Source of the DNA: an uncultured Chloroflexia bacterium
Lineage (GTDB): Bacteria > Chloroflexota > Anaerolineae > Anaerolineales > UBA11858
Assembly (NCBI GenBank): GCA_963712165.1
Contig: CAVQGY010000005.1
Location: 123,165 to 187,164 of the forward strand
Length of the DNA stretch: 64,000 nucleotides
Reading direction: 5' to 3'
A program made the position numbers and the translations under genes. This document shows positions 1 to 64,000 of this stretch, in pieces. Under the pieces are notes generated by a model. That model saw nothing but the letters and a program-made list of their open reading frames with translations. It did no database searches and had not been told where the DNA came from. Positions within the stretch are counted from its first letter, which is position 1. Every line of letters starts with the position of its first letter.

Positions 1-2
1 TG

Positions 3-395
3 AATGTCTCCAGCATGGGAGGTTTCTTTCCTTTTCCCGGTCAAACCATCTAAGGGGCCTCGAAGGCAGGCATCAAGCTGCTAACGGAAGGGCTGCATTC
101 AGAATTAGGTGGTACGAATGTCAAGGTTACGGTTGTCTTTCCTGGCGCGACAGCAACCAATATCAGCGAAAACTCTGGCGTATCCATAACCCAGGGTGCA
201 GAGGACAGCTCAAGCGCCATGAAAGCCCTGCCGGCCAGCGAGGCAGCCGAGATCATTATCAGCGGGATGGAAAAAGACCAATACCAGATCTATGCCGGAT
301 CAGATTCGAAAATGATGAATTTGATGTACAAGATCAGTCCCAAACGGGCAGCTGCCTTGATCAGCAAACAGATGCAAAGCCTACTGCAAGATTGA
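3..395 (+). pseudogene. short-chain dehydrogenase/reductase (SDR), 3' portion entering from the left edge; in-frame TAA (51-53) at the catalytic Tyr position
   Basis: Frame 3 reads NVSSMGGFFPFPGQTI*GASKAGIKLLTEGLHSELGGTNVKVTVVFPGATATNI... This is the SDR NxSS / YxxxK / PG core, with the stop where the Y belongs. The frame stays open to TGA 393-395. Confidence 0.7.
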
Positions 396-413
396 CGATC
401 CAATCCTCAACAT

Positions 414-446
414 AAAAAAAAAGCCTGTTCATTGAACAGGCTTTTT
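414..446. terminator. bidirectional intrinsic terminator between convergent genes
   Basis: A-run, stem AGCCTGTT (422-429) / AACAGGCT (435-442), then T-run. Lies between the SDR tail (+) and the GNAT gene (-). Confidence 0.75.
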
Positions 447-529
447 CCTTATCGTATAAGTAGATCAGCTTGTAACCCGGTATTCTAACTACCTGGCAGC
501 GGGGATGGTTTCTTCCAAGAATCATTACC

Positions 530-1096
530 TCAGATATCCAGATCCTCGGGAACAAGAGCGTACATGGCCGCGTCCATATTGATCTCACCCTTTCTCATGC
601 GCTTTCTCAAGACGGCCTCGAAGGTGGCGCCGGCTTTTTCAGCGACTTTCCGGCTGGCCCAGTTATCCACGGCGGTGACGATTTCGATTCGCCTTAATCC
701 CAGCTGCCCAAAACCAAATTGGGCTAACAGCCGGGTTGCTTCAGTGGCGATGCCCTCTCTGGTCCGGTCTGAGCGGACCCAGTAGCCCAGATTGGCCATC
801 CGGTAGTAGCGGTTGATGTGATTCAATCCGCACCCTCCCAGGACCTGGTTGGTTTCCCTGTCAATGATCGTGAACTGGTAGTTGGTGTCGTTCTCCCAAG
901 ATTCAGGCTGAGCCTTGATGAAAGCTCCGGGCACCTCGATCGAGTAATCCTCATTGCACCACTCCATCCAGGGTCGCAGCTCAGGTATGGAAGCCAGCAC
1001 GGCTTCGTGCATGCCCTCTGCGTCCTCCAGGTTGGGGGGGCGGAGGAGGATGTTTAACCTGGCACTGGTCAGTTGGATATCCATGGAGATGGTCAT
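530..1096 (-). CDS. GNAT N-acetyltransferase, RimJ/RimL-like
   Basis: Motifs LGGCGLNHI, REGIATEATRLLAQFGF, RIEIVTAVDNWASRKVAEKAGATFEAVLRK. Start moved from the track value (1132) to ATG 1096, which follows GAGGAA. Confidence 0.8.
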   Translation of the reverse strand: MTISMDIQLTSARLNILLRPPNLEDAEGMHEAVLASIPELRPWMEWCNEDYSIEVPGAFIKAQPESWENDTNYQFTIIDRETNQVLGGCGLNHINRYYRMANLGYWVRSDRTREGIATEATRLLAQFGFGQLGLRRIEIVTAVDNWASRKVAEKAGATFEAVLRKRMRKGEINMDAAMYALVPEDLDI

Positions 1097-1463
1097 TGGA
1101 GGTTCCTCGAACAAGGATGGATCAAGCTGCACCTTTATTTATACATCAAAAGCCCATTCTCCGACTCTCATCACCGGTTCAGAGGTTCCATCAGTCAAGA
1201 CCCCATCGACATCGATCTCCTGCGAAACGAACCTGAAGTCAACATGGATTTTACTTTGATGTTCCCCTATTTACCTTGATAAACCTTATCGTAGCCTAAA
1301 CATGGGATTATTTCCAGCGAGTACCAGGACATCCTAATTCAAAGGTCCACATCTTCTATCTTGAATTGTCAACCTTCAATTTCCAATCCCTCCCTCACAT
1401 TGCGTAATCTTGAAAATTTGCGCTACACTCCTACTATACTTCCAGATCACTCCCGGGAGCGCT

Positions 1464-2234
1464 ATGTTTATCAAAGATACTGTCTTTATTGGCATTGACC
1501 CTTCCTGCGGGGAGGACTCCCTGACTTATGCGGTCCTCGACAAGGATTTGCACATCCTGGCCCTCTCCCAGCAGAAGCTCAACACCGTATCCGCTTTTAT
1601 CGGCGGGCAGAAATCAGCTGTGGTCGGGGTCAATGCGCCCCGGCGCCTCAACCAGGGTTTGATGAAACAGGACGCCGTCCGGGACAAGCTTAAACCTCCA
1701 CCCACTCAGGGGCGGTACAATGGCTTCCGTGTAGCGGAATATCTGCTCTTTCAGCGCAATATTCGTATCCCCAGAACGCCGAGCAAGATCTCGGACTGCC
1801 CGGGCTGGATGAAGGTCGGTTTTAAGCTCTACCGCAATCTGGAAGAGATGGGATTCATGGATTACCCGGTCAAGGACAAAGTTCAGCTTTTCTTGGAGGT
1901 ATATCCTCATGGAGCCTATGCGGTTCTGCTGGAAAGGATCCCCTTTTTGAAAAAGACTCTCGAGGGGCGCCTCCAGCGCCAGCTTTTGCTGCATTCGCTA
2001 TCGGTAGCTGTGCCTGATCCGATGGGTATTTTCGAGGAGATCACACGGTATAAGATCCTGCAAGGTGAATTGCCTCTGGAAGGCCTTCACTCTGTGGAAG
2101 AGCTGGAAGCTTTGATGGCTGCTTACCTGGCCTGGAAAGCAGCTACAAAGCCGGACGAGGTCAGCCTGCTGGGGGACCCCAGGGATGGCCAGATCGTCCT
2201 GCCCTCAAAGAGCCTGAAACCAAAATACAACTAA
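1464..2234 (+). CDS. hypothetical protein, possibly RNase-H-fold / DUF429-like
   Basis: Long ORF. The N-terminus VFIGIDPSCGEDSLTYAVLD resembles the first beta-strand/Asp of RNase-H-fold proteins. ATG 1464 preferred over TTG 1410. The family assignment is from memory only. Confidence 0.5.
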   Translation: MFIKDTVFIGIDPSCGEDSLTYAVLDKDLHILALSQQKLNTVSAFIGGQKSAVVGVNAPRRLNQGLMKQDAVRDKLKPPPTQGRYNGFRVAEYLLFQRNIRIPRTPSKISDCPGWMKVGFKLYRNLEEMGFMDYPVKDKVQLFLEVYPHGAYAVLLERIPFLKKTLEGRLQRQLLLHSLSVAVPDPMGIFEEITRYKILQGELPLEGLHSVEELEALMAAYLAWKAATKPDEVSLLGDPRDGQIVLPSKSLKPKYN

Positions 2235-2306
2235 TTGGTTAATTAGAGTGGGGGAAAACACCAGACAACACCTTGGCCGACATGAGACCTAGGAGAGGAT
2301 TAATAT

Positions 2307-3227
2307 ATGACTACCAAGAAAACCCTATTTATTATCAATCCCAATGCCAATATGGGCCAGGCCTGGAGAGAGGCGGCTGACCTGCGGCCGATCATGGATG
2401 AATATGGCGGCGCTGATTGGGCCGGATCGGTCTATCCCACTCATGCAATCGAGCTGGCCAAAAAAGCCGTTCATGACGGATATGAGCTGGTCATCGCCGG
2501 GGGAGGGGATGGCACTGTGCATGAGGTAGTTAACGCGATCATGGAGTTCCCGAAAGATAAACGCCCTGCTCTCGGTGTGCTCCCTCTGGGTTCTGGCAAT
2601 GATTTTTCTTATGCAGTGGGTATGGATCCTGATCCTGCCATCGCACTGCGCCAAATCTTCACCGGGACAGAATCCTGGATTGATATCGGAAAGGTAGAGG
2701 ATGATCGGGGCAGGACCGAATATTTCGATAATACGGTCGGTATAGGGTTTGACGCCATCGTTACCATTCATTCTCACAAGATGCCCTGGGCGAGGGGAAT
2801 GGCGATGTATGTCTTGGCCGTACTGAAAACCATCTTCCTGAACCATCATCCCCTTGAGGTGGATGTCACCATGGATGGGGACAAAAAATATCAGGATAAA
2901 TTGATTATGTTTACCTTATGTAATGGGGGCAGGGAAGGCGGCGGTTTCCACCTCTACCCGGAAGCAAAGAATGGTGACGGGATTCTTCATTACATTACCG
3001 TTCCGAATGTCAGCCGATTGATGATGCTGCGTTTCATACCCATGTTCATGAGTGGTACCCATTTGAAGCATCCCAAAGTCAAATTTGGAGACTTCAAAGA
3101 GATGGTGGTGGAATCGGATTCCGCTATGTTCATCCACATTGACGGGGAAGTCTTTTCAGGTTTTACATCCAATTTGAGAAAGATCACAGTGACTATGGAA
3201 CACGAGGCTATAAGAGTGGTCTCCTGA
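2307..3227 (+). CDS. diacylglycerol-kinase-type lipid kinase (YegS/BmrU family)
   Basis: LFIINPNAN, AGGGDGTVHEVVN and LGVLPLGSGNDF are the DAGK catalytic-domain motifs. Confidence 0.85.
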   Translation: MTTKKTLFIINPNANMGQAWREAADLRPIMDEYGGADWAGSVYPTHAIELAKKAVHDGYELVIAGGGDGTVHEVVNAIMEFPKDKRPALGVLPLGSGNDFSYAVGMDPDPAIALRQIFTGTESWIDIGKVEDDRGRTEYFDNTVGIGFDAIVTIHSHKMPWARGMAMYVLAVLKTIFLNHHPLEVDVTMDGDKKYQDKLIMFTLCNGGREGGGFHLYPEAKNGDGILHYITVPNVSRLMMLRFIPMFMSGTHLKHPKVKFGDFKEMVVESDSAMFIHIDGEVFSGFTSNLRKITVTMEHEAIRVVS

Positions 3228-3236
3228 TAAACCAGT

Positions 3237-4898
3237 ATGACCGATCTGTGGCACAGCCTGCTTAAATCAGAATACAGTTACCTGAAAATCGTGGCCGAAA
3301 AATGGGGGTTCAATTTCACGGCGCCCGATACCCGGGAGGGGATCGATCTGGTGGCTGATACCTTGCTGAAAAGTGATCTCTTATCAGGGATCTCCCAGAC
3401 CCTGGACCCTCCGGAGCGGGAGCTGCTGATCTGGCTGGATGATCAGGGAGGAAAGATCCCCTGGGATCACATCACTCGAAAATATGGCCAGCTACGGGAA
3501 ATGGGGGCAGGGCGACTGGAACGGGAAAGGCCGGACCGGGATCCTGTATCCCCCCTGGAAAGTCTTTGGTACCGGGCTTTGATCGCCAGGGGTTTTTTCG
3601 AGACCGAGACCGGCCCGCAGGAATTTGGTTATCTGGCTGATGACCTGCGTGAAAAGGTCATGCCGATCTTGAACCCGAACCGCGCTACCTCCCCGAAGGA
3701 GTCATTTATCTGTCGAGTGGCGGCTCCTCGCGAAAGAGGGGAGATCTTGCCCGATCCTGGCTTCATTCTTGATCAGATTTGCTCCCTGCTGGCTGGGATC
3801 CGCATTGCTCAGGACCCTTCTCCACACCTGCCGGGTCTAACGGAACCTGAAAAGGGTTTCTACCAAACCCTGGCAGCTGCGGCGGGTCTTCTCAATAACA
3901 GCGGGAGTACAGCTCCGGATGCTATACGGGATTTTCTGGATCTGGCTGACCCTGAAGCCTTCTTAACCATCTGGACTGCTTGGCTGGGCGATGAGATGGC
4001 CCCTGAGCTTTATTTGCTGCCTGATCTTCAGGTAGAAGGAGAGCCGCCCCTGGAGGGTTCACGGATCAGGATGCAGCTGCTTACCTTCCTGGGAGAGCTT
4101 CCACCTGGTGAATGGTGGAGTATCGAGTCCTTTGTAACCCAGGTCAAAGAACGCCAACCGGATATTTTAAGGGCAGGCGGGGAATATGAATCCTGGTTCA
4201 TCAAACGAAGATCGGCTGAGGAATATTTAACCGGGTTTGAGCATTGGGATGAGATCGAAGGCGCTTTACTGCGCTTCTTTCTCACTGGCCCTCTTCGCTG
4301 GCTCGGTATTACTGTGTTGGGTGCTCCGGAAGAAGAGGTACCTCCGCTGGCCTTTCAGCTGACTCCCTTGTTTTACGAATTAATGGCGGGTCGATCCCCC
4401 ACCTTGAAGACAGCTGAACCGGATCTTGTTCAGCTGCGCTCGCAGGGGGAGATACGCATGACGGTGGATGTGCCTCGCAAAGCCCGCTACCAGATTGCCC
4501 GGTTCTGTGATTGGTACCCTGTCAAGGCAGATGCTTATCAATACCGCTTGTCGCCGGGATCATTGGTCCGGGCAGAGGGGCAGGGATTGCGAGTACCTCA
4601 TTTGCTGTCATTGTTGAAAAACCACACGGAAGCCATTCCCCCTAATATTCTGGCAGCCCTGGAACGCTGGGAAAAGAGCGGTTCCCAGGCTGCCATCGAG
4701 CCGCGGACAGTATTGCGCCTCGGTTCACCGGCAATTCTCAAAGCTTTAAAAAGATCCCGAGCCAGCCACTATATCCTGGAGCAAATAGGTCCTACAGTGG
4801 TGATCATCAAACCGGGCAGTGAATCCAAAATCTCTCAAGCTTTGATGGAGTTGGGATTCTTTGTGCAGCTCGAAGGTCAGGACGCTTCCCAGACTTGA
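3237..4898 (+). CDS. hypothetical 553-aa protein; the C-terminal ~60 aa resemble a helicase-associated (XPB N-terminal-like) module
   Basis: Uninterrupted 553-codon ORF starting 10 nt after the kinase gene. The tail ...LGSPAILKALKRSRASHYILEQIGPTVVIIKPGSESKISQALMELGFFVQLE gives only a weak resemblance, recalled from memory. Confidence 0.6.
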   Translation: MTDLWHSLLKSEYSYLKIVAEKWGFNFTAPDTREGIDLVADTLLKSDLLSGISQTLDPPERELLIWLDDQGGKIPWDHITRKYGQLREMGAGRLERERPDRDPVSPLESLWYRALIARGFFETETGPQEFGYLADDLREKVMPILNPNRATSPKESFICRVAAPRERGEILPDPGFILDQICSLLAGIRIAQDPSPHLPGLTEPEKGFYQTLAAAAGLLNNSGSTAPDAIRDFLDLADPEAFLTIWTAWLGDEMAPELYLLPDLQVEGEPPLEGSRIRMQLLTFLGELPPGEWWSIESFVTQVKERQPDILRAGGEYESWFIKRRSAEEYLTGFEHWDEIEGALLRFFLTGPLRWLGITVLGAPEEEVPPLAFQLTPLFYELMAGRSPTLKTAEPDLVQLRSQGEIRMTVDVPRKARYQIARFCDWYPVKADAYQYRLSPGSLVRAEGQGLRVPHLLSLLKNHTEAIPPNILAALERWEKSGSQAAIEPRTVLRLGSPAILKALKRSRASHYILEQIGPTVVIIKPGSESKISQALMELGFFVQLEGQDASQT

Positions 4899-5599
4899 TA
4901 TAGTCCCAGATTTCCCCCTTCGCCATCCGAATCAAATGTTTCAATGATCTTAAACCCGCTCTCCTCCGCCAGCTGGAGGAGTTCTTCGCTGTCATAGAGA
5001 TGCACATATCGAGTTCCACTCCCACCTCTCTGCCAATCCAGAAGGTAATCGCCCTTATCCACCTGATCATCCCGGATGCCGACAGTATGCCAGGGGAGGA
5101 TCTTTTTTCTCAAGCGTTCACTCTTGATGAACTGCCAGACGGAGAGGTAGAGAATGCCATCATCAGCCAGGGCACTCCTGATGTTCTGACATAACCTGGT
5201 CCGGATCTCGAGGCTGGGGATATGGTGAAGGGTCGCAAAGCAGCAGATCACATCATAGGAGGCCAGAGGTAGGAGATCAGCCCAGCTGGGAGCTGTCAGA
5301 TCGAGCTCCAGAAACCCTGCCTGGATCCCTTCAGGTTTATCGCCGTCAGCCCATTCAAGCAATCCCAGACTGAAATCCGCTCCCAGGTAACTACCTTTAA
5401 ATCCGTTCTCAGCTAGCTGTAAAAGGACCTTGCCGTTCCCACAGCCCAGGTCCAGCAGCGAGCTTTCGGGTGGGATCCGTTCCAGGATCTTAAGCACACC
5501 CATCTGCAGCCTGCCGCGGGTCTCAGAGAAATCCGTGGCGAAGCTTTGGTAAAATTGGTGATTGAGGTTAATGATCTTTTGGGCGACTTCTGGCTGCAT
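4877..5599 (-). CDS. class I SAM-dependent methyltransferase, Trm9/ALKBH8-methyltransferase-like
   Basis: FSETR followed by LLDLGCGNGK (SAM motif I), then LHHIP...R, LYLSVW, DYLLDW and RYVHLYDSEEL. Start set to ATG 5599, because the track start at 5680 would overlap the divergent Elp3 gene. Confidence 0.8.
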   Translation of the reverse strand: MQPEVAQKIINLNHQFYQSFATDFSETRGRLQMGVLKILERIPPESSLLDLGCGNGKVLLQLAENGFKGSYLGADFSLGLLEWADGDKPEGIQAGFLELDLTAPSWADLLPLASYDVICCFATLHHIPSLEIRTRLCQNIRSALADDGILYLSVWQFIKSERLRKKILPWHTVGIRDDQVDKGDYLLDWQRGGSGTRYVHLYDSEELLQLAEESGFKIIETFDSDGEGGNLGLYQVWEAS

Positions 5600-5648
5600 G
5601 CTTCTATTATACGCCAGGGCAAAGATCTTTTCCTCTGAGGGATTGATT

Positions 5649-7256
5649 ATGACTGAAAACAGGAGCGGGAGTAAATCCAATCAGGACCAGTTCTTGGAAG
5701 CAGAGATCAAGCTGGCATCCTTGACATTGGATGAGATCGAATCTGGCGTGGAGGTTTTTAAAGCTATCAGGCGTCATCCCCTGCCAGGAGGAGTTGGGTT
5801 CCTCAGCAAACATACTCTGGTGACAGTCTATCGGGACCAGGTTGCGAGAGGACAACGCGTCGAAGACCAAACCCTGTTGAGTAAGATCCGCTTGAAGCCA
5901 ACCCGAACATTGTCTGGAGTGACCACGGTCACCGTACTCACCAAGCCTTTTCCCTGTCCGGGAGAATGTATATTCTGTCCTGATTATGAGGAAATGCCAG
6001 TCAGCTATCTGCCTGATGAGCCGGGTGCCATGCGGGCCTTATTCCACGCCTATGACCCTTATACTCAGGTTGTCTCGCGGATTGAGGCCCTGCATGAGAT
6101 TGGCCACTCGACTGAAAAGATCGAATTACTCGTCCTGGGAGGGTCTTGGACTGCTTATGACCGGGAGTACCAGACCTGGTTCATCAAACGCTGTTTTGAT
6201 GCCATGAACGGCCAGGAGTCCTCTTCTCTGGCTGAAGCGCAGGCTTTGAATGAGACTGCTACTCATAAGAACGTAGGTCTGGTCCTGGAAACCCGGCCGG
6301 ATTTGATCACACCTGGTGAGCTTGCCAGGATGAGAATATTGGGGGTAACCAAGGTTCAGATGGGAGTGCAGAGTCTGGACGACCATATCCTAAGCCTCAA
6401 CCGACGTGGGCATACTGTAAAGCAGGCCCAAGATGGTGTGGGCCTGCTGCGGGCAGGCGGGTTTAAGATCGTGCTTCACTGGATGCCCAACTTATTGGGT
6501 GCCACACAAGAGTCTGACAGGGAGGATTTCAAACGTCTCTGGGAGGATCTTTCACCGGATGAGATCAAGATCTACCCGACTCAGCTCCTTGCGGATACTG
6601 GCCTGTATCAGATCTGGAAGCGAGGTGAGTATCACCCTTATACAACCGAGGATCTGATCCAGCTCATCGCGGATATCAAATTAGGAATCCCCCGCTACTG
6701 CCGGGTGAACCGGGTCATCCGTGATATCCCTTCCGGAAATGTGGTAGAGGGAAATAAAAGGACCAGCCTCCGGCAGGACGTTCAGTTGGAACTGTCGCGG
6801 CGAGGGAAAGCCTGTAATTGCATCCGCTGCCGGGAAGTAAAGGGACAGGAAATCGAAGTGGAGAGTTTAAGCTTCAATGACCTGGAATATACCAGTAATG
6901 GCTGCAGGGAGCATTTCTTATCCTTTGATACTCCGGATGACCACCTGGCTGGATTTGCCCGTCTGAGTTTGCCCGGGCCGGGAGCAGCGGATCCGGGTAT
7001 CGAAGAACTCAGAGGAGCGGCCTTGATCAGGGAAGTTCATGTCTATGGGGAATCCCTGCCAGTGGGTTCGGAGAAGGATGGTGCAACCCAACATTCAGGT
7101 CTGGGGACTGCTCTGCTTGAGGACGCTGAAGGCATCGCCTTTGAGAATGGTTATCAGAAGATAGCTGTGATCTCTGCGGTAGGAACCCGCGGTTATTACC
7201 TGGAGCGAGGCTACGAGCGGGGGGAGTTATATTTAATTAAGGAGCTTGGCGTGTAG
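5649..7256 (+). CDS. elp3: Elp3-type radical SAM / GNAT tRNA uridine(34) modification enzyme
   Basis: Radical-SAM CPGECIFC (Cx3Cx2C) within TVLTKPFPCPGECIFCPD. C-terminal GNAT QHSGLGTALLEDAEGIAFENGYQKIAVISAVGTRGYYLERGY. Start set to ATG 5649. Confidence 0.88.
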   Translation: MTENRSGSKSNQDQFLEAEIKLASLTLDEIESGVEVFKAIRRHPLPGGVGFLSKHTLVTVYRDQVARGQRVEDQTLLSKIRLKPTRTLSGVTTVTVLTKPFPCPGECIFCPDYEEMPVSYLPDEPGAMRALFHAYDPYTQVVSRIEALHEIGHSTEKIELLVLGGSWTAYDREYQTWFIKRCFDAMNGQESSSLAEAQALNETATHKNVGLVLETRPDLITPGELARMRILGVTKVQMGVQSLDDHILSLNRRGHTVKQAQDGVGLLRAGGFKIVLHWMPNLLGATQESDREDFKRLWEDLSPDEIKIYPTQLLADTGLYQIWKRGEYHPYTTEDLIQLIADIKLGIPRYCRVNRVIRDIPSGNVVEGNKRTSLRQDVQLELSRRGKACNCIRCREVKGQEIEVESLSFNDLEYTSNGCREHFLSFDTPDDHLAGFARLSLPGPGAADPGIEELRGAALIREVHVYGESLPVGSEKDGATQHSGLGTALLEDAEGIAFENGYQKIAVISAVGTRGYYLERGYERGELYLIKELGV

Positions 7257-7268
7257 GTGGAATTGAGG

Positions 7269-7600
7269 ATTGTCTTCTATTTTCGCCCAACGATTAAAAT
7301 CGTGGGCTGAACCAAAAAAGACCCCCTGCGGGGACTTCATTAAAATCACTAAAGAGGACTGTCGGGAACCCAGCGCCGAACCGCCGCAGGGTGGATTGCC
7401 CCGTCAGCCCACGGGTTCAGCCGTCGGGTAGTCAAAAGATTGTCTTCTATTTGTGCCCAACGAATAAATTCGTGGGCTGAACCAAAAAAGTCCCTCTGCA
7501 GGGACTTCACAAAAATCACTCAAGATAAGCGTTGGAAATCCAGCGCCTAACCGCCGGAGGGCGGTTTGCCACGTCAGCCCACGGGTTCAGCCGTCGGGCA
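7269..7600 (+). repeat. two tandem copies (period exactly 170 bp) of a hairpin-rich structured element; possible ncRNA or REP-like element
   Basis: 7269-7430 aligns with 7439-7600 without indels: 23 mismatches in 162 positions by hand count. Each copy has four hairpins. Two mismatch pairs are compensatory (7294/7299 T-A vs A-T; 7325/7330 C-G vs T-A). Strand uncertain. Confidence 0.8.
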
Positions 7601-7641
7601 ATGGATAACGATTCAAATTTTCTATATTCAATTTTCAATCG

Positions 7642-8628
7642 TTAATATTCAATTTCACTGATCGGATTGAGTTTAGTGAAATTGTGTTTTCCGTTGATCC
7701 AGCGTACCGTGCCGGTTTCTCCCCGGATCACCAGGCTGGATGTCTCCGCTCCCCTGCCGGTATAGCGCACACCAGAAAGTAGCTCACCATCCGTGATTCC
7801 AGTTGCAGCAAAAAACACATCATCGGAAGAGACTAAATCGTCCATGGTGATCACCCGGTCCAGGTTATATCCCATTTCCAGTCCAAGTCTCTTTTCTTCC
7901 TCATTCCTGATATAAAGTTTTCCCTGAATTTCACCCCCCATTGCCCGGATGGCACAGGCTGCCAGCACTCCCTCCGGTGTGCCGCCAATGCCCAGCAGGG
8001 CATCGATACCTGACTCTGGCAGACATGTCATCAAGGCCGCCGCCACATCACCATCGGGGATCAGGCGGATCCGGGCTCCAATTTCCCGGACGCGGTTGAT
8101 CAAATCATCATGCCTGGGGCGTTGGAGAATGATCACTGTTACGTCTTTGAGAGACTTTCCTTCTGATTCCGCGATGATCCTGAGATTATCTTCCAGTGGG
8201 GCTTCGATATTGATCTTCCCCGCTGCTAGGGGTCCGACCGCGATCTTGTCCATATAAACGAATGGGCCTGGATTGAACATCGTATCTCGCGGGGCAACGG
8301 CCACAGTGGCGATGGAGTTCAGGAAGCCGTTTGCCAGAGGCCGGGTTCCATCGATGGGATCCACTGCCAGGTCAACTTTGGGGGCTTTGCCTGTACCGAC
8401 AACCTCGCCATTAAATAACATGGGCGCTTCGTCTTTTTCCCCTTCTCCGATCACCACCACGGCATCCATATCGATTGAGTTCAACACCAGGCGCATGGCA
8501 TCCACTGCTGCTTTATCTGCGACCTCTTTCTGGCCCCGGCCCATAAAACGGCCTGCAGAAAGCGCAGCTGCCTCTGTAACTCGAACTAACTCCAGGGCCA
8601 GGTTGCGTGATGGTTTTTGTGAATTCAT
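7642..8628 (-). CDS. glpX: class II fructose-1,6-bisphosphatase
   Basis: LELVRVTEAAALSAGRFMGRG, VVIGEGEKDEAPML, AVDPIDGT; typical length of 328 aa. Confidence 0.9.
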   Translation of the reverse strand: MNSQKPSRNLALELVRVTEAAALSAGRFMGRGQKEVADKAAVDAMRLVLNSIDMDAVVVIGEGEKDEAPMLFNGEVVGTGKAPKVDLAVDPIDGTRPLANGFLNSIATVAVAPRDTMFNPGPFVYMDKIAVGPLAAGKINIEAPLEDNLRIIAESEGKSLKDVTVIILQRPRHDDLINRVREIGARIRLIPDGDVAAALMTCLPESGIDALLGIGGTPEGVLAACAIRAMGGEIQGKLYIRNEEEKRLGLEMGYNLDRVITMDDLVSSDDVFFAATGITDGELLSGVRYTGRGAETSSLVIRGETGTVRWINGKHNFTKLNPISEIEY

Positions 8629-8638
8629 AAATACCTCT

Positions 8639-9454
8639 TTATTGGGATAGATGGAGAATCAGATAATAGCCTATCGGTGCGGCCCACAAGAAGGAATCCA
8701 GCCGGTCAAAAAAGCCCCCATGCCCGGGGAAAATTACCCCGGAATCTTTCTGCCCAGCCTGGCGTTTTATTAGACTTTCCGTTAGGTCTCCCAGGGGAAT
8801 AAATGCGGAAATTGCCAATCCCAACCCCGCAGCTTCCAGGAGTGAGAGGGTCAGACCTGCGTTAAACACTTGATTGTATAGACTCAACAATCCCAGGCTT
8901 CCCATCACGCCAGTTATAACGCCGGCCAGGTAGCCTTCCCAGGTTTTATGCGGGCTGGTTTTGGGAGCCAATTTATGTTTGCCGATGGAGCTGCCGACCA
9001 GGTAAGCGCCGGTATCTGCGATCCAAACTATTGGCAGCACCATAAAAGTCCACCATATCCCGTCTGGGAGTGCGCGCAGAGAGATCAAATAAGGGCCGAG
9101 GAACCCGAGATAGATCAAGACACTTAAGGTAGCCCCAAAATCTGCGGCTGGCCGGGTATCTCCCCGTTCAAATTCAAAGATATGATAGGTCGCTCCCAAA
9201 AAGATCAGTCCGGTCAGGGCAGCAGCCAGGAATTCAAATTGGAAAACAAAGCGGGTCACACCCAGGAAGATAACTCCGCCCAGGATCAGGTAGGTGGATG
9301 GAGATAGATCGACCTTCTTGAGAAGCAGGGAATATTCCCAGGCTGCCCCTGTTAAAAATAGTATGATAAAGATGGAATAAACGATACCCCCGAAATAGAT
9401 TGCAGCTATTGCCAGAGGTAAGAGGATTGCGGCTACAATTAATCGTTGTCCCAT
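8639..9454 (-). CDS. cdsA: phosphatidate cytidylyltransferase
   Basis: Polytopic membrane protein with the C-terminal signature SLIKRQAGQKDSGVIFPGHGGFFDRLDS. Sits in the conserved uppS-cdsA position. Confidence 0.9.
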   Translation of the reverse strand: MGQRLIVAAILLPLAIAAIYFGGIVYSIFIILFLTGAAWEYSLLLKKVDLSPSTYLILGGVIFLGVTRFVFQFEFLAAALTGLIFLGATYHIFEFERGDTRPAADFGATLSVLIYLGFLGPYLISLRALPDGIWWTFMVLPIVWIADTGAYLVGSSIGKHKLAPKTSPHKTWEGYLAGVITGVMGSLGLLSLYNQVFNAGLTLSLLEAAGLGLAISAFIPLGDLTESLIKRQAGQKDSGVIFPGHGGFFDRLDSFLWAAPIGYYLILHLSQ

Positions 9455-9471
9455 AATGGGTCCTATGAGTC

Positions 9472-10194
9472 CTAATCTGTTTTAACTTCGCCGTACCGTC
9501 GCTCCCGCTGATTGTAGTCAATGAGTGCTTCGTGAAGGTCTTCCCTTCCGAAATCAGGCCAATAGGTCGGTGTGAAATACCATTCTGAGTATGCCCCCTG
9601 CCAAATCAGGAAATTGGAGCAGCGGAACTCGCCTGAAGTGCGGATGATCAGATCGGGATCCGGACAGCCTGCAGAGTAAAGGTATGTGGAGAATAGATCT
9701 TCATCCACTTTTTCAGGAGGTAGACCATCCATGATGATCGCCTGAATCGCGCGCAAGACCTCATTCCTTCCTCCGTAATTGAAAGCAACGTTCAGGGTCA
9801 AGGTCTGGTTGTCTTTGGTCAGTTCGATGGCTTCGAGAACTTTCTTCTTCAGGTTTTTTTCGATCCGGTCCAGGCACCCAAAATGGCGCAGCTGGACACC
9901 GTTTTCGTGCAGATTGTTCAATTCCCTGTCCAGCATGGTTTTGAAAATACCCATCAACCCCTGGACCTCTTCCTGGGGGCGCTTCCAGTTCTCGGTGGAA
10001 AAGGCATAGATGGTGAGATACTGAATCCCGAATTCCACGCTGGCTTCGATCACCTCGCGGAGGTTTTCTGTCCCAGCTTTATGGCCGGAAACTCGAGGCA
10101 AACCTTTTTCCTGGGCCCAACGCCCATTACCATCCATGATGATGGCCACATGCTGAGGGATCTTAGCGGGTTTTTCGAGGGGTTCTTTGGTCAT
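9472..10194 (-). CDS. uppS: isoprenyl transferase (undecaprenyl diphosphate synthase)
   Basis: HVAIIMDGNGRWA, YLTIYAFSTENWKRP, IRTSGEFRCSNFLIWQ. Confidence 0.93.
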   Translation of the reverse strand: MTKEPLEKPAKIPQHVAIIMDGNGRWAQEKGLPRVSGHKAGTENLREVIEASVEFGIQYLTIYAFSTENWKRPQEEVQGLMGIFKTMLDRELNNLHENGVQLRHFGCLDRIEKNLKKKVLEAIELTKDNQTLTLNVAFNYGGRNEVLRAIQAIIMDGLPPEKVDEDLFSTYLYSAGCPDPDLIIRTSGEFRCSNFLIWQGAYSEWYFTPTYWPDFGREDLHEALIDYNQRERRYGEVKTD

Positions 10195-10279
10195 GGATTT
10201 GATCTATATGAGGTATGATGATCTGTCTGGTTTTTGCCTCGAACCTTATGTAGGTTGAAGAATAAAACCGAAAAAGATC

Positions 10280-10837
10280 CTAAACCTCCATGATCTCCTT
10301 TTCCTTGCGCTCACAGAACTCATCGATCTTTTTGATGTAATCTTCCGTGATCTCCTGAATACGATCCTCACCGCGATGCAGATCATCTTCTGTGATCATT
10401 TTTTCACCCTCAAATTCTCGCAGATCACGGATACTCTCCCGGCGGATATTACGGATGGCAATGCGGGCGTCCTCCGCCTTCTCACCTACTACTTTTACGA
10501 GTTCCTTCCTTCGTTCTTCTGTAGGTGTAGGAAGCACCAGGCGAATATTCTCTCCATCGTTATTTGGTGTCAGTCCCAGTTCTGATTTCAGGATGGCTTT
10601 TTCGATATTCTTTAATGAAGAAGGATCGTAGGGCCGGATCAGCAGCGAGCGGGATTCCGGAACGCTGATGCCCGCCAACTCCTGGAGCGGAGTCTGTGTG
10701 CCGTAATATTCGATTGGCAGCAGCTCAACCAGAGATGGGTTGGCCCGGCCGGTCCGGATGCTGTTTAGTTCCTGGGTCAGGGCTACAATGGTTTTTTCCA
10801 TGCGCTCTTCGGTCTCTTGATATACATCCGCTAGCAT
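10280..10837 (-). CDS. frr: ribosome recycling factor
   Basis: 185 aa. IRTGRANPSLVE..., LIRPYDPS, plus the pyrH-frr context. Confidence 0.93.
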   Translation of the reverse strand: MLADVYQETEERMEKTIVALTQELNSIRTGRANPSLVELLPIEYYGTQTPLQELAGISVPESRSLLIRPYDPSSLKNIEKAILKSELGLTPNNDGENIRLVLPTPTEERRKELVKVVGEKAEDARIAIRNIRRESIRDLREFEGEKMITEDDLHRGEDRIQEITEDYIKKIDEFCERKEKEIMEV

Positions 10838-11103
10838 ATTTAACCTCCAAGATCAAATTTCAAACTGGAGCGGGACAATGCCCCAGCGATGTAAATGATA
10901 TACAGATACGGTTACCTAATACTATAATCTATAACCTCATCTTGATAAAGACATGTCATTGATGACCAGGTGTGGATATATTATAAGGGCATTCAATTTG
11001 CTTCGCGGTGTGATTTATCCAGCAAATATTGGGGGAGATTGATCAATATTGGCAAATATCTGGTTTATAAGCTGAACCTTTAATTTCCTGGATAGAGCAG
11101 GCA

Positions 11104-11835
<732 letters not shown>

Positions 11836-11912
11836 TTATCCTTGATTGCCGGCTATTTTGATATCTATTATATAAGAAAAAAGCCAACCTGCAGAGGTTG
11901 GCTTCTTTTTCA

Positions 11913-12515
11913 TTAATCGATGCTTTCGCCTCGTTCCCAGCGTTCCAGGCGCCGGATGACGATGTTTTCTCCTATTGAGGATATCTTCTCATGAAGAAGT
12001 TCCCGGATGGTAATATCTTCATTCCGAATATACCTCTGGTCGAGCAGGCAATTTTCCACCTTGAACTTCTCAACCATTCCTTCGAGGATCTTATCGATGA
12101 TGTTATCCGGTTTGCCTTCTTCCTTATAACGGGCCCGGGCAATATCCTTCTCGCGCTCGATCACATTGTCAGGAATCTGTTCTGCCTTGACCCATAGGGG
12201 AGCAGCGGCGGCTATTTGCAGAGCGATTTCATGGGCAAACTCCCGGAATTCATCAGATCTGGCCACAAAATCAGTCTCGCAGTTGACCTCGACCATCACG
12301 CCAACCCGTCCGTCACCGTGGGTATAGAGCTCAATAATACCCTCAGAGGCATCCCGGTCTGATCGTTTGGCGGCTTTTGCCAGCCCTTTTTGTCTCAGGT
12401 AATCGACCGCTTTATCAAAGTCGCCTTCCGCGTTTTGCAGAGCTTCCCGGACGTCCAGAACGCCGGAGCCGGTCGCGTCACGTAGTTTTTTTATCAGTTC
12501 TACTGAGATTTCCAT
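11913..12515 (-). CDS. tsf: translation elongation factor Ts
   Basis: N-terminal LIKKLRDATGSGVLDVREAL, then VEVNCETDFVAR. Lies downstream of rpsB. Confidence 0.93.
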   Translation of the reverse strand: MEISVELIKKLRDATGSGVLDVREALQNAEGDFDKAVDYLRQKGLAKAAKRSDRDASEGIIELYTHGDGRVGVMVEVNCETDFVARSDEFREFAHEIALQIAAAAPLWVKAEQIPDNVIEREKDIARARYKEEGKPDNIIDKILEGMVEKFKVENCLLDQRYIRNEDITIRELLHEKISSIGENIVIRRLERWERGESID

Positions 12516-12520
12516 TTTAA

Positions 12521-13402
12521 TTACCCCTCATTTTCATCTTCATCGGTGGAACCTTCGACTGCTTCTTGATCAGTTTCAGGGGTGGTTTCCTCTTCATCCA
12601 GCTTCATCTTTGCCAGGGTGGATTTTCCAAGAAGGTCCTCATCACTCAGCTGATCGCGGAGTTCTTCGGGCAGTTGGGCTTCAGCTTCTGCAGCTTCCAT
12701 ATCGGCCTCATAATCCTTACGCAGGTTGATGCCTTCGCTTACGGCCTGGGCGATAAGGGATACGATCAGCTGAATTCCCCGGATGGCATCATCATTGGCA
12801 GGGATTACATAGTCAATATTATTTGGATTGCAGTTAGTGTCCACCATGGCCACGACCGGGATCTTGAGCAGGTTGGCTTCATGGACCGGGATCTCTTCCC
12901 GTGAGACATCCACCACAAATAGCAGTTTGGGCAAGCCGTCCATATCGCGGATGCCGCCCAGCCGCCCTTCCAGCCGCTCGATCTCGCGGGTCATGCCCAG
13001 TGCTTCCTTTTTTGTGAAAATCTCAAACTCACCCTGATCGCGCATCTTTTCCAGGCGCTCCAGCTCGTGGATGCGTTCCCGGATGGTCTGCCAATTGGTC
13101 AGGGTTCCACCCAGCCAGCGACCAATCACGTAGGGCATGTCCACTTTTTCAGCGTTGGTCTTGATGATTTCCTGAGCCTGGCGTTTTGTACCCACGAATA
13201 GTACCGAACCGCCACCAGTGACGGTATCTCGGACGACTTCATAGGCCTCTTCCAGAGCAGCTACAGTTTGCTGCAGGTCAATGATATGAATATCATTGCG
13301 GGCGGCAAAGATGTAGGGCTCCATATACGGATTCCATTTCTGGGTCCTGTGACCGAAATGGACGCCGCTTTCCAACAGATCTTTCATCGATATCTTAGGC
13401 AT
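12521..13402 (-). CDS. rpsB: 30S ribosomal protein S2 with an acidic C-terminal extension
   Basis: LLESGVHFGHRTQKWNPYMEPYIF, GGTLTNW. The tail is rich in D/E (…TDEDENEG). Confidence 0.95.
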   Translation of the reverse strand: MPKISMKDLLESGVHFGHRTQKWNPYMEPYIFAARNDIHIIDLQQTVAALEEAYEVVRDTVTGGGSVLFVGTKRQAQEIIKTNAEKVDMPYVIGRWLGGTLTNWQTIRERIHELERLEKMRDQGEFEIFTKKEALGMTREIERLEGRLGGIRDMDGLPKLLFVVDVSREEIPVHEANLLKIPVVAMVDTNCNPNNIDYVIPANDDAIRGIQLIVSLIAQAVSEGINLRKDYEADMEAAEAEAQLPEELRDQLSDEDLLGKSTLAKMKLDEEETTPETDQEAVEGSTDEDENEG

Positions 13403-13664
13403 AGTACACTCCTTGCGTTTAGCCTCCGCTTCCGTCTTTCCGTCCGGGACCGGAGTATTCCTCCGGCACGCGCCGTTGGGTCGAGAAGCGTGTGTGATAC
13501 AAAATTTGACCCGCAGGATTGCGGGATCGAGGCCAGTATATCATGAGGGGGTTTTTTCGTCTAGATAATCAGGCAGCTTTGCCGATGCGGGGAGAGATCA
13601 GATATCAATCAGCTGATGATAAGGTATAAACTATACTATAGGAACTAATCATATTGGAGGAACA

Positions 13665-13916
13665 ATGACAGAGGAAAATGTTCGCCGAGAAGAATTCAGG
13701 GTTCGGGGTGAAGCGCTGGTGGAAAAGGTCAAGGAACTGGTCCATGAAGGAAATATCCGCCGGATCCTGATCATTGATGGCGATGGAAAAACATTGCTGG
13801 ATATTCCTCTGACCCTGGGTGTGATAGGGGCCCTGGTTGCGCCACAGTTGGCCGCCATTGGCGCCCTGGCTGCCTTGATCAGTGACGCAACGATCGTGGT
13901 TGAGATTGTCGACTGA
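13665..13916 (+). CDS. DUF4342-like small protein
   Basis: 83 aa. ...VEKVKELVHEGNIRRILIIDGDGKTLLDIPLTLGVIGALVAPQLAAIGA... matches my recollection of DUF4342. GGAGG lies before the ATG. Confidence 0.6.
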   Translation: MTEENVRREEFRVRGEALVEKVKELVHEGNIRRILIIDGDGKTLLDIPLTLGVIGALVAPQLAAIGALAALISDATIVVEIVD

Positions 13917-13948
13917 AATATAGATACCAGCTCTCTTAAGAGATCTTG

Positions 13949-13977
13949 TTGACGGAGTATTGATGGAGTAGTATACT
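13949..13977 (+). promoter_or_regulatory. sigma70-type promoter for the riboswitch operon
   Basis: TTGACG (13949-13954), 17-nt spacer, TATACT (13972-13977), located just upstream of the riboswitch P1. Confidence 0.6.
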
Positions 13978-13995
13978 TTGGTTGCTAATTGAATA

Positions 13996-14121
13996 AACAC
14001 CTTCGGGGCAGGGTGAGCGAAAGCAATTCCCAATCGGCGGTACAGCCCGCGAGCGCCTTAATTGGCGTAGGATCCGGTGAAACTCCGGGGCCGACGGTAT
14101 AGTCCGGATAGGAGAAGGTTA
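13996..14121 (+). promoter_or_regulatory. FMN riboswitch (RFN element) aptamer
   Basis: CTTCGGGGCAGGGTG...ATTCCCAATCGGCGGTA.AGCCCGCGAGC...GGATCCGGTGAAACTCCGGGGCCGACGGTATAGTCCGGATAGGAGAAGG matches the RFN core. P1 pairs CCTTC with GAAGG. Confidence 0.9.
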
Positions 14122-14157
14122 GAGAGGTTCAGCTGAACCTGGCTGATATTCTGAATG

Positions 14158-14190
14158 CCCCGAAAGCTATTTGCTTTCGGGATTTTTTTT
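14158..14190 (+). terminator. riboswitch expression-platform terminator
   Basis: Stem CCCCGAAAGC (14158-14167) / GCTTTCGGG (14173-14181), followed by T8 (14183-14190). Confidence 0.8.
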
Positions 14191-14212
14191 CAGAATATCC
14201 ATTCTCATATCT

Positions 14213-14244
14213 ACCGCCCTGTCCTAGAATGGCGGTTTTTTTTT
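14213..14244 (+). terminator. second terminator-like hairpin directly before the transporter RBS
   Basis: ACCGCC (14213-14218) / GGCGGT (14231-14236) with a 12-nt loop, then a T-run. GGAG at 14249 and ATG at 14261 follow. Confidence 0.5.
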
Positions 14245-14260
14245 ATTTGGAGCAGGATCG

Positions 14261-15037
14261 ATGAAATTTTGGGCAGATAGTGCCAGGAAGATCGGTTTTC
14301 TTATTCTCTCGCTTGTTGTGGGATTGTCCCTCTGGAGTGGATTTACTGCTTATAGTGATATCCCCTCCTTCATTTTCCCTGCGCCTGTAGAAGTATGGAA
14401 CCGCCTGATCACTGTGATTGAAGATGGATCATTGCTCTATCACACTCTGGTCACCCTTCAGGAAGTGATCCTTGGTTTGGCTCTCGGGTTGACAGCAGCG
14501 ATCATTACCGGCTATTTTCTGACCAAATCCCGCTTGGTTGAGCGGGTGCTTTCACCGTATATTGTGGCCAGTCAATCGATCCCCATTGTAGCCATAGCGC
14601 CCTTGTTAGTAATCTGGTTGGGACCGGGAATCCTCTCAAAAATCCTCACCAGCGCCTTAATCGTTTTCTTTCCTGTTTTGGTGAATACCATAGTCGGGCT
14701 GAGGTCTGTTCCTATTGAGCTCTATGATCTGATGAGATCCCTCCAGGCCAATACCTTTCAGCGGATCACAAAACTGGAGATCCCTGCAGCTATGCCGGTT
14801 TTCTTGGGTGGCCTGCGCATCGGTGCTACCCTGGCGGTAATTGGTGCTGTAGTAGGAGAATTCGTGGGAGCAGATAAAGGATTGGGTTTCCTTGTGAATG
14901 TTGGTAGAGGGCTTTATGATACGGCCCTCGTTTTTGTGGCAGTGTTCACCCTGGTGCTGCTGGCACTGAGTTTGTACGGATCGGTCGTTTTCTTGGAGAA
15001 TCGGCTGCTTTCCTGGCAGAAGAGGAATGGACATTAA
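14261..15037 (+). CDS. ABC transporter permease, NitT/TauT (ThiX/RibX-like) family
   Basis: About 6 TM segments with the EAA-type loop LMRSLQANTFQRITKLEIPAAMP. First gene after the FMN riboswitch. Confidence 0.85.
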   Translation: MKFWADSARKIGFLILSLVVGLSLWSGFTAYSDIPSFIFPAPVEVWNRLITVIEDGSLLYHTLVTLQEVILGLALGLTAAIITGYFLTKSRLVERVLSPYIVASQSIPIVAIAPLLVIWLGPGILSKILTSALIVFFPVLVNTIVGLRSVPIELYDLMRSLQANTFQRITKLEIPAAMPVFLGGLRIGATLAVIGAVVGEFVGADKGLGFLVNVGRGLYDTALVFVAVFTLVLLALSLYGSVVFLENRLLSWQKRNGH

Positions 15038-15058
15038 AGAATTACTGGGAGGGAAAAA

Positions 15059-16045
15059 ATGAAGAGATCTGGAATATGGATGGTGATCTTATTGGTAGCG
15101 ATGGTGGCCAGCTCCTGTGAAGGGCTGAAAGGTCCCGAGGAGTCAACTGGAGATGTGGTTCACATCCGGCTGCCTATGGGCTATATCCCCAATGTGCAGT
15201 ATGCCCCCTTTTACGCTGGTGTTGAGGAGGGGTTTTTTGAAGAAGTTGGTTTAGAGATCGAATTTGATTATTCCTACGAAACCGACGGTGTTGCCCTGGT
15301 AGGCGCCAATGAACTTCAGTTTTCATTGGTTTCGGGTGAACAGGTACCTATCGCCCGTGCAGAAGGACTGCCAATCGTTTACGTCATGGCCTGGTATGGG
15401 CAGTATCCCGTCGCTGTGATTGCCAAATCAGACCAAAATCTAAAAACCCCTCAGGATCTGGCAGGTAAAAGGATCGGGCTGCCTGGTTTATTCGGCGCAA
15501 ATTATGTTGGCCTGAGAGCATTGATGGGCTACGCAGGTCTCGAAGAAAAGGATCTAACTCTCGAATCGGTTGGATTCAATCAGGTAGAGGTCCTGGCCAC
15601 TGATACCAGCGAGGTCATTGTAGGTTATCTCGCCAACGAGCCGGTCCAGCTGGCAGCCATGGGGTACGATCTGGATGTATTACTGGTCTCGGATTACCTT
15701 GATTTGGTCTCAAATGGTTTGATCACCAATCAGACCACGCTGGTTGAGAATCCTGACCTGGTGCAGAGAATGGTCTCAGCGACCATGAAGAGCATCCAAT
15801 TTGCGGTCGAAAACCCTGAGGAAGCCTATCAGCATTGTATGAAATATGTTGATGGCCTGAAAGACGCTGATCAGGAAGTTCAGAAGCAGGTTCTGGAATC
15901 CTCTATTGCGCTCTACCAAACCGATCCCTTTGGCTATAGCAATCCCCAAGCCTGGGAGAATATGCAGGAAGTGTTGATGGATATGGGATTGATGAAAGAG
16001 GAAATCGACCTGACAGAAGCCTATACCAATGAATTCAGCCAATAA
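15059..16045 (+). CDS. ABC transporter substrate-binding lipoprotein, NMT1/THI5-ThiY-like (RibY-like)
   Basis: Signal peptide plus Cys (VAMVASSCEG). MGYIPNVQYAPFYAGVEEGFF is typical of NMT1/ThiY-type binding proteins. Confidence 0.8.
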   Translation: MKRSGIWMVILLVAMVASSCEGLKGPEESTGDVVHIRLPMGYIPNVQYAPFYAGVEEGFFEEVGLEIEFDYSYETDGVALVGANELQFSLVSGEQVPIARAEGLPIVYVMAWYGQYPVAVIAKSDQNLKTPQDLAGKRIGLPGLFGANYVGLRALMGYAGLEEKDLTLESVGFNQVEVLATDTSEVIVGYLANEPVQLAAMGYDLDVLLVSDYLDLVSNGLITNQTTLVENPDLVQRMVSATMKSIQFAVENPEEAYQHCMKYVDGLKDADQEVQKQVLESSIALYQTDPFGYSNPQAWENMQEVLMDMGLMKEEIDLTEAYTNEFSQ

Positions 16046-16796
16046 TCATCCCCTCTTGGAGGTCAAGGATCTGGGAGTTACCTTTACAGATGATAAAGGG
16101 TCCCTCCAGGCCTTAAAGCAGATCAATTTTTCCATCGAGAGGGAGCAATTTGTATGCGTGGTTGGTCCATCCGGAAGTGGAAAAAGCACCTTGATCCGTG
16201 TTCTGGCTGGCCTTTTAAAGCCCACCAGCGGGGAAGTCACCCTGGATGGTATCCCTGTAATAGCACCTCGTTTGGGCGTTGGTATTGTGTTTCAGAAAGC
16301 CAATTTGATGCCCTGGCGGTCTGTGCTGAGGAATATCACTCTCCCTCTTGAAATCAGCCGTACTGACCCGGCAGAGGCAACCAGTCGAGCCCGGGAACTG
16401 ATCGAACTGGTCGGTCTATCCGGTTTCGAGGATTGGCTTCCCCAGGATCTGTCAGGGGGTATGCTGCAGCGTGTGGCGATTGCCAGGAGTCTGATCCATG
16501 ATCCAGATCTATTGCTGTTGGATGAGCCCTTTGGTGCCCTGGATGCCCTGACCCGCGAGAAGATGGGCGTGGAACTGCTCAGGGTCTGGCGGGCCAGGAA
16601 AAAAACCGTGATCATGATCACCCATGATATATCTGAGGCGGTTTACCTGGCAGATCGAGTCTTGGCTATCTCGCCCCAGCCGGGAAATCTGCGGCTGGAT
16701 CTGGAGATCACCCTGGGGCGACCAAGAGCCGGAGAAGATCGCTATTCTCCTGCATTTGTAAGTTTGACCCATCAGCTCCGCCAGGCGATTGAATAA
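16029..16796 (+). CDS. ABC transporter ATP-binding protein
   Basis: Walker A GPSGSGKST, signature LSGGMLQR, Walker B LLLLDEP. Overlaps the SBP gene by 17 nt. Confidence 0.9.
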   Translation: MNSANNHPLLEVKDLGVTFTDDKGSLQALKQINFSIEREQFVCVVGPSGSGKSTLIRVLAGLLKPTSGEVTLDGIPVIAPRLGVGIVFQKANLMPWRSVLRNITLPLEISRTDPAEATSRARELIELVGLSGFEDWLPQDLSGGMLQRVAIARSLIHDPDLLLLDEPFGALDALTREKMGVELLRVWRARKKTVIMITHDISEAVYLADRVLAISPQPGNLRLDLEITLGRPRAGEDRYSPAFVSLTHQLRQAIE

Positions 16797-16801
16797 AGTC
16801 C

Positions 16802-16815
16802 TTGATTTTCATCAA
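16802..16815. promoter_or_regulatory. perfect FNR/CRP-family palindrome TTGAT-N4-ATCAA upstream of the ccm operon
   Basis: TTGATtttcATCAA at 16802-16815, 59 nt before ATG 16874. TAATAT lies at 16844-16849. Confidence 0.45.
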
Positions 16816-16873
16816 GAAGGCTACCATTTTTGCGTTTTCATGTTAATATAGGGCAGGTTTATTTTATTGGTAT

Positions 16874-17416
16874 ATGAAAGGAAAATCGGTTATGAATGAT
16901 CTTTATCCAATCGAGGCTGAACCCAGGAAAGGAAATCCATTAAAATTCATCATTGGCGGCCTGGTTATTGTTGCGGCAATTGTGTATTTAATGGTGTCTT
17001 CACTGCAAGCCAATGTGCAGTATTTTTTGACGGTAGATGAGGTTCTTGAGAAACAAACGGCTGGAGAATTATCAGGAAGGAATATCCGCCTATCAGGGGC
17101 CGTGCTGGGGGACTCTATTCAATATGATATGGAAAATCTGGAGTTGAGTTTTACCATCGTGCATGTTCCAGGAGATATCGACTTGGTCGATGATGAGGGC
17201 GGCCTTGCCGCTGCTCTTCATAATGCGGTGATGGATCCTGCTCGTTCCAGACTGCAGGTTGTGTATTACGGTGCCAGGCCTGATCTGCTTCAAAATGAAG
17301 CCCAAGCAATATTGACGGGGGAATTGCTGCCCAATGGTGTCTTCGAAGCAGATGAGCTTCTATTGAAATGTCCTACGAAATATGAAGGCTCGGTCCCTGA
17401 GCAAACTGATCTATAA
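16874..17416 (+). CDS. ccmE: cytochrome c maturation haem chaperone CcmE, CxxxY variant
   Basis: N-terminal TM segment, an OB-like body, and the C-terminal LLLKCPTKYE where HxxxY normally sits. ATG 16892 is an alternative start. Confidence 0.8.
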   Translation: MKGKSVMNDLYPIEAEPRKGNPLKFIIGGLVIVAAIVYLMVSSLQANVQYFLTVDEVLEKQTAGELSGRNIRLSGAVLGDSIQYDMENLELSFTIVHVPGDIDLVDDEGGLAAALHNAVMDPARSRLQVVYYGARPDLLQNEAQAILTGELLPNGVFEADELLLKCPTKYEGSVPEQTDL

Positions 17417-17455
17417 ATTCCGTGATTTATATCACCCATAGGGTTGGAGTAATTT

Positions 17456-19480
17456 ATGCTAGCTGAGATTGGTTACGGCGCATTATTTATTTCCCTGGTT
17501 GTTTCGGTTTACGGCATAATCGCAGCAATCTACGGCGAAAAGAATCGTCAGAGAAGCTGGATATTAAGCGCTCGCCAAGCGATGCGTTTGGTATTCCCCT
17601 TATTGACAATATCGATTGGTTCCTTGATTTACTTGATACTCACAGACCATTTCGAAGTCGTCTTCGTAGCAAGTGTATCAAGCATCAACATGCCGACTTA
17701 TTTGAAGGTCACTGCTGTTTGGGGGGGACAGTCCGGATCCTTGCTTTTCTGGTCCTGGCTCCTGGCAGGATTCGGTTTTTTGTTAACCTTCAAAAAATGG
17801 GATCGAGATCAGGATCTGATGCCCTGGGTTGTTGCCATATCTCTGGGAGTCATTGCTTTTTTCCTGATCCTGAATACATTTTTTGAAAATCCCTTTGTCC
17901 GTTACTGGCAGGTGAACCAGGAGATCGTTCAATCATTTGCACCTCCTCCAGGAGGGATTCAAGTATCTCCGCGCAACGGAAATGGTCTGAATCCTCTGCT
18001 GCGCCATCCTGGTATGATCATTCACCCCCCGGTGCAGTATCTGGGATTTGTATCTTATATTGTCCCCTTTGCCTATGCCATGGCATCCTTGATCACTGGT
18101 CGTTCGGATGACCGTTGGATCCAGCTTTCCCGCCCCTGGGCGATCTGGGCCTGGTTGTTCTTGTCCTTGGGCTTGATATTAGGTGCCCGTTGGGCGTATG
18201 ATGTGTTGGGTTGGGGAGGTTATTGGGGGTGGGACCCTGTTGAGAATTCTGCATTAATGCCTTGGCTGGCTGGTACTGCATACTTGCATGCGGTGCTGAT
18301 CCAGGAGAGGCGGAACATGTTCAAGCAGTGGCCCATCGTGCTGATCATCCTGACCTTCAACCTGGTTATCTTTGGAACATTCTTGACTCGATCGGGTTTG
18401 TTGTCCTCGGTGCACTCCTTTGCGGCGAGCTCAATTGGCCCGATCTTTCTGGGTTTTATCGCTTTGACATTTACTGCATCTCTATGGCTTTTGAGTTCTC
18501 GCTGGGATAAATTCAAATCCCGCCAGGAGTTGACATCATTCTTCTCCAAAGAAGCCTTGATCCTGCTCAGCATTATTCTTTTCCTGGGTATGTTGGTAAC
18601 GACTTTTTGGGGTGTGATCTTCCCCAATATCTCGGAATTGGTGACCGGGCAGAAAGTAACCGTGGGCCCACCTTTTTATGAACGTGTGGCAGCCCCTATC
18701 CTGGGTGGAATGCTGGCACTGATGGTGATCTGTCCCCTTGCGGTCTGGAGTTTCGTTTCTTTCAGGCACCTGGGCAAATTATTATGGAAGCCATTTATTG
18801 TCTCACTGGTCGGCATCGCTCTACCGCTGATTGGTGGATTGACCAAGATCCCGGCTGTGATCGCCTTCTGGCTGGTCGCTTTTGTGCTGGCCGTGAATAT
18901 TTTTGAGTTCATTCGACGAGCCCGCTTGCGTAGAAGGTCTCATACGGAGACTTATTTCCAATCCTTAACAAAGGTGTTTCAGCGGAACAAACGCTCCTAT
19001 AGCGCCATGATCATCCATGTGGGTATGGTGTTTATGGCCCTGGGCATCATCGGGATTGAGTTCTTCCAAACAGAAACACAGGGAACGATCGCTGAAGGGC
19101 AGGAACTCCAGCTGGGTCCGTATACGATGGAATACGAACGGCTTGATATCTTTGATGCCTCGGATGATAGGAATGTCGCCCGGGCAGTTGTCCTGGTAAA
19201 GAAGGATGGACAGGTGATCGATGAGATCTATCCCCGCCGGGACTACTACTATGATTCCCGCCAGCAGGTAACCATCCCCGGAGTTCGAAGCACTTTGGTC
19301 GATGATTTTTATACGATCCTGGTTGATTGGAAAGAGGTCACGTCTGAAGGGGCGACTTTTAAGGTCTATCATAATCCTCTGGTCCAATGGCTTTGGATAG
19401 GTGCCTGGGTGATTATTGCGGGAGTGGTGGTCGCCTCCCTGCCAGACAGAAAATCCGTTAAGGTTGGTTCTAAAACGTGA
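17456..19480 (+). CDS. ccmF: cytochrome c haem lyase subunit CcmF
   Basis: 674-aa polytopic protein with the WWD motif WGGYWGWDPVEN. Confidence 0.9.
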   Translation: MLAEIGYGALFISLVVSVYGIIAAIYGEKNRQRSWILSARQAMRLVFPLLTISIGSLIYLILTDHFEVVFVASVSSINMPTYLKVTAVWGGQSGSLLFWSWLLAGFGFLLTFKKWDRDQDLMPWVVAISLGVIAFFLILNTFFENPFVRYWQVNQEIVQSFAPPPGGIQVSPRNGNGLNPLLRHPGMIIHPPVQYLGFVSYIVPFAYAMASLITGRSDDRWIQLSRPWAIWAWLFLSLGLILGARWAYDVLGWGGYWGWDPVENSALMPWLAGTAYLHAVLIQERRNMFKQWPIVLIILTFNLVIFGTFLTRSGLLSSVHSFAASSIGPIFLGFIALTFTASLWLLSSRWDKFKSRQELTSFFSKEALILLSIILFLGMLVTTFWGVIFPNISELVTGQKVTVGPPFYERVAAPILGGMLALMVICPLAVWSFVSFRHLGKLLWKPFIVSLVGIALPLIGGLTKIPAVIAFWLVAFVLAVNIFEFIRRARLRRRSHTETYFQSLTKVFQRNKRSYSAMIIHVGMVFMALGIIGIEFFQTETQGTIAEGQELQLGPYTMEYERLDIFDASDDRNVARAVVLVKKDGQVIDEIYPRRDYYYDSRQQVTIPGVRSTLVDDFYTILVDWKEVTSEGATFKVYHNPLVQWLWIGAWVIIAGVVVASLPDRKSVKVGSKT

Positions 19481-19487
19481 GGTCTTG

Positions 19488-20000
19488 ATGAGTAAGGAAA
19501 ACACAATTAACCACTGGAAAATCCTTTCAATGCTGCTCTTGCTCTGCCTGATCCCGGTATCTGTCTCCGCCCAGGGTTCAGGTCCAACCGATGATGATGT
19601 TAACGCTGTCGCCAAACAGCTCTACTGCCCCGTGTGTGAGAATATCCCACTGGACGCTTGCGGGACGCAGGCTTGCGAACAATGGAGGGGAATCATCAAG
19701 GACAGGCTTGCAGAAGGGTGGACTGAGGATCAGATCAAGGATTATTTCGTCGCTCAATACGGGGATCGGGTATTAGCGGAACCTCCCCGGACAGGTTTTA
19801 ACTGGGCTGTTTATCTTGTGCCTGCTGTGTTGTTTGTCGGTGGTGGTTTATTGTTTTACAGGGGATTTATGAAGTGGCGGACCCCCGCTGAGGATCGTGA
19901 CCAGCGCCGGGAGGAAAGGATGACCAAAATACCTGATAAACCTTCGGATGAGGATATCAGGCGGGTAGAGGAAGAATTGCTGAAGAGGGCCAAGGATTAA
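19488..20000 (+). CDS. ccmH: cytochrome c maturation thiol-oxidoreductase CcmH
   Basis: Signal peptide, LYCPVCENIPLDACGTQ (the LRCxxC-type motif), DYFVAQYGDRVLAEPP, then a TM segment. Start moved to ATG 19488. Confidence 0.85.
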   Translation: MSKENTINHWKILSMLLLLCLIPVSVSAQGSGPTDDDVNAVAKQLYCPVCENIPLDACGTQACEQWRGIIKDRLAEGWTEDQIKDYFVAQYGDRVLAEPPRTGFNWAVYLVPAVLFVGGGLLFYRGFMKWRTPAEDRDQRREERMTKIPDKPSDEDIRRVEEELLKRAKD

Positions 20001-20001
20001 T

Positions 20002-20511
20002 ATGAAGAAGATATTGCTCTGGAGTGGATTGGGATTGTTATTGCTTTTCCTGACCATTGGAATCATCAGATCGCAAAAGGGTCAGGTGAGCGTAGGTGAA
20101 ATTGCCCCCGATTTCGAATTGATTACTTTTGAAGGTAATTCCTATCAATTGGCAGATTACCAAGGCAGTGTGGTTGTGGTCAATTTCTGGGCTTCCTGGT
20201 GTGAATCCTGCAAACCTGAAGCAAGGGATCTGGAAGCTGCATACCAGTATTACCTGGACCGAGGAGATGTGCTCTTTCTAGGCGTAGATTATGTCGATAC
20301 TGAGCCGGAAGCCTTGGCGTATCTGGAAGAATTCGGTATTACCTATCCGAATGGACCAGATTTGAGAACAGAGATCTCGCAAGCTTACCGGGTTGGGGGG
20401 GTGCCCGAGACTTTTGTTATCGACCAGGATGGGTTGATCGCCCATGTCCAGATAGGGCCTTTTCAATCCCTTGAGGACATTCTACTTAGAATAGATCCTT
20501 TATTGGATTAA
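20002..20511 (+). CDS. ccmG: TlpA/ResA/CcmG-type periplasmic thioredoxin
   Basis: N-terminal TM anchor, FWASWCESCKPE (CxxC), GVPETFVID. Confidence 0.85.
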   Translation: MKKILLWSGLGLLLLFLTIGIIRSQKGQVSVGEIAPDFELITFEGNSYQLADYQGSVVVVNFWASWCESCKPEARDLEAAYQYYLDRGDVLFLGVDYVDTEPEALAYLEEFGITYPNGPDLRTEISQAYRVGGVPETFVIDQDGLIAHVQIGPFQSLEDILLRIDPLLD

Positions 20512-20529
20512 CCGGGCAGAGGTGGCAAT

Positions 20530-20985
20530 ATGGAATCAGGTTCTTTTATAGTCGTACTATTTATTTTCATCCTGTCTGGATTCTACATCCTGCGGCCCTT
20601 TTTTGTCAGCTCAAACCGGGGAGGAAGGGCAGGATCTACTTTGAGGGATTCCCTGGTTGCTGAACGGGAACGACTCCTCAGCGCAATTGAGGAACTCGAT
20701 CTCGAGTTCGAGTTGAAGAAGATCTCTGTCACGGAGCATTCCCGGAACAGGGATATCCTGTTGGCAGAGGCAGCTAAAGTAATCAAAGAACTGGATGATT
20801 TGCCAGGATCCAAACCGGGAAAAAGCAAGAAGTCAGCCTCGACCCAAAAAGGTGATGACCTGGAGAAAATGATTGCTGACCGCCGGAAGCAATTAAAAGG
20901 TGACAGAAAGATCAAGTGCGCCAAATGCGGTAAATCCGTAGAGCAAGGCGCCCAATTTTGCAGTCATTGCGGAGAAGCATTGTGA
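20530..20985 (+). CDS. membrane-anchored protein with a CcmI-N-terminus-like helix and a C-terminal zinc ribbon
   Basis: TM helix, then LVAERERLLSAIEELDLEFELKKIS..., ending CAKCGKSVEQGAQFCSHCG. Confidence 0.6.
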   Translation: MESGSFIVVLFIFILSGFYILRPFFVSSNRGGRAGSTLRDSLVAERERLLSAIEELDLEFELKKISVTEHSRNRDILLAEAAKVIKELDDLPGSKPGKSKKSASTQKGDDLEKMIADRRKQLKGDRKIKCAKCGKSVEQGAQFCSHCGEAL

Positions 20986-22289
20986 TCAAGAGAAATCTTA
21001 CTGTTAACAGATGGCTTGGGTTATTGCTCGCGATCAGTTTTGTTGTATCCGGCTGCAGTTCATTTGAGTTTGATATCACACCACCCCCCTCGGATGCACA
21101 GGTGGATCAGGCTCCTGCAACGCTTTGGCCTACCCAGACACCGGCTCAGGAAGTTCCCCAGATTTCCCCTACACTATCTCCTGAAGAGCTCGAGGGCGAT
21201 AATATCGTTGTGAATGTGGTAGATCAAAGCGGTGGTGCTCTGTTAGAGCAGGAGCTGGTTGTCGAACTGGCTGGTTTTGAGGAATTTGAATTGGTCTATG
21301 AAGATGCTGAGATCCTAACATCAGGCAATAGGATTATATTTTCAGATGCCCCTTTCCTGGAAGGTAGAGTGTATTTTGCATCCATTTCCCTGGGGGGTGC
21401 CATTTACAGATCTGAGATCGTTGAGCTCGGTGCCGAAACAGACCTGTTGGAGCTAACCATTCATATCTTTGAAACGACTACAAGCGATGAGAATCTGGTT
21501 ATTGATCGGATCCATCTCCTGGCTGATTTCCCCTCACCGGATTCTGCTCAGATCGTTGAGATCTATATCGTTTCCAATCTGGGAGATACCACAGTAGTAG
21601 CTGAAAATCCCGGTGATGCATCCATTTCCTTCCCCTTGCCCTCCGGAGCGCAATCCATAGAATTTGAGAATGGCGCGTTGGGGCAGCGTTATTTGCGAAC
21701 AGAGGATGGATTTGGCGATACGGTGAGCATTCCTCCGGGTTCTGGTGTATATCAGGTCCTGGTTTATTACAGTCTTCCCCTCCAGCGAAACAGGATCAAT
21801 TTTTCGCAGGAGATGCCCTATCCTGTCCGGGCCGTGACCGTGATGACTCCTGCTGACGAGGCTGTCTTGAAAGGCTCATCCCTCGAAGACCAGGGGATCC
21901 AGGCCATACCTGATGGCTACGTTCAAATTTACTCTGGAGCTGAACTTGCGAAGGGTGAATCCCTTGATTTCCGGCTGACAGTGGTCTCTGAGACCCTTGC
22001 CCTGCCTGCAGACGGGACGGAAATCCTCCCCAGAGGCTTGGTAATTGGCGCAGGAGTGCTGGGAGGTATGATTTTTTTTGTAGGGATGGGGCTCTTTTTA
22101 CGGCGCCGCCGCGAGGATCTGTCGCTGGACGCAGATCCAGCTCTTGATGAAAATGCCGAACAGATCCTTGATTCTATCATCGCCCTTGAGGACCTCTATC
22201 AGGAAGGCGAGATCACAGAAAAAGACTACTTGAAAAAGCGCCAGGATTTAAAAGGCAAATTGAAAGCGCTTGAAGGCGATCAAGATTAA
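20982..22289 (+). CDS. lipoprotein with a large ectodomain, C-terminal TM segment and SHOCT-like tail
   Basis: The GTG start overlaps the upstream TGA (GTGA). Lipobox FVVSGCSS, TM GLVIGAGVLGGMIFFVGMGLFL, tail YQEGEITEKDYLKKRQDLKGKL. Confidence 0.65.
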   Translation: MIKRNLTVNRWLGLLLAISFVVSGCSSFEFDITPPPSDAQVDQAPATLWPTQTPAQEVPQISPTLSPEELEGDNIVVNVVDQSGGALLEQELVVELAGFEEFELVYEDAEILTSGNRIIFSDAPFLEGRVYFASISLGGAIYRSEIVELGAETDLLELTIHIFETTTSDENLVIDRIHLLADFPSPDSAQIVEIYIVSNLGDTTVVAENPGDASISFPLPSGAQSIEFENGALGQRYLRTEDGFGDTVSIPPGSGVYQVLVYYSLPLQRNRINFSQEMPYPVRAVTVMTPADEAVLKGSSLEDQGIQAIPDGYVQIYSGAELAKGESLDFRLTVVSETLALPADGTEILPRGLVIGAGVLGGMIFFVGMGLFLRRRREDLSLDADPALDENAEQILDSIIALEDLYQEGEITEKDYLKKRQDLKGKLKALEGDQD

Positions 22290-22295
22290 ACAGAA

Positions 22296-23000
22296 ATGAT
22301 CCTTGTTAAGAAACTAGTAAAACGTTTTGGACCGTTGCCGGTACTCCGCGAGCTTGATTTTGAAGTCGAATCCGGAGAGTTTGTGGCATTATTGGGTCCT
22401 AATGGAGCAGGTAAGACAACCTTGCTGCGCATTCTGGCAACGTTATCCCGACCGACCTCCGGCCTGGTCCAGATCGCTTCTTACAGGCTTCCCCAGTCCG
22501 GTGCAGCCCTGCGGGCTCATCTGGGCGTGGTTTCCCACCAGCCGCTGCTTTATGGGGATCTGACAGCGGAAGAGAACCTTCGCTTCTTTGCCAAATTTTA
22601 TTCCGTGAACCGTGAGAGGATCCTTGAGGTCCTCGCCCTGGTTGGATTGACAAAGCGCAAGGATGACCTGGTAAGAACCTATTCTCGGGGAATGCAGCAG
22701 CGATTGACCATCGGAAGGGCAATCCTTCATAATCCCCGCATCCTGCTTCTGGATGAGCCCCATACTGGATTGGATCAGGAAGCTGGAGAGATCCTGGATC
22801 AGGTGCTTCAAGCAGTTGCCCTGGAAGGTCGAACAGTCGTGATGACCTCCCATGATCTGGTCCGGGCCGCAAATCTGGCTACCAGGGTTGACCTTCTTTC
22901 TCGCGGCAAAATCAGCGCATCGGTCTCGACTGATGATCTGACCGCCAGCGACCTGGTGGATTTCTACCGGACAGCGCTGAAGGGAGGGATGGAAGGATGA
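22296..23000 (+). CDS. ccmA: haem exporter ATPase CcmA
   Basis: GPNGAGKTT, YSRGMQQRL, LLLLDEPHTGLD. Followed by ccmB with an ATGA overlap. Confidence 0.85.
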   Translation: MILVKKLVKRFGPLPVLRELDFEVESGEFVALLGPNGAGKTTLLRILATLSRPTSGLVQIASYRLPQSGAALRAHLGVVSHQPLLYGDLTAEENLRFFAKFYSVNRERILEVLALVGLTKRKDDLVRTYSRGMQQRLTIGRAILHNPRILLLDEPHTGLDQEAGEILDQVLQAVALEGRTVVMTSHDLVRAANLATRVDLLSRGKISASVSTDDLTASDLVDFYRTALKGGMEG

Positions 23001-23671
23001 AATTCTACCTGCGCGCTGTAGGAGCGGTGATCTGGAAGGATTTCCGGATGGAGTGGCGGAATCGCGAAAACCTCTCAGCTATGCTGGTTTTTGCCCTGCT
23101 GGTGATCCTCATCTTTAATTTTGCCCTTGATCTGGACCTGCAAGCCAAAGCCTCACTTTCAGCTGGTGTGTTGTGGTCCACCTTCATCTTTGCCGGGACA
23201 ATCGGATTGAACCGTTCCCTGGCCGTGGAGAAGGATCGTGGCTGCCTGGATGGTTTGTTATTGGCCCCGGTTGACCGCAGTGTGATCTATTTCGGAAAAG
23301 CCATCGGAAACCTGGTTTTCATGTTAATTGTCGAGGCGATCATCTTGCCCATTTTCAGTTTTCTATATGGGATTAACGTTTTCCAGCCCGGTTTTCTGGG
23401 TGTTGTCATCCTCGGCTCAATTGGATATGCCGCGGTGGGGACCCTGCTTTCCACCATGGTAGTGCAGGCGCGGACAAGGGATATCCTGCTGCCCATTTTG
23501 TTATTTCCCCTGACCCTACCAGTGATCATAGCGGCGGTTAATGCCAGCCAGGGTTTTTTCCAGAATCTGCCTTGGGCAGATTTCTCTGTCTGGGTAAATA
23601 TCCTTGTAGCCTATGATTTAATATTTATCGCTGGGGCTTTTATGGTGTTCGATTATGTATTGGAGGACTAA
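22997..23671 (+). CDS. ccmB: haem exporter permease CcmB
   Basis: 224 aa, about 6 TM segments, positioned between ccmA and ccmC. Confidence 0.8.
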   Translation: MKFYLRAVGAVIWKDFRMEWRNRENLSAMLVFALLVILIFNFALDLDLQAKASLSAGVLWSTFIFAGTIGLNRSLAVEKDRGCLDGLLLAPVDRSVIYFGKAIGNLVFMLIVEAIILPIFSFLYGINVFQPGFLGVVILGSIGYAAVGTLLSTMVVQARTRDILLPILLFPLTLPVIIAAVNASQGFFQNLPWADFSVWVNILVAYDLIFIAGAFMVFDYVLED

Positions 23672-23674
23672 TAG

Positions 23675-24382
23675 ATGAAAGCAAAACCCCGTTTATTGAC
23701 CGCACTTGACATTTTGTCAGTGTTGATGATCTTGACGGCAGCCGGGCTGGTATTCCTGTATGCTCCGGTCGAACAGCTGATGGGCGCAGTCCAGAAAGTA
23801 TTCTATTTCCATGTGGCAACTGCTTGGGTGGGCATGCTTGGTTTCCTGGTTGCTGCTGTGGCTGGCGCTTTGTATCTCCGGCAGGGAAAAGAGCGCTGGG
23901 ATATTGTTGGGGTTTCGGCTGTAGAAATCAGCCTGGTGTTCTTCCTGATCGCTATCATCATGGGCTCTATCTGGGCCAGGCCGATCTGGAATACCTGGTG
24001 GACCTGGGATCCAAGATTGACCACTGCCGCGATCGTGGAGCTTATCTACGCGGCTTATATGCTGCTCCGATCCGGAGTGGACGACCCCGAACGCCGTGCT
24101 CGATTTTCGGCTATTTATGCCCTGTTCGGCTTTATCAGCGTGCCCCTGACCTTTATATCTATCCGCCTTTTGCGAACTATACATCCGGTGGTGATTGGAA
24201 ATGCCGAAGCTGCAGCTCAGGGAGGTTTCAACATGGATCCATCCATGAAAACAGCCTTCTTTTTCAGCCTGGCAGCATTTTCGGTTTTCTTTGTAGATCT
24301 GCTCTGGCACCGGATACGTTTAGGTGAATTAAAAACGAAAGTGGAATCATTGCGAGTTGAATCCTTTCAAGAGGAGAACTAA
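23675..24382 (+). CDS. ccmC: haem exporter protein CcmC
   Basis: WWD motif IWNTWWTWDPRLT in a polytopic 235-aa protein. Confidence 0.88.
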   Translation: MKAKPRLLTALDILSVLMILTAAGLVFLYAPVEQLMGAVQKVFYFHVATAWVGMLGFLVAAVAGALYLRQGKERWDIVGVSAVEISLVFFLIAIIMGSIWARPIWNTWWTWDPRLTTAAIVELIYAAYMLLRSGVDDPERRARFSAIYALFGFISVPLTFISIRLLRTIHPVVIGNAEAAAQGGFNMDPSMKTAFFFSLAAFSVFFVDLLWHRIRLGELKTKVESLRVESFQEEN

Positions 24383-24385
24383 TCC

Positions 24386-24541
24386 ATGTTAAGTAAGTTA
24401 ATGACTCCCGATACTGTAAATTATATGATTGCCGGGTATGTGGTGATCACAGTTGGCATTGGAATGTACCTGGCCAGCCTGGCCCTGCGATGGAGTAAAG
24501 CAGTAAAGGCCTATCAGCAGTACAAGAACGAACAGGATTAA
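24386..24541 (+). CDS. ccmD: CcmD-like small single-TM protein (51 aa; not in the supplied ORF track)
   Basis: ATG 24386 lies 3 nt after the ccmC stop, preceded by GAGGAG. Translation: MLSKLMTPDTVNYMIAGYVVITVGIGMYLASLALRWSKAVKAYQQYKNEQD. One TM helix followed by a basic tail, as in CcmD. Confidence 0.65.
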   Translation: MLSKLMTPDTVNYMIAGYVVITVGIGMYLASLALRWSKAVKAYQQYKNEQD

Positions 24542-24663
24542 TCCGTAGTTTGAATTAATAGCTGGCCTACCAGATCTCCCGGGGATTATTCATCGTGATA
24601 TGGATGTTCTCCGTGGTAGTCTGAGCGGCCAGCTTTTTGATTTAATGATGCTGCAATAACGCA

Positions 24664-25119
24664 TCACAGGCTTAACTTCAATACTCGCTCCCCATCCAGT
24701 ATTTCTCCAGTTTCCTCAAATCCCAACTTGTAATAAAAGGGAGAAGGATCGCCTTCTCCCTCTATATAACTGGTCTTTAGTTCTGCAGCGCCTGGCAGGG
24801 TCCTGACATGTTCTATGACCTGCTGCATGGCTTGATAACCGTAACCCTTTCTCTGATGGTTTTTGTCAATCATCAACCTCCACAGAAAGTACTCGGGCTT
24901 TTCCGGGTCGGCATAAAGCATCACAAATCCTACTGGCGTGTCACCCAGATAGATCCTTCTGAACCAGGCTTCTTTGCTGAAATAAGCTTCGGATATGGAA
25001 AAGGCATTGGGTGCCACAAAGGAGCGCTGTTCTTCAGCCACTTCCAGTTTCATGACCGGCCAGAGAGTGTTTTCGGTGATTTCTTTGAGTTGGATCGTTT
25101 CAGTAGATTCATGGTCCAT
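24664..25119 (-). CDS. GNAT N-acetyltransferase (diamine/SpeG-like)
   Basis: WRLMIDKNHQRKGYGYQAMQQVIEH (acetyl-CoA-binding Q/RxxGxG/A motif), FYYKLGFEETG. Confidence 0.8.
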   Translation of the reverse strand: MDHESTETIQLKEITENTLWPVMKLEVAEEQRSFVAPNAFSISEAYFSKEAWFRRIYLGDTPVGFVMLYADPEKPEYFLWRLMIDKNHQRKGYGYQAMQQVIEHVRTLPGAAELKTSYIEGEGDPSPFYYKLGFEETGEILDGERVLKLSL

Positions 25120-25346
25120 GGTCCCCTCCAGTTGAGGATAGTAGTTATTGTGCTGTAATTCAGATATAGCCAGATAAATAGCAGATGGAGGTTGGCTGCC
25201 TGCTATCTGCAGAAATATGATTTGTGGTGTTCTAAATGGGATACAAGCCTAAGATTAAATACCGAGGCCGGGCAGGATGGATTCAATATCAACCCAATCG
25301 ATCCTCTGCCCGGCGCTCCGGCTTCGCAGGAAATATCCTGAGAAGT

Positions 25347-26525
25347 CTATTGATCCATATTCCTGGTGGATACCCGCTGGAATTTCCAGGTCAAGCTAGC
25401 ATGATCGACAGGCATGATGGGTGGCCGGTTCACTCCAGATGTAAATGTAAGATCCTCGTTGCCGCGAATAAACTCATTGCCTTCGGAGATTTTGCGGTAG
25501 ATTCCATAATTCAGCATTTCCTCCAGGTCCGGGGGCTGCGGCGTACCTAAAAAACCGTGTAAGAGTTGGGAGCGGTAGGTAAACATTTGCGTATTGCTGA
25601 GTTCCATGGTTTGTTTTGGGCAGCCGAAAAGACCGTGCTGATGCATAAATAAAACAACGGGTTCGTATTCCCCTTCCTGCAGCGGTCCGATACTCCAAGT
25701 TTGATCCACATACGTTCCATCAAACTTAAGGGTTGTGTAACCAACCCCGGGATTGGCCTCAATGTCCAGGAAGTGTTTATCAACTCCGCAGTCATCACTG
25801 CCTAGCTCTGCTAAGTAAGGGGCCTTATTCATTGTGGTCCGGACTTTGCTGGTTCCGGATACCTTGCCGGTTACCGGATTGATGCCGATGGTGACGGTGT
25901 GGAATTCATGCCAAGTCATTCCGGGACTTTGCAGAAGCCAGTGGCCTTCCAGTTCAGGGAATTCATCCAGCAGGAAGAACATATAATGGATCTGACCTTT
26001 CCAGATCACGCAGTTATTAAGCTGGTCACTGACTTTTTTCATTAGATCCTCGGCCGCAGCGGCAGCGCTGCCGCCCAACCGCATTCCCTGATCTATTAGA
26101 TGCATGATCTCATCGGTGTGGCCGCAGTCGGCTTTCTCTGCCAGCTTTTTTGCTAGCTCCGCGGTCAAGTCCTGGGCCTCCTTGATCAGCTCATCAGCTA
26201 GAGTTTTCCCAGCTTCAACACCGGACATCTGTGCTAATTGGGCTGCATATACCAACATGGCTTTCCCGGATTCATTGGGGTTCTTTTTTGCATACTTCCT
26301 GGCGGCCTCGATCAGTTTCATTAAGAGTTCAGTGATTGCTTGGTTCGTTCCCTCATCCCCTGTTCCTCCTTCTTCTCCCGATTTATAAAGTTTTCCAAGT
26401 TCGAAATAACGGTTTCTGAAGTCAATAATCTCTTCAGTTTCCCGCTGCCAGGGTTCAAGGTTTTTCTCCATGAAGTTATGCAATGAGAAGTGGTTCAGAG
26501 CACACTGAATTGTCTCCTCATCCAA
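25347..26525 (-). CDS. hypothetical protein, no domain recognised
   Basis: 392-codon ORF with a TTG start at 26525, 11 nt after GGAAGGAG. The frame is open for a further 34 codons upstream (to 26627) without any ATG/GTG/TTG. Confidence 0.55.
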   Translation of the reverse strand: MDEETIQCALNHFSLHNFMEKNLEPWQRETEEIIDFRNRYFELGKLYKSGEEGGTGDEGTNQAITELLMKLIEAARKYAKKNPNESGKAMLVYAAQLAQMSGVEAGKTLADELIKEAQDLTAELAKKLAEKADCGHTDEIMHLIDQGMRLGGSAAAAAEDLMKKVSDQLNNCVIWKGQIHYMFFLLDEFPELEGHWLLQSPGMTWHEFHTVTIGINPVTGKVSGTSKVRTTMNKAPYLAELGSDDCGVDKHFLDIEANPGVGYTTLKFDGTYVDQTWSIGPLQEGEYEPVVLFMHQHGLFGCPKQTMELSNTQMFTYRSQLLHGFLGTPQPPDLEEMLNYGIYRKISEGNEFIRGNEDLTFTSGVNRPPIMPVDHASLTWKFQRVSTRNMDQ

Positions 26526-26610
26526 CCGGGTACAGGCTCCTTCCTGATCGATCCAAGTGCCGCTTTCTGGATCAAAAGATTGAAGGACAAGATCATTAAC
26601 ATCATGTTCG

Positions 26611-27333
26611 TCATCCTGAATAGTTAATCAGTGCAGTTTTACCTTCCGCCAGGTTGATTGGCTCTCCATCCAAATTCCAGGCGCTGATGTCAAAGGAGAG
26701 GATTGCGCCAAAAGGGTCATCCAGCTCTGCCCAGGCATCATCCATGCAGATTTCCCTGGGATCGAGCTCTGTGATCTCCAGATATCCTTCTCCCTCGGTG
26801 AGGGCTCCCGGTTCAAGATCTACTTCTAAATGTGGCGCTTCCTGTTCAGCCAGTTGGAGGTGAGATCCTGATGACTCCTGATAATAAAACGCTGCACCTA
26901 CTGGAGCCAGGGTGACGAAATACAGGTCATATTCACCGCTATAGGGGCTGGGCTTGGCGTAATTGGATACATAGCCAGCGGCCTGAACAGGTACCCATCC
27001 GGATTCATTGGCCGTGACTTCTCCGTAGAATACACCAGACATATCAGCATATTCTCTATTTGTCCCGATCACTGCATTCGGGATAGGGTTGTAGTCGGGG
27101 TCGACCACAAAAACCATCGCTTCTCTACCAACATTGCCAGGTTGATCATCCTCCCCAAACTCACCAACACTATCTTTTTCATCATCGGTGTCCGTCTTGG
27201 CAATACTGACCGGTGTACCCGTTTCTTCTGGTAATGCCCCGAACAAGTTGGTTGTCTGACTGCATCCCTGATTAATAATCAAGATGGCTACCAGACAAAG
27301 GAACGCGGTAAGTCTACTTCTTTTCCAGTGCAT
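26611..27333 (-). CDS. hypothetical acidic lipoprotein
   Basis: ATG 27333 follows GGAGGG. Signal peptide and lipobox MHWKRSRLTAFLCLVAILIINQGCSQ. Confidence 0.65.
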   Translation of the reverse strand: MHWKRSRLTAFLCLVAILIINQGCSQTTNLFGALPEETGTPVSIAKTDTDDEKDSVGEFGEDDQPGNVGREAMVFVVDPDYNPIPNAVIGTNREYADMSGVFYGEVTANESGWVPVQAAGYVSNYAKPSPYSGEYDLYFVTLAPVGAAFYYQESSGSHLQLAEQEAPHLEVDLEPGALTEGEGYLEITELDPREICMDDAWAELDDPFGAILSFDISAWNLDGEPINLAEGKTALINYSG

Positions 27334-27598
27334 ACTTCCCTCCTGGTTGAAGTTGAATATGATCAGATCTGTGAAAGTTGTTACTTCAAAATGTTGTTGT
27401 GAGGAGTATAGAAGGGTAGTGATCAATGAGAGAAGAGACGATATTCTCAGGATGTTCTCATTATAGAGAATTGATCTAGAGAAGTCAAATACTCAAGATC
27501 TGCGGCGAATAGAATCCAATTTGAAAGGGTAGATCAATATTTTCTGTTCACCTGGAGAATAAAGCGTAGGCTAGAAGGAATCGGACAAGGAAGCAGAT

Positions 27599-28327
27599 TC
27601 AAACTAGGGGTCCCATCTGGGAAAGAATATAGGCCGCTGCCAGGCCCAGCGTGTTGGTGGCCACATGCATGATCACTGCTGGCCAGATCGACTCCGTCCT
27701 CTGGTAGAGATAAGCGAAGACCAGGCCCATCAGGAAAATGGGGGGCATGGCTATGGGCTGGAGATGGACCACTGCGAACAACCCCGCGCTGATCAGGGCT
27801 GCAGCGATCCAGCCATATCTTTCCCTTAATCCGGTAAACAGAAATCCCCGGAAGAAGACCTCCTCCACCAGGGGAGCGATAACGATGCCTGCCAGGAAGA
27901 TCAGCCAAGGAGAGGCTCCTACGCCAAAAATCTCGCTAACCTCAAAACGGGATTGGATCCCCTTGAACAGCAGGCTCAGATTGTAGAGCATGTTGAAAAA
28001 ATAAGATAAGATCATCATCCCGCAGCCAATCGCGAGAGTGTTCAGATCGAACTTCCTTAAACCCAGGGACTCCCAGCTGAGTTGATATTTGTGGACCGTC
28101 AACCACCAGGCAGGAAGGATCAGCACCATTTCCCAAAGGACCAGGAAGAGTCCCAGGTCGAATTGCCAATCAAAGTATTCCTTGGCGATCCCAAAACCGA
28201 TCGAGACCAGCAACCAAACCAGAAATAAGCCCAGGCCAAACCAGACGTCACGTAAGGTCCAGGGCACTTTGGCTGGGGCGGAACTATCTTGAAGAATAGG
28301 ATTATCTGTCGAATTATTCAATGACAA
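27599..28327 (-). CDS. CPBP family intramembrane glutamic endopeptidase (CAAX protease-like)
   Basis: APLVEEVFFRGFLF and later FAVVH / MHVATN in a polytopic protein. Start uncertain: TTG 28327 or GTG 28267. Confidence 0.8.
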   Translation of the reverse strand: MSLNNSTDNPILQDSSAPAKVPWTLRDVWFGLGLFLVWLLVSIGFGIAKEYFDWQFDLGLFLVLWEMVLILPAWWLTVHKYQLSWESLGLRKFDLNTLAIGCGMMILSYFFNMLYNLSLLFKGIQSRFEVSEIFGVGASPWLIFLAGIVIAPLVEEVFFRGFLFTGLRERYGWIAAALISAGLFAVVHLQPIAMPPIFLMGLVFAYLYQRTESIWPAVIMHVATNTLGLAAAYILSQMGPLV

Positions 28328-29123
28328 TTTCCTCCAATCCTTCTTCCGGTACGGGGAAAGCCATTTTCAAACTTTTGAGGGTGTTGATGATAATGGTAGA
28401 GATCACCAGGTTGCGGTACCATTTGCGATTGGCCGGTATAACATACCAGGGGGCTTTGTCTGTGCTGGTTTTGGAAAGAGCGTCCTCATAGGCAGCCTGG
28501 TATTGATCCCACAAAGCCCTTTCCGCCAGATCCCCCTTGCTGAACTTCCAGGTCTTATGAGGCTCATCCAGCCGGGCCTGGAGGCGCTCTTTCTGCTCTT
28601 GTCTGTCGATATGCAGGTAAAACTTAAGGATGGTTGTGCCTTCATCAGCCAGGGTCTTTTCAAAGGCCCGGATATGTTCATACCGCCTGGACCAGATCTC
28701 TTCTTTTACCAGGTTATGTACTCGGACCACCAGCACATCCTCATAATGGCTGCGGTTAAAGATCACTATCTCTCCCTTACCTGGAGTGTGTTTGTGTACC
28801 CGCCAGAGGTAATCGTGGGCTAACTCCTTGGGGGTGGGGACTTTAAACCCGGCAACCTTAACTCCCTGAGGATTGACTCCCTCGAAGACATGACGAATGG
28901 TGCCGTCTTTGCCTCCGGTATCCATGGCCTGCAGGACGATCAGCACCTTGTGTTTGCCCTCTGCATACAGCAGTTCCTGGAGAACTTCCAGCTCCTTATT
29001 GAGCTCGAGGAGTTTCTTTTTTCCTTCCTTTTTGGATATCGGGAAGAGACTCTTGTCATTTGGATCCCAGTGGTTGAGGTCAATTTGTGTTTCGGGTTTT
29101 ACGAGATATTTATCCATATTCAT
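28314..29123 (-). CDS. ppk2: polyphosphate kinase 2 family (polyphosphate:nucleotide phosphotransferase)
   Basis: VLIVLQAMDTGGKDGTIRHVF (Walker A-like), IVIFNRSHYEDVLVVRVH, WYVIPANRKWYRN. Confidence 0.88.
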   Translation of the reverse strand: MNMDKYLVKPETQIDLNHWDPNDKSLFPISKKEGKKKLLELNKELEVLQELLYAEGKHKVLIVLQAMDTGGKDGTIRHVFEGVNPQGVKVAGFKVPTPKELAHDYLWRVHKHTPGKGEIVIFNRSHYEDVLVVRVHNLVKEEIWSRRYEHIRAFEKTLADEGTTILKFYLHIDRQEQKERLQARLDEPHKTWKFSKGDLAERALWDQYQAAYEDALSKTSTDKAPWYVIPANRKWYRNLVISTIIINTLKSLKMAFPVPEEGLEEIVIE

Positions 29124-29169
29124 TCACCTTGTTTTCCCTGATTGTACCCTTTCTTCCCGGGATTTTTGG

Positions 29170-29221
29170 ACCTCGGAGGTCGGTCCAACCTCGGGACAAC
29201 CTCGGGATAACCTCGGAGGTC
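29170..29221. repeat. four direct copies of ACCTCGG(A/G), three of them on an 11-bp register, in the ppk2 upstream region
   Basis: Copies start at 29170, 29188, 29199 and 29210. The outer two are ACCTCgGAGGTC, an inverted repeat around one central base. They lie 47-98 nt upstream of the ppk2 ATG (29123). Confidence 0.6.
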
Positions 29222-29241
29222 TTGATTGATAAGTTGAACTT

Positions 29242-30381
29242 TCAGCGCCGGACGGCATCAGCTCGGGCTAATTCGATCACTGCCACAACCGGGAGCAGGG
29301 GATTATTATTCAACTCACCGGGAATGAAGACAGGCATATGATCTATTGCACAACGTTCATTGATAGGGTTACCTTGTTGTGGCAAATTCACCCGGACCCA
29401 GGGAACACCTCCATCCAGCGCCGCATTGACAATTTCACAAGTATGTTTTCCCTGCCACCAAATCGGTGGTTGATGGAAAACCTCGATCTCTTCTGGGTTA
29501 CCTGGGGGTTGGGAATGGTCCCATTCACCCTGCAGCCTGAGATACATGCCATTAAAACCGCCAATAAAATGGATGGCTTCCCGTTCTGCCCAGAAAGCCT
29601 GGTTCTCCTCAGAAGGATCTCGCTGTAGGCTGTAATGGCCCAGGATCCCATATACTGTTTGGAACTTATCCTGGAATGGGTGTCCGGGAGGGCTGAACAT
29701 GGCCCTGGGTTCCTGAACAGTGACGAAACTGTTAGGAGGACCTTCTCCATCAACGATGTACTTCACGCTCAGCTCCGGATGCCTTGCAACGCATCCTGCA
29801 GCCATGCTGATTCCGTAAGACTGGCTGCGGATACCAACATTCTCGCTGATCACATAGGGAAGCTGCTGGATATGAGCGATGATCTCTGCCAGAGTATCCT
29901 GGTTCTCATGCCCGTTGAAATCTTCGGTTCCCTGAGATGGGATATCCTCGGGATTGCGGGTGTCTACCCGTCCCTCTGCGTTGAAGGTGACTACAACCAT
30001 ACCAGCTTCGGCAAGGGCGATGGCTTCTGGAGCCAGGATCTCAGACCGACCGGGATTAATCCCCCCCGGAACTTTGACCACGGCAGCAAATCGCGTGGAA
30101 GGATATTGGGCGGGATCAGGCCGGCGGATATATCCGTGGATCTCATATCCATTCCTGTTGGTTATAGAGAATTCCTCAAGCACAGTGATGTAGACTTGCT
30201 CCTGGTCCTGAGGGTAATCCGGAAGCACATCCGTGATTGGATAAGTATTGATAGGTGTCTGGCGGATTTCGACCGCGGAAACGCAGCTTGATAAAGCCAG
30301 AGATGCCGGGATAACCATCAGGATGATGCCTGTCCACCATCCCGTTTTTCTTCGATTATCGAACTCCAGAAATTTACCCAT
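29242..30381 (-). CDS. alpha/beta-hydrolase-fold lipoprotein
   Basis: Lipobox LALSSCVSA. Nucleophile-elbow-like IRSQSYGISMAAG. Dienelactone-hydrolase-like layout. Confidence 0.6.
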   Translation of the reverse strand: MGKFLEFDNRRKTGWWTGIILMVIPASLALSSCVSAVEIRQTPINTYPITDVLPDYPQDQEQVYITVLEEFSITNRNGYEIHGYIRRPDPAQYPSTRFAAVVKVPGGINPGRSEILAPEAIALAEAGMVVVTFNAEGRVDTRNPEDIPSQGTEDFNGHENQDTLAEIIAHIQQLPYVISENVGIRSQSYGISMAAGCVARHPELSVKYIVDGEGPPNSFVTVQEPRAMFSPPGHPFQDKFQTVYGILGHYSLQRDPSEENQAFWAEREAIHFIGGFNGMYLRLQGEWDHSQPPGNPEEIEVFHQPPIWWQGKHTCEIVNAALDGGVPWVRVNLPQQGNPINERCAIDHMPVFIPGELNNNPLLPVVAVIELARADAVRR

Positions 30382-30532
30382 GGCAATTCTCCTGTTTTTT
30401 TTATACCATATGTGAGGTGTTCCCGCAGGCGCATCCTCCCCAGCTAATTTCCGTTATAATCCGTGTATTGCATTCCAGTGATCCTTGCCCTGGATCAGGT
30501 CATTCCGCTAACAATAACAAGAGGGATAAATC

Positions 30533-31669
30533 ATGAATATTTCGCTGAAGGAAATCACTAACAAGCGGGAATTGAGGTCATTTATCCGCTTTCCACATTC
30601 TCTCCCCCGGGATAACGATGCCTGGGTGCCCGCCCTGGATATGGATGAGATGAACACGCTCTCCTGGGATATCAATCCGGCCTTCGAACACTGCCAGGCC
30701 CGTTATTTCCTCGCCTACAGGAATGGTAAGGCTGTTGGAAGGGTCGCAGCGATCTATAATCCCTTGCATTACGAGACCTGGGGCGAGAAATACATGCGTT
30801 TTGGCTGGATCGATTTCATCGAAGACCCTGAAGTATCCAAAGCCCTGATGGGTAAAGTGGAATCCTGGGCTTTAGAATTGGGCTGCACCGCGGTCCATGG
30901 ACCGCTGGGTTTTACAGACCTGGACCGGGAAGGTATGCTGGTGGATGGATTTGACGAGCTGGGGACCCTGGCCACACGCCATGACCAGCCTTTCTACCAC
31001 AAGCACCTCGAAGATCTGGGATATGAGAAGGACGCTGACTGGCTGGAACACGAGGTGGATGTGACCGGCCCGCTGGATGAGAGAATATCACGGGTGGCAG
31101 CCATTGCCCGCAAGCGCTACAAACTTCGTGTCCCGGAGATTAAAAAGAAGAAAGATTTGTTATCCTACGCACCGGAGCTTTTTGAGATCATCAACGAAGC
31201 CTACAGCCACCTTTACGGTGTGGTCCATCTTACTGATGCCCAGGTGGAAGCCTATGTTAAACAGTATTTTGGTTTTGTAATTCCAGACCTGGTGCCGTTC
31301 GTGCTGGATGATAATGACCGCATGGTGGGGTTTACGGTAGCCATGCCATCCCTCTCCCGTGCTTTGCAGAAAGGGAAGGGAAGGTTGTTCCCATTTGGTT
31401 TCATCCACCTGCTGCTAGCCATGAAGCGCTTTGACCGGGTTGATATGTACCTGGGCGCGGTGCGGCCGGAATATCAGGGTCGGGGGATCAACGCGATCAT
31501 GATGGAAGCCTTCTACCTGGCAATTCAAAAACGTGGTGTGAAAAAGATCCATGCCAACCCCATGATGGAAACCAATTTTAAGGTCCTTGAGCAGTGGAAA
31601 TTCTTTAATGACCGACAGCACAAACGCCGGAGGGTGTATATCAAACACCTGCAACCGGAAACCAGCTAA
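30533..31669 (+). CDS. GNAT-fold acyltransferase-like protein (uncharacterised family)
   Basis: 378-aa ORF. The C-terminal half has RPEYQGRGINAIMMEAF (acetyl-CoA-binding-type motif). The family call is tentative. Confidence 0.5.
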   Translation: MNISLKEITNKRELRSFIRFPHSLPRDNDAWVPALDMDEMNTLSWDINPAFEHCQARYFLAYRNGKAVGRVAAIYNPLHYETWGEKYMRFGWIDFIEDPEVSKALMGKVESWALELGCTAVHGPLGFTDLDREGMLVDGFDELGTLATRHDQPFYHKHLEDLGYEKDADWLEHEVDVTGPLDERISRVAAIARKRYKLRVPEIKKKKDLLSYAPELFEIINEAYSHLYGVVHLTDAQVEAYVKQYFGFVIPDLVPFVLDDNDRMVGFTVAMPSLSRALQKGKGRLFPFGFIHLLLAMKRFDRVDMYLGAVRPEYQGRGINAIMMEAFYLAIQKRGVKKIHANPMMETNFKVLEQWKFFNDRQHKRRRVYIKHLQPETS

Positions 31670-31690
31670 GTGAATCTGTTCCGGAAATAC

Positions 31691-31729
31691 AAAAAATCCA
31701 GGCATGGTATCACGCCTGGATTTTTTTTT
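31691..31729. terminator. bidirectional intrinsic terminator
   Basis: A6, stem TCCAGGC (31697-31703) / GCCTGGA (31714-31720), T9. Lies between convergent genes. Confidence 0.75.
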
Positions 31730-31742
31730 GAAAATTATCTTG

Positions 31743-32177
31743 TTACTTTTCTACACCCAGGTCCTGCCAGATCTCTTCCCAGGTTTTGTCCTCTACCATG
31801 TTAAGCAGCTCTTCAACCGATAAGTCCACCAGCTCTTCCGTTTCCAGAGCCAAGAGAATATCGGAGAAAGCTGCGCCGTCACAATACCAGGTCATGATCT
31901 GATCATAGCTGACCTCGAAACTCTCTGCCATGCCTTCCGCCATAGGGTGAGGGTTAAGTGAGGAGCAGTTAATCTCAGGGTTCTCCGTGGGTTCTGCGGG
32001 GGATCCACCCTCCGAGATTTCATCCTCGGCGTGTTCTGGGGGTGATTCTCCCTCGCTAATGAACTCATCCTGAGGAGAATGTTCAGAACTCTTAAGTGTA
32101 TCCGTCCCACACCCAATCATGGTTAGTATAAGCAGGATTGATAAGATCCCCAAGGCAATCTGTTTTCCTGTATTCAT
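31743..32177 (-). CDS. small lipoprotein with a conserved Cys-containing C-terminal domain (paralogous to 32285-32968)
   Basis: Lipobox LILTMIGCGT. C-terminus HPMAEGMAESFEVSYDQIMTWYC...ILLALET...WEEIWQDL. Confidence 0.65.
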   Translation of the reverse strand: MNTGKQIALGILSILLILTMIGCGTDTLKSSEHSPQDEFISEGESPPEHAEDEISEGGSPAEPTENPEINCSSLNPHPMAEGMAESFEVSYDQIMTWYCDGAAFSDILLALETEELVDLSVEELLNMVEDKTWEEIWQDLGVEK

Positions 32178-32284
32178 GGTCATATCCTCTTTATAGCATG
32201 AACACCCAGACTGTTCAGTCCGGGTGCCCATGCTGCGTCGCTTCAGTTATGTAAGTTGATTATTAGCGAATTGATGTCCAGCTC

Positions 32285-32968
32285 CTATTTCCCTTTCTTC
32301 GGGGAGGTCCCTTCGCTTCCTGTCCCATCGCCATCCTGCTTTTTGATCTGCCCTGGGGGGGTGCCGTGATCGGGTTTGCCTTTGAGATCTAACTCCTGCC
32401 AGATCTTGCCCCATTTGATATTCTCAAAGCCGTCCAGGAAGTAAGTGAAATCATAGTCTTCTGAAAGGGCTGCGGTCTGCAGGGCCAGCATGATCTGTCC
32501 CAGGGGAACGTGAGTCTCGCCACACAGATAGGCTTCGATAACCTCATAAGGAATCCCGTAGGATTCTGCGATTTTGAAGGCGACCGGATGATTTACATCC
32601 TCTACAGCACAGTAATTGGCTGCCAGTTCACCTTCCTGGGTTTGTACCCTGTCGCGAGCCCGTTCCTGGATCTTTAGTTCCGTGACGACCAGCCTGCCCT
32701 CTTCATTCAGGGTGCCTTTGAGTTCAAGGATATCCCCTTCGTCGTAAGCATCAAAGTTGAAATTCTGGCCAACCTCAACTTCGAGAACGACGATTTCACC
32801 TTCGACCTCGGCCTCAACTTCCAGATAGAACTCATCCGGGTAGATGCCGACGATCGTGCCTTCCACTTCAACTTCATTGCCCTCGCTGGCAAATGCCATA
32901 CCAGTGGTCAGTAATCCCGCCAAGAGGGTGAGGATCAGTGTGATACTAAGAGTGAGTCTTTTCTTCAT
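32285..32968 (-). CDS. secreted protein: OB-like repeat region plus the same C-terminal domain
   Basis: Signal peptide MKKRLTLSITLILTLLAGLLTTGMAFA. VEVEGTIVGIYPDEFYLEVEAEVEGEIVVLEV... C-terminus HPVAFKIAESYGIPYEVIEAYLC...IMLALQT...WGKIWQEL. Confidence 0.65.
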   Translation of the reverse strand: MKKRLTLSITLILTLLAGLLTTGMAFASEGNEVEVEGTIVGIYPDEFYLEVEAEVEGEIVVLEVEVGQNFNFDAYDEGDILELKGTLNEEGRLVVTELKIQERARDRVQTQEGELAANYCAVEDVNHPVAFKIAESYGIPYEVIEAYLCGETHVPLGQIMLALQTAALSEDYDFTYFLDGFENIKWGKIWQELDLKGKPDHGTPPGQIKKQDGDGTGSEGTSPKKGK

Positions 32969-33014
32969 TTTGTGCTCCTTTTCATCATCAGGATGAACTT
33001 TGATTGACTATAGT

Positions 33015-33836
33015 TTATTTGGTGCCAGGACCATTGCCTGAGTTGTTTCCAGGTGTACTCTGTCCGCCATCGGGATCACCTTGGCCGTCCGGATTACTCG
33101 GTTCATTGCCATCGCTTTGATCTTTAAGCTTTTCATTGCGCATATTCTCTCGGAAACCTTTAGGCTCTTTGATGCCGTTTTCGACAAGTTCAAGGCGTTC
33201 GTGGATCTTTTCCTTGGCTTTCAGCAGTCCGGGAGGGCCGCCCTGGGGGTGTTCCTTTCCGAGTTCCGCCATCATCTGGTTCTGCTTCTGGAGGTTGTTC
33301 TCAATCTGGCGGAGGGCTTTTTCCATGCCCTGGCCATCCAATTTGGCGGCCTGCTCAAGCATCTTCTGGGTGTGCTTTTCTAATAGTTCAAGGGCATTTT
33401 CGGATACTGTCTCCCCAGCAGCTACCTGAGCTTGGATTTCCTGCAGGCGGCGGTTGGCAAAGAATACGTAGAGATCCAGCTTATCCTCCGGATCACTTTC
33501 CAGGCTGACCTGAACCTGTTCTGTAAGGGTTTTTACACCATAAAGGAAATCATCAGGTTGGGCAGCCTGGGCTGCGTAGATCGTCCCGCCCAGGCTGGAA
33601 AGCGCGACCATGATCACAGCCGCGATAGCTGCAAAACGGGTGACCCAGGTGCGCCGACCAAGAGGTTTGCTCTGGCGGGCAGATTTTCGCGATCCCAACC
33701 GGCGCGGTTTGAGATTTCTTACCTGTACCAGGTAATCTTCCCGTCCAACATGTATGGCCTGCAGATCCCTCTCCGGGACATCCTGCAGGCTTTCGAGCAT
33801 TTTTTTCAGTTCGGGATTGATTTCTTGATTGTTCAT
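33015..33836 (-). CDS. anti-sigma-factor-like single-pass membrane protein (DUF5667-like ectodomain)
   Basis: Cytoplasmic N-terminus, TM FAAIAAVIMVALSSLGG, then PDDFLYGVKTLTEQVQVSL...LDLYVFFANRRLQEI. Lies downstream of the ECF sigma gene. Confidence 0.6.
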   Translation of the reverse strand: MNNQEINPELKKMLESLQDVPERDLQAIHVGREDYLVQVRNLKPRRLGSRKSARQSKPLGRRTWVTRFAAIAAVIMVALSSLGGTIYAAQAAQPDDFLYGVKTLTEQVQVSLESDPEDKLDLYVFFANRRLQEIQAQVAAGETVSENALELLEKHTQKMLEQAAKLDGQGMEKALRQIENNLQKQNQMMAELGKEHPQGGPPGLLKAKEKIHERLELVENGIKEPKGFRENMRNEKLKDQSDGNEPSNPDGQGDPDGGQSTPGNNSGNGPGTK

Positions 33837-33897
33837 ATATCATCCTTGGAAAAAGTTTTCCTTCTTGCCCTATATGACGCCAAAAATCATCCTGGGA

Positions 33898-33924
33898 TAC
33901 GGGCAAATGAAAAATTCGTTTGTG
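33898..33924 (-). promoter_or_regulatory. ECF-sigma-type promoter motif (AAAC-N16-CGTA) ahead of the anti-sigma gene
   Basis: The minus strand reads CACAAAC gaatttttcatttgcc CGTAT. AAAC is at 33921-33918 and CGTA at 33901-33898, about 60 nt upstream of ATG 33836. Confidence 0.45.
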
Positions 33925-33963
33925 GGTTAGGGTGATTAACTTGAAAACTGGAGACGGGCTGAT

Positions 33964-34518
33964 CTAATCCTGATCAGGATTCTCCCTCTCTAGGAGAATC
34001 CTCTGCAGGGAGGCCACTCCCCGATGCTGCAGGGCTTTTACAGACCCAAGGGATTTATCCAGGGCTTGGGCGATTTCATCAGAGCTCCAGCCTTCCAGGT
34101 ATTTCAGGGTCAGGACCTGGCGCTGTTCTGGTGTGAGCAGCCGCAGAGCTAGTCGGACGCTTTCAGTTTCTTCCTGTTCAGCCAAGAGGCCTGACGGTCC
34201 GGGACTGTCTTCTACCAGGTGATCCTCATCCAGCTCCTGGGTTGGAGGAGGTTCCCGGCGGTATAGGTCCGTGATCAAGTTATGGGTGATGCGGTAAAGA
34301 TAAGCCCGCAGGTGGTCCTGGGGGCCACCGCCGCGCTCCAAAGCTGTCAGGAATCTGCGGAAGGTCTCCGCTACGAGGTCCTCTGCAACCTGGGGTGTTC
34401 CGACATGTTTATAGGCGTATTTATAAAGAGCATCGCTGTATTGATCGTAGATAGCGGCCAGCGCTTGCTGATTGAAAGCGCGGGCACCCTTGAGAAGTTT
34501 TTCCGGATTAGTGGACAT
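33964..34518 (-). CDS. ECF (group 4) RNA polymerase sigma factor
   Basis: Region 2 YLYRITHNLITDLYRR. Region 4 LTPEQRQVLTLKYLEGWSSDEIAQALDKSLGSVKALQHRG. Confidence 0.9.
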   Translation of the reverse strand: MSTNPEKLLKGARAFNQQALAAIYDQYSDALYKYAYKHVGTPQVAEDLVAETFRRFLTALERGGGPQDHLRAYLYRITHNLITDLYRREPPPTQELDEDHLVEDSPGPSGLLAEQEETESVRLALRLLTPEQRQVLTLKYLEGWSSDEIAQALDKSLGSVKALQHRGVASLQRILLERENPDQD

Positions 34519-34602
34519 AGCTACTTAACATAAGACGCAGAAATCATGAAATAGATACGTGAATTCATGCAAGACGAATTGTAACAATAACCGCTCAGAA
34601 TA

Positions 34603-35361
34603 TCAGGAGATACTTTCGAGATTGTAATGTTGTGTGATACTCCCCCCGGAAATTTTTGCTATGTGGAGGGCATTGTCCGCCGCAGAGATCATATCTTCCA
34701 CATTTTCTGCGGAGATGTCTGGATAACAAGCAATTCCGAGGCTGATAGATAGTTTAATATCCAGCCAGGAACACTCGATTGTTTTGCCTATGATCGTATG
34801 CAGCCGGTTTCCAAATTGCTCGGCTTGCTCCCGGGTTGTATTGGGTAGGAAGAATAGGAACTCATCTCCTCCGAACCGGCAGGCCAGATCACTCTCCCGC
34901 AGGTATTCATGTATTGCCAGGCCAAATGTCTCAAGAGCCTGGTCTCCTGTGAGGTGGCCAAATTGATCATTTATCTCTTTAAAATTATCCAGATCGGCGA
35001 CGATCAGTGCGTAGGGCCACTCCTCCCTGAGAGCGACTTTATGGAAATAATTCGCCTGTTCCAAGAATTCCCGCTTTGTAAGCAGCCCGGTGAGGGAGTC
35101 ATAGGTTGCCAGCAAGCGCATGTCGGCTTCTAGTTGGTCGACCTTTAAAAAAAGGTCTATCATGTGCCAAATCATGATCGGTGCAACGCACAAGGTGACA
35201 AAAACCGCTATCCATAAACCGGCTCTTAGATTGATATCTATTCCGATCACATTAAGAATGACTTCAATAATCAGGGTAGCCAATAGGGAAACCACAACTG
35301 CAAAGGTCGAGAATAGAACAACAGTTTGGCCCCGCCCGAACTTCCTGATTAGTTCACGCAT
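34603..35361 (-). CDS. membrane-anchored diguanylate cyclase (GGDEF)
   Basis: Two N-terminal TM helices, DSLTGLLTKREF, DLDNFKEINDQFGHLTGD, RFGGDEFLF. ATG 35361 follows GGAGG. Confidence 0.88.
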   Translation of the reverse strand: MRELIRKFGRGQTVVLFSTFAVVVSLLATLIIEVILNVIGIDINLRAGLWIAVFVTLCVAPIMIWHMIDLFLKVDQLEADMRLLATYDSLTGLLTKREFLEQANYFHKVALREEWPYALIVADLDNFKEINDQFGHLTGDQALETFGLAIHEYLRESDLACRFGGDEFLFFLPNTTREQAEQFGNRLHTIIGKTIECSWLDIKLSISLGIACYPDISAENVEDMISAADNALHIAKISGGSITQHYNLESIS

Positions 35362-35506
35362 AAAACCTCCGGTTTTCCCGATTGAACATTCTATTCCAAT
35401 CAGTTTGTAACATATTAGCATTGGAAGCCGCATTTTTGACGGCCTGGAAATTACAGCTTTGTGAGGAGAAAGGCAATAAAAGAGGATATGCCTTTACAAA
35501 ACCCCT

Positions 35507-35968
35507 TTAAGTCCCTTGTTCCTGGATTCTCAGGCTCTTAATTACGGCCAGGTAGTAATGGATGCTTGCCGAACCCAACCCCCCCCCTATACCGATATAG
35601 AGGATGCCAAGTAAAGGTTTGGGAATAGGGGTGTATTTCCTTAAAGTGATACCCAGGGCGATCATGAACAGGACCAAGGGGTAACTGTGCCATTCCTGGA
35701 AAGCAAATAAACAGGGTTTCTCATCGGATAGGTTCTGTATCCGGAGGCTGTTCTTGCGGGCCAGTCTGGAAAACCCAAAATAATAGATCAATCCGGCAAG
35801 GAATAAGCCCGGGAGCCAGTAGATCCAAGTAACGTTCACCGTTGGGTTGAAGATCCAATCCCAGGCGAGGGAGACCAGGAATATGCCCACGCCGGTCCAC
35901 ATCAGCCCGGCGATCGATAACAGCCAGTTCTTGGGTAAACCAGGTTTTAGTCCTTTGAGCCAGTCCAT
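35507..35968 (-). CDS. hypothetical 4-TM membrane protein
   Basis: 153-aa ORF with four hydrophobic segments. No motif recognised. Confidence 0.55.
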   Translation of the reverse strand: MDWLKGLKPGLPKNWLLSIAGLMWTGVGIFLVSLAWDWIFNPTVNVTWIYWLPGLFLAGLIYYFGFSRLARKNSLRIQNLSDEKPCLFAFQEWHSYPLVLFMIALGITLRKYTPIPKPLLGILYIGIGGGLGSASIHYYLAVIKSLRIQEQGT

Positions 35969-36081
35969 CCCCTATTTATACCACTGGTCTCGAAGCCGGA
36001 AATGATTAGCTATCAAAAAGAATGTATACTTGTTTTATTGGAGATCTGCCAGATATGATTGGTGATTCCACGAAGGAGAAA

Positions 36082-36762
36082 ATGGTGAAGATCCCCCCTG
36101 AACTTTATGTTTTTTTATCCGACCTGAAAGAAAATAATAACCGGGCATGGTTCCAGGAGAACAAGGACCGTTATGAGAAATACCTGAAAGAGCCCTTACT
36201 GGATTTTATCGCTGCTTTTGCTGAACGGCTGCCGGCTGTCAGCCCCTATTATATGGCTGTACCCAAGGTGACCGGTGGGTCACTGTTCCGCATCTACCGC
36301 GATGTACGCTTCAGCAAAGATAAAAGACCTTTCAAGACCTGGGCTGGGATGCATTTTCGGCATGAACGCGCCAGGGATGTTCATTCTCCAGGCTTTTATA
36401 TCCACCTCGAGCCGGGGAATTCTTTTATCAGTTGTGGGATCTGGAAGCCGGATCGCGAATCACTGGAGCGGATCAGGTTGGTGGTCTCTGAACACTCCCA
36501 ACGCTGGCTGGATGCCATACAGGATCAGGAATTCTCAGCTCTCTATCGGCTAGCGGGAGAGTCCTTGAAGCGCCCTCCCCGGGGATTCGACCCTGACCAT
36601 CCGCTGATCGAGGACCTCAAACGGGTGGATTATCTGGCGTCAATCGAGATTGATGAGAAAATAGCTACTCGGGCGGACTTTTTGGATTATTATCTGGAAA
36701 CCTGCCAGGTCGCGGCACCTTTTATGCGGTTTTTGACTGAATCGATTGGATTATCCTGGTAA
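36082..36762 (+). CDS. DUF2461 (TIGR02453) family protein
   Basis: FLSDLKENNNRAWFQENKDRYEKYL and FRIYRDVRFSKDKRPFKT. ATG 36082 follows AAGGAG. Confidence 0.75.
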   Translation: MVKIPPELYVFLSDLKENNNRAWFQENKDRYEKYLKEPLLDFIAAFAERLPAVSPYYMAVPKVTGGSLFRIYRDVRFSKDKRPFKTWAGMHFRHERARDVHSPGFYIHLEPGNSFISCGIWKPDRESLERIRLVVSEHSQRWLDAIQDQEFSALYRLAGESLKRPPRGFDPDHPLIEDLKRVDYLASIEIDEKIATRADFLDYYLETCQVAAPFMRFLTESIGLSW

Positions 36763-36768
36763 TCCCCG

Positions 36769-36806
36769 AAAAGGAACAAACGCCTTCTGAGGCGTTTGTT
36801 CCTTTT
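36769..36806. terminator. bidirectional intrinsic terminator
   Basis: Perfect 16-bp stem AAAAGGAACAAACGCC / GGCGTTTGTTCCTTTT with the loop TTCTGA. Confidence 0.8.
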
Positions 36807-36844
36807 GGATCATCTACCCCCTGGGTTCTGTATCTTGACCTTTC

Positions 36845-37249
36845 TTAGTGCCTCTCCAGCTTTACAACAGGGATCACCCGGTTAGTTCTGGTTTCGTATT
36901 CAGCAAACCTGGGATAGGCTTCTTTCATCTTGTCATAAAGAACGGTCCTCTCGGGTTCTGTGGCAATTTCCGCCTTTGCAGTGTATTTCTCTTCTCCCAA
37001 CTCGACGATCACGTCCGGATTGGCTGTCAGGTTGTGGTACCAGTCTGGATGGGAATCCGCTCCTGCTTTGGAAGCGGCGATGATTTGCGCGTCATTGACT
37101 TTGATGGTCGCCACAGGATTGATCCGGAGTTGGTCCGTCTTTGCTCCCCGGGTATGCACCAGTAATAAGGTCATATTCTCAAAGAAACCTCCTACTTGCC
37201 CACCATTGGCACGGAATTCTTTGATGATCTTTTTATTAAAATCACTCAT
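36845..37249 (-). CDS. deazaflavin (F420)-dependent nitroreductase family protein (DDN/DUF385-like)
   Basis: FNKKIIKEFRANGGQVGG, LLLVHTRGAKT, HPDWYHNLTANP. Confidence 0.75.
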   Translation of the reverse strand: MSDFNKKIIKEFRANGGQVGGFFENMTLLLVHTRGAKTDQLRINPVATIKVNDAQIIAASKAGADSHPDWYHNLTANPDVIVELGEEKYTAKAEIATEPERTVLYDKMKEAYPRFAEYETRTNRVIPVVKLERH

Positions 37250-37362
37250 GATCTACCTCCAAAGGTCCAACCCTTGACCATTCTTGGATTGGGAATCTTG
37301 TTTTCCAACTTATTTGTAGATGGTGTGCGAGGTATAGTTCTTACTCTCACCAGGAAATGGAA

Positions 37363-37386
37363 AAGGGCGATGCAATGATCGCCCTT
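37363..37386 (-). terminator. intrinsic terminator after the hydro-lyase beta gene
   Basis: Stem AAGGGCGAT / ATCGCCCTT with a 6-nt loop, followed on the minus strand by TTTTCC. Confidence 0.6.
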
Positions 37387-37424
37387 AAGGAGTCTGTCCA
37401 GAGATATGATTTGGTTGAAGGAGT

Positions 37425-38045
37425 CTAATCTCCGATCAGTTCTTTTAATTTAGCCAGGGATGCCTTCTCAACTTCCTCGTGGATGCTTTTTCCGTGGGCA
37501 TCCATGGTAACAACTACCGGGAAATGATCGACTTTTAACACCCAGATCGCTTCCGGAACGCCAAAATCAAGTTTATAAACACCAATAACTTGCTCAACGG
37601 ACTCCGCGATCAATGTGGCTGCTCCTCCGATAGCGTGGAAGTATGCCCCCGGCACTTCCTGGCAGGCGCGCAGGGTGCTGGCACCCATTCCCCCTTTACC
37701 GATCACACCTCGCATATCAAAGTGATGCATCACTTCACTTTGGTAGGGTTCTTCCCTGATGCTGGTTGTTGGACCAGCAGCCACGAACTTATAATCTCCA
37801 CTATCCATTCCAGAGACAACCGGGCCGCAGTGATAGATCAAGCTTTCCTTGAAGATGGGTTTGATGGCTTCGTAAACTTCTAAATCGTCCCCCGCTGGCT
37901 CTCGCGTTTTCCGGATAAATGTATCGATCATCCATTTATGGACAGCATCTCTGCCCGTTGCCAGGATGCCTGTCAGGGCAACGGTATCTCCAGTATGCAG
38001 TTCTCGAATGATTTCCGGTGAGATGGGAATGGTAATTTCTCTCAT
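37425..38045 (-). CDS. Fe-S hydro-lyase beta-type subunit (fumarate hydratase class I C-terminal / tartrate dehydratase beta family)
   Basis: GDTVALTGILATGRDAVHKWM, VIGKGGMG, about 200 aa. No alpha subunit lies adjacent. Confidence 0.7.
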   Translation of the reverse strand: MREITIPISPEIIRELHTGDTVALTGILATGRDAVHKWMIDTFIRKTREPAGDDLEVYEAIKPIFKESLIYHCGPVVSGMDSGDYKFVAAGPTTSIREEPYQSEVMHHFDMRGVIGKGGMGASTLRACQEVPGAYFHAIGGAATLIAESVEQVIGVYKLDFGVPEAIWVLKVDHFPVVVTMDAHGKSIHEEVEKASLAKLKELIGD

Positions 38046-38049
38046 TCTT

Positions 38050-38922
38050 TTACTCCTTCAAGTATTTACTGATCAGTAAACTCAATTTTTCCTTGGTTGC
38101 AGGGGGGATAGCTGCTGGATTAGTTATGATAGCGCTTTCTAAAGCGGACTGACATCCGCAGGTGCGGTCACCTTCTGGAGGATTTTCTACCAGGTGAGCA
38201 ATCGCGTTATTGGCAAGATCTGTGTTCTTGGCAAGGATTTTCAAAACCATCTCGACAGAGACCTCATCCTCCCGGGTATGCCACACATCATAGTCGGTAA
38301 TATGAGCAATGGCTCCATAACATATCTCGGCCTCTCTGGCCAGGAAAGCTTCAGGGGCAGAAGTCATCCCGATAATGGACATGCCCCAGGCACGGTATGT
38401 GTTGGATTCTGCCCTGGTAGAGAACCGCGGTCCTTCGATGATCACAATAGATCCCTGGTCATGAACTCTTCCCCCCACTTTTCTTAATGACTGAACCAGG
38501 TGATGTGACAGGCCAGGGCAGAAGGGATCAGCTGTGCTTATATGAGCGGTGAAACCGTCCTGGAAGAAGGTATTCACCCGGCCCTTTGTCATGTCCATGA
38601 TCTGGTCAGGAACCACCAGGTCGCCGGGTTTATAATCTTCCCGCAGCGAGCCGCAGGCATTGATGCTGATAATCCGGGTCACTCCCAGAGATTTCAGGGC
38701 GTAGATATTGGCCCTGTAATTCACCTGACCGGGATTGATGGCATGTCCCTGGCCGTGTCTGGAAAGAAAAAGTATCCGCTGCCCAGCCAGATCTCCTTCC
38801 AGGATCGGGCTGCTGGGATATCCGTAAGGTGTCTCCGGGTTGTGTTCGGCGATGCGGGATAACCCGGGAATCTCATACAAACCTGATCCACCGATGACAG
38901 CAAAAAGAGGGGGTGTGTTCAT
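38050..38922 (-). CDS. mtnP: S-methyl-5'-thioadenosine phosphorylase
   Basis: FAVIGGSGLYEIPGL, LFLSRHGQGH, IIGMTSAPEAFLAREAEICY. ATG 38922 follows AAGGA. Confidence 0.88.
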   Translation of the reverse strand: MNTPPLFAVIGGSGLYEIPGLSRIAEHNPETPYGYPSSPILEGDLAGQRILFLSRHGQGHAINPGQVNYRANIYALKSLGVTRIISINACGSLREDYKPGDLVVPDQIMDMTKGRVNTFFQDGFTAHISTADPFCPGLSHHLVQSLRKVGGRVHDQGSIVIIEGPRFSTRAESNTYRAWGMSIIGMTSAPEAFLAREAEICYGAIAHITDYDVWHTREDEVSVEMVLKILAKNTDLANNAIAHLVENPPEGDRTCGCQSALESAIITNPAAIPPATKEKLSLLISKYLKE

Positions 38923-39107
38923 GATGATCCTTGAAAAATGGGCCAATTAACTCAGGTCTGGCGGCTTGATATAGAGATTATAGAAGAACCCCAATCTTTC
39001 CACAAGATTGACATTCATCACCCTTCGTTCATGAATGTGGATGGGATTAGACCAATAAATCTAAAATAGTGCTGGCAAAATGGCCTTAATTTTGTATACT
39101 GAGAGAT

Positions 39108-39533
39108 ATGATGATATCCAATAACAGTGGATTTGAGGAAGTCGCCCATACTGCGGACCTGGAAGTTAGAGCTTGGGGGGAAGATCTCGTATCTCTATTT
39201 ACCGCTGCTGCCGGAGGTATGTTCCACCTTTCTGGAATCGAGGACTATGAGGAAGGGTTTTCGTCTATCCGGGAAGAGATCTCTCTAGATGCCATGGATT
39301 TTGAAGGATTGCTGATCCTGTTTCTTGAAGAGCTTCTCTACCGCCTGACAGAAGATTATATGTTATTTGAAATCGACAAACTCACCATCAAAGATAATTT
39401 CTCCCTTAAAGCCAAGCTGCGCGGGACCCAGATCAAATCCTACCAGCGGGATATCAAAGCGGTTACTTATCATAGATTGAATATTCAAGAGACAGAGGAT
39501 GGTTATTCAGTAAATATCGTTTTTGATATTTAG
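39108..39533 (+). CDS. archease (RtcB activator)
   Basis: 141 aa. FEEVAHTADLEVRAWGEDL, ...IKAVTYHRLNI. Immediately upstream of rtcB. Confidence 0.85.
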   Translation: MMISNNSGFEEVAHTADLEVRAWGEDLVSLFTAAAGGMFHLSGIEDYEEGFSSIREEISLDAMDFEGLLILFLEELLYRLTEDYMLFEIDKLTIKDNFSLKAKLRGTQIKSYQRDIKAVTYHRLNIQETEDGYSVNIVFDI

Positions 39534-39559
39534 CACATCAATTTTAAAGGTTGTCCTGC

Positions 39560-41011
39560 ATGGTCTCCCTGACTGATCTAATACAAATTTCGAGTCATGA
39601 GTGGGAAATTCCCGTTTCCCACCGCTCGGATATGCGTGTCCCGGTGCGTATTTTTGCGTCTGAGGAGCTGCTCCAGGAGGTCACTCGAGATAAATCCCTG
39701 GAACAAGCGGTCAATGCCACTACGCTGCCAGGATTGGCAAGCCCGGTGATGGTGATGCCGGATATGCACCAGGGTTATGGTTTCCCAATCGGAGGTGTGG
39801 CAGCGACCCATTATCCTGAGGGAGTGATATCGCCTGGGGGAATTGGTTACGATATCAATTGTGGTGTGCGCTTGCTTTCCAGCCGACTGCTCTATCAGGA
39901 TGCTAGACCCCATGTAGAAGAACTGGCTGGAGCGCTCAACCAGTATTGTCCCTCAGGAGTAGGAACCGGGGGAAGGCACCGCTTCTCCTCCCGGGAGATC
40001 GAGGAAGTATGCAGGAAAGGATCCCTTTGGGCCCGCTCTGCTGGTTTTGCGAGCGAGCAGGATCTGCGGCGGACGGAAGATGGAGGACAGATCCCTGGGG
40101 CGGACCCAAGACACTTGAGTCCCCGATCCCTGAAACGCGGCAGCGGTCAGGTTGGCTCGCTGGGAGCTGGAAACCATTTCATCGAAATTGACCTGGTAGA
40201 TGAGGTTTTCGATCCCGCTGCTGCCCAGGTGATGGGTCTCCAGGAGGGATATCTTGCCTTGCAGATCCACTGCGGCTCTCGGGGATTGGGCCACCAGGTG
40301 TGTTCCGATTATGTTCAGAGCCTGCAGTCGGCTGTGGACCGCTACGGCATTCAGCTCCCGGACCGGGCATTGGTATGTGCACCTATGGATACACCGGAGG
40401 GGGAAGCTTATTTATCAGCAATGGCTTGCGCCGCCAACTTTGCTTTTGCCAATCGTCAAGTGCTCAGCCATCATGCCCGGGAAGCATTTGAAAGTGTGTT
40501 GGCAGGCAGGGTCAAGAATTGGGAGCTCAGCCTGGTTTATGACGTGGCTCATAATATTGGGAAGATTGAAACCCATTCGATTGATGGAAAGGATACCCGG
40601 GTTTGTGTGCACCGCAAAGGCGCTACCCGGGCGTTTGGTCCCGGGACAGAAGACCTGCCTTCAGAATACCGGAAGATCGGTCAGCCAGTGCTGGTTCCGG
40701 GAAGCATGGGGACCTCGTCCTGGGTGCTGCATGGCACAGAAAAAGCCATGCAGCGATCTTTAGGATCCTGCTGCCATGGGGCAGGGCGGGTGATGAGCCG
40801 TTCACAAGCGAAAAAAACCATCGTTGGGGGGGATCTGAGGGCACGCCTGGAAAAGGAAGGCATCACCATCCTGGCAGGCTCACTGGCCGGCCTGGCCGAG
40901 GAAGCGCCTGCTGCCTATAAAAACGTGGATGCAGTGGTTGATGCTGTTGTCCAGGCGGGTATTGCACTTCCGGTAGCTCGTCTAAAGCCCCTGGCGGTGA
41001 TCAAAGGCTGA
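39560..41011 (+). CDS. rtcB: RNA 3'-phosphate/2',3'-cyclic-phosphate ligase RtcB
   Basis: [55 protein letters not shown]. Confidence 0.93.
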
Positions 41012-41016
41012 CCCAA

Positions 41017-41496
41017 TCAACAGATCGCAGCGATCTTGCCCCGGGTAAGCTGGATCAGATCCTTTGATGCTAAGCGAATATTTAAACCGCGTTCTCCCCC
41101 GGAAATATGAATGGATTCATGATCGAGAGCTGAGCGGTCGATTATGATTTCAAATCCAAGGTTGACCAGAGCCAAAGGAGAGATGCCCCCAACTTTAAGC
41201 CGGGTTATCTTCTCTGCCTCGTTCTGGGTCGCTGGGGAGACCTTTTTTTCCCGGACTGCCAGGGCAAGCGCTTTTAGGTCGACTACCTTGTTTCCAGGGA
41301 TCACAGCCAGGATAGGTTTGCCCGGACCCCTGCGGGTGATGACAATACTCTTGAACACGATCTCAGGAGGTACGCCCAGCAGCAGGGCAGTTTCCTCCCC
41401 ACCCAATTGTTCATTTGGTAGTTCGAATACCTGATAATCGATCTTGCGATTATCCAGTAATCTGGTGACATTATTGCTGACCATTTTTGAACCCAT
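41017..41496 (-). CDS. ybaK: YbaK/EbsC-type Cys-tRNA(Pro) deacylase
   Basis: 159 aa. ...VFKSIVI...AVIPGNKVVDLKALA..., KVGGISPL, HISGGERG. Confidence 0.75.
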   Translation of the reverse strand: MGSKMVSNNVTRLLDNRKIDYQVFELPNEQLGGEETALLLGVPPEIVFKSIVITRRGPGKPILAVIPGNKVVDLKALALAVREKKVSPATQNEAEKITRLKVGGISPLALVNLGFEIIIDRSALDHESIHISGGERGLNIRLASKDLIQLTRGKIAAIC

Positions 41497-41600
41497 TTCC
41501 TTATTGTAGCAGACCGCATATTCTCGCAGTCAGTCTGGAAATATGATAAGCTATGTAGGGATTCCGTGCAGATTATCAACCATCCAAAAAGAGGTAGATC

Positions 41601-42395
41601 ATGCGGCAATATCTGGATTTAATGCAGCATATCCTGGACCAGGGTGTTGAAAAAGGGGACCGGACAGGCACTGGTACCAGAGCGGTGTTTGGCTACCAGA
41701 TGCGCTTTGATCTTGCCGAGGGATTTCCCCTGCTGACAACCAAGAAGCTGCACCTCAAATCCATCATCCATGAACTATTGTGGTTCCTGCAGGGGGACAC
41801 CAATATCAAGTATCTAAAAAAGCATGGAGTGAGGATTTGGGATGAGTGGGCTGATGAAAACGGGGAATTGGGCCCAGTCTATGGTTTCCAGTGGAGGTTC
41901 TGGCAGGATCCTGAAGGGGGAGTAGTTGACCAAATCTCTCAGGCAGTAGAACAGATCAAGACCAATCCCAATTCACGGAGGATCCTGGTCAGCGCCTGGA
42001 ATGTGGGACAGATCGAAAAAATGGCTTTACCTCCTTGCCACTTGTTATTCCAGTTTTACGTCGCTGACGGCAGGTTGTCCTGCCAGCTTTATCAGCGTTC
42101 TGCGGATGTCTTTCTGGGTGTGCCGTTTAATATAGCCTCCTACTCGCTGCTGACCATGATGATCGCCCAGGTATGTGGACTCAAGCCAGGTGATTTTGTG
42201 CACACCCTGGGTGATACGCACCTGTACCTGGACCACCTGGAAAAAGCCCGGATCCAATTGGCACGCAAGCCTTATCCCCTACCTACCATGAAGATCAACT
42301 CTGCCGTGAATTCGATCTTTGGGTTCAAATATGAGGATTTTCAATTGGAGAATTATCAAGCCCATCCCCATATCAAGGCCGAGGTATCGGTATGA
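41601..42395 (+). CDS. thyA: thymidylate synthase (ThyA)
   Basis: [45 protein letters not shown]. Confidence 0.95.
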
Positions 42396-42892
42396 TCCTG
42401 TCCATCATTGCCGCGTTGGATGAACAGGGAGGGATAGGATTCCAGAATCGAATACCATGGCATCTGCCAGGAGATCTAGCCCGCTTCAAAATGATAACCA
42501 TGGGACATCATCTTCTTCTGGGAAGGAAAACCTATCAATCGATCGGCAAACCTCTCCCGGGAAGGAAGATGGTCGTTTTATCCAGGGATCCGGAGTATAG
42601 GCTTGAAGGAAGCCTGGTGGCTTCCTCTTTGCAGGAAGGTCTGCAAATGGCCCGTGATGCGGGTGAGAATGAGGTTTTCCTGATTGGTGGGGGTGAGATC
42701 TATAAAATGGCACTGCCGATCGTTGACAGGATGTATTTAACAGTAGTGCATACTACCAGCCAGGCGGATGTTTTTTTCCCCGATTATGAGCCCAATGATT
42801 GGCTGAAGATCTGCCAGCAGGAGTATTCTGCAGACCAGGACAATCCCCTTGGGTACACTTTCCAGTACTTGATCCGGAAGATTTCCCCCTGA
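42392..42892 (+). CDS. folA: dihydrofolate reductase
   Basis: ATGA overlap with thy[43 protein letters not shown]. Confidence 0.92.
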
Positions 42893-42907
42893 TCCATATC
42901 TTCTGAT

Positions 42908-44938
42908 CTATTTTCCTGCCAGCAAGTTGATCTTTTCCCAGGGTTTCATATCTGTCTGCAGAGCAAGAAGCTCGCGCAGCTCGAACAGCTGATCCCGCAA
43001 ACCGGCAGCGGTTTCAAATTCCAGGTTTTCCGCGGCAGCCAGCATTTGGACTTCCAGTTCAGCGATGATATTCTTCAGCTCTGGCACCGGAATATTCTCC
43101 ATGCCAGCCTCGTATTCCTCACCGCTTTCGGCAACCGCCTTCGATTTCACCCTTTCAGTGATGTCCGAGATTGATTTCTTGATACTCTCCGGCTCGATAC
43201 CATGTTCCTGGTTGTACTCGACTTGTTTCTGGCGCCTCCGATCAGTTTCATCCAGGGCGGTTTTCATAGCCGGTGTGATCGAGTCAGCATACATGATCAC
43301 CTTGCCTTTCACGTGACGGGCTGCTCTTCCGATAGTCTGGATCAAAGCAGTATCCGAGCGCAGGAATCCTGCCTTATCAGCATCCAGGATGGCGACCAGG
43401 GATACTTCGGGGAGATCCAGACCTTCCCGGAGCAGATTGATGCCCACTATCACGTCATAAATGCCCAGCCGCAGATCCCGCAGTATGCCAACCCGCTCCA
43501 GGGTGTCGATCTCAGAATGCAGGTAGTGAACTTTGACCCCGCTTTCCTCGAGGTATTTGGATAGATCCTCTGCCATCCGCTTGGTCAGGGTCGTTACCAG
43601 AACCCGCTCGCCTCTTTCAGACCGCTCGAAGATCTCACCCATCAAATCATCCACCTGTCCCTCGATGGGTCGAACGACCACTTCCGGGTCGATCAAGCCT
43701 GTGGGTCTGATGATCTGGTCTACCACTTCATCAACCTTGCCCAGCTCATAGGGGCCTGGAGTGGCAGATGTATATATGGTATAGCCCATTTTTTCTTCGA
43801 ATTCCTCAAATTGGAGCGGACGATTGTCCAGCGCAGAAGGTAGCCGGAATCCATATTCCACCAGGGTGGATTTTCGTGAGCGATCTCCGTTGAACATACC
43901 CCGGATCTGGGGTATTGTCATATGGGATTCATCCAGGATCAGCAGGTACTCCTGCGGCAGGTAATCCATCATTGTCCAAGGCGCCGAATTGGCTGGGCGC
44001 TGGTCAAGATGGCGGGAGTAGTTTTCTATGCCCGAGCAGTAACCCACCTCGCGAAGCATCTCCAGGTCGTATTTAGTGCGCTGTTCGATCCGCTGTGCTT
44101 CAAGCAGCTTCCCATGGCGATTAAAGGTGATCACCTGCTCTGTGACTTCATCTTCAATATCCTTGATCGCCTGCTTGAGTTTTTCTTCCTCGGTGATGAA
44201 GTGTTTGGCGGGGTAGATATGAACTTCCTGGACCTCTTCCAGGATTTCTGCAGTTACCCGGTCGATGCGAGAGATCCGCTCCACCTCGTCGCCGAAGAAC
44301 GATACCCGATAGATATATTGGTCGTCATAGGCCGGGGCAATCTCCAGTGTATCTCCTCTCACACGGAAGGAACCTGGCCGTAAATCGATATCGTTGCGGG
44401 AATACTGTCCTTCGATAAGCTGGCGCAAGAGAGCATTGCGCCGATAAACAGAACCAACACTCAATTCAATGGCGACACTGCCGTAAGCCTCAGGATTTCC
44501 CAAGCCGTAGATACAGGAGACCGAAGCAACAATGATCACATCTTTGCGGGACATCAGTGCCGTGGTTGCGGCCAACCGCAACCTTTCAATTTCTTCATTG
44601 ATATCGGTCTCTTTTTCGATGAAGAGATCATGATGGGGCACATAGGCTTCAGGCTGATAATAATCGTAGTAGCTGACAAAATATTCTACAGCGTTTTCCG
44701 GGAAGAATGATTTGAACTCCGCATATAGTTGGGCTGCCAGGGTTTTGTTATGGGCGATCACCAGGGCCGGCATCTGGGTCATTTCGATCAGATTGGCAAC
44801 GGTGTATGTTTTGCCTGTGCCTGTAGCTCCCAGGAGGACCTGGTGCTGTTTCCCGGCGCGAATGCCTTCGATTAATTTTTCTATAGCCTGGGGCTGATCG
44901 CCCATAGGCCTGAACGGGGCCTGTAATTTAAACTCCAT
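42908..44938 (-). CDS. uvrB: excinuclease ABC subunit B
   Basis: [29 protein letters not shown] box, C-terminal UVR motif. ATG 44938 behind GGAAGG preferred over GTG 44950. Confidence 0.95.
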
Positions 44939-44946
44939 AACCTTCC

Positions 44947-46011
44947 TCACTCACGAATATAAATTGGGTTGCTGTAGATCCATCCTCGGCGTCTGCCCCG
45001 GAAAGGGAGAAAAACTTCAACACGATAAACACCTTTTTCAGCAACTTCGAATTTGTAGCCCAGGCGATTTCTCCATTTCTTGATGGGTATGCCATCTTTG
45101 ATCAAAACACATTCTGCGGGTAGAGGTATTTCGATCTCCAGGGTTGCTCTACCTTGAAGGGGGATCTCATCCCCCATCACTCCCCGGTCTTCCCCGGATT
45201 TGGCGGTAAATCGAAAGCCGGTAGAAGGGAAGGGAAGGTCATAACCTATAAAGGCATGCCCTGCGCGTAAACCTTGATATATTAAACCCTGATCGGACTT
45301 AAAATCACCTGTTAATTCTGTTGGCAGCAGCAGGTGTGTGTTTACAGACTTGAAATGGAACTGGTAGGGGAAGAGTGTCCTCTTGATCGGCCCCAGGCTG
45401 GCATGCATGGCATGAGCATCTGATCCGCCGACCGCAACAACGCGATTTCCTTCGCCGGTCAGGCGGTCCCATATGGCCAGGGTCTCTGGAATAGGACCGC
45501 GGGCGATCAAATTTGGTAGATAGGCATACCAGAGTGCAGCAGGGATATTCTTCAACCTGGTTTTGAATTCTGAGAATCCATTCCAGAGCTCAATCCCTGT
45601 ATACCCACTGACATCCCACTTGTCCCAGGAAAAATCTCCCTGATCGAATTGAGGGGCAGCCGGATCGATAGGATGGGCGATGAATGACAGGCCGCCCAGA
45701 TCATTGATTCGATCCAACAGCTTTTGAGTATCCCCGGCCATCCCAGCCAGTTCCTGGTCAGCACCAAAAACAAGCAGGTGATTGTTCCGGGCTGGAGTGT
45801 TGTTGTCGTGGATCTCCTCCCCAATCAGTACCAGGATCTTTTTATCTCCCCGGGAGTGGTACCCTTCCTGATCTTGAACCAGGATATTGTGATCGGTGAT
45901 GATCACCGCGTCGAGCCCGCTATCCAGAGCTGCTTCTGCAACCTCCTGGTGGGTGCCTGTGCCGTCTGAAAATACTGTATGCATGTGTAAGTTGATGATT
46001 ATTTCTGGCAT
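44947..46011 (-). CDS. PHP-domain metallophosphoesterase (CehA/McbA-like)
   Basis: [33 protein letters not shown]. The stop lies 8 nt before the uvrB ATG. Confidence 0.8.
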
Positions 46012-46051
46012 AATCCATTCCTGTCTAACTAGATGAGTAGGGGTGAGCTTC

Positions 46052-46081
46052 TTGACGTTCTCCCTGTAGAGAAGGTATAAT
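46052..46081 (+). promoter_or_regulatory. sigma70-type promoter upstream of secG
   Basis: TTGACG (46052-46057), 18-nt spacer, TATAAT (46076-46081). Confidence 0.55.
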
Positions 46082-46174
46082 CGCCCTGCTTGATAATCGT
46101 TGGAAAGTGTTAAAATGAATGATCAGCAGAACTGATTTTGTGATCCAGCAAGCTGCTGGTCTGGGGAGGTTTTT

Positions 46175-46399
46175 GTGGCAACATATTTGAATATCGGATT
46201 GATTATTACATCTATTGCCCTGATTGCCAGTGTTATTCTACAGAGCAAGGGAGCTGGCCTGGGTGGGTTAACAGGTGGCGATGCCGGGGGTGTTTTTTCT
46301 GCTCGCCGAGGAGTTGAAAAGACTCTATTCCGGGTGACTATTGGACTCAGTGTTTTATTTTTTGGATTGGCTATTGCCTCAGTTATTGTAACAGTTTAA
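46175..46399 (+). CDS. secG: preprotein translocase subunit SecG
   Basis: 74 aa, two TM helices flanking the Gly-rich loop QSKGAGLGGLTGGDAGGVF. GTG start. Confidence 0.8.
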   Translation: MATYLNIGLIITSIALIASVILQSKGAGLGGLTGGDAGGVFSARRGVEKTLFRVTIGLSVLFFGLAIASVIVTV

Positions 46400-46445
46400 T
46401 AGGAAGACAGACTTGTTATAGCACCAAGTGTTATGACCAGAGAGT

Positions 46446-46476
46446 GCCGGAAAATATGGATCCCATGTTTTCCGGC
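46446..46476 (+). terminator. hairpin after secG (weak T tract)
   Basis: Stem GCCGGAAAA (46446-46454) / TTTTCCGGC (46468-46476). Confidence 0.4.
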
Positions 46477-46527
46477 TAGGTTTAAGTCAAGGGGGGATAG
46501 TATGTTCATAACTGTAGGAATGAACCC

Positions 46528-48234
46528 ATGGAACTGATTAAGAAATTGCGCTGGCAAATATTGATTATTGTCCTGGCATTAGTGGTGATCGCTTTTGTCC
46601 TCTGGGGACAACAAGCTGAGCCAGTACTCGTGGAAAATCCTGAGCCAACCAGTGGTGGATTGTATACAGAGGGTATTATCGGTTCCCTGATGCGCCTGAA
46701 TCCGCTCCTGGCAGAATTCAATCCTCCCGATCAGGACCCGGTTAGCCTGCTTTTCAGGGGGTTGATCCGTTTCGACAGTACCGGTTTACCGCAGCCCGAC
46801 CTCTCCAGTGCCTGGGGGATCTCACAAGATGGCGCAGTATATAACTTCTCCCTGCGGCCGGATATTTTCTGGCATGACGGGGAGCCGGTAACTAGTGAGG
46901 ATGTGATCTTTACAGTCAGCCTGCTTCAGGACCCGGAGTTCCCGGTTCCTGAAGATCTGGCAGCGTTCTGGCAGGAGGTTGAGGCGGTCATCCTGGATGA
47001 AAGGAATTTCCAGTTCAGACTCCCGGAAGCTTATTCCCCATTCTTGGCTTATCTTGATTTTGGGATATTGCCAGCCCATTTATTGGGTGACTTGACGGTC
47101 CCAGAAATCGTTGATGCGCCCTATAACCTGCAGCCAGTAGGCACAGGTCCTTATCAGTTTGACCAGTTGATCATAGAAGATGGTCAAATCGCGGGAGTTA
47201 TCCTCAAGGTGAATCCAGAATTCTACAGAGAACAAGCTTTTCTGGATCAGGTGGCCTTTATATATTACCCAGATTCCCAGGCGATATGGGAGGCCTATCA
47301 GAATGGGGAGATCCAGGGCATTGGGGAGATCAGGGATGAGATCCTTTTTGACGCGCTAGCGGACGAGGATCTAAGTTTATACACCAGCCGGTTGCCTGAA
47401 TTGACTTTGGTACTGCTCAATCTGGATAACCCGGAGCTTCCCTTTTTGAACGAAGTGGACCTGAGGAAGGCTCTCCTGTATGGTATTAACCGTCAATATC
47501 TCGTGGATCAGATCAATCAGGGGCAAGCCATCATTGCAGATGGCCCTGTTTTCCCAAATACCTGGGCATTTTACGATAATATCCCCCGTTACGAATTTGA
47601 CACCGAACTCGCGATTGAGATCATCAAAGACCTTGGGTATACCTTTCCAAGCGAAGATGTGCTCGCGCGAGAGAATGAAGAGGGGGACCGCCTGGAGATG
47701 GAACTGATCTACCCGGAAACTGGTATACACACCCAGATCGCTCAGGCCATTCAGGAAAACTGGACAGTCCTGGGATTCAATATCACCCTACAACCGCTTT
47801 CTTACCAGGAGTTGTTGGATAAACTGGATGAGCGGGATTATGCGGCGGCCTTGGTCGATCTGAATCTCACTGGTATGCCTGATCCTGATCCGTACCCATT
47901 CTGGCACCAAACCCAGAAGACGAACGGGCAGAATTACTCCAATTGGAACGATCGCCGGGCGAGTGAGTACCTGGAACAAGCAAGATTGGTTCTTGATATT
48001 GGGGAACGGGCCAAGCTTTACAAGAATTTCCAGGTGAGATTTCATGATCAGCTGCCGGCTCTTCCTCTATATTATCAAGTTTATAACTACGGGGTTGCTT
48101 CAGACGTAAAGGGTGTCCGCATTGGCCCAATTTATAATCCCTCCGATCGCCTAAATACCATCATTGATTGGTATTTGTTCGTGGAAGTGCCTGGCGGTTT
48201 GGAACCGACCGATGATAAACCAGCGGGAGACTAA
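46528..48234 (+). CDS. ABC transporter substrate-binding protein, family 5 (peptide/nickel type)
   Basis: N-terminal anchor. ...FWHDGEPVTSEDVIFT..., ...PVGTGPYQF... Typical size for a family-5 SBP. No permease or ATPase genes adjacent. Confidence 0.8.
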   Translation: MELIKKLRWQILIIVLALVVIAFVLWGQQAEPVLVENPEPTSGGLYTEGIIGSLMRLNPLLAEFNPPDQDPVSLLFRGLIRFDSTGLPQPDLSSAWGISQDGAVYNFSLRPDIFWHDGEPVTSEDVIFTVSLLQDPEFPVPEDLAAFWQEVEAVILDERNFQFRLPEAYSPFLAYLDFGILPAHLLGDLTVPEIVDAPYNLQPVGTGPYQFDQLIIEDGQIAGVILKVNPEFYREQAFLDQVAFIYYPDSQAIWEAYQNGEIQGIGEIRDEILFDALADEDLSLYTSRLPELTLVLLNLDNPELPFLNEVDLRKALLYGINRQYLVDQINQGQAIIADGPVFPNTWAFYDNIPRYEFDTELAIEIIKDLGYTFPSEDVLARENEEGDRLEMELIYPETGIHTQIAQAIQENWTVLGFNITLQPLSYQELLDKLDERDYAAALVDLNLTGMPDPDPYPFWHQTQKTNGQNYSNWNDRRASEYLEQARLVLDIGERAKLYKNFQVRFHDQLPALPLYYQVYNYGVASDVKGVRIGPIYNPSDRLNTIIDWYLFVEVPGGLEPTDDKPAGD

Positions 48235-48314
48235 TCCCTCCTGACCACCAGTTTGGACTACAAGGGTTGAACAACGTGAACAAAGATATTGCCTATCCTG
48301 GACAAGAAAGCCAG

Positions 48315-51083
48315 ATGAATCCTGAGACCTGGTTTGCACTCAAAGCCGATCAGGTCATATCCCTTCTAAATAGCAACCGCGAAGAGGGCCTATCCAATTC
48401 CGAAGCCCAGAAACGATTTGAGTCTTATGGAGCGAACGAGCTCCAGGAAGCTCCACCCACCAGCATCTGGATCAAGATCTATGAGCAGTTTGCCAACTTT
48501 GTAGTCATCCTGCTCCTGGTGGCTGCAGTGATTTCAGCTGTCCTGTCTGACTGGATAGAAGCTGCTGCCATACTCACCATCGTGGTGTTAAACGCTATCC
48601 TTGGTGTGGTTCAAGAGAGTCGGGCAGAGGAAGCCCTGGCTGCCTTGAAGAAGATGGCAGCGCCTGATGCCAATATTCTCAGGGAAGGTCACCGCCAAGC
48701 GATCCCTGCCCGAGAGGTAGTCCCGGGAGATATTGTTTTCCTGGAAGCCGGAAACTTCGTGCCTGCAGACGTGCGGCTTTTAGAAACCGCTAATCTCAGG
48801 ATCGAAGAGGCAGCTTTGACCGGGGAATCAGTGGCAGTCACAAAGAATCCCGATCTCGACCTGGAAGTGGATGCTCCCTTGGGAGACCGGAAAACCATGG
48901 CCTATACAGGCACGGTGGTCAGCTACGGACGGGGAGTAGGTGTAGTTGTCAGTACGGGAATGGGAACAGAGATCGGTCAGATCGCGACCATGCTCCAGGA
49001 TGTGGAAGAAGGTGATACCCCACTGCAGAAGAAACTGGATAGTTTTGGGCGTACTCTGGGGTGGGTTACCTTGGTGATCTGCGGGGCGGTTTTTGTGGAA
49101 GGCTGGATAACAGGAACTCCTCCCCTGGAAATGTTCATGATCGCGGTCAGTTTAGCCATCGCCGCCGTACCTGAAGGATTGCCTGCAGTAGTGACCATCA
49201 CTCTGGCCCTGGGCATGCAGGAAATGATCGCCCGCAATGCGTTGATCAGGAAGCTGTCCTCAGTGGAGACTTTGGGCTCGGCAACAGTGATCTGTTCTGA
49301 CAAAACTGGCACTTTAACCCAGAATGAGATGACAGTAACCAATATCGCTGTGGATGGCGAGTTCCTGGATATTACCGGGACGGGATATGATCTGGAAGGG
49401 GATTTCCTGTGTGATGGCCTGGCAGTGGATTTGGCTGAGGATTATCCTGGCATCCGAACAGCCCTATGGATCAGCGCCTTGAATAATGATGCTATCCTGG
49501 AAACGGACTACGATGAACAGGGACGGCAATCAATCCGGATGGTTGGCGATCCAACTGAAGGTGCTCTTTTGATTGCCGCAGCAAAAGGTGGAGCACTTCC
49601 AGCACCGCTGGCCCAGGCTTACCCCCGGATAAAAGAGATTCCTTTCGATTCAGAACGCAAACGCATGGTGACTATCCATGCCATTAAACATCCTGAAGCC
49701 GGAGATGTATCCCCGTTTTACGATCAGAAACAGGAAGCCTGGTATGTTGTAGCTCAGAAAGGCGCCCCTGATATAGTTTTGGATCGCTGTACACATTACC
49801 AGGGCCGTGATGATACCGTTGTGCCGCTTGATGAGGAACAGCGCCGACGCATACTGGCAGCCAATGACCGCATGACCAGCCAAGCCCTTCGCGTTTTAGG
49901 CGTGGCCTACCGGGTGATCAAAGATTTGGATTATCACCCGGATAGTGACCTGGATGATAGCATCGAGCAGGAGTTGATCTTTGTTGGTTTGCTGGGAATG
50001 ATCGATCCAGCCCGCCCCGAGGTGCTTCCTGCGCTGGCTACGGCTAAGAAAGCTGGTATCCGGACAGTGATGATCACTGGTGATTATCCCAATACTGCCC
50101 GAGCGATCGCCCAGGAGATCGGGCTGCTCGCCGAAGGCCATCGTGTACTCACGGGCAAGGATCTGGATAGGCTCAGTGACGAGGATCTTAAAGAAACAGT
50201 AAAAGTAACCGATGTCTTTGCCCGGGTCTCGCCGGAGCATAAAGTGCGTATCGTAGACGCATTTCGAGCCAATAATGAAGTTGTAGCGATGACTGGTGAC
50301 GGTGTCAACGATGCGCCTTCCATCAAAAAGGCGGATATTGGAATCGCCATGGGAATCACGGGGACTGATGTGGCCAAAGAAACAGCGGACATGGTGTTAA
50401 CAGACGATAACTATGCCAGCATCGTTTCTGCTGTAGAACAAGGGAGAATCATTTACAGTAATATCAGGAAATTCGTCTACTTCCTGCTTTCCTGTAATAT
50501 CGCAGAGATAGCGACCATCTTCCTGGCAACCATGTTCGGCTGGAGATCACCCCTGAGCGCCATCCAGCTCCTGTGGTTGAATTTGATCTCCGATGGTGCG
50601 CCTGCTCTGGCGCTGGGACTGGAAAAAGGCGATCCTGATCTAATGGATCAACCCCCTCGTGATCCTGGTGAGCCGATTTTGAACCGCTTTATGTTAACCG
50701 GGATTGGTATTCAGACTATCGCTATCACAGCCGTCACATTGGGTGCTTACTGGATCGGGTTGAGGAATTACCCAGAATTGGCCCCTACTATGGCTTTTGT
50801 GACCCTCTCATTCTCAGAGCTGTTACGAGCTTTTACAGCCCGATCAGAAAGGGTCCCGATCCTCAAGATAGGCTTGTTCAGCAATAAGGTGATGAATATT
50901 GCCATCCTTTCCTCATTGGCCTTGCTCATGGCAGTGGTCTACATCCCCTTCCTCCAGGGGATCTTTGACACAGTACCCCTGGGCTGGACCCAGTGGCGGA
51001 TCATCTTGCCCTTGTTGATTGGCCCTTCAATCGCCGCTGAGCTTACCAAGATCATATACGGGTCAATAAAAGCTGGGAGCTGA
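48315..51083 (+). CDS. P-type cation-transporting ATPase, type II (Ca2+-ATPase-like)
   Basis: TGES, ICSDKTGTLT, MITGDYPNTA, TGDGVNDAPSIKKADIG, 10-TM layout. The Ca2+ specificity is an inference. Confidence 0.88.
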   Translation: MNPETWFALKADQVISLLNSNREEGLSNSEAQKRFESYGANELQEAPPTSIWIKIYEQFANFVVILLLVAAVISAVLSDWIEAAAILTIVVLNAILGVVQESRAEEALAALKKMAAPDANILREGHRQAIPAREVVPGDIVFLEAGNFVPADVRLLETANLRIEEAALTGESVAVTKNPDLDLEVDAPLGDRKTMAYTGTVVSYGRGVGVVVSTGMGTEIGQIATMLQDVEEGDTPLQKKLDSFGRTLGWVTLVICGAVFVEGWITGTPPLEMFMIAVSLAIAAVPEGLPAVVTITLALGMQEMIARNALIRKLSSVETLGSATVICSDKTGTLTQNEMTVTNIAVDGEFLDITGTGYDLEGDFLCDGLAVDLAEDYPGIRTALWISALNNDAILETDYDEQGRQSIRMVGDPTEGALLIAAAKGGALPAPLAQAYPRIKEIPFDSERKRMVTIHAIKHPEAGDVSPFYDQKQEAWYVVAQKGAPDIVLDRCTHYQGRDDTVVPLDEEQRRRILAANDRMTSQALRVLGVAYRVIKDLDYHPDSDLDDSIEQELIFVGLLGMIDPARPEVLPALATAKKAGIRTVMITGDYPNTARAIAQEIGLLAEGHRVLTGKDLDRLSDEDLKETVKVTDVFARVSPEHKVRIVDAFRANNEVVAMTGDGVNDAPSIKKADIGIAMGITGTDVAKETADMVLTDDNYASIVSAVEQGRIIYSNIRKFVYFLLSCNIAEIATIFLATMFGWRSPLSAIQLLWLNLISDGAPALALGLEKGDPDLMDQPPRDPGEPILNRFMLTGIGIQTIAITAVTLGAYWIGLRNYPELAPTMAFVTLSFSELLRAFTARSERVPILKIGLFSNKVMNIAILSSLALLMAVVYIPFLQGIFDTVPLGWTQWRIILPLLIGPSIAAELTKIIYGSIKAGS

Positions 51084-51101
51084 GGGTTATTAGATTCATG
51101 C

Positions 51102-51130
51102 CTGGATCCACCAGAACCCGGTGGATCCAG
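51102..51130 (+). terminator. hairpin terminator after the ATPase gene
   Basis: Stem CTGGATCCACC / GGTGGATCCAG (11 bp) with a 7-nt loop. The T tract is weak (TATTCTTT). Confidence 0.5.
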
Positions 51131-51269
51131 TATTCTTTAAGAAGTCATCCCGTTATTGCCAAAATCTATCAAGTATTCATTTAATTAATGATTTATTAGA
51201 ACTGCAGCATCCAATATATCTCAGGATATAAAACGGCTAGTATAGGTATACTGACCACAAGAGGAGTGA

Positions 51270-51998
51270 ATGATGAGTTCTCGCAAGTATCTTGAAGAAC
51301 GACGACAGCAGAGAAAAAAACAGAATAATCTCTATGCACTGATCATGGTTGGCGGCGTAACTCTCGTTCTTGCTGCGGTGATCTATGCGGTTATTACCAG
51401 CAGTAATATCAACCTTAAGGCCAGGCAGATTGTGCAACCGGAATTTTCCGAGCTTGATCAGTACGGGTTGAGCGGCTTGGGTGATCCCCAGGCTCCAGTG
51501 CTCATTGAAGAATATTCAGATTTTGGCTGTGGTTACTGCGGAGACTTCGCATTGGGAACCAAGAAACTGCTGGAAGAGGAATATTTAATAACAGGCCAAG
51601 TTTCGCTTGTCTTCCGCACTCTTGGAAATCTAGCGGAAGCGCCAGCGCTTCGGCAGGCTGCTGAAGGTGTTTATTGTGCCGGTGAGCAAGAGGCATTCTG
51701 GGATTACCATGATCTGCTCTTCGCCAATCAGGCTAAACTGTTTACCAACCGTACAGCAAATATCTCCAAAACGTTGGAGACCTTTGCGGAAATGCTTTTA
51801 TTAGACCAGGATGAATTTACGGCCTGTGTAGCTGAAGGGAAATACCAGCAGCTGGTAGCCGAGAACCAGGTTGCTGCAGCTAATCTAGGCATTAGCGGAA
51901 CGCCAACCTTTGTGATCAATGGGGTTGTCCTGCGCGGAAATCAACCTTATGAGAACTTCCAGCAGGTGATCGAGGAAGCACTGGCTGCCACTGAGTAA
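51270..51998 (+). CDS. DsbA-family thiol:disulfide oxidoreductase, membrane anchored
   Basis: N-terminal TM helix, then YSDFGCGYCGDF (CxxC) in a thioredoxin-fold context, GTPTFVING. Confidence 0.8.
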   Translation: MMSSRKYLEERRQQRKKQNNLYALIMVGGVTLVLAAVIYAVITSSNINLKARQIVQPEFSELDQYGLSGLGDPQAPVLIEEYSDFGCGYCGDFALGTKKLLEEEYLITGQVSLVFRTLGNLAEAPALRQAAEGVYCAGEQEAFWDYHDLLFANQAKLFTNRTANISKTLETFAEMLLLDQDEFTACVAEGKYQQLVAENQVAAANLGISGTPTFVINGVVLRGNQPYENFQQVIEEALAATE

Positions 51999-52067
51999 AT
52001 CCCCGCCAGAAGAGTGAGTTGGAAAATAGTCGAAATATCCCGGTTTGATGGGATTAAGATGGCTTAT

Positions 52068-52454
52068 TCATCTCAATTTGATGGCATAGTATAGCCAAAC
52101 TGTAAGAAAGAGAATAAATACGACGAGGAATCCCCATGCAGCAAGCGGGGCTCCCATCCCTAGAGCTAATCCCAGTCCCAGGACAGCGCCCGAAGCCCAG
52201 ATGACCTTCAACCTCAGTAAGGCGCGATAGGTATCTCTGGAAGCATTCCGGCTGAATAACGACTCTCCCCCTATCCCCAGTAGAGCAGCGCCAACCAAAC
52301 GGGAGGTTACCGGATCGACATTCTCCCAGCCAAACCAAGGCATAATGACCTCCGGGAAGAAGATCAGCGGGATAGCGAACAGCATATCCACTCCAAAGTG
52401 GATCAAGAACCAGGTCTTTATTCTGGGAGGTATCAGATCTTGTTTGGTATCCAT
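52068..52454 (-). CDS. hypothetical small membrane protein
   Basis: Four hydrophobic segments. ATG 52454 lies 5 nt after the ferredoxin stop. Confidence 0.55.
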   Translation of the reverse strand: MDTKQDLIPPRIKTWFLIHFGVDMLFAIPLIFFPEVIMPWFGWENVDPVTSRLVGAALLGIGGESLFSRNASRDTYRALLRLKVIWASGAVLGLGLALGMGAPLAAWGFLVVFILFLTVWLYYAIKLR

Positions 52455-52459
52455 CACGG

Positions 52460-52795
52460 TTAAGGTTCCACTTCGTCTGAGGGCCGCGGACCAGGATCAT
52501 CCAAGCCGCTTTCGCTGAAAGGCAGCAGCACTTTGACATGCATCTCCTGATCCACTGTGCTCTGACAGGAAAGACGGAATTGTCCTATTTTCCCCTGGCT
52601 TTCCAGCTTGGCCTGTTCTGCTTCAGTCATCTCTTCCGGTTCACCGGATAGGAACACCACCCGGCAGGTTGTGCAGCGGGCAAAACCCCCACAGCGGTGC
52701 AGCGGTTCACCTCCAAGATCTTCTAGAGCATTAACCAGGCGGATTCCTTCTTCAACTTCGAATTCTCCAACACCCTCAATGATCAATTTAGGCAT
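52460..52795 (-). CDS. 2Fe-2S ferredoxin
   Basis: HRCGGFARCTTCRV...LSCQ gives the Cx5Cx2C...C ligand pattern; 111 aa. Confidence 0.8.
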   Translation of the reverse strand: MPKLIIEGVGEFEVEEGIRLVNALEDLGGEPLHRCGGFARCTTCRVVFLSGEPEEMTEAEQAKLESQGKIGQFRLSCQSTVDQEMHVKVLLPFSESGLDDPGPRPSDEVEP

Positions 52796-52796
52796 A

Positions 52797-54698
52797 TCAA
52801 TCTCCTTCGCCCGTTCTTAAATAGTGGTCTAGAAAGAGCAGGCTTTTAGAATAGAAAATATCGATATTCTTTGCATCTTTGAACCCATGCCCCTCGTCAG
52901 GGTAGAGGATATAAAGGTGGGGTACTTGATTTTCTTTTAATGCTTGGATGATCTGATCTGCCTGGTTATGGGGTACGATGGGATCCCTACCTCCCTGAAA
53001 GACAGCGATGGGATCCTGGATCTGGTTGGCAAAAAAGATCGGGGACCGCTCCCAGTAAAGTTTTTCATCTTCAGGATAGGGGCCGATCAGCCAATCGGAA
53101 TAATGACGCTCAAATTTCGGGGGATTTTTTAGTAGATCAAGATGGTTCACAATCCCATAAAGAACGATCCCAGCTTGAAAGACCCCGGGATATTTGATCA
53201 GGATCTGGTAAACTGTCAGGCCTCCAGAACTACTGCCCAGCAAAGCCATTCGATCCCGATCGGCCCACCCCTGCCCAGTGACAAAGAGGGCCCCCTGCAG
53301 ACAGTCTTCCACATCAACCACTCCCCATTTTCTCTGTAGGGATTGGCGGTAGTTTCTGCCATATCCACTGCTGCCCCTGTAGTTCACTTCCAATACGGCG
53401 AACCCGCGGCTGGTAAAGAATTGGGTCCGGGGAGAGAATTCCGCGAATTTTTGGCGAGTTGGACCGCTGTGGATGATCACCAGAAGGGGAGGTGTTCCAT
53501 CCGCCTGATAGTCAGGGTTATGGGGTGGATAGAATAATCCTTTGGTCTGGCTTCCCTCGGGATTTGGCCATGAGACGGGCTTTGGAAGAGAAAAAAGGTT
53601 CCGGGGAAGATCCTCCTGATTCGATTTGCGGATGATCTCAACCCTTCCGGTTAGATCCACCGTGATCACCTGAGGGGGTATATCTCCAGCCGATGCGATC
53701 ATTGCCATCCGGTCTTCCTTGGGAGAGACTGATAACCAATCCATCCAGGTATAAGTTCCATTGAGAGGGATCTTTGTTTCCTCTCCGACTCTTAAATCTT
53801 TTACCCAGATTGACCGAAAACCCTCCTGGTTGCGGAGGAAAAAGACCTTCTTGCTGTCGCGGCTGAATCCGTAAGCGTTACGATTTTGCATCCAGGGGGG
53901 CAGGGCATGTTCAGCTTCCTCAGTTGTCATTTGCTCCCTTTTACCGGTGGCGAGATCGTACAGATATAACTGCCACCAGCCGTTTTGATCAGAAAGATAT
54001 GCCAGCCACTGTCCATCCGGGGAAAATTCTGGCTGAAGAACGGATATACCATCACCTCCTGCTATCAGCGTTTCAGATAGCAGCCGGGGCGCTTCTCCTG
54101 GGGATGTCTCCAATGAACCCAACCAGAGCTTGCTGGAATCCCAGGGCATATGGGGATGTTTCCAGCTGATCCAGGCGATTTGGTTTCCCAGGGGGTGCCA
54201 GCGGGGGTAATTGTAAAAGTCCGCATTATTGTTGATCGAGGTTGGATTTAGTCCCTTTTCCAGAGTGGATAGGTATAAAGCATCGTGTTCTCCATCGGAG
54301 TGTATGAATAGGACAGAACCCCTACTTGGGGAGATCACCGGGGATGCTGGATATGACAGTTTGGTCGTGATTTGGGATATACTCTCAGCTTTAAGGGAAG
54401 CCCTGAATAGCTGGCGAGAAGACCTATCAATGAATATGACCCATTCCTCTTCTGCCCCGTAACTCCCTCCCCCATAATGCAGGTTACCGCCAGTATTAAT
54501 ACTCCCACTGATAAGTTTAGCCTCCTTGCATCCAGCAGTTACCATCTGGATGGATCCCTGGGTGGAGTTCCTTTCCCGCCAAAACAGATCCCCGTTTTTA
54601 TTCCAGGCTGTTTCACTAAAATCAAGCAGCCCGCCTGAATTCTGGGGAGTGATTCGTGAAGGCCATTGGCCGTGGGGAAGCTGTATCTTCTCTGTCAT
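52797..54698 (-). CDS. S9 family serine peptidase (prolyl oligopeptidase/acylaminoacyl peptidase-like) with an N-terminal beta-propeller
   Basis: LLGSSSGG (nucleophile elbow), GGRDPIVP, YPDEGHGF. WD/Tol-like repeats in the N-terminal half. Confidence 0.85.
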   Translation of the reverse strand: MTEKIQLPHGQWPSRITPQNSGGLLDFSETAWNKNGDLFWRERNSTQGSIQMVTAGCKEAKLISGSINTGGNLHYGGGSYGAEEEWVIFIDRSSRQLFRASLKAESISQITTKLSYPASPVISPSRGSVLFIHSDGEHDALYLSTLEKGLNPTSINNNADFYNYPRWHPLGNQIAWISWKHPHMPWDSSKLWLGSLETSPGEAPRLLSETLIAGGDGISVLQPEFSPDGQWLAYLSDQNGWWQLYLYDLATGKREQMTTEEAEHALPPWMQNRNAYGFSRDSKKVFFLRNQEGFRSIWVKDLRVGEETKIPLNGTYTWMDWLSVSPKEDRMAMIASAGDIPPQVITVDLTGRVEIIRKSNQEDLPRNLFSLPKPVSWPNPEGSQTKGLFYPPHNPDYQADGTPPLLVIIHSGPTRQKFAEFSPRTQFFTSRGFAVLEVNYRGSSGYGRNYRQSLQRKWGVVDVEDCLQGALFVTGQGWADRDRMALLGSSSGGLTVYQILIKYPGVFQAGIVLYGIVNHLDLLKNPPKFERHYSDWLIGPYPEDEKLYWERSPIFFANQIQDPIAVFQGGRDPIVPHNQADQIIQALKENQVPHLYILYPDEGHGFKDAKNIDIFYSKSLLFLDHYLRTGEGD

Positions 54699-54813
54699 AA
54701 GATAGGAATCCAGGTAAGAGTATATATCTATATCTTACTATGAGCAAGATTTAGATAGTGGATCCCTGCACGTTCCTGGCTTTAAATGGGTCTCTCTGGA
54801 AATCAGGCGCGGG

Positions 54814-55467
54814 TCATTGATCTGGGCCGCGCAGCGGTGCGAAACTCATCCTGTGAATGGGGGAGGGGCCCAATACTTGGATGGCTTTCCGATGCGCGGG
54901 GGTTCCATATCCTTTGTTCGTGTTAAATCCAAACCCTGGATATAAGCTGGAATTACTGATCATCCATCTGTCCCGATATGTTTTGGCCAGGATTGAGGCC
55001 GCTGCGATAGTTAAGGAACGGGCATCGCCCTTGACTAAACGTGTTTGAGGAAGAGGTATATTGGGTAGGACCAGATAATCCACCAGCAAGTGGTCGGGCT
55101 CAATTTCGATTATTTCCAATGCGCGCCAGATAGCCAGCCGGGTGGCAGGGACGATGCCAAGTTGGTCAATTTCCCCATTATCCGCCCAGCCCACAGCCCA
55201 GGCCAAACAGGTTCTTTCTATAATTACCCTGAGCTTTTCCCGCTCATCGGCTGAAAGCTGTTTGGAATCTCTCACGCCCAGGAGGGAATTGGCCACTCCT
55301 CTAGCCGCAGGAAGGATCACTGCAGCTGCCGTAACTGGCCCTGCCAGGCAGCCCCGGCCGGCTTCATCTATGCCGGCGACTGCGGTTAAGCCGGCTTTCC
55401 ATAAAGCATTTTCGAATTGGAGATCGGGAGATGGTGGGATCAAACCGGGATCAAATCTCCGGGTCAT
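54814..55467 (-). CDS. rnhB: ribonuclease HII
   Basis: VAGIDEAGRGCLAGPV, DSKQLS, ASILAK. Confidence 0.92.
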   Translation of the reverse strand: MTRRFDPGLIPPSPDLQFENALWKAGLTAVAGIDEAGRGCLAGPVTAAAVILPAARGVANSLLGVRDSKQLSADEREKLRVIIERTCLAWAVGWADNGEIDQLGIVPATRLAIWRALEIIEIEPDHLLVDYLVLPNIPLPQTRLVKGDARSLTIAAASILAKTYRDRWMISNSSLYPGFGFNTNKGYGTPAHRKAIQVLGPSPIHRMSFAPLRGPDQ

Positions 55468-56182
55468 ATACGCCCTGTTTATGATTTTCCCGGATGGTTT
55501 GGATATCGATTAACATCTGCAAGGCATCTCGTACTGCATGAACCTTGCTTTCCTGGTTGTAGGTCCAAGGGATAGGGACTTCAACGATTCTGTATCCGCG
55601 CTGGCGGGCGATATAGAGCAGCTCGATATCAAAAGACCAACCATCAAGGGTTTGCTTGCCAAATAGGTCTCTGGCAGCCTGATTGGAAAAACACTTAAAT
55701 CCACATTGGGTATCGTTCAAGCCTGGTAGGATGAGCAGCTGGATCATCCAGTTCATGAACCTGCCTCCCAGATGGCGAAAATGAGGTTCATTATATCGGA
55801 TGGCCCCAGGCTCTTCCCGGGAAGCTATCGCAACCTGAAATCCCTCCAAAATGGGAGGAAGGAATCGGTTGACCTCCTCGATAGGCATGGAAAGGTCTGC
55901 GTCTGACATGAATAGGAACTTTCCCTGGGCTTCTTTCATGCCGCAGCGCACAGCAGCGCCCTTGCCTGGATTTCTCTCAAAGCTTTCCCTGATGAAATTA
56001 AACTGTTTTGAGAAATCGCGGATGATCTCAGAGGTCTGGTCTGTGCTGTTATTATCCACAACCAGGACTTCAGAAATATATGGCTGCTCGCGAAGAAACG
56101 TACCCACCTTGGTCAGCGTTCCAGGAAGGCGAGACTCCTCATTATATGCGGGGATGATGATCGAAAGAAATGGTTGTTGCAC
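55451..56182 (-). CDS. family 2 glycosyltransferase (polyprenyl-phosphate hexosyltransferase-like)
   Basis: LSIIIPAYNEE, VVDNNSTDQT, FMSDADLS. Start uncertain: GTG 56182 was chosen because the track start would overlap the upstream gene. Confidence 0.8.
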   Translation of the reverse strand: MQQPFLSIIIPAYNEESRLPGTLTKVGTFLREQPYISEVLVVDNNSTDQTSEIIRDFSKQFNFIRESFERNPGKGAAVRCGMKEAQGKFLFMSDADLSMPIEEVNRFLPPILEGFQVAIASREEPGAIRYNEPHFRHLGGRFMNWMIQLLILPGLNDTQCGFKCFSNQAARDLFGKQTLDGWSFDIELLYIARQRGYRIVEVPIPWTYNQESKVHAVRDALQMLIDIQTIRENHKQGVYDPEI

Positions 56183-56193
56183 GAAAATTACTC

Positions 56194-57000
56194 TTAGCTG
56201 AAGAGGGTCACCAGGGAGACCAATATGACCAGCACGATGATTAGAAGAACGGAAAGAACACCGATGATGATCCATTCCCTGCGGGTGAAATTGATCTTAC
56301 GGGCTACTTTTGTTATGCTTTCATCTACTTTGTCCAGAGGATCAGCCAGTGGTGAGGGATCCATCAGCTCTGGAGGGAGGGCTGCTTTCTGCTTCGATCT
56401 TTCCGGAAGTGTGGGATGAGTGAGTAAGTTGACTGCAGTTTTGAAGTCCAAATCACTGAAAACTGCCTTAGCGATCGATAACTCCCTGGCAAAATTCTTG
56501 ATCCCATCCGCCTGGATGATCCTTACTCGGGGACGAATGGACTCGACAACAGTCTCTGGAGAGACAAATATCATCACACCGCGGTCCATCGGAGCAGTGA
56601 AATTATGTTGCTTGAAATACCCCTCAATGGTCTTCTGATACAGCCAGGTTTCCCGGATGAGATTAATGGGCGCTGGCCGGTACTGGTCGTTCCTGCCCAA
56701 TTCCCCCCAAAATTTTCCTTCTGCCCTAAAAAACCCCTGCTGGGATTTTGGATTGATCACGATTACTGTGGCAGGCGTGATCAGGACCATAGGTATGGGC
56801 CGGTTGACTTTGGGTATATTCACATCCCGCAGCAATACACATTCATTGCCCAGTACAGAGCCAAGGATCTCTATCAATTCATCCTGGTTCTTCCGGCTTT
56901 GCTGCCAGGAAATACCATAGGTCATCGCCCCCTGGAGAGATTTCAACACACCCGATAGATTTGATTCGCTTTTGAATTTGGATAAATCTATTGTCCTCAT
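56194..57000 (-). CDS. hypothetical tail-anchored membrane protein with a degenerate NERD-like domain
   Basis: LLRDVNIPKVNRPIPMVLITPATVIVINPKSQQG...W follows the NERD topology without clear catalytic residues. C-terminal TM WIIIGVLSVLLIIVLVILVSLV. Confidence 0.5.
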   Translation of the reverse strand: MRTIDLSKFKSESNLSGVLKSLQGAMTYGISWQQSRKNQDELIEILGSVLGNECVLLRDVNIPKVNRPIPMVLITPATVIVINPKSQQGFFRAEGKFWGELGRNDQYRPAPINLIRETWLYQKTIEGYFKQHNFTAPMDRGVMIFVSPETVVESIRPRVRIIQADGIKNFARELSIAKAVFSDLDFKTAVNLLTHPTLPERSKQKAALPPELMDPSPLADPLDKVDESITKVARKINFTRREWIIIGVLSVLLIIVLVILVSLVTLFS

Positions 57001-57119
57001 AGTTCATCCTGTTGTGATGTTTTTTTTGATTATACCAGCGTCTCATACTCCCAGAGAGAGCTATCAAAATTCTCAATTCAGATTGACTGGGGGTAAATTG
57101 ACTATCATTAAAAGAATAG

Positions 57120-57192
57120 TCGGGGTGGACGGACTTGAACCGTCGACCTCCGCGTCCCAAACGCGGCGCGCTACCAACTGCGCCACACCCCG
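57120..57192 (-). tRNA. tRNA-Pro (anticodon UGG), no encoded CCA
   Basis: The minus strand folds as a cloverleaf: acceptor CGGGGTG/CACCCCG, D stem GCGC/GCGC, anticodon stem CCGCG/CGCGG with loop TTTGGGA, T arm GACGG-TTCAAGT-CCGTC. Confidence 0.92.
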
Positions 57193-57253
57193 ATTTCCAT
57201 GATTATTCTGGAAGCAGTATAATCTTTCTAATTACCATAGTCAAGGACACCCA

Positions 57254-58030
57254 ATGCGAGCAGATCCAATCATGAAGTCAGAACTGATCCGTATCCACCA
57301 TGCTGAATATGATGACGATATACCTTTCTGGATCAGGAAAACAGAAGGCCTGGATCCGATCCTGGAAATTGGTTGTGGGCATGGCCGGGTTACTCTGCCT
57401 TTAATAAAGGCGGGACGTGTTTTAGTAGGTGTTGATAGTGATCCCAACTCCCTGGATTATTTGACCGGCAGGTTGGAAGAGTTCGAAAATGGGATACGGC
57501 AGCGGATCTCACTGATCGAATCTGATATCCTAGATTATCAACCCCATGACCTCTTTGGAGGAGCGATCATTCCCTGCAATACCTATTCAACCTTTAATTA
57601 CGAGGACCGACTTCGGTTGCTCAGTAATATATTTACCTGGTTGAAGGAAGATGGCTTGCTGATCGCCAGTCTTCCCAATCCCCGGCACACCGAAGAAATC
57701 CTGTCCGAGCTTGGCAGATATGATCAGGACGACTATCCGGATCCGGAAAGGATGTTCATCCATCCCAGGACGGGCTTTCCGGTCCAGGTTAGCAGCCGCT
57801 TGAGGGCTTCCAGGAAAAGCTTGTTGTGGGACTGGATCTATGACCATCTTCACCCGGATGGTCAGGTGGAGCGATACGTGGTCACGGTTGAACATTTTCC
57901 GAGATCTCAGGATGAGATCCTGACCGAACTGGACATTGTGGGCTTTCGAGATGTGCTTTGTGAAGGTGATTTTTCAGGGGGAAAGTATAGTCATTCATCT
58001 CCTTACCTGATCTTGATCTGCCGAAAATAG
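57254..58030 (+). CDS. class I SAM-dependent methyltransferase
   Basis: ILEIGCGHGRV (motif I), VGVDSD, a Methyltransf_11/25-like layout. Confidence 0.75.
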   Translation: MRADPIMKSELIRIHHAEYDDDIPFWIRKTEGLDPILEIGCGHGRVTLPLIKAGRVLVGVDSDPNSLDYLTGRLEEFENGIRQRISLIESDILDYQPHDLFGGAIIPCNTYSTFNYEDRLRLLSNIFTWLKEDGLLIASLPNPRHTEEILSELGRYDQDDYPDPERMFIHPRTGFPVQVSSRLRASRKSLLWDWIYDHLHPDGQVERYVVTVEHFPRSQDEILTELDIVGFRDVLCEGDFSGGKYSHSSPYLILICRK

Positions 58031-58197
58031 TTGGAATGGACTAAACCTGGACCAGGATGGAAAAATCCTTGTTAATAAAACATCTATGAAGTGTTTGTTT
58101 ATCTCTAACAATTTGCATAAGTTCCTCTAACACATAAGCTGTATCATTTGTTCTAGATAATAAGTGATCCATTTATAGCTAATTGAAGGAGTGCAAA

Positions 58198-58593
58198 ATG
58201 TCCATGTACATCAAACCTTATTCCCGGTATCACAGAAGTCCAGTTTACCGCTGGAGTAATGTTGAAAATGATATTCATATACCGCTGGATGTCATTGCTG
58301 AAGATGATACCTATGTGATCGAGATGATCGTTCCTGGCCTGGAACCAGATGATGTGGATATCGAAATCGTTGAGAAAACCATTATCATCCAGGGTGAGTT
58401 TAAGGCAGCGGATGAGGGAGTGAACTATCTCCGAAAGGAACGCCCTTTAGGTAAATTCCGCCGGGTGGTGCGCCTGCCCAAATTGCTGGATATGGAGAAA
58501 TCTGAAGCCAGCCTGCAGAAAGGCATTCTATCCCTGCGAGTACCTGTTGCAGAGGAAGCTTTACCCAAGACCATCAAGATCAAAGCAAAATAA
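58198..58593 (+). CDS. Hsp20/alpha-crystallin small heat-shock protein
   Basis: PLDVIAEDDTYVIEMIVPGLEPDDVDIEI..., GKFRRVVRLP, GILSLRVP. ATG 58198 follows AAGGAG. Confidence 0.88.
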   Translation: MSMYIKPYSRYHRSPVYRWSNVENDIHIPLDVIAEDDTYVIEMIVPGLEPDDVDIEIVEKTIIIQGEFKAADEGVNYLRKERPLGKFRRVVRLPKLLDMEKSEASLQKGILSLRVPVAEEALPKTIKIKAK

Positions 58594-58624
58594 ACCATCC
58601 ATATCTCTCCAAAGATTAATGGTT

Positions 58625-58649
58625 GAAGAGCCGGTTTTACCGGCTCTTC
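58625..58649 (+). terminator. intrinsic terminator after hsp20
   Basis: Stem GAAGAGCCGG / CCGGCTCTTC with the loop TTTTA, then TGCTTT. Confidence 0.6.
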
Positions 58650-58728
58650 TGCTTTATAATATGGGTATACGCTCCTGTTCCCTCGAGTTGAATACAGCCA
58701 GAGATCTGAAATATAAAGTGAGGTATCT

Positions 58729-59586
58729 ATGTCTAAATCTCAAGTCATTTCTGGGTATGTAGATATCGATCAGACTAAACTGTATTATGAAACCGCTGGC
58801 TCCGGGATTCCGCTGGTAATGGTCCATGCCGGTGTGGGTGACTGTGAACAGTGGGAGAATGAATTCGGCAAATTCTCTGAAAATTTCCAGGTCATCAGAT
58901 ATGACATGCGAGGGTATGGGTGTAGTGACCCAATAGAGGGTCCTTTCAGCCATCTGGGAGATCTGACCAGGGTCATTGATGAACTTGTTCACAACCCTCC
59001 CGTGATATTAATGGGTTGTTCGATAGGAGGTTTGTTATCCCTGGATTACGCCCTGGAAAATCCCCAGAGTGTCAGGGCGTTAATCATGATCGGTCCTGGT
59101 TCGTGCGGATTTGAGCTGGATAATTGCACTCAGGAGTTATTCTCAGAAGCTATGAAGGCATTTGAAGAAGGAGATCTCAATCTACTGGCCGAGATTCAGA
59201 CTCAGATCTGGTTCGATTGTATGCATGCGGATCCTGACCAGGTGGATCAAAGTATGAGGGCTCTCCTCTATGATATGAACAGGTCTGTATTGGGCAGCCA
59301 GGCTACCAAATCCGAACAGACCCAATCTAAAATGACAGAACCAGCAGCCAGGAGATTGGATAAGATCGATTTTCCGGTTTTGATCATTGTTGGTTCTAAT
59401 GACCTCCAGTATATGCATTCCGCTGCAGATTATATAGCGGATAAGATCCAATATGCCCGGAAAGAGGTCATCGAAGACGCTGCTCATCTACCGAATTTGG
59501 ATCAACCTCACCAGTTCGAAGAAGTGGTGGTTGAATTCCTGGATAATATAACAAGCGGACGAGATTACGAGCAGATGTTCCCCTGA
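58729..59586 (+). CDS. alpha/beta hydrolase
   Basis: PLVMVHAGVGD, nucleophile elbow LMGCSIGG, C-terminal ...DAAHLPNLDQP. Confidence 0.8.
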   Translation: MSKSQVISGYVDIDQTKLYYETAGSGIPLVMVHAGVGDCEQWENEFGKFSENFQVIRYDMRGYGCSDPIEGPFSHLGDLTRVIDELVHNPPVILMGCSIGGLLSLDYALENPQSVRALIMIGPGSCGFELDNCTQELFSEAMKAFEEGDLNLLAEIQTQIWFDCMHADPDQVDQSMRALLYDMNRSVLGSQATKSEQTQSKMTEPAARRLDKIDFPVLIIVGSNDLQYMHSAADYIADKIQYARKEVIEDAAHLPNLDQPHQFEEVVVEFLDNITSGRDYEQMFP

Positions 59587-59714
59587 TCCTACCTATTATT
59601 ATTTGCCCTCTTTGGATCCTGGTTCTCAAGTAGCCTTGGTGAAAGGCTAAGGTAAAAAGAAAAAAAGAATCAGGTATAATTGCCTGTGCTAATTAATAAA
59701 TCGAGGAGGTCGAG

Positions 59715-60419
59715 ATGACCATTAACGAGGATAAACCTCTGGAAGAAATTGAACAGAAAATCAGCGATGCTGAAATACAAGCTCAGCTTGAAGATGCAGC
59801 AGGCGCGGAGGAGAGCAGCGGGTCTTTCGAGAGTGTGCCTGACGATGAAATAACCGATCCTACCTTGGAGAAGAAGGGTCTTTCCCGAGGCAGGAAGATC
59901 TGGAGAAAGGTCTTGATCTGGCTGGTGGTTATCGCCACCGCCTTTGCAGGGGGTTCTTACCTGAATTCACGCTTGCGATATCAACCGGAGCAGGAGAGGA
60001 CTGCCGCTTTACAGGCGGATCTCGATGATGCCCAGGCAGAGATCACTTCCCTAGAAGCGGAAATTGAGCGCCTAGGAAAGTTCGAAGATCAGAATACCAC
60101 CCTCTCACAGATGATGGATGAACTCAATGTCCACCTAGTGATCCTGGGCCTCCGAGCAGGTGTTGCGGATGCTTCCCTGGCGTTGGAACAGGGCCGGTTG
60201 GCAGATGCCAAATTGGCTTTAAGTAAAGTGGGTACCTCGCTGGACTCTCTTAAGGATATGCTGGACGCAGACCAGGTAGATACGGTGGAAAATATGATCC
60301 AGCGTTATCAATTGGTTATGATCGAGCTTGAAACCGATGCGGCTACTGTAATGACCGATCTGGAGCTGCTGTCAACCAAGCTGCAAACCCTGGAAAACAC
60401 TCTCTTCGCCATGCCCTAG
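59715..60419 (+). CDS. hypothetical single-pass coiled-coil membrane protein
   Basis: Acidic N-terminus, TM VLIWLVVIATAFAGG, heptad-like LQADLDDAQAEITSLEAEIERL. GGAGG lies before the ATG. Confidence 0.6.
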   Translation: MTINEDKPLEEIEQKISDAEIQAQLEDAAGAEESSGSFESVPDDEITDPTLEKKGLSRGRKIWRKVLIWLVVIATAFAGGSYLNSRLRYQPEQERTAALQADLDDAQAEITSLEAEIERLGKFEDQNTTLSQMMDELNVHLVILGLRAGVADASLALEQGRLADAKLALSKVGTSLDSLKDMLDADQVDTVENMIQRYQLVMIELETDAATVMTDLELLSTKLQTLENTLFAMP

Positions 60420-60445
60420 GATTTTGTTTCTAAGTGGATAGTAAA

Positions 60446-60472
60446 AGCCTCCTGAGGGAGGCTTTTTCTTTT
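60446..60472 (+). terminator. intrinsic terminator
   Basis: Stem AGCCTCC / GGAGGCT with the loop TGAG, then TTTTTCTTTT. Confidence 0.75.
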
Positions 60473-60480
60473 CGGCCATG

Positions 60481-60516
60481 AGGAAGCGGGATCCTTTTTT
60501 CAGGATCCCGCTTCCT
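60481..60516. other. perfect 14-bp inverted repeat without a flanking T tract
   Basis: AGGAAGCGGGATCC - TTTTTTCA - GGATCCCGCTTCCT, between convergent genes. Confidence 0.7.
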
Positions 60517-60542
60517 ATATAGTATCCCTCATCCTGCATGTT

Positions 60543-61715
60543 TCACTCATGGGTTTCCACAGTCAGCGCCTCAGCATCGGCGATCGTTTCAGGCATGCCG
60601 TTGAGGATCCAGACTTCAAAGATGTGGATGTAATCGTCTTTGATCAGTTTTGTGGGCGGCATCTGCTGGATGATCTCCTCACCATTTTCATCGTAAATAC
60701 TCACTCCGTTCAGGGTCTGGAACAAATAGCTGTCCAGGTCGCCTGAGATCAGGTTCTGGAGTGCATTATCCCCGCTGGTGAGCATCTCCTCATAGGTGCC
60801 CATCAGATAATTGTTATTTTCCTTTCCGGGCCGATGGCAGGAAATGCAGTAGCGCTTCACCAGCCGGGAAATATGGATCTCGTAAGACGGGACCTCATCG
60901 CCAGCCAGAGCGGGAATCGCCCCTGCAGACGCGGCGTCAGCGGGTAGTTCAGCCCGGTCATCCCAGGTGTAACGCATATAAAGGACCACTGCATCGATCT
61001 CTGATTTTTTCAGTTCGCCTCCGTAAGCCAATCCATAAGGCGGCATGCCCAGATCTTGCTGGCCATAATCAACAATAGCATGGAGCGTTTCATCAGACCT
61101 GGTGTACATCTCATCCCGGCTGCTGATGGATTTCAATTCTACGCCTTCCAGGCCTTCCACACCCTGAATGATCCCACCCTCTCCATCCGGACCGTGGCAT
61201 TCCACGCAGTGCAGGCTGTACAGATCACCTCCCAGCACATATTTATCCTGGATGGTGCTGGCAGTTGTACCCTCATTCTTTGGTGTTGTAACGACAGATC
61301 GGATTGTCAATCCAACCATCCCCAAAACAACTACGCCCATGATGGATATTCCCGCAAGGCGGTTCCTCCAATGGCGTAAGGGGTTCCTGTCCAGAAAAGG
61401 CAGGGCAATCAAGACCAGAACGCCTACAAGCGGGATAAGAAAGGTCCCCACCCATTCGATCTTGCCGGGCACAAATTTCAAGAATTCGAACAGGAATAAA
61501 AAGTACCATTCCGGCCGCGGCACATAAGTGGAGTCGCTTGGGTCGGCTTTGGGTTCATAGGCCACACCCACAAAAGTGGCCAGACCGATCAGCAGGATGA
61601 ACAAACCAAATGAGACCAGCAGGTCTTTATAGATGATGTCCGGCCAGAACTTGACCCCTTTCTGTTTGGCCGCATTATATTTCCGATGATAAGCTTTTTT
61701 CTGTTCTTCTTTCAC
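60543..61715 (-). CDS. cytochrome bc-complex subunit IV fused to a dihaem cytochrome c
   Basis: N-terminal 3-TM part with YVPRPEWYFLFLFEFLK (PetD/subunit IV motif). Two CxxCH motifs: CVECH and CISCH. GTG 61715 follows GAGGAGG. Confidence 0.8.
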   Translation of the reverse strand: MKEEQKKAYHRKYNAAKQKGVKFWPDIIYKDLLVSFGLFILLIGLATFVGVAYEPKADPSDSTYVPRPEWYFLFLFEFLKFVPGKIEWVGTFLIPLVGVLVLIALPFLDRNPLRHWRNRLAGISIMGVVVLGMVGLTIRSVVTTPKNEGTTASTIQDKYVLGGDLYSLHCVECHGPDGEGGIIQGVEGLEGVELKSISSRDEMYTRSDETLHAIVDYGQQDLGMPPYGLAYGGELKKSEIDAVVLYMRYTWDDRAELPADAASAGAIPALAGDEVPSYEIHISRLVKRYCISCHRPGKENNNYLMGTYEEMLTSGDNALQNLISGDLDSYLFQTLNGVSIYDENGEEIIQQMPPTKLIKDDYIHIFEVWILNGMPETIADAEALTVETHE

Positions 61716-61759
61716 TGGGTCCCTCCTCAAACATGGCTCTGATCAGCAGGCCATCCGGT

Positions 61760-62419
61760 TCAGCTATCCTGGTCAGGTATATGAGATATGCCCAGCCTGA
61801 TCACTAAATAGAGATGAGTGAATACTGTGGCCAGAACAATAACCGGTATGATCCAGATATGGAGAGAGAAGAATCTGGATAATGTGACCGCGCTTAAATC
61901 CGTTCCTCCCCGCAGGACCCGGAGTATGAACTCTCCTATCCCTGGTACTGTGCCAGCGATCTCTGTGCCGACCGTAGTAGCCCAGTAGGAACGCTGGTTC
62001 CAGGGCAGCAGGTACCCGGTGAAACCCATGCCCAGGGCACAGATCAGCAGTACCACACCTGTGATCCAGGTAACTTCCCGGGGATATTTATATGCCCCGT
62101 AAAAGAACACCCTCAGCAGGTGGATAAAAGCGGTCAGGATCAATAACGAAGCCCCCCAATGGTGCAGGCCTCGGATCAGCCAGCCGAACTTGACACCAGT
62201 CATAATGAAGGTGATGCTGTCGTAGGCATGATCTGGCGTGGGGACATAATAAACGGATAATAAAATGCCGGTGATACCCTGCATGGCGCCCAGGAACAAG
62301 CTGGCGCTGCCCAGTGTGAACCACCAATTCACCTTGGGAACCTTACGGTCAAGGACAGTGTCGTAAATCCCTTCCAGGCCCAAGCGCTCATCTAACCAGC
62401 TGAAAACCTTCTGTGCCAT
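61760..62419 (-). CDS. cytochrome b6-type (short) cytochrome b
   Basis: 219 aa, 4 TM. ...NWWFTLGSASLF..., GLHHWGAS, FFSLH. Sits between the Rieske and subunit IV genes. Confidence 0.88.
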   Translation of the reverse strand: MAQKVFSWLDERLGLEGIYDTVLDRKVPKVNWWFTLGSASLFLGAMQGITGILLSVYYVPTPDHAYDSITFIMTGVKFGWLIRGLHHWGASLLILTAFIHLLRVFFYGAYKYPREVTWITGVVLLICALGMGFTGYLLPWNQRSYWATTVGTEIAGTVPGIGEFILRVLRGGTDLSAVTLSRFFSLHIWIIPVIVLATVFTHLYLVIRLGISHIPDQDS

Positions 62420-62420
62420 A

Positions 62421-62915
62421 TTAACCTTCCCTCAGGTGAATGAATAATTGACCCCCATCCATTTTGGTTTCATACCGGTCCATGGGGCGAGGGGGCGGAC
62501 CAGAGACCACCTCACCGTGTTTGCCGAAATAGGCTGCATGGCAGGGACAGTAGAAACCTTCCTGCTCAGCATCCCAGTTTACACGGCAGCTGAGGTGGGT
62601 GCAGACATCCGAGAAAACGACCACATCCTTCCCTTCCTCCCGGAGGACATACACTCCATAGCTTTGGCTGCTTCTCTCCCAGCCGTTGATCTTTGTGAGG
62701 GTAAAATTGAACAGGGTAGGTGAGTTAAATGGATAATTTTCCAGGATGCCCAGGGATATCCACTCATCTCCTGCATCTCTTCCTAAAGCAGGTGAGATAA
62801 AATACTGGATAACAGGCAACCCTACGACAGCTGCCATGAGAGTTCCCAGGGATGAAGTGACGATCTTTACAAAACTTCGCCTGTCCATAACTGGTGAACG
62901 ATATTTCCTTGGCAT
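62421..62915 (-). CDS. Rieske 2Fe-2S protein with a Tat-type N-terminus
   Basis: MDRRSFVK (twin-Arg), CTHLSCRV and CPCHAAYF cluster-binding boxes. Confidence 0.9.
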   Translation of the reverse strand: MPRKYRSPVMDRRSFVKIVTSSLGTLMAAVVGLPVIQYFISPALGRDAGDEWISLGILENYPFNSPTLFNFTLTKINGWERSSQSYGVYVLREEGKDVVVFSDVCTHLSCRVNWDAEQEGFYCPCHAAYFGKHGEVVSGPPPRPMDRYETKMDGGQLFIHLREG

Positions 62916-62976
62916 AGATCACTCCAGGTTGTAGATGTGTGAAATATTCGTTTTAATGATTACAGAGTACCGTTTG

Positions 62977-62992
62977 TGTGAAAGTATTCACT
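62977..62992. promoter_or_regulatory. CRP-type palindrome TGTGA-N6-TCACT (site A)
   Basis: TGTGAaagtatTCACT in the divergent bc-complex/sdh intergenic region. Confidence 0.45.
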
Positions 62993-63044
62993 CATTATAG
63001 ACCAGAACCCCTATTGAGTCTGATGATATCTGAGACTAACAAAC

Positions 63045-63060
63045 TGTGAGAAATGTCACT
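63045..63060. promoter_or_regulatory. CRP-type palindrome TGTGA-N6-TCACT (site B)
   Basis: TGTGAgaaatgTCACT, with half-sites identical to site A, 68 bp away. Confidence 0.45.
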
Positions 63061-63162
63061 TTCAATATTAGGGCTTTAAATGACATAATGAAGGGATAAA
63101 TCAGATCCTGGATCCGAAGCCAGGATATTTTCTTTTTCTGCCCAGGCATTAAGGAGGAGAAT

Positions 63163-63549
63163 ATGGCGCTAAACCGCAGAGTTGGTTTAATCGCGGGAGC
63201 GAAATACAAAGGGGGCGGTCCAATGTTAGCCTGGATCCTCCACCGCATTTCCGGTTTGGGGATCATCCTGTTTGTGGCCCTACACGTGATAGCATCCTTC
63301 TTAACCCAGCAGATGGGGAGTGACCTGGGGATCTCGATCAATATCATCTACGAATCGATCTACTTCCAGTTGTTTATTGTATTCTGCGCCATCTTCCATG
63401 GTGTGAATGGCTTCAGGATCATTGTCTTGGATATCTGGCCTCGTTTGATCCGTTATCAAAAAGAAGCCACCTGGTTGGAGTGGTTCGTGGTTTTACCCCT
63501 TTATACTCTCATCGCATTTATCATGATCCAGCGTTTTCTCGCGGGATAA
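63163..63549 (+). CDS. sdhC: succinate dehydrogenase/fumarate reductase membrane anchor, cytochrome b subunit
   Basis: 128 aa, 3 TM. ...LAWILHRISGLGIILFVALHV... with His residues placed as haem ligands. AGGAGG lies before the ATG. Confidence 0.6.
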   Translation: MALNRRVGLIAGAKYKGGGPMLAWILHRISGLGIILFVALHVIASFLTQQMGSDLGISINIIYESIYFQLFIVFCAIFHGVNGFRIIVLDIWPRLIRYQKEATWLEWFVVLPLYTLIAFIMIQRFLAG

Positions 63550-63567
63550 ATAGTCAAGGAGTCAGGT

Positions 63568-63987
63568 ATGCGATCAAAAGCAATGCCAAAACCCAGCTGG
63601 AATCTGGAATACCTGATGTGGATCTTCACTCGCATATCAGGTTTAACCTTGATCCTGCTGGCGGTCCTGGGCATCTCCCTCGGCTTGTTGATGGGTGCCA
63701 GGAACCAGATGGATATGGGAACCCTGATGCGCTGGGCGTTTTTCCCCAACTCCAATCATGTCCTGGATAGTGAGATCCCGGATATTTTCTTGTGGGCGAA
63801 TGGTTTCTGGCAGATCATGCAGATCCTGGTGGTCTTCTTTGGGGCTACTCATGGTTTTAATGGCCTGCGAGTCGTCCTGGAAGATTACACTTCGCCAGGA
63901 ATCTGGCAGGCGGTCCTGCGGTTTGTGATCTTCCTGTTGTGGGTCTTTTCCGGATTAGTAGCTATTTACGTCATTCTCGGCTCCTGA
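63568..63987 (+). CDS. sdhD: second succinate dehydrogenase membrane anchor subunit (SdhD-like)
   Basis: 139 aa, 3 TM, WIFTRISGLTLILLAVLG..., GATHGFNGLRVVLEDY. Its partner sdhC is immediately upstream. sdhA would lie beyond the window. Confidence 0.5.
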   Translation: MRSKAMPKPSWNLEYLMWIFTRISGLTLILLAVLGISLGLLMGARNQMDMGTLMRWAFFPNSNHVLDSEIPDIFLWANGFWQIMQILVVFFGATHGFNGLRVVLEDYTSPGIWQAVLRFVIFLLWVFSGLVAIYVILGS

Positions 63988-64000
63988 GAGGAGAGCAGCT

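Follow-up and report, generated by a model that had tools for sequence, protein, structure and literature searches.

What are the two tandem 170-bp repeats that lie between the convergent elp3 and glpX genes of this uncultured Chloroflexia bacterium, each of which can fold into four hairpins: a structured RNA, a terminator block for the two genes, a local duplication or the debris of a mobile element? We addressed this question with the array itself, which lies in a stretch of 64,000 nucleotides (the window), with its copies elsewhere in the same genome (G000) and with related loci in other bacteria.

Two four-hairpin units between elp3 and glpX

Tandem Repeats Finder (TRF) placed an array at 7268-7598 with a period of 170, 1.9 copies, 86% matches and no indels; the full head-to-tail pair spans 7269-7608. 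The first-pass annotation had described a 170-bp head-to-tail repeat without indels and with 23 mismatches in the first 162 positions, and both TRF and our own count reproduced it, with 28 mismatches over all 170 positions. Its naming of the flanking genes agrees with their domain matches (Radical_SAM_C; FBPase_glpX), and all four hairpins that it proposed (H1-H4) are present where it had placed them. The features of the locus are as follows.

5562-7256, + strand: Elp3-like gene, radical-SAM plus Radical_SAM_C; stop codon 12 nt before the array
7269-7438, + strand: unit 1, 170 bp, four-hairpin cassette lacking tnpA (TRF; covariance model R1, 165 bits at 7280-7432)
7285-7311, + strand: H1 of unit 1, left end module GCCC(A)ACGAT-TAAA-ATCGTGGGC, then the tag TGA(A)
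7318-7337, + strand: H2 of unit 1, AAGACCCCC-TGC-GGGGACTT; core 7320-7335, extendable to 7318-7337
7379-7397, + strand: H3 of unit 1, AACCGCC-GCAG-GGTGGATT; stem 7379-7396
7403-7429, + strand: H4 of unit 1, right end module in inverted orientation, (G)TCA-GCCCACGG-GTTCAG-CCGT(C)GGGT
7439-7608, + strand: unit 2 (TRF; covariance model R1, 174 bits at 7450-7602)
7455-7481, + strand: H1 of unit 2, GCCCAACGAA-TAAA-TTCGTGGGC followed by TGAA
7488-7507, + strand: H2 of unit 2, AAGTCCCT-CTGC-AGGGACTT
7549-7567, + strand: H3 of unit 2, AACCGCC-GGAG-GGCGGTT, all pairs Watson-Crick
7573-7599, + strand: H4 of unit 2, right end module in inverted orientation
7642-8628, - strand: glpX (fructose-1,6-bisphosphatase class II; FBPase_glpX, E 5e-136); stop codon 33 nt from the array

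Two of the differences between the copies were said to be compensatory, and both are confirmed in the sequence: T7294-A7299 of copy 1 is A7464-T7469 in copy 2, and C7325-G7330 of copy 1 is T7495-A7500 in copy 2. In unit 1, the H1 stem (7285-7307) carries a bulged A7289 and the H4 stem (7408-7428) a bulged C7425; the end module of this subtype, GCCC(A)ACGA...TCGTGGGC-TGA, has one bulged base in the same place at both ends. H3 of unit 1 is degraded, with one wobble pair (G7383-T7392) and one mismatch (A7380/A7395), the latter going unmentioned in the earlier description. The hairpins of unit 2 are nearer the family consensus than those of unit 1. One metagenome contig runs from copy 2 through the spacer back into copy 1, which could mean that some members of the population have three or more units, or that the assembly contains a cycle. 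A 53-aa open reading frame (7270-7431) was rejected as protein-coding; a period of 170 bp is not divisible by 3, and members of the family differ by indels.

The elp3-glpX junction varies among relatives. The gap measures 385 nt here and 14-80 nt in six relatives (G001, G024, G003, G017, G007 and G010). At the same junction, G002 carries a single degenerate copy of the four-hairpin family and G005 an unrelated inverted-repeat element (MITE). Since the junction is empty in the closest relatives, the array is not a conserved part of either gene, and the site looks, from these sequence comparisons, like a landing site for small mobile elements. The flanks of filled and empty junctions are ~80% identical, too diverged to fix the ends of the element, its target or any target-site duplication.

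A dispersed intergenic family

The four-hairpin unit is found at ~20 intergenic loci of this genome, in roughly 28 copies, and also in other species of the genus. A BLASTN search of the 2.98-Mb assembly with the window subtype returned 11 full or near-full copies and one 3' half, distributed over five loci, so the search for further copies that the first-pass annotation had proposed was positive. Arrays of two, three and four units occur in G000, the multi-unit ones at C5:74989-75482 (three units) and C2:92683-93437 (four units), and relatives hold more arrays. A covariance model built from ten copies added ~15 further diverged members in G000 and detected the family in 9 of 24 further species of the genus; a search of 16 other families of the order with the same model found none.

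All 20 loci lie outside open reading frames, although frames of at least 110 aa cover 89% of the genome. Convergent gaps hold 7 of the 20 loci, compared with 13.5% of all gaps, and the remaining 13 are elsewhere; the family members adjoin unrelated genes in all orientations. The copies differ by 14-22% and therefore give no sign of recent movement. Two arrays have a 25-nt spacer in common, which would also be compatible with a larger block having been duplicated.

End hairpins are inverted copies of a CTGA-tagged module

All members of the family share one layout: CTGA comes after the left hairpin and TCAG before the right one, and between them lie one or two internal hairpins. The same 24-nt module, CCCNYRG-NTNAAN-CYRNGGG-CTGA, underlies H1 and H4, in opposite orientations; it combines a GC-rich stem of 7 bp with a loop of the form NTNAAN and the tag CTGA. 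H1 of unit 1 is a bulged variant of this REP-like hairpin. We examined the genome for the module by a test that assumes no pairing beforehand. Among the 643 GGGCTGA sites of G000, 14 are preceded by a perfect 7-bp hairpin, while the reversed-genome control gave 0. All 14 have a loop of 6 nt, and no other length appeared among loops of 3-11 nt. The 14 perfect modules have six different stems. Read from the tag, 13 of their loops conform to NTNAAN, so that both ends of an element are true inverted repeats. Eighteen elements are bounded by such inverted modules. A loose hairpin regular expression proved too noisy (306 matches versus 182 in the control), and we relied on the strict test, the covariance model and paired modules.

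Covariation and alternative pairings

For covariation we used an alignment of 18 sequences from eleven species of the genus. Paired cells amounted to 91% for H1, 98% for H3 and 90% for H4, and pairs had changed on both sides at 5 of 9, 4 of 7 and 4 of 8 positions, respectively. None of 500 shuffles reached the observed covariation, and controls in which the pairing was slid dropped to 30-47% paired. The proposed H1, H3 and H4 pairs thus covary, and the idea of selection on structure is correct. H2 is misaligned in this alignment because its stem length varies; folded singly, it forms a clean hairpin in 17 of the 18 sequences; the AAGTCCC/GGGACTT base of this hairpin is conserved and its apical pairs vary.

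A long-range pairing within the unit had been suggested as well. The complementarity of GGCTGAACC (7305-7313) to GGTTCAGCC (7414-7422) is real, but covariation does not separate this pairing from the local hairpins. It joins the 3' arm of H1 and its CTGAAC tag to the loop region of H4, and we read it as a by-product of the motifs that the two modules share. RNAalifold offered another alternative, in which the outer GCCC/GGGC of H1 and H4 pair across the unit, with 85.6% of cells paired against 85.1% for the local hairpins; the two folds are inseparable because these outer bases hardly vary. Since the modules are also found on their own, we favor the local hairpins.

Intact units enclose a Y1 transposase gene

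Searches with Pfam and NCBIfam models located the following genes in G000.

C2:151897-152238: T1, Y1_Tnp (Pfam; NCBIfam NF033573, 71 bits)
C2:153940-154284: T2, Y1_Tnp (Pfam; NCBIfam NF033573, 76.7 bits)
C2:714507-714842: third Y1_Tnp gene (Pfam)
C2, ~1011 kb: weak Y1_Tnp match (Pfam), a RayT-like ORF, 71 bits, not linked to four-hairpin repeats

T1 and T2 (135-138 aa) scored 86.7 and 89.7 bits against Pfam PF01797 (Y1_Tnp). Both exceed the cut-off of 55 bits of the IS200/IS605 equivalog NF033573 and fail the RayT model NF047646 (24.9 and 21.9 bits; cut-off 80). They are 56% identical to each other, and one distant gene of the genome is 36% identical. T1 carries the motifs GDHVH, RWQ and KYIINQKEHH, and T2 carries RDHVH, RWQ and KYIENQKEHH. 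Both genes are bracketed by variant modules together with H2- and H3-like hairpins, whose stem sequences differ from those of the window subtype.

A closer counterpart of the window units was found in four relatives (loci L188, L189, L193 and L194; genomes G019, G006, G011 and G041), where the order is H1, H2, tnpA, H3, H4. The 5' side of tnpA reads GCCCGGCGG-loop-CCGCGGGC-TA, then AAGTCCCCC-loop-GGGGGACTT, and the 3' side AAAACCATC-loop-GATGGTTTT, then TCAGCCCGCGA-loop-TCGCCGGGC; that is, an H1-type module and AAGTCCC...GGGACTT precede the gene, and AAACC...GGTTT and an inverted module follow it, with the bulge positioned as in the window copies. H2 of window unit 1 is the AAGTCCC...GGGACTT hairpin, which lies directly upstream of tnpA in intact units, and H3 is the AAACCGCC...GGCGGTTT hairpin found after the tnpA stop codon. 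The gene unit is ~0.6 kb long and has no tnpB. By BLASTN, H1 and H4 of window unit 2 match the left and right ends of the L189 unit in the same order, and the + strand of the window is equivalent to the strand that encodes the transposase in intact units of relatives.

The step from gene unit to gene-less copy is visible in a sister subtype. In a 192-nt element of G021 (L042), 85 nt match the region immediately upstream of the G019 gene at 91% and 68 nt the region immediately downstream at 93%, and the open reading frame is missing: positions 39-123 of L042 match 1394-1477 of L188 and positions 125-192 match 1935-2002, the L188 gene lying at 1498-1929. That a gene-less copy equals the two ends of a gene unit is thus seen in this sister subtype, whereas for the window subtype only the end modules match.

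The L188-type Y1 clade, whose ends best match the window subtype, is absent from the 96.6%-complete assembly of G000. A search of G000 and G001 yielded no gene cognate to the window subtype; their distant Y1 genes are flanked by a different set of hairpins. Because the L188-type gene is missing and the copies differ by 14-22%, the window subtype looks orphaned in G000. The exact module pattern has 15 matches in G000 and 0-1 in other genomes of the genus, and T1-like genes occur in 25 of 37 genomes; such co-occurrence of pattern and gene within the genus is uninformative, since each Y1 clade has its own stem variant.

The module and its gene in other phyla

A scan of one genome per GTDB species returned the module pattern at at least 114 loci in many phyla. 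The loci listed include Bacteroidota, Ignavibacteria, Kapaibacteria, Bryobacterales, Verrucomicrobia, Nitrospirota, Bacillota, Chloroflexota and other groups. Among the matches listed, complementarity is perfect in 99 of 132, where chance would give 1/16, and 15 of the 114 8-kb loci contain a homologue of T1/T2; we estimate the chance rate of the latter at ~1% per locus, taking three genes per 3 Mb. At the loci listed, a distance of 30-90 nt typically separates the modules from the start and stop codons of a neighboring homologue, and the modules are in inverted orientation. The motif Y-I-x-N-Q-x-x-H-H is present in 12 of 13 module-linked homologues of other phyla, whose predicted open reading frames measure 139-200 aa. 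Within the class Anaerolineae, the pattern gave 15 matches in G000 and 0 in 300 other genomes from 175 other genera. This patchy distribution, as judged from genome sequences, suggests horizontal arrival followed by local expansion.

Relation to known repeats and transposases

The family resembles the 'REPtrons' of Proteobacteria, in which REP, BIME and REPIN repeats are paired with a RAYT (TnpA-REP) enzyme (Nunvar 2010; Bertels and Rainey 2011, PMC3116915; Ton-Hoang 2012; Quentin 2018, PMC6006769). As in a REP, the module is a short, GC-rich palindrome that forms a hairpin and carries a conserved tetranucleotide at the base of the stem, and the copies are strictly extragenic and enriched at gene 3' ends. 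Like REPINs and BIMEs, the units are inverted hairpin doublets, and the doublets are arrayed head-to-tail. As in a REPtron, a Y1/HUH gene lies between its own hairpins in inverted orientation, and different Y1 clades have different cognate hairpins. The tag, however, is CTGA (TCAG on the other strand) rather than GTAG or CGTC, and neither CTGA nor TCAG appears in the text of a survey of GTAG- and CGTC-tagged repeats (PMC3733652). Moreover, the enzyme is not a class 2 RAYT (22-25 bits against a cut-off of 80) and carries Y---Q--HH instead of Y---NP. Unlike a REPIN, the doublet contains two extra conserved hairpins, H2 and H3, with the gene between them; the repeat is the gene unit minus its open reading frame.

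IS200/IS605 elements are the other obvious comparison. The enzyme passes NF033573 and Y1_Tnp, the ~0.6-kb unit has hairpins at both ends, and internally deleted copies retain the ends only, as do IS200/IS605 MITEs ('PATEs'). Salmonella IS200 has a terminator-like hairpin upstream of tnpA, as does the gene unit here. In canonical IS200/IS605 elements the end hairpins have the same orientation on one strand, whereas here they are inverted, and the known IS200/IS605 mechanism may therefore not transfer directly. In contrast to an active IS, with multiple near-identical copies, the gene copies here are single and diverged (T1/T2 56%); there is no tnpB, and gene-less copies far outnumber genes. IS200/IS605 elements insert 3' of a fixed tetra- or pentanucleotide and leave no target duplication; here empty junctions exist, but their flanks are too diverged for the target to be read. 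The family is set apart from these classical kinds because its tag and its class of enzyme differ from those of REP-RAYT systems, and its inverted ends and lack of multi-copy genes from IS200/IS605.

Within the Y1 classification of Quentin et al. (2018, PMC6006769), TnpA_Y1 subclass 1.2 is defined by the motifs DH[IV]H, WQ and YIKNQKEHH (Y---Q--HH), a length of ~148 aa and low copy number; it is entered as 'REP: no', generally has no terminal IS200-type structures and comes mostly from Cyanobacteria and Bacteroidetes. T1, T2 and 12 of the 13 module-linked homologues likewise carry DH[VI]H, WQ and Y-I-x-N-Q-x-x-H-H and are low in copy number, and on these motifs T1 and T2 would belong to subclass 1.2. 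Unlike the published members, the genes here lie between conserved hairpins, are accompanied by gene-less derivatives and come from a genus of Chloroflexota. No later report linking subclass 1.2 to repeats was found in the searchable literature. We give about even credence to the broader proposal that subclass 1.2 Y1 proteins form the core of a REPtron-like system of their own in several phyla, with the gene in a CTGA-tagged four-hairpin cassette that sheds gene-less solo hairpins, doublets and arrays.

A model for the origin of the array

We consider it probable that each 170-bp unit is a non-autonomous, transposase-less derivative of an IS200-like Y1 (HUH) cassette, comparable to a MITE or a REPIN, and that the pair is a short BIME-like array. 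The window units would have kept the left end (H1 and H2) and the right end (H3 and H4) of the cassette and lost the gene. By analogy with IS200/IS605 TnpA and E. coli TnpA-REP (PMC6006769, PMC3479197), H1 and H4 would fold in single-stranded DNA and be bound and cut by a Y1 enzyme, which could have moved or copied a unit into the convergent elp3-glpX gap. The second copy may have arisen by re-insertion beside the first or by unequal recombination. In the intact unit H2 and H3 may serve as insulating or terminating hairpins around tnpA, and they would have been carried along. The copies in G000 are probably either orphaned fossils or cross-mobilized by the two related Y1 genes. Against this derivation, the H2 and H3 stem sequences may also be conserved between species for a function at the RNA level or in termination.

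Terminator-like sites and a possible host use

The alternative that survives best holds that the array is kept mainly as a host terminator or mRNA-stabilizer block between the convergent genes, its transposon origin being mere history. Roles of this kind have been proposed for E. coli REP/BIME. A terminator scan found two sites on the - strand downstream of glpX. In unit 2, H2 read on this strand gives a 9-bp stem (7508-7487) followed by TTTTTTGG, ~135 nt past the glpX stop codon and terminator-like; in unit 1, the stem 7335-7321 is followed by T6 (the complement of 7314-7319) and resembles an intrinsic terminator. The A6/T6 run that creates both sites occurs only in the two window copies, and other copies of the subtype have CCTTTCAAG there. 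The enrichment of the loci in convergent gaps (7/20 versus 13.5%) and the AAA-stem-TTT form, typical of bidirectional terminators, of H2 and H3 in other subtypes point the same way. However, the two sites compare with 1.2 +/- 0.9 in shuffles, so the count alone is weak, and elp3 has no canonical terminator on the + strand. Close relatives do without the element, having a gap of 14-80 nt, and 13 of the 20 loci lie outside convergent gaps. We therefore regard this as an unlikely main reason for the presence of the array, though one to be taken seriously. In the sequence, H2 with its T6 run suggests that glpX gains two intrinsic-terminator-like sites, which would be a secondary host use beside the Y1-cassette derivation.

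RNA or DNA element

It appears improbable that the units are structured RNAs, whether as ncRNAs or as elements in the 3' UTR of elp3 or glpX, the tandem then being two RNAs or a double element. This reading draws on the strong covariation in H1, H3 and H4, on the H2 and H3 stem sequences kept across species and on folding that is better than in shuffles on both strands (z -2.3 for +, -3.5 for -). The first-pass annotation had further been reminded of Chloroflexi-specific RNA motifs. Like Chloroflexi-1, Acido-Lenti-1 and other comparative-genomics motifs in Rfam, which are of unknown function, the units are multi-hairpin, GC-rich, intergenic and often tandem. That kinship did not hold up: a search of the array, other subtypes, gene units and two loci from other phyla against the 4227 models of Rfam 15, the Chloroflexi motifs included, gave no match at E up to 10, the best scores being at chance level (sR10, RybB, istR and mir-70).

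Nor does the single G-T pair in H3 of unit 1 single out the + strand as an RNA. Across the family, the non-Watson-Crick pairs comprise 14 G-T and 10 A-C, about equal numbers that favor neither strand. The end hairpins, with their asymmetric loops and one-sided tags, are mirrored, as one RNA strand would not need them to be but as is expected of a DNA element that is read from either strand. Neither the array nor its immediate surroundings yielded a promoter-like site. The array itself appeared in 0 RNA runs; contigs of a related copy (C5:281061 type) were present in one estuary metatranscriptome, at a low depth of 2.6-3.7 that equals that of the neighboring genes and without direction, so that this further point in favor of an RNA also counts against it. 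The same hairpins flank a transposase gene, the members stand beside unrelated genes in all orientations, and the empty orthologous junction of the closest relatives speaks against a conserved UTR part. Of the options originally offered (ncRNA, 3'-UTR element or REP-like DNA element), the REP-like one thus stands, and the two RNA options are disfavored by the Rfam result, the mirrored ends and the balanced wobbles.

The idea that an ordinary intergenic stretch was duplicated in place, with terminator hairpins by coincidence and no wider family, would fit the two copies, exact period and absence of indels at the elp3-glpX site but is virtually precluded: the unit recurs at ~20 loci of the genome and in other species, its pairs covary across species and the cassette surrounds a transposase gene elsewhere, so that the dispersed copies and the gene-bearing cassette of relatives refute a one-off event, and the dispersed copies together with the covariation bear out the earlier judgment that this was no neutral duplication.

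Implications

With the units probably derived from a Y1 cassette, the array is best annotated in the window as mobile-element debris with a possible terminator side-effect and not as a new RNA gene, which avoids a mis-annotation. A Y1 subclass that had been listed without IS ends or REPs gains a partner repeat, along with a derivation that leads from gene unit to gene-less copy to tandem array. If the link between subclass 1.2 and the module is true, genome-structuring repeats of the REP type would extend beyond systems with Proteobacteria-style RAYTs to Chloroflexota, Bacteroidota, Ignavibacteria, Acidobacteriota and other phyla, and H1 and H4 would provide defined single-stranded DNA substrates for studying Y1 enzymes.

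Head-to-tail arrays and the long-loop form of the end modules

Arrangement in head-to-tail arrays is characteristic of the hairpin-unit family. Arrays with periods of 139-382 bp were found in relatives and in other phyla. In the genus relative G019 this extends to the gene-bearing unit itself, whose upstream spacer and left end recur behind it.

Loci with head-to-tail arrays
G019: L188 (the gene-bearing unit; G019:C97), L033/L041 (G019:C39), L050/L056 (G019:C16)
Other phyla: L158, L149, L129

In some end modules (the H1/H4 hairpins), the 6-nt loop is expanded at a fixed position by a nested GC-rich hairpin of ~30 nt, as in CCCACGG-TT[GGCCCCTCGCTATGGCTCGGGGTGCTTCGC]AAAA-CCGTGAG. Because this long-loop module is recurrent across species, it represents a conserved alternative form, not damage.

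Long-loop end modules
Source genome (G000), contig C2: 5151-5204, 174276-174329, 177794-177847
Source genome, contig C5: 14916-14968, 46775-46828
Relatives: L033, L042, L044, L049

The elp3-glpX junction

A 7-nt tandem repeat lies next to the window array, and a similar TTCAAT-rich stretch occupies the corresponding glpX-end position in relatives. Metagenome and metatranscriptome contigs pile up over window 7592-7679, with a summed depth of 54-125 vs 2-5 elsewhere; this is therefore a short stretch common to many other organisms. At gathering level, Rfam matched only an FMN riboswitch and a tRNA in the window.

Features of the window
7616-7655, AATTTTC x5.7, overlapping the glpX stop codon
13995-14123, + strand, FMN riboswitch (Rfam, 94.6 bits)
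57120-57192, - strand, tRNA (Rfam)

In the relative G005 (L066, G005:C8:208500-208990), the elp3-glpX junction holds a MITE-like element of a different kind, an insert of ~275 bp that is unrelated to the window array and has a long inverted repeat at its ends, GTCATCCTGACCC...GGGTCAGAATGAC.

Genomic distribution and other Y1 genes

Family members are clustered in the source genome. C5 (316 kb) carries about 13 units. Another ~11 are found within the initial 180 kb of C2, the stretch that also harbors the Y1 transposase genes T1 and T2 (152-154 kb); C2 has further units at 536 kb (two) and 1122 kb (one). Solo modules alone were found on C3 and C4, and neither units nor solo modules on C1 (630 kb). 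The clustering may be due to local hopping, or to C5 lying next to the start of C2 in the chromosome.

A 197-aa ORF at C2:~1011200-1012100 (-) scored just below the cut-off of the RayT model NF047646 (71.3 vs 80 bits) and may be a true RAYT-like gene. The third Y1 gene of this genome, in the C2:714300-715100 region, is distant (36% identical to T1), and both its flanks bear a hairpin set unlike that of the family, ATCCACCA-TCCAAAG-TGGTGGAT plus GTCCGAACGTCGGCAGTAGCCGACGTT. Its relatives (L195-L198; G001, G017, G003, and G007) have the flanking sequences AAACGTCCCCACAGGGGGACGTT and GGACTTCAGTCC, which lie on both sides of the Y1 gene in G001 and G003. In this genus, the third Y1 gene with its own hairpin set looks like a further Y1-hairpin partnership, separate from the first.
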